Assembly: GCA_043826455.1 (NCBI GenBank)
Contig: JBDRQD010000011.1
Coordinates: forward strand, 1-14,500
DNA: 14,500 nucleotides
Direction: 5' to 3'
Origin: Candidatus Bathyarchaeota archaeon
GTDB lineage: Archaea > Thermoproteota > Bathyarchaeia > TCS64
The translations under genes and the position numbers were made by a program. Of the stretch, positions 1-14,500 are shown one piece after another (position 1 is the first letter of the stretch; each line of letters begins with the position of its first letter). The notes beneath the pieces are model-generated. The model made no database searches. It was not told where the DNA came from and worked only from the letters and a program-made list of their open reading frames with translations.

Positions 1-633
1 ATAAGGTGGCTGCCCGACTTCTACATGTTTATACCCCTGGGGCTGAGCGCCGGCATGGTGTACTGGCTGGCCAGGGGCTACGCCACCGAGAAAGCCGTCA
101 ACGAGTACCATGAGAGCGGCCTACAGCGCATCACAACCTACCCCTTCGACGACGAAGGCCGAGGCATCATAGTAGACGCGGGACCCCAATACTGGCGAAC
201 CGGCTTCATCAAAACCATACCGCTAGCGATTGAGGGCAAGGAGGGCTACCTGCCCCTAGAGATCAACGGGGTAAGCTACCCCCAGATAATCACCAAGGGA
301 GACGGCTACACCAAAACCGACAACGAGGTGAAGATCAAGAGCGACTGGAGCCTGGCCCAGGCGTTCGCAGAGGCCCGGCTCATCGAGAAGCTACAGAAGA
401 AGGTGGCCGAGATGGAGCTGGCCCAGATGCTCATGAACAGAGCTCTACCCGTGGTGGTGGTTAACAAGATGAAGTTCTTCGAGGCTACGCTGCGGGAAAA
501 CATACTCAGCAAGACCCTCAACCCGGAGCAGCTACACGTACACGTTAAGGACGCCACCAGGAAGCTCACCGAGGAGCTTCAGAAGGTGATGCCCGTACAG
601 CAGCAGCAGGAGGAGCCCGATGGCCAAGGATAA
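1..633 (+). CDS. Membrane-anchored hypothetical protein, probably 5'-truncated by the window edge
   Basis: Frame is open from base 1 (IRWLPDFY precedes the track's M at 25). Hydrophobic segment FYMFIPLGLSAGMVYWLA, helical or coiled-coil-like C-terminal half, and QQQQEE tail. Overlaps the next gene. Confidence 0.7.
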   Translation: MRWLPDFYMFIPLGLSAGMVYWLARGYATEKAVNEYHESGLQRITTYPFDDEGRGIIVDAGPQYWRTGFIKTIPLAIEGKEGYLPLEINGVSYPQIITKGDGYTKTDNEVKIKSDWSLAQAFAEARLIEKLQKKVAEMELAQMLMNRALPVVVVNKMKFFEATLRENILSKTLNPEQLHVHVKDATRKLTEELQKVMPVQQQQEEPDGQG

Positions 634-1033
634 GCCCCAGATGGATAACCTCACCCTGCTGGCTGCCCGGCAGGGGAAAGTAGGTGACAAGATACTCGAA
701 GCATCCAATAAAACCGGGGGCATGAATACGAAGGAGTGGGCCACGCTCCTCAACTTCGACATCCCTGAGACCATTGTAACAAGTCCCTCGGAGCGCACCC
801 GCAAAGCGATTGAAACCCTGACCAGAACAGAAGGGTATAGCGTACCCGAGAACCTATCGGAGCTATTCTGGATGATTTTTGACGACTTCGCCGCATCACG
901 CCAAGAGTATGTCCGGCGTGGATGGACCACCTTGGAGCCCGATCAACCAGAGTCGAAGAGCAGCATGACCAGCCCCCTCGAAGCCGAGGCGGTGATGGGA
1001 CCCCTCAAACACGAGGAGAAGGACGATGAGTAG
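620..1033 (+). CDS. Hypothetical protein, 137 aa
   Basis: ATG preceded by AGGAG (SD-like, ~609-615); overlaps both neighbours. No recognisable motif. Confidence 0.75.
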   Translation: MAKDKPQMDNLTLLAARQGKVGDKILEASNKTGGMNTKEWATLLNFDIPETIVTSPSERTRKAIETLTRTEGYSVPENLSELFWMIFDDFAASRQEYVRRGWTTLEPDQPESKSSMTSPLEAEAVMGPLKHEEKDDE

Positions 1034-4000
1034 AAGAACCAGACAGCGGAGACCCCGCCCCAGGCGGGATAAGGGACAGGGCATAGGCGCCCCAAGCAGA
1101 AGCATGGCCGAGAAGGAGCCCTACACCTTCACCGAGAGGGACGTAGAGGCGCTGAGGCAAATACACGCCACACGTTCATGGCAGGCACAGAGGACAGATG
1201 AGCACCTGATCGCACCCATAGCCCCATCGCCCAGCCACTGGATCAAACACCCAGGCCGCCTGGACGTACCCGGCGTAGACTACCCTGACACCAAGGCCCG
1301 CAAGGCGATGGAGAAACGCAGCGAGGCCGCACAGAGAACCGACAAAGCCCTGGAGGCTCCGCTGGCGCCCACACCCGAGGAGTGGATGAAGCACCCCGAG
1401 AAGTACGACTACCCCGGCGTAGACACCAGGCAGAAAACTGAAGCCAAAGAGGCTAGGGTAGATGAGCAAAAGATCGGTAACCCCATGGCTGCGCCCGACG
1501 CCGCTAAGAAGTTCCTGGCCGACGTCGTGGAGAAGTATCGGCGGAAGCTGGACATCAAAGGCCCGGTGAAGCTGAGCGCCCAGAACCGAGGCACCCCGGC
1601 CCGCATCCGCCACTTCGCCGGCGGCAGGACGCCCCAGATAGAGGTCAACTACAGCCACTTCGCAGGCGTCTGGGAGAAGGACCCGGAGCTCACCCAGAAG
1701 TACCTGGAGTACGCCATAGCCCACGAGCTATCCCACCAGAAACAGTACGAGGACCTGGGCCACAAGGGATACCGGAAAGCCTTCTCGGTGGCCAAGGTGG
1801 AAGGCGAGTGGGACGCCGACCAGCGTGCCCTCAAAGCCATGGGCATCACAGGCAAGGACCTGGACGACTTCATGGACCGGCTGGCCAAGAAGAGCGGCGG
1901 CGTCCACGAGAAGGCTCACCCGCCCTTCAAGGGCACCCCGAACATAGAGCGCTTCAAGGACACCACTCCCCTGAACAAGCCTAAATCCGCGCCGGAGAGG
2001 ATGAGGGAGCTCTACGTGAAAGCCCTGGGCGGAGTGTTACCCACCGCCACCCAGGAGGAGCTGAAGCGGATCACGGAGAAGGCCATGGCGGAGGAGTGGA
2101 TCAAGCCCGGCGACGAAGCCAAATCCGCCATGAAGCGGGTGGGAGACCTGGCCAAGGCTGAGCTGGTGAAGCTTCGGCAGGAGAAGGCCCACCTGGAGAG
2201 GGAGGAGCAGTTGAAGCGCCTCAAGGAGCTAAAAGAGAAGCACGAGGCTAAGACCAGCGACGAGGAGAGGAGCCGGCAGCGCCTGGCCACGCTAAGGGAG
2301 GACTACGGGGTTCAGTACGACACCGCGCTGAGCGCGGCCATGGACATCAACGTCAAAGGCTACAGCAGGAAACTCTACGGTGACCTCATAAAAATGGGGT
2401 ACAGCCAGGCGGAGGCAGCCGAGATCAGCAGCACCTTCAACGAGGGCTTCATAAACCGCATCCAAGGCGAGGCGCTGAAGAAGCAAAGACAGGAAGCCAT
2501 GGACCTTGCAAGGGACGCCTTCGGGGAGGTCCCGGAGCTGTGGGAGGACGCGGTAAAGAAATACATGGCAACGGAGGTCGCCCAGAGGCCCATCCCCGGC
2601 ATGGTTGAGGCCGCCTACAGGGAGGCCCTGAGCAGCGTCAGAGACAGAACCAAACCCGAGAAGCCTCCTGAACCCATTGCCCCGAAAGAGCCTTTCAGTC
2701 AAGTAACCCAGCCTGAGTACAACAGGAAAACCGGCATGTACGAGGTCGTGCGCTACGACCCTGAAAAAGTGAGGACCACCAAGAAGCAGTTTAAGACCCT
2801 GGAGGAGGCCGAGCGATACCGTCAACGCCTTAAAGAGGCCGAGCAGAACGCCCCCGCCGCACCTAAACCCACCGTCAAGACCCGCTCAGAGTCCTACGAT
2901 TTCTACAGTGACCCCGGCCACGGCTGGCTCCGTGTGCCTATCAAGAGGCTGGAGGAGCTGGGCATCGCAGACGACATATCCAACGCCAGCTACGTGAAGG
3001 GCGGCTACGCCTACCTGGAGGAGGACAGGGACGCCACCATATTCCTACACACCCTGGGGAGCTTGGGTGTCAAGGTCGGGCTAAGGGACCACACAGCTAA
3101 CCGTGAGAGTAGCATACGGGGCTACCAGCCCTACGTGAAGCCCAGGGAAGCCGAGAGTAAACCCGAGGCTGACAGCCCTTACAGCAAGGCCAAGAGGATC
3201 ATCCTGGCCGCCAAGACCCCCCAGGAGCTTGACGGCATCATAAAGGCCGTCTACTTCGAGGAACGCTTCACCGAGGAGGAGAAGACCGACCTAGCGGAAT
3301 ACGCCCGGGCCAGACACGGCAATATGCCCGACCAGAAACGACAAGGAAACGCCGCCCTGAACCCCACAGAGGAGGCCCGGAGACAGTACGATGAGACGAT
3401 GGCTGACAGGGTTCCCAGGATGGTTAAGACGTGGAGGATGAACCTGGGTAGAGCCCTCACAGATCAGGGTCTCCCGGTTGAGGCGGCGGAGAAGTACATG
3501 AACCGGCTCACAGCCGAGGCTGTGCAGAGCAGCCAGGCCGAGTACTTCGCCGAGAACCGTATGCAGGAGGGGGCCATAGATGAGAGAGTCATCGTAATGC
3601 CTGAGGTCACCGCTGAGCGTGACGCCCTGGGGCTAGTCCAGAACAAGTACGAGAAACTGAAGAAGGAAGCCCTAGAAGAATGGGCCAATGCAAGGAGAAA
3701 AACTACGGCGATCTCACAGAGCCCCGAGATTAAGAGGATAATGGAAGGCTACAAAACCGAGCAGCCCCCACAACAAGGAGCCACCGTCAAAGCTACACCC
3801 TCAATGAGGAGCCGAGTAGCTAGCATGAGCTTTAATGAGGCGAACGCCCTCATACGGGACTGCATCAAGGCAGCCTGCCCCACGGTGAGCGTACGCAGAG
3901 GCAGAGGCACCGCCGCCGGGTGGCTGGACATCTCAGGCAGTAAAGAGTTCGGTAACTTCACCGACGCCGAGAAACAGCAGCTAGCGACCCTAGGCATAAC

Positions 4001-6218
4001 CGCCAGCAGCAACGTACACTCAATGGACTTTGACGACAAGGCCCGATTCATAGAGCGAAACAAGCTCCTCGACGAGCCGGCGCCCAAGCCCAAGGACGAG
4101 GTAGTCATAGACATACCTGATAAGAAGCCCGCAGCCACATACGACGCCGAGACCGAGAAGATCATAAAGAGAATAATGGACGAGAAAGAGGTCTCCAGGG
4201 TCTTGGTGGAGAAGAGGATCGAGGAGGAGAAGGCCCAAAAAGCCGGCCTGATAACGACCGAGGCCGCCGCCACCTTCGTAGCTTACCAGATGCTGGGGGA
4301 GCCCGTGGGTAAGACGGCGTGGGCCAAGATCAGCATGAACCAGATGGGCGGGTACTTCCGCGTAAACGAGTACAGCCCAACACTGGACAAGGTGCTACAC
4401 GATAACGTCGCATTCAAGACCCGAGAGGAGGCCCAGGCATACGTTGACCGGGTGAACAACCCCGCCGGGTCTGAGACGCTGCCCAGCCTCAAGAAGGCCA
4501 CCGCCTTCAGCCCCGAGTTCAACAAGGAGTCGGGTATGTACGAGGTGGAGGTCTACAACCCCGAGACCAGGCGGAAGAGCAGGAAGCAGTTCAGCACCCC
4601 CGACAAGGCCGAACAGTACCAGAAGCTGGTGAACGACAACCCGGGGTGGCCCACCGAGGGCTTCAAGGAGAGGCTGGGCAGCAAACAAGGACTCCCCATG
4701 CACCTCATCACCGCCGAGAACAGCAAAAGCCGGGGCGATGAGGCACTAAAGTACGACGTCTACGAGCGGCTTCCACCGAACGCCAAGCGGGGCGACAAGT
4801 ACGTGGACGACAGATGGTACAAGTACGTGGCCTCCGGCACCACTGAGTACAAGGAGGCCCCAGGCAAGGAGAAGCTAGTCGAGGACCTGGCCAAGGAGTA
4901 CCTTAACAAGGGCTCCGTCGAGGTAGAGTTCTCGCCCAACCCCCACTGGACCCCAGCCCTCAGCCAGGTGGAGCGCCTGGAGCCCGCCCAGAGCAGCTAC
5001 AATAAGGGCAAGTGGAGGGTCCAGTTCTACGGACGCGACGGCCACGGCGACAAGCGGGAGGAGGGGATAGGTGAGCGGTGGTTTGACACCTACGGGGAGG
5101 CCATGGACTTCATCAAAGAGGGGCGGGGCCGATACGAACAGAGAGGCGTGCAGAGGGAAGGCATCTGGGCCCCCATATCCGAGCCGCCCCAGCTGCCCAA
5201 GGAGCTGGAGAGTTTCACCGGCAAACAGGACAGGTTCGAGGTGGACCCCCAGCCCAGATACACGGACACGTGGAACCAGGAGCTGAAGAGGAAGGAGTAC
5301 CACTGGGTCTTCAAGAATCAGGTAGGCGGCAACATTCACACCCTGGACCAGCTCAAGGATGAGCACCAGAAGGGCGAGTGGAGGCGCCGGGACAGGACGG
5401 AGGCCGCCAAGAGCAGCAGGACCATCACCCGCAAGAAGGGCATGAGCGGCAAAGCCTGGGACCACGTGGCCATGCCCGTAGCCGAGGCAGTAGGCTTCAA
5501 CAACAACGCCGTCATCGAGGCCCAGGGCGACACCGTGGCCTTCGAGGGCATGGATCAGAGCCACGTAGCCCTCATGGTGCTGCGGGTACCTAACAACATG
5601 AGCATCCCCGAGGGCAAGTACGAGGTAGCCGACTTCGACACGGATAAGAGGGTCACCCACCGCCGGCACCCCAAGAAGCTGGAGTGGGACAACGTGGAGC
5701 GCACCCTAACCGTCGCCAACGAGAACCAGAAGAGCTACATACGGTACGAGAAGGTCCACGACTTCCAGAACAGGTTCCCCGTCCCCAGGGTGGGGTTCGA
5801 CGCCAGGATCAAGCTGGACATGAAGGAGCTACAGAAGGCAGCCGACGGAGGTGCAGAGCACCTAGCCCTCAAGGTCAGCGAGGGACGCAGCGCCCTGGAC
5901 AGCAGCTTCACCTACCACTTCGAGAAGGACGAGAAGCAGACGGTCACCCACGGGGAGGGAGCCGACGCCTGGACGAGCGAGGAGAACGTGAAGGTACCTG
6001 TATCGGGCACAGTCGGGGAGGTGGAGAAGGCCGACAAGGACGAGGTGAAGGCCGTCTACACGACAAGCTACCTCAGCGACCACCTGGGCAGCCTCGTGCG
6101 GGCCGGGTTCCGGGACGCCACACTGGAGTACGCTGAGGACATGCCGCTGAAGATCACCGCCACCCGCGACGACGGAGCTTACGCAGAGTTCTGGCTAGCG
6201 CCCTGCATAGGTGTCTAA
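1026..6218 (+). CDS. 1730-aa multidomain polyvalent-type protein: Arg-rich leader, duplicated W-x-K-H-P module, zincin metallopeptidase, repeated AP2/Arm-like modules, DPGHGWL domain, LPD29-like and RPA-N-like segments, C-terminal PCNA-like clamp
   Basis: 5.2-kb uninterrupted ORF with strong GC3 bias. HELSH at 1722-1736 with downstream E (EWDAD, 1806). PCNA signatures MDQSHVALMVLRV (5550) and TLEYAEDMPLKIT...EFWLAPCI at the C-terminus. Internal repeats are visible in the translation. Confidence 0.9.
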   Translation: MSRRTRQRRPRPRRDKGQGIGAPSRSMAEKEPYTFTERDVEALRQIHATRSWQAQRTDEHLIAPIAPSPSHWIKHPGRLDVPGVDYPDTKARKAMEKRSEAAQRTDKALEAPLAPTPEEWMKHPEKYDYPGVDTRQKTEAKEARVDEQKIGNPMAAPDAAKKFLADVVEKYRRKLDIKGPVKLSAQNRGTPARIRHFAGGRTPQIEVNYSHFAGVWEKDPELTQKYLEYAIAHELSHQKQYEDLGHKGYRKAFSVAKVEGEWDADQRALKAMGITGKDLDDFMDRLAKKSGGVHEKAHPPFKGTPNIERFKDTTPLNKPKSAPERMRELYVKALGGVLPTATQEELKRITEKAMAEEWIKPGDEAKSAMKRVGDLAKAELVKLRQEKAHLEREEQLKRLKELKEKHEAKTSDEERSRQRLATLREDYGVQYDTALSAAMDINVKGYSRKLYGDLIKMGYSQAEAAEISSTFNEGFINRIQGEALKKQRQEAMDLARDAFGEVPELWEDAVKKYMATEVAQRPIPGMVEAAYREALSSVRDRTKPEKPPEPIAPKEPFSQVTQPEYNRKTGMYEVVRYDPEKVRTTKKQFKTLEEAERYRQRLKEAEQNAPAAPKPTVKTRSESYDFYSDPGHGWLRVPIKRLEELGIADDISNASYVKGGYAYLEEDRDATIFLHTLGSLGVKVGLRDHTANRESSIRGYQPYVKPREAESKPEADSPYSKAKRIILAAKTPQELDGIIKAVYFEERFTEEEKTDLAEYARARHGNMPDQKRQGNAALNPTEEARRQYDETMADRVPRMVKTWRMNLGRALTDQGLPVEAAEKYMNRLTAEAVQSSQAEYFAENRMQEGAIDERVIVMPEVTAERDALGLVQNKYEKLKKEALEEWANARRKTTAISQSPEIKRIMEGYKTEQPPQQGATVKATPSMRSRVASMSFNEANALIRDCIKAACPTVSVRRGRGTAAGWLDISGSKEFGNFTDAEKQQLATLGITASSNVHSMDFDDKARFIERNKLLDEPAPKPKDEVVIDIPDKKPAATYDAETEKIIKRIMDEKEVSRVLVEKRIEEEKAQKAGLITTEAAATFVAYQMLGEPVGKTAWAKISMNQMGGYFRVNEYSPTLDKVLHDNVAFKTREEAQAYVDRVNNPAGSETLPSLKKATAFSPEFNKESGMYEVEVYNPETRRKSRKQFSTPDKAEQYQKLVNDNPGWPTEGFKERLGSKQGLPMHLITAENSKSRGDEALKYDVYERLPPNAKRGDKYVDDRWYKYVASGTTEYKEAPGKEKLVEDLAKEYLNKGSVEVEFSPNPHWTPALSQVERLEPAQSSYNKGKWRVQFYGRDGHGDKREEGIGERWFDTYGEAMDFIKEGRGRYEQRGVQREGIWAPISEPPQLPKELESFTGKQDRFEVDPQPRYTDTWNQELKRKEYHWVFKNQVGGNIHTLDQLKDEHQKGEWRRRDRTEAAKSSRTITRKKGMSGKAWDHVAMPVAEAVGFNNNAVIEAQGDTVAFEGMDQSHVALMVLRVPNNMSIPEGKYEVADFDTDKRVTHRRHPKKLEWDNVERTLTVANENQKSYIRYEKVHDFQNRFPVPRVGFDARIKLDMKELQKAADGGAEHLALKVSEGRSALDSSFTYHFEKDEKQTVTHGEGADAWTSEENVKVPVSGTVGEVEKADKDEVKAVYTTSYLSDHLGSLVRAGFRDATLEYAEDMPLKITATRDDGAYAEFWLAPCIGV

Positions 6219-6219
6219 C

Positions 6220-6624
6220 ATGAAAAGAGTGAAAACGAGGAGAAACCGGCCAAGGCGCGACAAGGGCAGCGGTGTGAGCCCGCCCACCAGGAGCAGGACA
6301 CCAACATACGTGGACGGGGAGATAAGGGAGTTATCGGCGCCAACATACGTGGACGTCGGAGGCCGCAGAGTCAGGGTGATCTGGGAGGACAAGAAACTCG
6401 GCTCAAACGAGGGCTGGACCCACTTCGACGAGAAAAACCAGTGGGTGGGGCACATACACGTCTGGAAGGGAGCGAAGAACCCAGACAAAATAATCGCCCA
6501 CGAGCTGGCCGAAGGCACCAGTGGCATAGGCTCACAGATGTGGCAGGAGAGGCATGAAAAGATCAAACCCCTTGAGGACAGAATCTATAAGGAGCTAACA
6601 AAAGATGAGGCGAAACAAGCCTAG
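6220..6624 (+). CDS. Small protein with Arg-rich leader and HExxE (degenerate zincin-like) motif
   Basis: Track starts at GTG 6211, but ATG 6220 has AGGTG upstream and puts the RPRRD motif at the same offset as in the neighbouring genes. IIAHELAE at ~6490-6513 follows a beta-rich segment (EGWTHF...GHIHVW). Confidence 0.75.
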   Translation: MKRVKTRRNRPRRDKGSGVSPPTRSRTPTYVDGEIRELSAPTYVDVGGRRVRVIWEDKKLGSNEGWTHFDEKNQWVGHIHVWKGAKNPDKIIAHELAEGTSGIGSQMWQERHEKIKPLEDRIYKELTKDEAKQA

Positions 6625-7513
6625 GAGAACCCGCCCCAGGCGGGATACGGGCGGCGGAGTCAGCCCGCCCACCAGGAGCCGCCCCCAACCCAACCCGAAC
6701 ACGGCAAGGATCATCAAGGAGGTGGACAGCATCCTCAACGAGCCCCGCTACGAGGACTTCGTGAAGAGGCTGGGCGAGGCCGCCCGGGACCCCAAGGTAC
6801 GGGGCGTACTCATCGGCGGCCTCATGGACGGGAAGAAGCTGGATGACGTGGTGCAGCACGGCGACATCATGAGGATGTGCCTGAACCTCACCCCCATACA
6901 GCACGAGATAGACCTTGAGAAGAGCCTGGAGTGGGTGGGCAAGCACCCCGAGAACGTACCCCTCATGCTCCGGGGAGGCACCCTGGGGCCTGAGCACTTC
7001 GGCGGCGTCCCCATAGTAGTCAGCTACGGCCAGTACATCATAGACGGCCACCACCGTTGGAGCCAGGTCTACATGGTCAACCCGGAGGCCAGGCTGGAGG
7101 CTATAGACCTACACGTGGAGGACCCCAGGGCCGCCCTGCGGAGGAGCCAGGTAGCCATAGCAGCCATGACGGGGGAGGTCCCAGTGGCCAGGGTGGAGCC
7201 CGGTAAGAACATCTACACCATGAGCCCCGAGGAGATCAGGCGCACCATACCCAGGTACCTCAACCCAGCCTTCTACCAGGCCTTCTACGACACCTACCCC
7301 GACAGCTTCCAGAGTGAAGAGGACGTGCAAGCCTACATCTTCCAGAACATCATGAGGATGAGGCGGCACAGCAGACCCCAGTCCGACATCGGGCGCGAGC
7401 TTATGCCCCAGTATGGCAAGGTGGGCGCCCGCCAGGGCGTCGAGGCCCTGGAGGCCGGGGAGGTCAACATAGAGCCGCCCTACGTGAAGCGGCTACCTAA
7501 GAGCGGTGTCTAA
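6605..7513 (+). CDS. ParB/Srx-like domain protein with Arg-rich leader
   Basis: PIVVSYGQYIIDGHHRW; the DGHHR motif (7043-7057) is the ParB/sulfiredoxin-fold signature. No ParB HTH is evident and there is no adjacent parA. Confidence 0.8.
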   Translation: MRRNKPRRTRPRRDTGGGVSPPTRSRPQPNPNTARIIKEVDSILNEPRYEDFVKRLGEAARDPKVRGVLIGGLMDGKKLDDVVQHGDIMRMCLNLTPIQHEIDLEKSLEWVGKHPENVPLMLRGGTLGPEHFGGVPIVVSYGQYIIDGHHRWSQVYMVNPEARLEAIDLHVEDPRAALRRSQVAIAAMTGEVPVARVEPGKNIYTMSPEEIRRTIPRYLNPAFYQAFYDTYPDSFQSEEDVQAYIFQNIMRMRRHSRPQSDIGRELMPQYGKVGARQGVEALEAGEVNIEPPYVKRLPKSGV

Positions 7514-8693
7514 GGTGCCTGACCAACCAGAGCCCCGCCCCTACGAGCCCCACATACCCGACGCCTTCAAGGTGGACATGGCCAAGCTCCGCCGGGAGCG
7601 CAACCCCGTTTTTGACCCCATCATCAGGTCCCATGTGGACTGGGGCCTCTTCTATGAGGGCGGCTACCACAGCCTCCTCCACGGCAAGACCGGCGCCGGC
7701 AAGACCACGCTTCAGCTGTACCTTCTATGGATTCTGCATGAAGCGGGGCACCGGATCGTACACAGGGACGACGGCAACCGCGAGTTCCTGTACCTGGCGC
7801 CCTACGTGCCTATGGTGGTGTGGCACCCCGAGGGCACAGTCTTCGAGCTGAAGGCTCCTCACCGGTACCCTAACGTGGAGATACGGACCTTCACGGAGCC
7901 CGGGGAGATACTGGACGCCGTATATAAGACTCCTCAGCGGTTCCACGCCATTCTCTACGACTGTTACTGCTTTAAGCCTGGTCCCCAGGCCCGGTTCTAC
8001 AGCGAGTTCTTCAAGACCCTCATATTCCGGTGTATGCAGGCAGAGTACGAGGACTGGGACGAGGAGGATGAGACGGAGGGCGACGAGACCAGGGAGCCCC
8101 TGGTGGCCAGCTTCGACGAGATCAACGACCTGATACCGCCTAGAGGTAAGAGCCTCAGCAAGGACCACGCCGACGTACTCGGACAGATAGTGCAGAGCAT
8201 CAGGAAGCTCCGCAAGTACCGGGTCACCCTCATAGCCAGCGTCCACAGGTTCAACCAGTTAGACCTGGACGTGCGATCTCAGTTCTCATATTACTGGATT
8301 AAGAAGAGCTACGGCCAGGACATTTACCACTTCATGAACACGAACCTGTGGACGGTGACCGCTCAGAGCTACCAGGCCGCCATGAGGTTCGTAACCGCCA
8401 TGCCCAGGGACCAGGTGCTACTATTCGACGGGGACGGCAACTACGACAAGATGCGGTGGCCCGACATACCCCGAGTTAAGCCCCGTAACCGGGTGAAGGG
8501 CGAGATCAAGGCAGAGGAGGACGAGGGAGGGAGGTTCGACGAGATCGACTTGATCATAGCCGTCGCCAGGTCCAAGCAGCCCCCAGAGAGCTTCCGTAGT
8601 ATCGCCGACCGGCTGGGCCGCGCCCCGAGCAGCATAAGGGGACGGGCCGCCAAGCTTCGGAGGCTCCCCCACCTCCAGGAGGCCATGCAGTGA
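7506..8693 (+). CDS. P-loop ATPase of the FtsK/HerA class (Zot-like, A32-like packaging, or coupling type) with C-terminal helix-turn-helix
   Basis: Walker A GKTGAGKT (7683-7706) and Walker B LVASFDE (to 8120). RKLRKY (Arg-finger-like) is followed by TLIASVH and LDLDVRSQ, the usual FtsK/HerA motif order. HTH-like SFRSIADRLGRAPSSIRGRAAKL lies near the end. Start may be GTG 7515. Confidence 0.8.
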   Translation: MSKVPDQPEPRPYEPHIPDAFKVDMAKLRRERNPVFDPIIRSHVDWGLFYEGGYHSLLHGKTGAGKTTLQLYLLWILHEAGHRIVHRDDGNREFLYLAPYVPMVVWHPEGTVFELKAPHRYPNVEIRTFTEPGEILDAVYKTPQRFHAILYDCYCFKPGPQARFYSEFFKTLIFRCMQAEYEDWDEEDETEGDETREPLVASFDEINDLIPPRGKSLSKDHADVLGQIVQSIRKLRKYRVTLIASVHRFNQLDLDVRSQFSYYWIKKSYGQDIYHFMNTNLWTVTAQSYQAAMRFVTAMPRDQVLLFDGDGNYDKMRWPDIPRVKPRNRVKGEIKAEEDEGGRFDEIDLIIAVARSKQPPESFRSIADRLGRAPSSIRGRAAKLRRLPHLQEAMQ

Positions 8694-9370
8694 CGCCGCC
8701 GAGAACTCGGGGTTGGTGGCGTGACCATGACTACACGAGGCGGTCCGTGCTCCGGGACATCGAGGGCTTCATCGGGTGGGGCGCCCTCACGGATCTCGTT
8801 GAGTCAGCCGAGTCGGAGCTGGAGAAGGCCTTCCTCAGCACCGCGTTCCTCACCGGGGGCCGGGTATCCGAGGTCCTAGGGCTAACCAGGGACATGTTCG
8901 ACGTCGACCGGGAGGGAGGAGTGGCCGTCGTCAGAAACATGCCGCGTCTAAAGGTGTTCAAGAAAATTGGTGAGCTTCCCGATGGAAGCTGGGAGACAGA
9001 GTCCCTTGACGCGGTCCGAAGGCCCTTCCCATTGATCATCCAGGAGCCGTTGATGCCCTACCTGCTGGGCTGGCTTGAACGGGCAGGCAGTGGCTACCTT
9101 TTCCCCAGCCCACGTCGACTCGGGAGGCCTCTCAGCCGAGCCTGGGGCTACAAGACCGTTGTAAGAGTGGGTGAGAGAGCCGGGCTGGACATCTGGCCCC
9201 ACTGGCTCAGAAGCCAACGGGCCAGCCAGTTGGCGGCTGACTACAACCTCCAGGTTCTCGACCTGGTTGATTACTTCACTTGGCAGAAGGCGGACATGGC
9301 TCTTCATTACAGTCGGAGAGGCTGGGCCGGGCTGTTGGCGCGGATGAGGCCTCTGTCGCTGTACGTGTAG
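8690..9370 (+). CDS. Tyrosine recombinase/integrase, catalytic domain only (226 aa)
   Basis: TGGR58VSEVLGL, YLFPS, H171WLR174, W198 and Y207 give the R...HxxR...W...Y catalytic set. GTGA overlap with the ATPase stop codon. Confidence 0.88.
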   Translation: MTPPRTRGWWRDHDYTRRSVLRDIEGFIGWGALTDLVESAESELEKAFLSTAFLTGGRVSEVLGLTRDMFDVDREGGVAVVRNMPRLKVFKKIGELPDGSWETESLDAVRRPFPLIIQEPLMPYLLGWLERAGSGYLFPSPRRLGRPLSRAWGYKTVVRVGERAGLDIWPHWLRSQRASQLAADYNLQVLDLVDYFTWQKADMALHYSRRGWAGLLARMRPLSLYV

Positions 9371-9378
9371 GAGGTGGG

Positions 9379-9444
9379 TTGAAGGTGTACGGTGGATGGT
9401 ATACTGCGGCAGCGTCGAACCTTAGCAACGAGTTAAAGGAGTGA
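9379..9444 (+). CDS. Putative 21-aa micro-ORF (MKVYGGWYTAAASNLSNELKE)
   Basis: Strong archaeal SD GGAGGTG (9370-9376) just before TTG; stop overlaps the next GTG (GTGA). Confidence 0.3.
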   Translation: MKVYGGWYTAAASNLSNELKE

Positions 9445-9533
9445 GGTGGAGGCCTCAGAGGCTCAGGGAGGAGCTCTGCCCCGAGTGCCTTGAGAAGTAC
9501 GAGAAGGTGATGGAGGGTGGCTGTGAGCGATAG
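9441..9533 (+). CDS. Putative 30-aa micro-ORF with CPEC motif (half zinc finger; possibly a decayed gene)
   Basis: MRWRPQRLREELCPECLEKYEKVMEGGCER. LCPEC-x-x-x-Y is typical of small archaeal viral Zn-finger proteins; overlaps both neighbours. Confidence 0.4.
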   Translation: MRWRPQRLREELCPECLEKYEKVMEGGCER

Positions 9534-9750
9534 GCGGTACCGTCTGAACGCGGAGGAGCTTGAATTGGTCATCACCGGGCTAGTCTTCATCATCGACGGG
9601 GCTGAGGACCCCCGCCTCAGTGAGGCTGCCCTAGCTCTTGGCCGTCGCCTCTCTCAGGGCCGGCAGGGGAGGCCGGGCGGGAGGTGGACCCGGGAGGCGA
9701 ACCGGCTCTGGCTCTTGGCGGAGAGGCGTTCGGAGACCCGGAAATGGTGA
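9523..9750 (+). CDS. Small basic hypothetical protein (~75 aa)
   Basis: Track ORF 9517..9750; GGAGGGTG SD favours GTG at 9523. Arg-rich C-terminus with GRP motif. Confidence 0.55.
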   Translation: MSDRRYRLNAEELELVITGLVFIIDGAEDPRLSEAALALGRRLSQGRQGRPGGRWTREANRLWLLAERRSETRKW

Positions 9751-9792
9751 ATGGGGCCATTACTTTCGGCCATGTGTCTAATGGAGCCATTA
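9750..9792. promoter_or_regulatory. Pair of palindromic sites AATGG-NG-CCATT(A), 30 bp apart
   Basis: aatggggccatta (9750-9762) and aatggagccatta (9780-9792) are 12/13 identical, and each is an inverted repeat with a 2-nt spacer. Confidence 0.5.
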
Positions 9793-9878
9793 AAAAGGCG
9801 TGAATATGCCTCCTTTCGGGAATCCGGGCGGTTTAACGGGTTTTCAGGTGGGTGGGCGGGCGTACGGTGCCTAAGGGG

Positions 9879-9892
9879 TATACTATAGTATA
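9879..9892. repeat. Perfect 14-bp palindrome TATACTATAGTATA
   Basis: Reads identically on both strands; an AT island flanked by GGGG tracts in GC-rich context. Confidence 0.7.
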
Positions 9893-10344
9893 GAGGGGCG
9901 CCCGGGGGAAGGTTTTCGCGGGTTTTCTATCAGGGCCATGCTAAAGCTAGCTAAACAAGCCGATTGTTATCCTTACAGCCCTAAGGTTGACTTTTAACCA
10001 TTTAATATAATTCAATCCAAGCGCCAAGTCTGAAGAGCATCTATGGATAACGAACATTCAGAAGGCGGGTCAAGAGGTCAGCTTGAAATAGGTTCAACCA
10101 ATCACTCATCAGAATAAACGGGGAAGAGGACCTTTTCATATTCTTTATGTACACATTTAAGTTTGATAGATCCACAGACTAAATTCCATTATGCACTGGA
10201 TCTGTGGAATAGTTTAAGCTCGCTTAGGCGTGAAAGCATAGTCATCCCTAGTCTAGAAGATTAAAAATAAAGTAAAGAAAATGGGGTTTGTGGGTTTAGC
10301 CCGCGATCCTTCTGCTTATCTGCATAAGGCTTACGATTGCTGCG

Positions 10345-10677
10345 TTGGTGGCTGCTGTGGACGCTGCGCTGGGGTTGAAGGATAGAGGATATTGTAAAGC
10401 GTACGAGTACCTGGAGAAGCACACTGGGCTTCTTGTAACCTTCGCGGAGCTGGCGTTGGAGGGCGTTGAGGTGCCTTACACTACTAACCGGGTGGAGCGG
10501 CTCATGGGTGAGGTGGCGAAGCGTTGTAAGAACAGGTGGATGCACTGGAGCACAGAGGGACTGGAGAACCTGTTGAACATTCTACTGGTGAAATATTGTG
10601 ACAAGGAGCTGTATGCCAGTTTGAAGGAGAAGTATTATAGCGATGCGGAGGCTGTCATCAATGTGAAGGCAACGTAG
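10345..10677 (+). pseudogene. C-terminal remnant of an ISH6/IS256-like DDE transposase
   Basis: YTTNRVERLMGEVAKRCK...WSTEGLENLL matches the TxNxxER-M-x-E (catalytic E helix) and WSxxG pattern. Only ~110 aa remain and the N-terminal part is absent. Confidence 0.75.
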
Positions 10678-10819
10678 TGAAAAGTTGCCATGTAACATTG
10701 TTTCATTCCGCCTCTAATGGCGTCAGCCAATATCCGTTAACCAATAAGCAGACGGCACCAAGATTTGAGCATTAGTGTAATCGCTAAAAGAAGCCGTCAA
10801 TCACCACATACAACAAGTA

Positions 10820-12496
10820 TCACCAGACTAGACTGCTGATAGATACTAGAAAATAGAATAAGGAATAAACCACCGTGAAAACCGTTGAAGATAAGCCACG
10901 CCTCTCGTAAACCCAGAACATGGCCAAGGCTCCGAAGAACCCAAAAGGAATGTTATACAGGATCCGAGACTTGTTCGTCTCAAACGAAACAAAGTAGACC
11001 AGCGAAGACAAAATGACGAGGAACCATAGCCAACGCCCAGGGACATCATCAACCTTAAGAATGTACAGACCTATCGTGGCCAGCCCCAGCAAGACAAGGT
11101 TAGAGATGAACCCGCCGTAGATGTATGGGAAACAGAAGAAGAGACTGCTCCAGATATCGCCAAAGTCTACGAGGCCACTTACCGCCGTCGAGGTCACTGC
11201 CACCCCACCACCGCCCCCCAATGCCACAATCTTAACCACCTCGGCCAACCCCACCACCCCCAAGTAACCCCCAAGATAAAAGGCCCGGTTCTCGTACTTA
11301 GGCCCCCTCCGATACAGTACAAGGCCTATGATAGGCACCAGGCCCACGAGGTACTGGTCCATAGTCCAAGGATGAGTATAAACTAATAGACTGCCAACAA
11401 GAGAAGCCAACCCCAAGATTCTAAGGTTTTCCTCACGGATCGCCCGGAACAGCAGCCCCAGGGAGAAGAGAACTATGCTCAGAGCCAGAAGATTAGACAA
11501 GAAGAACGCATACAGACCCACCGTCACAGTCATACCGGTAGAGGAGAGGAAGGCACACCACGCCGCCAGCCGTGAGTTCCTAAAGATCTCCCAAGAAAAA
11601 TAGTACGACGCCAACACAAACATGGGATTAAGCAAGACCGGCAGAAACTGTAGCGCCGTGTGAGTGTCTAACCCGGTCACCCACCTGAACCCATAGAAGA
11701 AGAGGAAAAAGAACAGCCGCTGAGCCCCCACACCACTGGTCAGCCCACCCCACATATCTTCAACCGAGTAGAACCACTGGAAATAATGGGGGAGATCCAC
11801 CCCGAAGTCCACACCACTGAGATTCACCGAGGGAAAATAGGGGTAAACAGCCGCATATACCGAGAGGAACACAGAGAACCCCAGGAGCAACCTGCTAAAC
11901 CTATCAAACTCAGACTCACCCACCGTCAACTCCGGGAGCCTGAGCTTAACCCCTAACAACGGTTTAATCAACCAGAAGAAGAGGAAAGGCAATACAAGAA
12001 CCGGAAACAGGCGCCTGAGGACATGGTGAACATTATACATCAAGGCTGTGATCCCCGTAAGAGGACTAGGCACACCAAGCGGCCTGAGCACCCCCCAGTG
12101 GACTACCCCCAAACCAAGGAAAAACGATAAGACCCAGCACAACGAACTTGTGAACCTTCCCCTATCCCCCATATAGACCACACCCACCAGGCACATGAAC
12201 AGCGAGGCCGCTGAGACCCCCAGCTCCACACTGTACAGACAGTAAAACAGGGGCGCGGACGCCAACAGGACGCTCCACCTACCCGACAGGAAGTTCACCG
12301 CCGCCCACAGCACCATGAGGGCCACCATGGGCACCACCAGGCTGAACCCCAACTCAAAGTACCTGAACCCCACCTTCCTCTGGATCATGGGATGGTACCT
12401 CACCTGGAAAAAGTCCAGCAACTGCAAGACCCCAAAGATCAACTGAAACGACAACACGTACGGGTACCCGCGGCCAAGCAACTCTCTGGCGTCCAA
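10820..12496 (-). CDS. Polytopic membrane protein, probable GT-C-fold (PMT/ArnT/STT3-like) glycosyltransferase, 558 aa
   Basis: More than 10 hydrophobic helices. Loop motif GVDLPHY follows a TM helix, then LLNPMFVLASYYFSWEIF and YTHPWT, a pattern common in archaeal GT-C-like proteins. TTG start. Confidence 0.7.
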   Translation of the reverse strand: MDARELLGRGYPYVLSFQLIFGVLQLLDFFQVRYHPMIQRKVGFRYFELGFSLVVPMVALMVLWAAVNFLSGRWSVLLASAPLFYCLYSVELGVSAASLFMCLVGVVYMGDRGRFTSSLCWVLSFFLGLGVVHWGVLRPLGVPSPLTGITALMYNVHHVLRRLFPVLVLPFLFFWLIKPLLGVKLRLPELTVGESEFDRFSRLLLGFSVFLSVYAAVYPYFPSVNLSGVDFGVDLPHYFQWFYSVEDMWGGLTSGVGAQRLFFFLFFYGFRWVTGLDTHTALQFLPVLLNPMFVLASYYFSWEIFRNSRLAAWCAFLSSTGMTVTVGLYAFFLSNLLALSIVLFSLGLLFRAIREENLRILGLASLVGSLLVYTHPWTMDQYLVGLVPIIGLVLYRRGPKYENRAFYLGGYLGVVGLAEVVKIVALGGGGGVAVTSTAVSGLVDFGDIWSSLFFCFPYIYGGFISNLVLLGLATIGLYILKVDDVPGRWLWFLVILSSLVYFVSFETNKSRILYNIPFGFFGALAMFWVYERRGLSSTVFTVVYSLFYFLVSISSLVW

Positions 12497-12520
12497 ACCA
12501 GACTAGAGGAAGACTACAAC

Positions 12521-12530
12521 CTATAAATAA
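12521..12530 (-). promoter_or_regulatory. Archaeal TATA box for the membrane protein gene (leaderless)
   Basis: Minus-strand TTATTTATAG; TTTATA lies ~26-31 nt upstream of the TTG at 12496. Confidence 0.5.
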
Positions 12531-12653
12531 CTAAGGAAAGCCCACCAAACCCAACGCTCCCACAATCACAACGACGCCGACGAGTCCCCTTACGATACGT
12601 GACGCAGAAAGCCCACGACTTTAACCGTGGGATGAATGCACTCAACATAAACA

Positions 12654-12658
12654 TTATA
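12654..12658 (+). promoter_or_regulatory. TATA-like box for tnpA
   Basis: TTATA 25-29 nt upstream of ATG 12683. Confidence 0.4.
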
Positions 12659-12682
12659 CATTCATCAACCATCTAATAAGTC

Positions 12683-13084
12683 ATGGCGGGCACCAGATGG
12701 ACCCACAGTAACACCACCGTCTACAACCTCGGATACCACCTCATCTGGTGCCCAAAATAAAGACGAAAAGTGTTTGTTGGAGACATAGAGAAACGTTTAA
12801 AGGCGCTTCTAGTGGAGAAGGCAAGTAAAATAGGCGTATCCATAATTGAAATGGAGATAATGCCCGACCACCTACACTTGTTCATCAAGTCTTCTCCCAC
12901 AGCAAGCCCACACGGGATAGTTCAACAGCTGAAGGGCTACACATCACACGAACTACGAAAGGAGTTCCAGGAGTTGAGGACAAGGCTTCCCTCACTCTGG
13001 ACTCGAAGCTACTACGTGGAGTCCTGCGGGCACATCTCTGAGGAGGCCGTCAAGAAGTACATCGAGGAGCAGAAACACCATTGA
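12683..13084 (+). pseudogene. tnpA: IS200-type Y1 HUH transposase with in-frame nonsense codon
   Basis: MAGTRWTHSNTTVYNLGYHLIWCPK*RRKVF: TAA at 12758-12760 replaces the conserved Tyr of PKYR. HUH motif DHLHLF, LWTRSYY and catalytic KKYIEEQ are intact. Confidence 0.92.
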
Positions 13085-14091
13085 TCCTGACCTACAAGAT
13101 CAGGCATGGCGGAGACTTCTCTAACGAGTTGAGTAAGGCCGGGCGGGTAGCCAGCTTCGCCTTGAAGACAGGGACACAGTCATCCCGCGACGTTAAACAC
13201 ATCGGTTTGAAGTCGATGATCTCTAACCAGATTCTGAGGAAATACAGCCGAAACCGGGTCCTCAAGAAGGTGCGAAGCGTCAAGCTAACCATACCCTCTC
13301 AGGGAATCAGGGTTCTGAGGGAACTGAGGACGCTGATTATTCCATGCCTCGACTTGACCCTGAACTACCACTTCAGGGACGACTTCGAGAAGGTTAACCA
13401 GGTAGAGGTTGGAGACGAGTATGCCTACGTCTCGGTGACTGTTCCAGAGGAGAAGCCGTATGACCCGAAAGGGTGGATTGGGGTTGACCGGAACACCACG
13501 GGGCACATAGCGGTGGTGGCTGACCCTGAGACGGGTAAGGTCCTCAAGCTGGGGAAGTCGGCGAAGCACATCCATGAGAAGTATAGAGGTATACGTCGAA
13601 GCCTCCAGAGCCACGGGAAATACCATAAGGTCAAGGAGATCAGGGACAGGGAGAGCCGAGTCGTCAGAGACCTGAATAACAAGGTCTCTCGGAAGATCGT
13701 GGACGCGGCTAAAGGTTCAGGTAAGGGAATCAAGCTTGAGTTGCTTGAAGGCATAAGGAAGACTACGAGACAGGCAAGGTCGTTCAGGTACGCCCTGCAC
13801 AGTTGGTCGTTCTATCAGCTGGAGAAGATGATAGAGTACAAGGCCAAGCTGCTGGGCGTGCCCGTCGCCTACGTTGATCCAGCCTACACGTCGCAGACGT
13901 GCTCAAGGTGTGGACTCATAGGTGATAGGAACGGGAAGATGTTTAAGTGCCCGAGTTGCGGGCACGTTGAGAACGCCGACGTTAACGCTTCGTTCAACAT
14001 TAGTGTTCGTCAGGTAGGCGTTTCTCGATCCGCCGCAGACAGGGATGCGGTGGAGGGCTGCACTGATACGCCCAGAGAGGCTACGCCGATG
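13081..14091 (+). CDS. tnpB: Compact TnpB RNA-guided endonuclease (~336 aa to the presumed ancestral stop; frame actually stays open past the window end)
   Basis: Hand translation from TTG 13081 (TTGA overlap with tnpA): RuvC-I WIGVD136RN, RuvC-II IKLE220LL, HSWSFYQLEKMIEYKA, VDPAYTSQTC274SRC277, FKC290PSC293 and RuvC-III NAD300VNASFNI. Confidence 0.92.
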
Positions 14092-14162
14092 AGCGACGGT
14101 GACCTTAGAACCCCACAGGCTTCAGCCGTGGGAGTATGTCAGAAGAACCAGGACAGATGCAT
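13990..14162 (+). ncRNA. Predicted omegaRNA/reRNA (5' end approximate), with guide from the flank 14143-~14162
   Basis: In IS200/IS605 elements the reRNA scaffold overlaps the tnpB 3' end and right end, and the guide comes from adjacent flanking DNA. Only the RE hairpin and boundary are seen directly. Confidence 0.55.
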
Positions 14163-14179
14163 TGCATTGGTCTTGTTAA

Positions 14180-14500
14180 ACGCAGGCAGACGAGCCACGA
14201 CACGAGGCCCTCAAGCTCAGGAGAACTCAGCCCCTGACCGCAGCGGGCCTCGTCCAGGCCGCATGCATGGACGGCACCGACCTCCCAGCGTGGAGCAGCA
14301 GGGACCCCCACGACACCCTGAGAGGCCTGGGAGACCCCGACGCAAGGGTAGGCCGAGGCAAGAAGGGCTTCAGCTTCGGCTACCAGTCGCTGTTCCTCGT
14401 GGACATCGAGGGCTTCCCCCCCTCGGACACATAGAGGCGCCTCTGAACGTGAACGAGAAGCAGCTGGTGGAGGAGCTTCTCCTCAAAGTGCTGGGCGAGT
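14180..14500 (+). pseudogene. 5'-truncated, frameshifted IS5/IS4-like DDE transposase fragment (continues beyond window)
   Basis: One frame gives ACMDGTDLPAWS...GDPDARVGRGKKGFSFGYQSLFLVDIEGFP. A frameshift in the C7 run (14416-14422) leads to LGHIEAPLNVNEKQLVEELL. The DGT, DPDA and FGY motifs are typical of DDE_Tnp_1 transposases. No start is seen after TAA 14177-14179. Confidence 0.75.

Follow-up and report, generated by a model that had tools for sequence, protein, structure and literature searches.

A short arginine-rich N-terminal leader shared by unrelated proteins of an integrative element family in Bathyarchaeia, a candidate address peptide

Bathyarchaeia are among the most abundant sediment archaea, and little is known about their mobile elements. 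A survey of Bathyarchaeia viruses proposes, in the sections drawn on here, four families (PMC10848311). Within the window analyzed here, a 14,500-nt stretch of a Bathyarchaeota contig, three consecutive genes (starts 1026, 6220 and 6605; Table 1) share an arginine-rich N-terminal leader of about 26 residues, and the question raised by this locus is what such a leader does on three proteins that are otherwise unrelated. A short sequence common to unrelated proteins points to what travels with the DNA. The genes belong to a previously undescribed element family encoding a packaging-type ATPase, a membrane-protein block and a giant PCNA-fused protein, which is present in no virus collection searched (IMG/VR viral contigs and GenBank phage records, at the sensitivity used).

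The leaders read MSRRTRQRRPRPRRDKGQGIGAPSRS in the giant protein, MKRVKTRRNRPRRDKGSGVSPPTRS in P0002 and MRRNKPRRTRPRRDTGGGVSPPTRS in P0003, exactly as quoted by the first-pass annotation, which had also placed the start of the consensus at residue 10-11; R-P-R-R-D begins at residue 11 in the giant and at residue 10 in the two others. All three end in G-x-G-[IV]-x-x-P-x-R-S. The P0002 frame starts at GTG 6211 according to the ORF lister; the Shine-Dalgarno-like AGGTG sits 6 nt before ATG 6220. With the tag removed, BLASTP between the giant, P0002 and P0003 gives only E>0.9, so BLASTP detects no similarity between them beyond the tag, in line with the earlier claim. The tag has a net charge of about +9, no hydrophobic segment and no predicted fold. 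In a 14-tag alignment its conservation is position-specific and includes non-basic residues (P, D/E, G-x-G, P-x-R-S). It closes at a sharply conserved P-x-R-S boundary beyond which the sequences diverge, the first residue after the tag being M, R, K, L or Q. No description of this motif was found in the literature searched.

Two familiar kinds of basic motif were considered and rejected. In Sec/Tat signal peptides a hydrophobic h-region comes after a basic n-region, which for Tat has a twin arginine; the basic part of the tag is followed by G-x-G-V-S-P-P-T-R-S, and a hydropathy scan detected a hydrophobic segment in none of the tagged proteins, in line with the earlier statement that an h-region is lacking. 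The core of an AT-hook is Arg-Gly-Arg-Pro, and the alignment shows R-P-R-R with no G-R-P core.

Table 1. Coordinates of the element features located in the window
Feature	Position	Strand	Basis
Core gene, 3' part, ~394-aa membrane protein	1..633	+	95% identical to C8 3285-4469
Core gene, small acidic protein, 137 aa, pI 4.8, untagged	620..1033	+	alignment of 8 homologues
Giant tagged protein, 1730 aa: tag, duplicated N-terminal motif, HELSH (HExxH), long helical regions, C-terminal PCNA-like domain	1026..6218	+	translation, homologues
Arg-rich tag of giant protein, 26 codons	1026..1103	+	GAGG 9 nt upstream of ATG
PCNA-like sliding-clamp fold at giant C-terminus (approximate limits)	5448..6215	+	AlphaFold model and Foldseek
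P0002, small tagged protein, 134 aa, HELAE motif	6220..6624	+	no family match
Arg-rich tag of P0002, 25 codons	6220..6294	+	AGGTG 6 nt upstream
P0003, tagged ParB/Srx-like protein, 302 aa, DGHHR motif	6605..7513	+	43 homologues
Arg-rich tag of P0003, 25 codons	6605..6679	+	AGGAG 10 nt upstream
FtsK/HerA-class ATPase (P0004), C-terminal winged-helix-like domain, untagged	7506..8693	+	Walker A/B alignment, predicted fold
Tyrosine recombinase (integrase) at element end	8690..9370	+	PF00589, phrog_1 integrase

Over the 19 core codons, the giant and P0002 have 4 identical, 9 synonymous and 6 non-synonymous codons, the giant and P0003 have 7, 5 and 7, and P0002 and P0003 have 10, 6 and 3. Among the eight tags of the assembly, 532 pairwise comparisons of these codons yielded 195 identical, 198 synonymous and 139 non-synonymous pairs, so that the synonymous differences pointed out at first pass extend to the whole set. 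A Shine-Dalgarno-like motif lies 3-12 nt upstream of the tag start codon in 22 of 23 cases (background: 51 of 195 start-like codons in window positions 1100-8600). Because conserved residues use different codons and such motifs precede nearly every start, codon use and start signals show the tag, at the level of sequence, to be a translated N-terminal module under protein-level selection. The same evidence makes it very improbable, almost negligibly so, that the conserved stretch acts at the nucleotide level, as a regulatory or recombination sequence located where genes start, or that it is an annotation artefact with translation starting downstream. The giant does have an in-frame Met just past its tag, at nt 1104, as such an artefact would have it, but no Shine-Dalgarno-like motif lies upstream of that codon, and P0002, P0003 and most homologues are without an alternative start shortly after the tag. 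The Met had also been taken as a sign that the tag had been added to a gene already in place; the residue is real, yet the argument is weak, since only the C11 and C8 giants have a Met directly behind the tag and the remaining giant homologues do not.

The strict consensus, run as a regular expression on all six frames of the full assembly (5,894,948 residues), matched four times: in each of the three window genes and at one ORF start on the sister contig C8. A tag profile built from 14 leaders gave 20 strong matches (E<1e-7), spread over 8 of the order's 79 genomes; each of the 20 spans the profile starting at position 1-4 and opens a long reading frame. Against 1.84 billion protein representatives it gave 14 matches at E<=1e-3, every one from residue 1, and against 65 non-redundant related loci (4,954 frames) 25 matches, all at the first start codon +/-5 residues. 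The location is N-terminal in all 59 profile matches. All nine tag matches in the source genome are on element contigs, the ATPase-bearing genome loci come from Bathyarchaeia MAGs without exception (12/12), and the tag was found solely in one family of integrase-bearing elements of Bathyarchaeia. At least six families without BLASTP relation carry it, while ParB-like homologues outside these elements are either untagged or have other N-terminal extensions. Both the limitation of the tag to N-termini of diverse proteins in elements with the FtsK/HerA-class ATPase and its absence from homologues of other contexts are thereby borne out.

In one ParB-like member the tag is followed by an insert of about 110 aa and then by the ParB-like domain, and the P0003 tag is closest (0.80) to the tag that an unrelated protein carries on contig C1. 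Tag variants are specific to element lineages, each being common to the different tagged proteins of its lineage: both tags of G006 read TRPKREK-x-E-x-GGS-x-P, and two proteins of L090 that are BLASTP-unrelated past the tag both begin VGPRRTRGRRSS. Mean tag identity between different families is 0.52 within one element versus 0.39 between elements. Tags of one family across different elements have a similarity of 0.49, about equal to the within-element value, and gene conversion or shared descent of lineages, instead of co-evolution with a receptor, could explain why variants are shared within an element. Across the predicted proteins compared, the tag is shown to be strictly N-terminal, portable between unrelated proteins, confined to these elements, and variable between lineages, with the proteins of one element changing together. 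Tagged genes are confined to the late (morphogenesis) half of the element, in which three soluble proteins (the 137-aa acidic protein, the ATPase and the integrase) are without a tag. In the early module (C52, C20) none of the second ParB-like protein, the D5-like primase-helicase, or the wHTH and zinc-ribbon proteins carries it.

The giant, which has homologues in C13 (61% identity), C8, L016, L013 and L014, had been called polyvalent. Neither Pfam nor PHROGs gave anything significant for it, and Pfam searches with seven sub-segments gave no match; a HELSH (HExxH) motif at nt 1722-1736 was recognized by eye. For an AlphaFold model of the last 350 residues (pLDDT 85.8), the top Foldseek PDB matches listed are PCNAs, mostly archaeal (best 5a6d, E 7.9e-13, TMt 0.60), and Atlas feature matches to viral clamp clusters scored 0.89-0.90; as modelled, the C-terminus has a two-domain PCNA-like clamp fold. 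Calling the giant polyvalent has behind it a PCNA-like end verified by fold and an HExxH motif recognized by eye, and no family-level match. P0002 is absent from C13, where the ATPase gene comes directly after the giant gene. P0003 itself has the DGHHR form of the conserved DGxHR motif and no Pfam match. Eight of ten distant homologues match PF08857 ParBc_2 (E 1.5e-6 to 0.12), only P0039 above the cut-off (28.9 bits), and through these the ParB-like call is tentatively supported. The tagged set also includes a DUF2958 protein (72.7 bits) and a protein of L061 with a weak SprT-like match (E 0.035).

The Walker motifs of the neighboring ATPase are invariant in alignment (G-x-T-G-A-G-K-T and D-E-[IL]-N-D). 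Its model is of moderate quality (pLDDT 68); the best folds are the STIV2 B204 packaging NTPase (TMt 0.70), TcpA, HerA and FtsK, and among viral folds the PH1 ATPase ranks first (TMt 0.68), ahead of A32-like packaging ATPases, with adenovirus IVa2 also among the matches. These folds confirm the FtsK/HerA class assigned at first pass, and the modelled protein resembles in its fold the ATPases that package the genomes of membrane-containing viruses (STIV2 B204, PH1). The integrase scores 30.5 bits with PF00589 (cut-off 27.1) and is 79% identical to a copy on C67. The full-length C8 copy of the ~394-aa membrane protein has a signal peptide and TM segments, and in each of L013, L014 and L072 a homologue is located upstream of the giant's gene. 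The gene for the 137-aa acidic protein adjoins the giant gene in most elements; a ParB-like gene intervenes in L013. In their membrane module the elements encode a conserved Rce1/CPBP-family protease, which on C1 matches PF02517 (31.7 bits, cut-off 22.4) two genes from a tagged gene, and the membrane protein block has no PHROGs match and mostly no Pfam match.

The elements are probably membrane-containing viruses, and between a virus and a transfer element the modelled ATPase fold favors the former. Pfam and PHROGs recognize no structural protein among the element proteins, so that the word virus itself is an inference. Scans with these databases of the window, C1, C8, C52, C20 and L014 found no HK97-fold capsid, portal, scaffold or prohead protease, although distant homologues may escape them. 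Neither a VirB4-size ATPase nor a relaxase was recognized, bar a weak Replic_Relax match (E 0.0096).

The reading we prefer, tentatively and with a little less than even confidence, is that the tag is an address peptide which brings late proteins acting on DNA to the DNA or particle of the element, so that the two are transmitted together. The first-pass annotation had proposed loading into virions or onto transferred DNA, possibly through the adjacent ATPase; both the loading and such a role for the ATPase are putative. The leader would be a modular address peptide specific to one integrative element family of Bathyarchaeia, fused to the N-terminus of soluble late-half proteins, several with DNA-related domains. 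By its net charge of about +9 and its conserved Pro/Gly-containing core it would draw these proteins to the element's DNA, the nascent particle interior, or both, and they would be transmitted together with that DNA to the next host. We infer both the binding target (DNA, a particle protein or the membrane) and the outcome (co-packaging or co-delivery). The tagged set has a cargo-like content, with its ParB-like protein, HExxH-bearing giant and DUF2958 protein. In the passages used here, DdrB-like ParB and zincin peptidase domains typify the proteins that phages package in their heads (PMC5512222), and the first 30 residues of P1 DarB, like the T4 capsid targeting sequence, send foreign proteins into capsids (PMC9024508). 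In a more specific form, which is possible but doubtful, the tag would be the first particle-targeting (cargo-loading) signal in the archaeal virosphere: portable, read by a co-evolving late-module protein, and placing a DNA-acting set, the PCNA-fused giant among them, in a membrane-containing particle that delivers them along with the genome. Where a virus pumps its DNA into a preformed shell, the portal does not admit a folded 190-kDa protein behind the DNA; loading would have to come before packaging or bypass it, which counts against the preferred reading. The three soluble late proteins that lack the tag also weigh against that reading.

The charge and lack of structure of the tag, together with the DNA-related domains of its carriers (PCNA-like fold, ParB-like, the weak SprT-like match), would also suit an intracellular nucleic-acid anchor, that is, an Arg-rich, S/T-P-containing tail which holds element enzymes on DNA (or RNA) in the infected cell and has no packaging or delivery role. 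Arg-rich tails that bind nucleic acids non-specifically are common. However, those early-module proteins that bind or replicate DNA (second ParB-like protein, D5-like primase-helicase, wHTH) are untagged, and the position-specific conservation of non-basic residues exceeds the need of a purely electrostatic tail; we consider such an anchor unlikely. Removal of the tag might also be its purpose, the leader being a cleavable pro-peptide or membrane-recruitment leader that brings the proteins to the inner membrane face or to a protease of the element. Candidates for this protease are the Rce1-like intramembrane enzyme encoded in the membrane module and the giant's HExxH region, yet Rce1-type enzymes are known for C-terminal CAAX processing and not for such N-terminal leaders. 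The sharp P-x-R-S boundary, the Met immediately after the tag in the C11 and C8 giants and the frequent processing of packaged phage proteins, reported in the parts of PMC5512222 drawn on, all fit cleavage, but the residue that follows the tag is not conserved. Cleavage appears quite improbable, and it is compatible with, not exclusive of, the address-peptide reading.

No host culture is needed to probe the address hypothesis, since a synthetic peptide and reporter fusions would serve. To our knowledge, tag-directed protein loading is so far known from tailed phages and encapsulins; should the cargo reading be true, such loading would extend to archaeal elements, and it would suggest that the elements described here supply a new host with a clamp and ParB-like enzymes of their own. 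If the tag targets particles, any protein bearing it could be loaded.

By analogy, the closest functional parallels are the capsid-targeting sequences of T4 and P1 and the Arg-rich viral core proteins. The T4 internal-protein and P1 DarB targeting sequences are likewise short N-terminal peptides on otherwise unrelated proteins, and the tag follows this arrangement as a sequence pattern alone. In the portions of the sources consulted, the T4 and P1 peptides suffice for loading into the particle (PMC9024508), and among the P1 cargo are anti-restriction enzymes and a protein that is ParB-like and has a peptidase domain (PMC9024508, PMC5512222). The tag has no sequence similarity to them and is extremely basic, and its targeting role is putative. 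T4 and P1 are tailed phages that use HK97-type capsids, scaffolding cores and prohead proteases, whereas Pfam and PHROGs found none of these in this element. Arg-rich viral arms and core proteins, e.g. those of adenovirus, resemble the tag in being strongly basic and unstructured; both would neutralize and bind the genome, and adenovirus (IVa2), like this element, has an FtsK/HerA-class packaging ATPase alongside. Known Arg-rich viral arms sit on capsid or dedicated core proteins, unlike the tag, which is one conserved motif on enzyme-like or clamp-like proteins of at least six BLASTP-unrelated families. Type IV secretion signals, read by VirD4-type coupling ATPases, are similarly Arg-rich, unstructured and found on proteins accompanying transferred DNA, and the coupling protein TcpA is among the fold matches of the element's ATPase. 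Those translocation signals are C-terminal, and this identity was rejected for a tag that is N-terminal in 59 of 59 profile matches.

The polyvalent and injected proteins of Iyer et al. 2017 (PMC5512222) share with this element, in the sections drawn on, the combination of a large multidomain protein with solo proteins of ParB-like and peptidase-like type; the coding sequences lie among late or transfer genes, and the products are predicted to accompany the DNA. A polyvalent protein there has several catalogued domains of disparate activity per polypeptide, usually including a zincin peptidase; the giant has no family-level match to these domains, only the HELSH recognized by eye and the PCNA-like fold. 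The text of that paper mentions archaea only three times, and 'N-terminal signal', PCNA and sliding clamp do not occur in it. Huangdivirus is, in the parts of PMC10848311 consulted, the only described spindle-shaped provirus of Bathyarchaeia, and the word 'arginine' has no occurrence in the main text of that survey. Huangdivirus and this element have the host class in common, and in both the integrase adjoins the ATPase. However, its ATPase is an SSV1 B251/DnaA-like AAA+ protein of about 235 aa (PMC10848311 Table S4), as against the 395-aa FtsK/HerA type found here, and the two are different element families.

Translation of the Arg-rich leaders at 1026, 6220 and 6605 of contig C11, all 14.5 kb of which make up the window, in an assembly of 81 contigs (2.95 Mb), reproduced exactly the peptides quoted in the first-pass annotation, with R-P-R-R-D beginning at residue 11, 10 and 10 respectively. 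The synonymous codon differences reported between these tags were also recovered. Over 19 core codons the giant protein and P0002 have 4 identical, 9 synonymous and 6 non-synonymous codons, and the 28 pairs among eight tags of the assembly comprise 195 identical, 198 synonymous and 139 non-synonymous core codons. Because conserved tag residues are specified by different codons, conservation acts on the peptide and not on the nucleotide sequence. Of 23 tag start codons, 22 are preceded at 3-12 nt by a Shine-Dalgarno-like motif complementary to the genome's own 16S 3' end, against a background of 51 of 195 start-like codons within window positions 1100-8600. The in-frame Met codon at 1104 has no such motif upstream.

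When the strict consensus was searched as a regular expression in six frames of the assembly (5.9 million residues), the only matches were the three window genes and a single ORF start, on contig C8; with looser patterns the same scan added ORF starts on C1, C8, C13 and C49. A profile of 14 leaders, run against six frames of all 79 genomes of the host's order, gave 20 matches at E<1e-7 in eight genomes, each aligned from the first profile positions and lying where a long open frame begins. Seven more matches at E 1e-3 to 1e-2 are taken as chance, since they are partial and mostly lie in short frames. A search of 1.84 billion protein representatives with this profile retrieved 14 proteins at E<=1e-3, each aligned at residues 1-26 to 1-33, and an iterated profile searched against 65 non-redundant related loci (4,954 frames of at least 40 aa) gave 25 matches, all 25 within 5 residues of the first start codon. 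No early-module protein (contigs C52 and C20) was tagged in the profile searches of the order's genomes and the related loci. The tag is a selected, portable and element-family-specific peptide, which occurs only at N-termini and is confined to late-module proteins; the original observation is confirmed and strengthened.

Tagged proteins and other features (window coordinates unless a contig, C, or related locus, L, is named)
Feature	Location	Strand	Size, content or match
Tagged family 1, giant protein	1026..6218		1730 aa
Tagged family 2, P0002	6220..6624		134 aa
Tagged family 3, ParB-like P0003	6605..7513		302 aa
Tagged family 4	C1, C8, C45, C49		179-457 aa
Tagged family 5	L014 and L061		182 aa
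Tagged family 6	L061		349 aa
Tagged 305-aa protein	L072 9082-9993		giant's N-terminal motif plus DUF2958 domain (72.7 bits)
Tagged 102-aa protein	L080		more distant element
Tagged 118-aa and 252-aa proteins	L090		more distant element
Early module	C52 and C20		second untagged ParB-like protein; D5-like primase-helicase; wHTH and zinc-ribbon proteins
Membrane block			about ten membrane proteins, most without Pfam match, none with PHROGs match
Window genes in order	window		membrane protein, 137-aa acidic protein, giant, P0002, P0003, ATPase, integrase
Rce1/CPBP-family protease gene	L021 (C1) 3254-3934	minus	PF02517, 31.7 bits
Fragment like Mutator-family transposase C-terminus	10345-10677	minus	E 0.0021, under cut-off
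ORF	10820-12496	minus	558 aa, no family match
IS200/IS605-type pair	12770-14499		Y1 transposase (PF01797, 1.7e-31), then TnpB-like gene (Cas12f1-like TNB domain)

Past the leader the tagged proteins are not related by BLASTP, in line with what had been claimed. With the first 27-30 residues removed, all pairs among the six families gave BLASTP E>0.3, except for one marginal match (24 residues, E 0.009) between a 183-aa protein of L061 and the 118-aa protein of L090; the two L090 proteins have no BLASTP similarity to each other. Locus L072 lies within a 240-kb metagenome contig and is therefore an integrated element, in which the tagged DUF2958 protein stands in place of the giant. Immediately behind its tag this protein resembles the fusellovirus VP2 family of DNA-binding capsid proteins, though below threshold (E 0.09). 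An AP2-like or SPOR-like identity was considered for the giant's repeats of about 45 residues and for the C-terminal module of the fourth family; Pfam gave no support, and the idea was dropped.

The most telling of the tagged families is the ParB-like one. The tag is present on those members that these elements encode. Distant homologues 258-274 aa long (one named from an Omnitrophica MAG) begin with the domain at the very start and have no tag, and other homologues have different basic N-terminal extensions. One member has the tag, then an insert of about 110 residues, then the domain. Since the family occurs with the tag, without it or with an insert behind it, the tag is separable as a module and keeps its place at the very N-terminus.

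The P0003 tag is closest to that of an unrelated protein on C1 (0.80 identity), and the giant's tag shares 0.77 identity both with the tag of the C8 giant and with that of an unrelated C8 protein. Judged by such sequence comparisons, tags appear to move between families. Each lineage has its own variant, common to its different tagged proteins: TRPKREK-x-E-x-GGS-x-P in both tags of genome G006, RRRVR-x-[KR]R in both of genome G030 and VGPRRTRGRRSS in both of L090. Mean tag identity is 0.52 between different families of one element (n=8), 0.49 within a family across different elements (n=69) and 0.39 where family and element both differ (n=176). An element-encoded partner with which the tags co-evolve would account for this pattern; so would gene conversion, or descent shared within lineages.

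Homologues of the untagged ATPase were found in 7 of 41 related genomes, host genome counted. In named records they came from Bathyarchaeia or Bathyarchaeota MAGs only (12 of 12 loci), and relatives occurred in 41 further metagenome loci. Neither the protein nor its alignment had relatives in IMG/VR, and tblastn against GenBank phage records gave none at E 1e-3 and P-loop noise only at E 10. The element's gene order is a composite from several contigs of the assembly, as most of the loci are fragments: the early module comes first, the membrane block next and the window's genes last. On C13 the ATPase gene immediately follows the giant gene, which marks P0002 and P0003 as accessory genes. Fragments of several related copies or variants are located on C1, C7, C8, C13, C45, C49, C20 and C52 (L021-L026, L066 and L067), and C52 and C20 connect the early module to the membrane module; a complete element of roughly 25-30 kb is suggested. 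Short matches to other contigs, considered as CRISPR spacers, were further element copies (C20, C52), and a crude array finder detected no arrays in the assembly. One RNA library gave a few short contigs, which do not demonstrate transcription.

The D5-like primase-helicase matches PF08706 and PF19263, and phrog_864 at 1.2e-75. In the membrane block are several type-I proteins anchored by their C-termini, a two-helix hairpin protein and the Rce1/CPBP-type intramembrane protease, and in L014 a CBM96 domain. The protease has SEEAFR and H-x-x-x-N motifs, lies two genes from the tagged gene on C1 and has homologues in L022, L024, L014 and L072. The hairpin protein, considered as a spindle-virus capsid protein or VirB2-like pilin, had Atlas matches at noise level only (0.82). 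A role of the 137-aa protein as tag chaperone was considered but set aside, as its acidity is not conserved and the L014 and L061 versions have basic C-termini.

The integrase together with the small ORFs that follow (window 8705-9994) has 72-76% DNA identity to C67 34848-36386; on C67 other genes lie upstream, which shows that different elements share this integration module. To the right of the integrase, the Mutator-like fragment and the 558-aa ORF sit in a stretch of lower GC (0.45-0.55). The TnpB-like gene runs past the contig end, and copies of the window's 3' end, 82-84% identical, lie on C29, C31 and C34. In contigs from a single run containing 93% of the window's sampled words, for which depths are crude and related variants may sum, the element part (1-9993) is at about twice the depth of the right flank (10343-14299), for example 25.9 (6123-9487) against 13 (11226-14299). 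Extra free or variant copies could account for the doubling. On the plus strand of window 1-7000 the coding strand is strongly enriched in A relative to T (AT skew 0.29-0.46) with GC skew nearly nil; across the ATPase gene the AT skew is only about 0.1-0.2, and across the integrase it is near zero.

The last 260 or so residues of the giant (window 5448-6215) are predicted to adopt a PCNA-like sliding-clamp fold (pLDDT 85.8; best Foldseek match E 7.9e-13). Homologues at six other loci keep this end, among them a 369-aa remnant in the integrated copy L011. In an unsystematic reading of the literature, no protein of 1,000-1,700 residues with a PCNA domain fused to its end came up.

Assignment of the ATPase to the FtsK/HerA class was upheld by its predicted structure (pLDDT 68), which among solved structures matches the STIV2 B204 genome-packaging NTPase (TMt 0.70), TcpA, HerA and FtsK. 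Among viral models the Haloarcula hispanica virus PH1 ATPase (TMt 0.68) came first, ahead of packaging ATPases of the A32-like, corticovirus and adenovirus IVa2 kinds. Searched against the sequences of solved structures, the profile of the element's ATPase gave nothing beyond P-loop-level matches. The modelled fold and the block of membrane proteins together make a membrane-containing virus the more likely identity of the element, although none of its proteins was recognised as a capsid protein; a transfer element is the less likely alternative.

The first-pass annotation had proposed that the tag loads proteins into virions or onto transferred DNA, a plausible interpretation with which the comparative pattern is consistent. 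The tag would direct soluble proteins, of which several have DNA-related domains, to the nascent particle or the DNA of the element, and the proteins would thereby be transmitted together with its genome. We infer this, at somewhat less than an even chance, from the contrast between late and early modules, the cargo-like proteins and phage precedent. PMC5512222 describes DdrB-type ParB and zincin domains as typical of head-packaged phage proteins, and according to PMC9024508 capsid loading needs no more than the T4 capsid targeting sequence or, in P1 DarB, the N-terminal 30 residues.

What the tag binds may be DNA, a protein or acidic lipids. An anchor that holds proteins on nucleic acid purely inside the cell is a less probable explanation, yet one of some weight; non-basic tag residues are conserved position by position, which argues for more than charge and against an anchor acting by charge alone. 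That the tag is a cleavable or membrane-recruiting leader we consider improbable, with the Rce1/CPBP-family protease as a candidate tag-processing enzyme, and an artefact is very improbable indeed. Co-folding of the tag profile with the ATPase alignment scored 0.00 and gave no answer, which counts neither for nor against a contact between the two.

No description of the tag motif or of the element family was found in the literature searched; supplementary tables of preprints could list such contigs. Huangdivirus, a spindle-shaped provirus, is the only one described from Bathyarchaeia in which an integrase adjoins an ATPase. It was rejected as a relative because its ATPase, as entered in supplementary Table S4 of PMC10848311, is of the B251/DnaA-like type, differing from the FtsK/HerA-class ATPase of the element. 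On the proposed reading, a known principle, either peptide-addressed cargo or Arg-rich genome-binding tails, may operate in a new family of archaeal elements.
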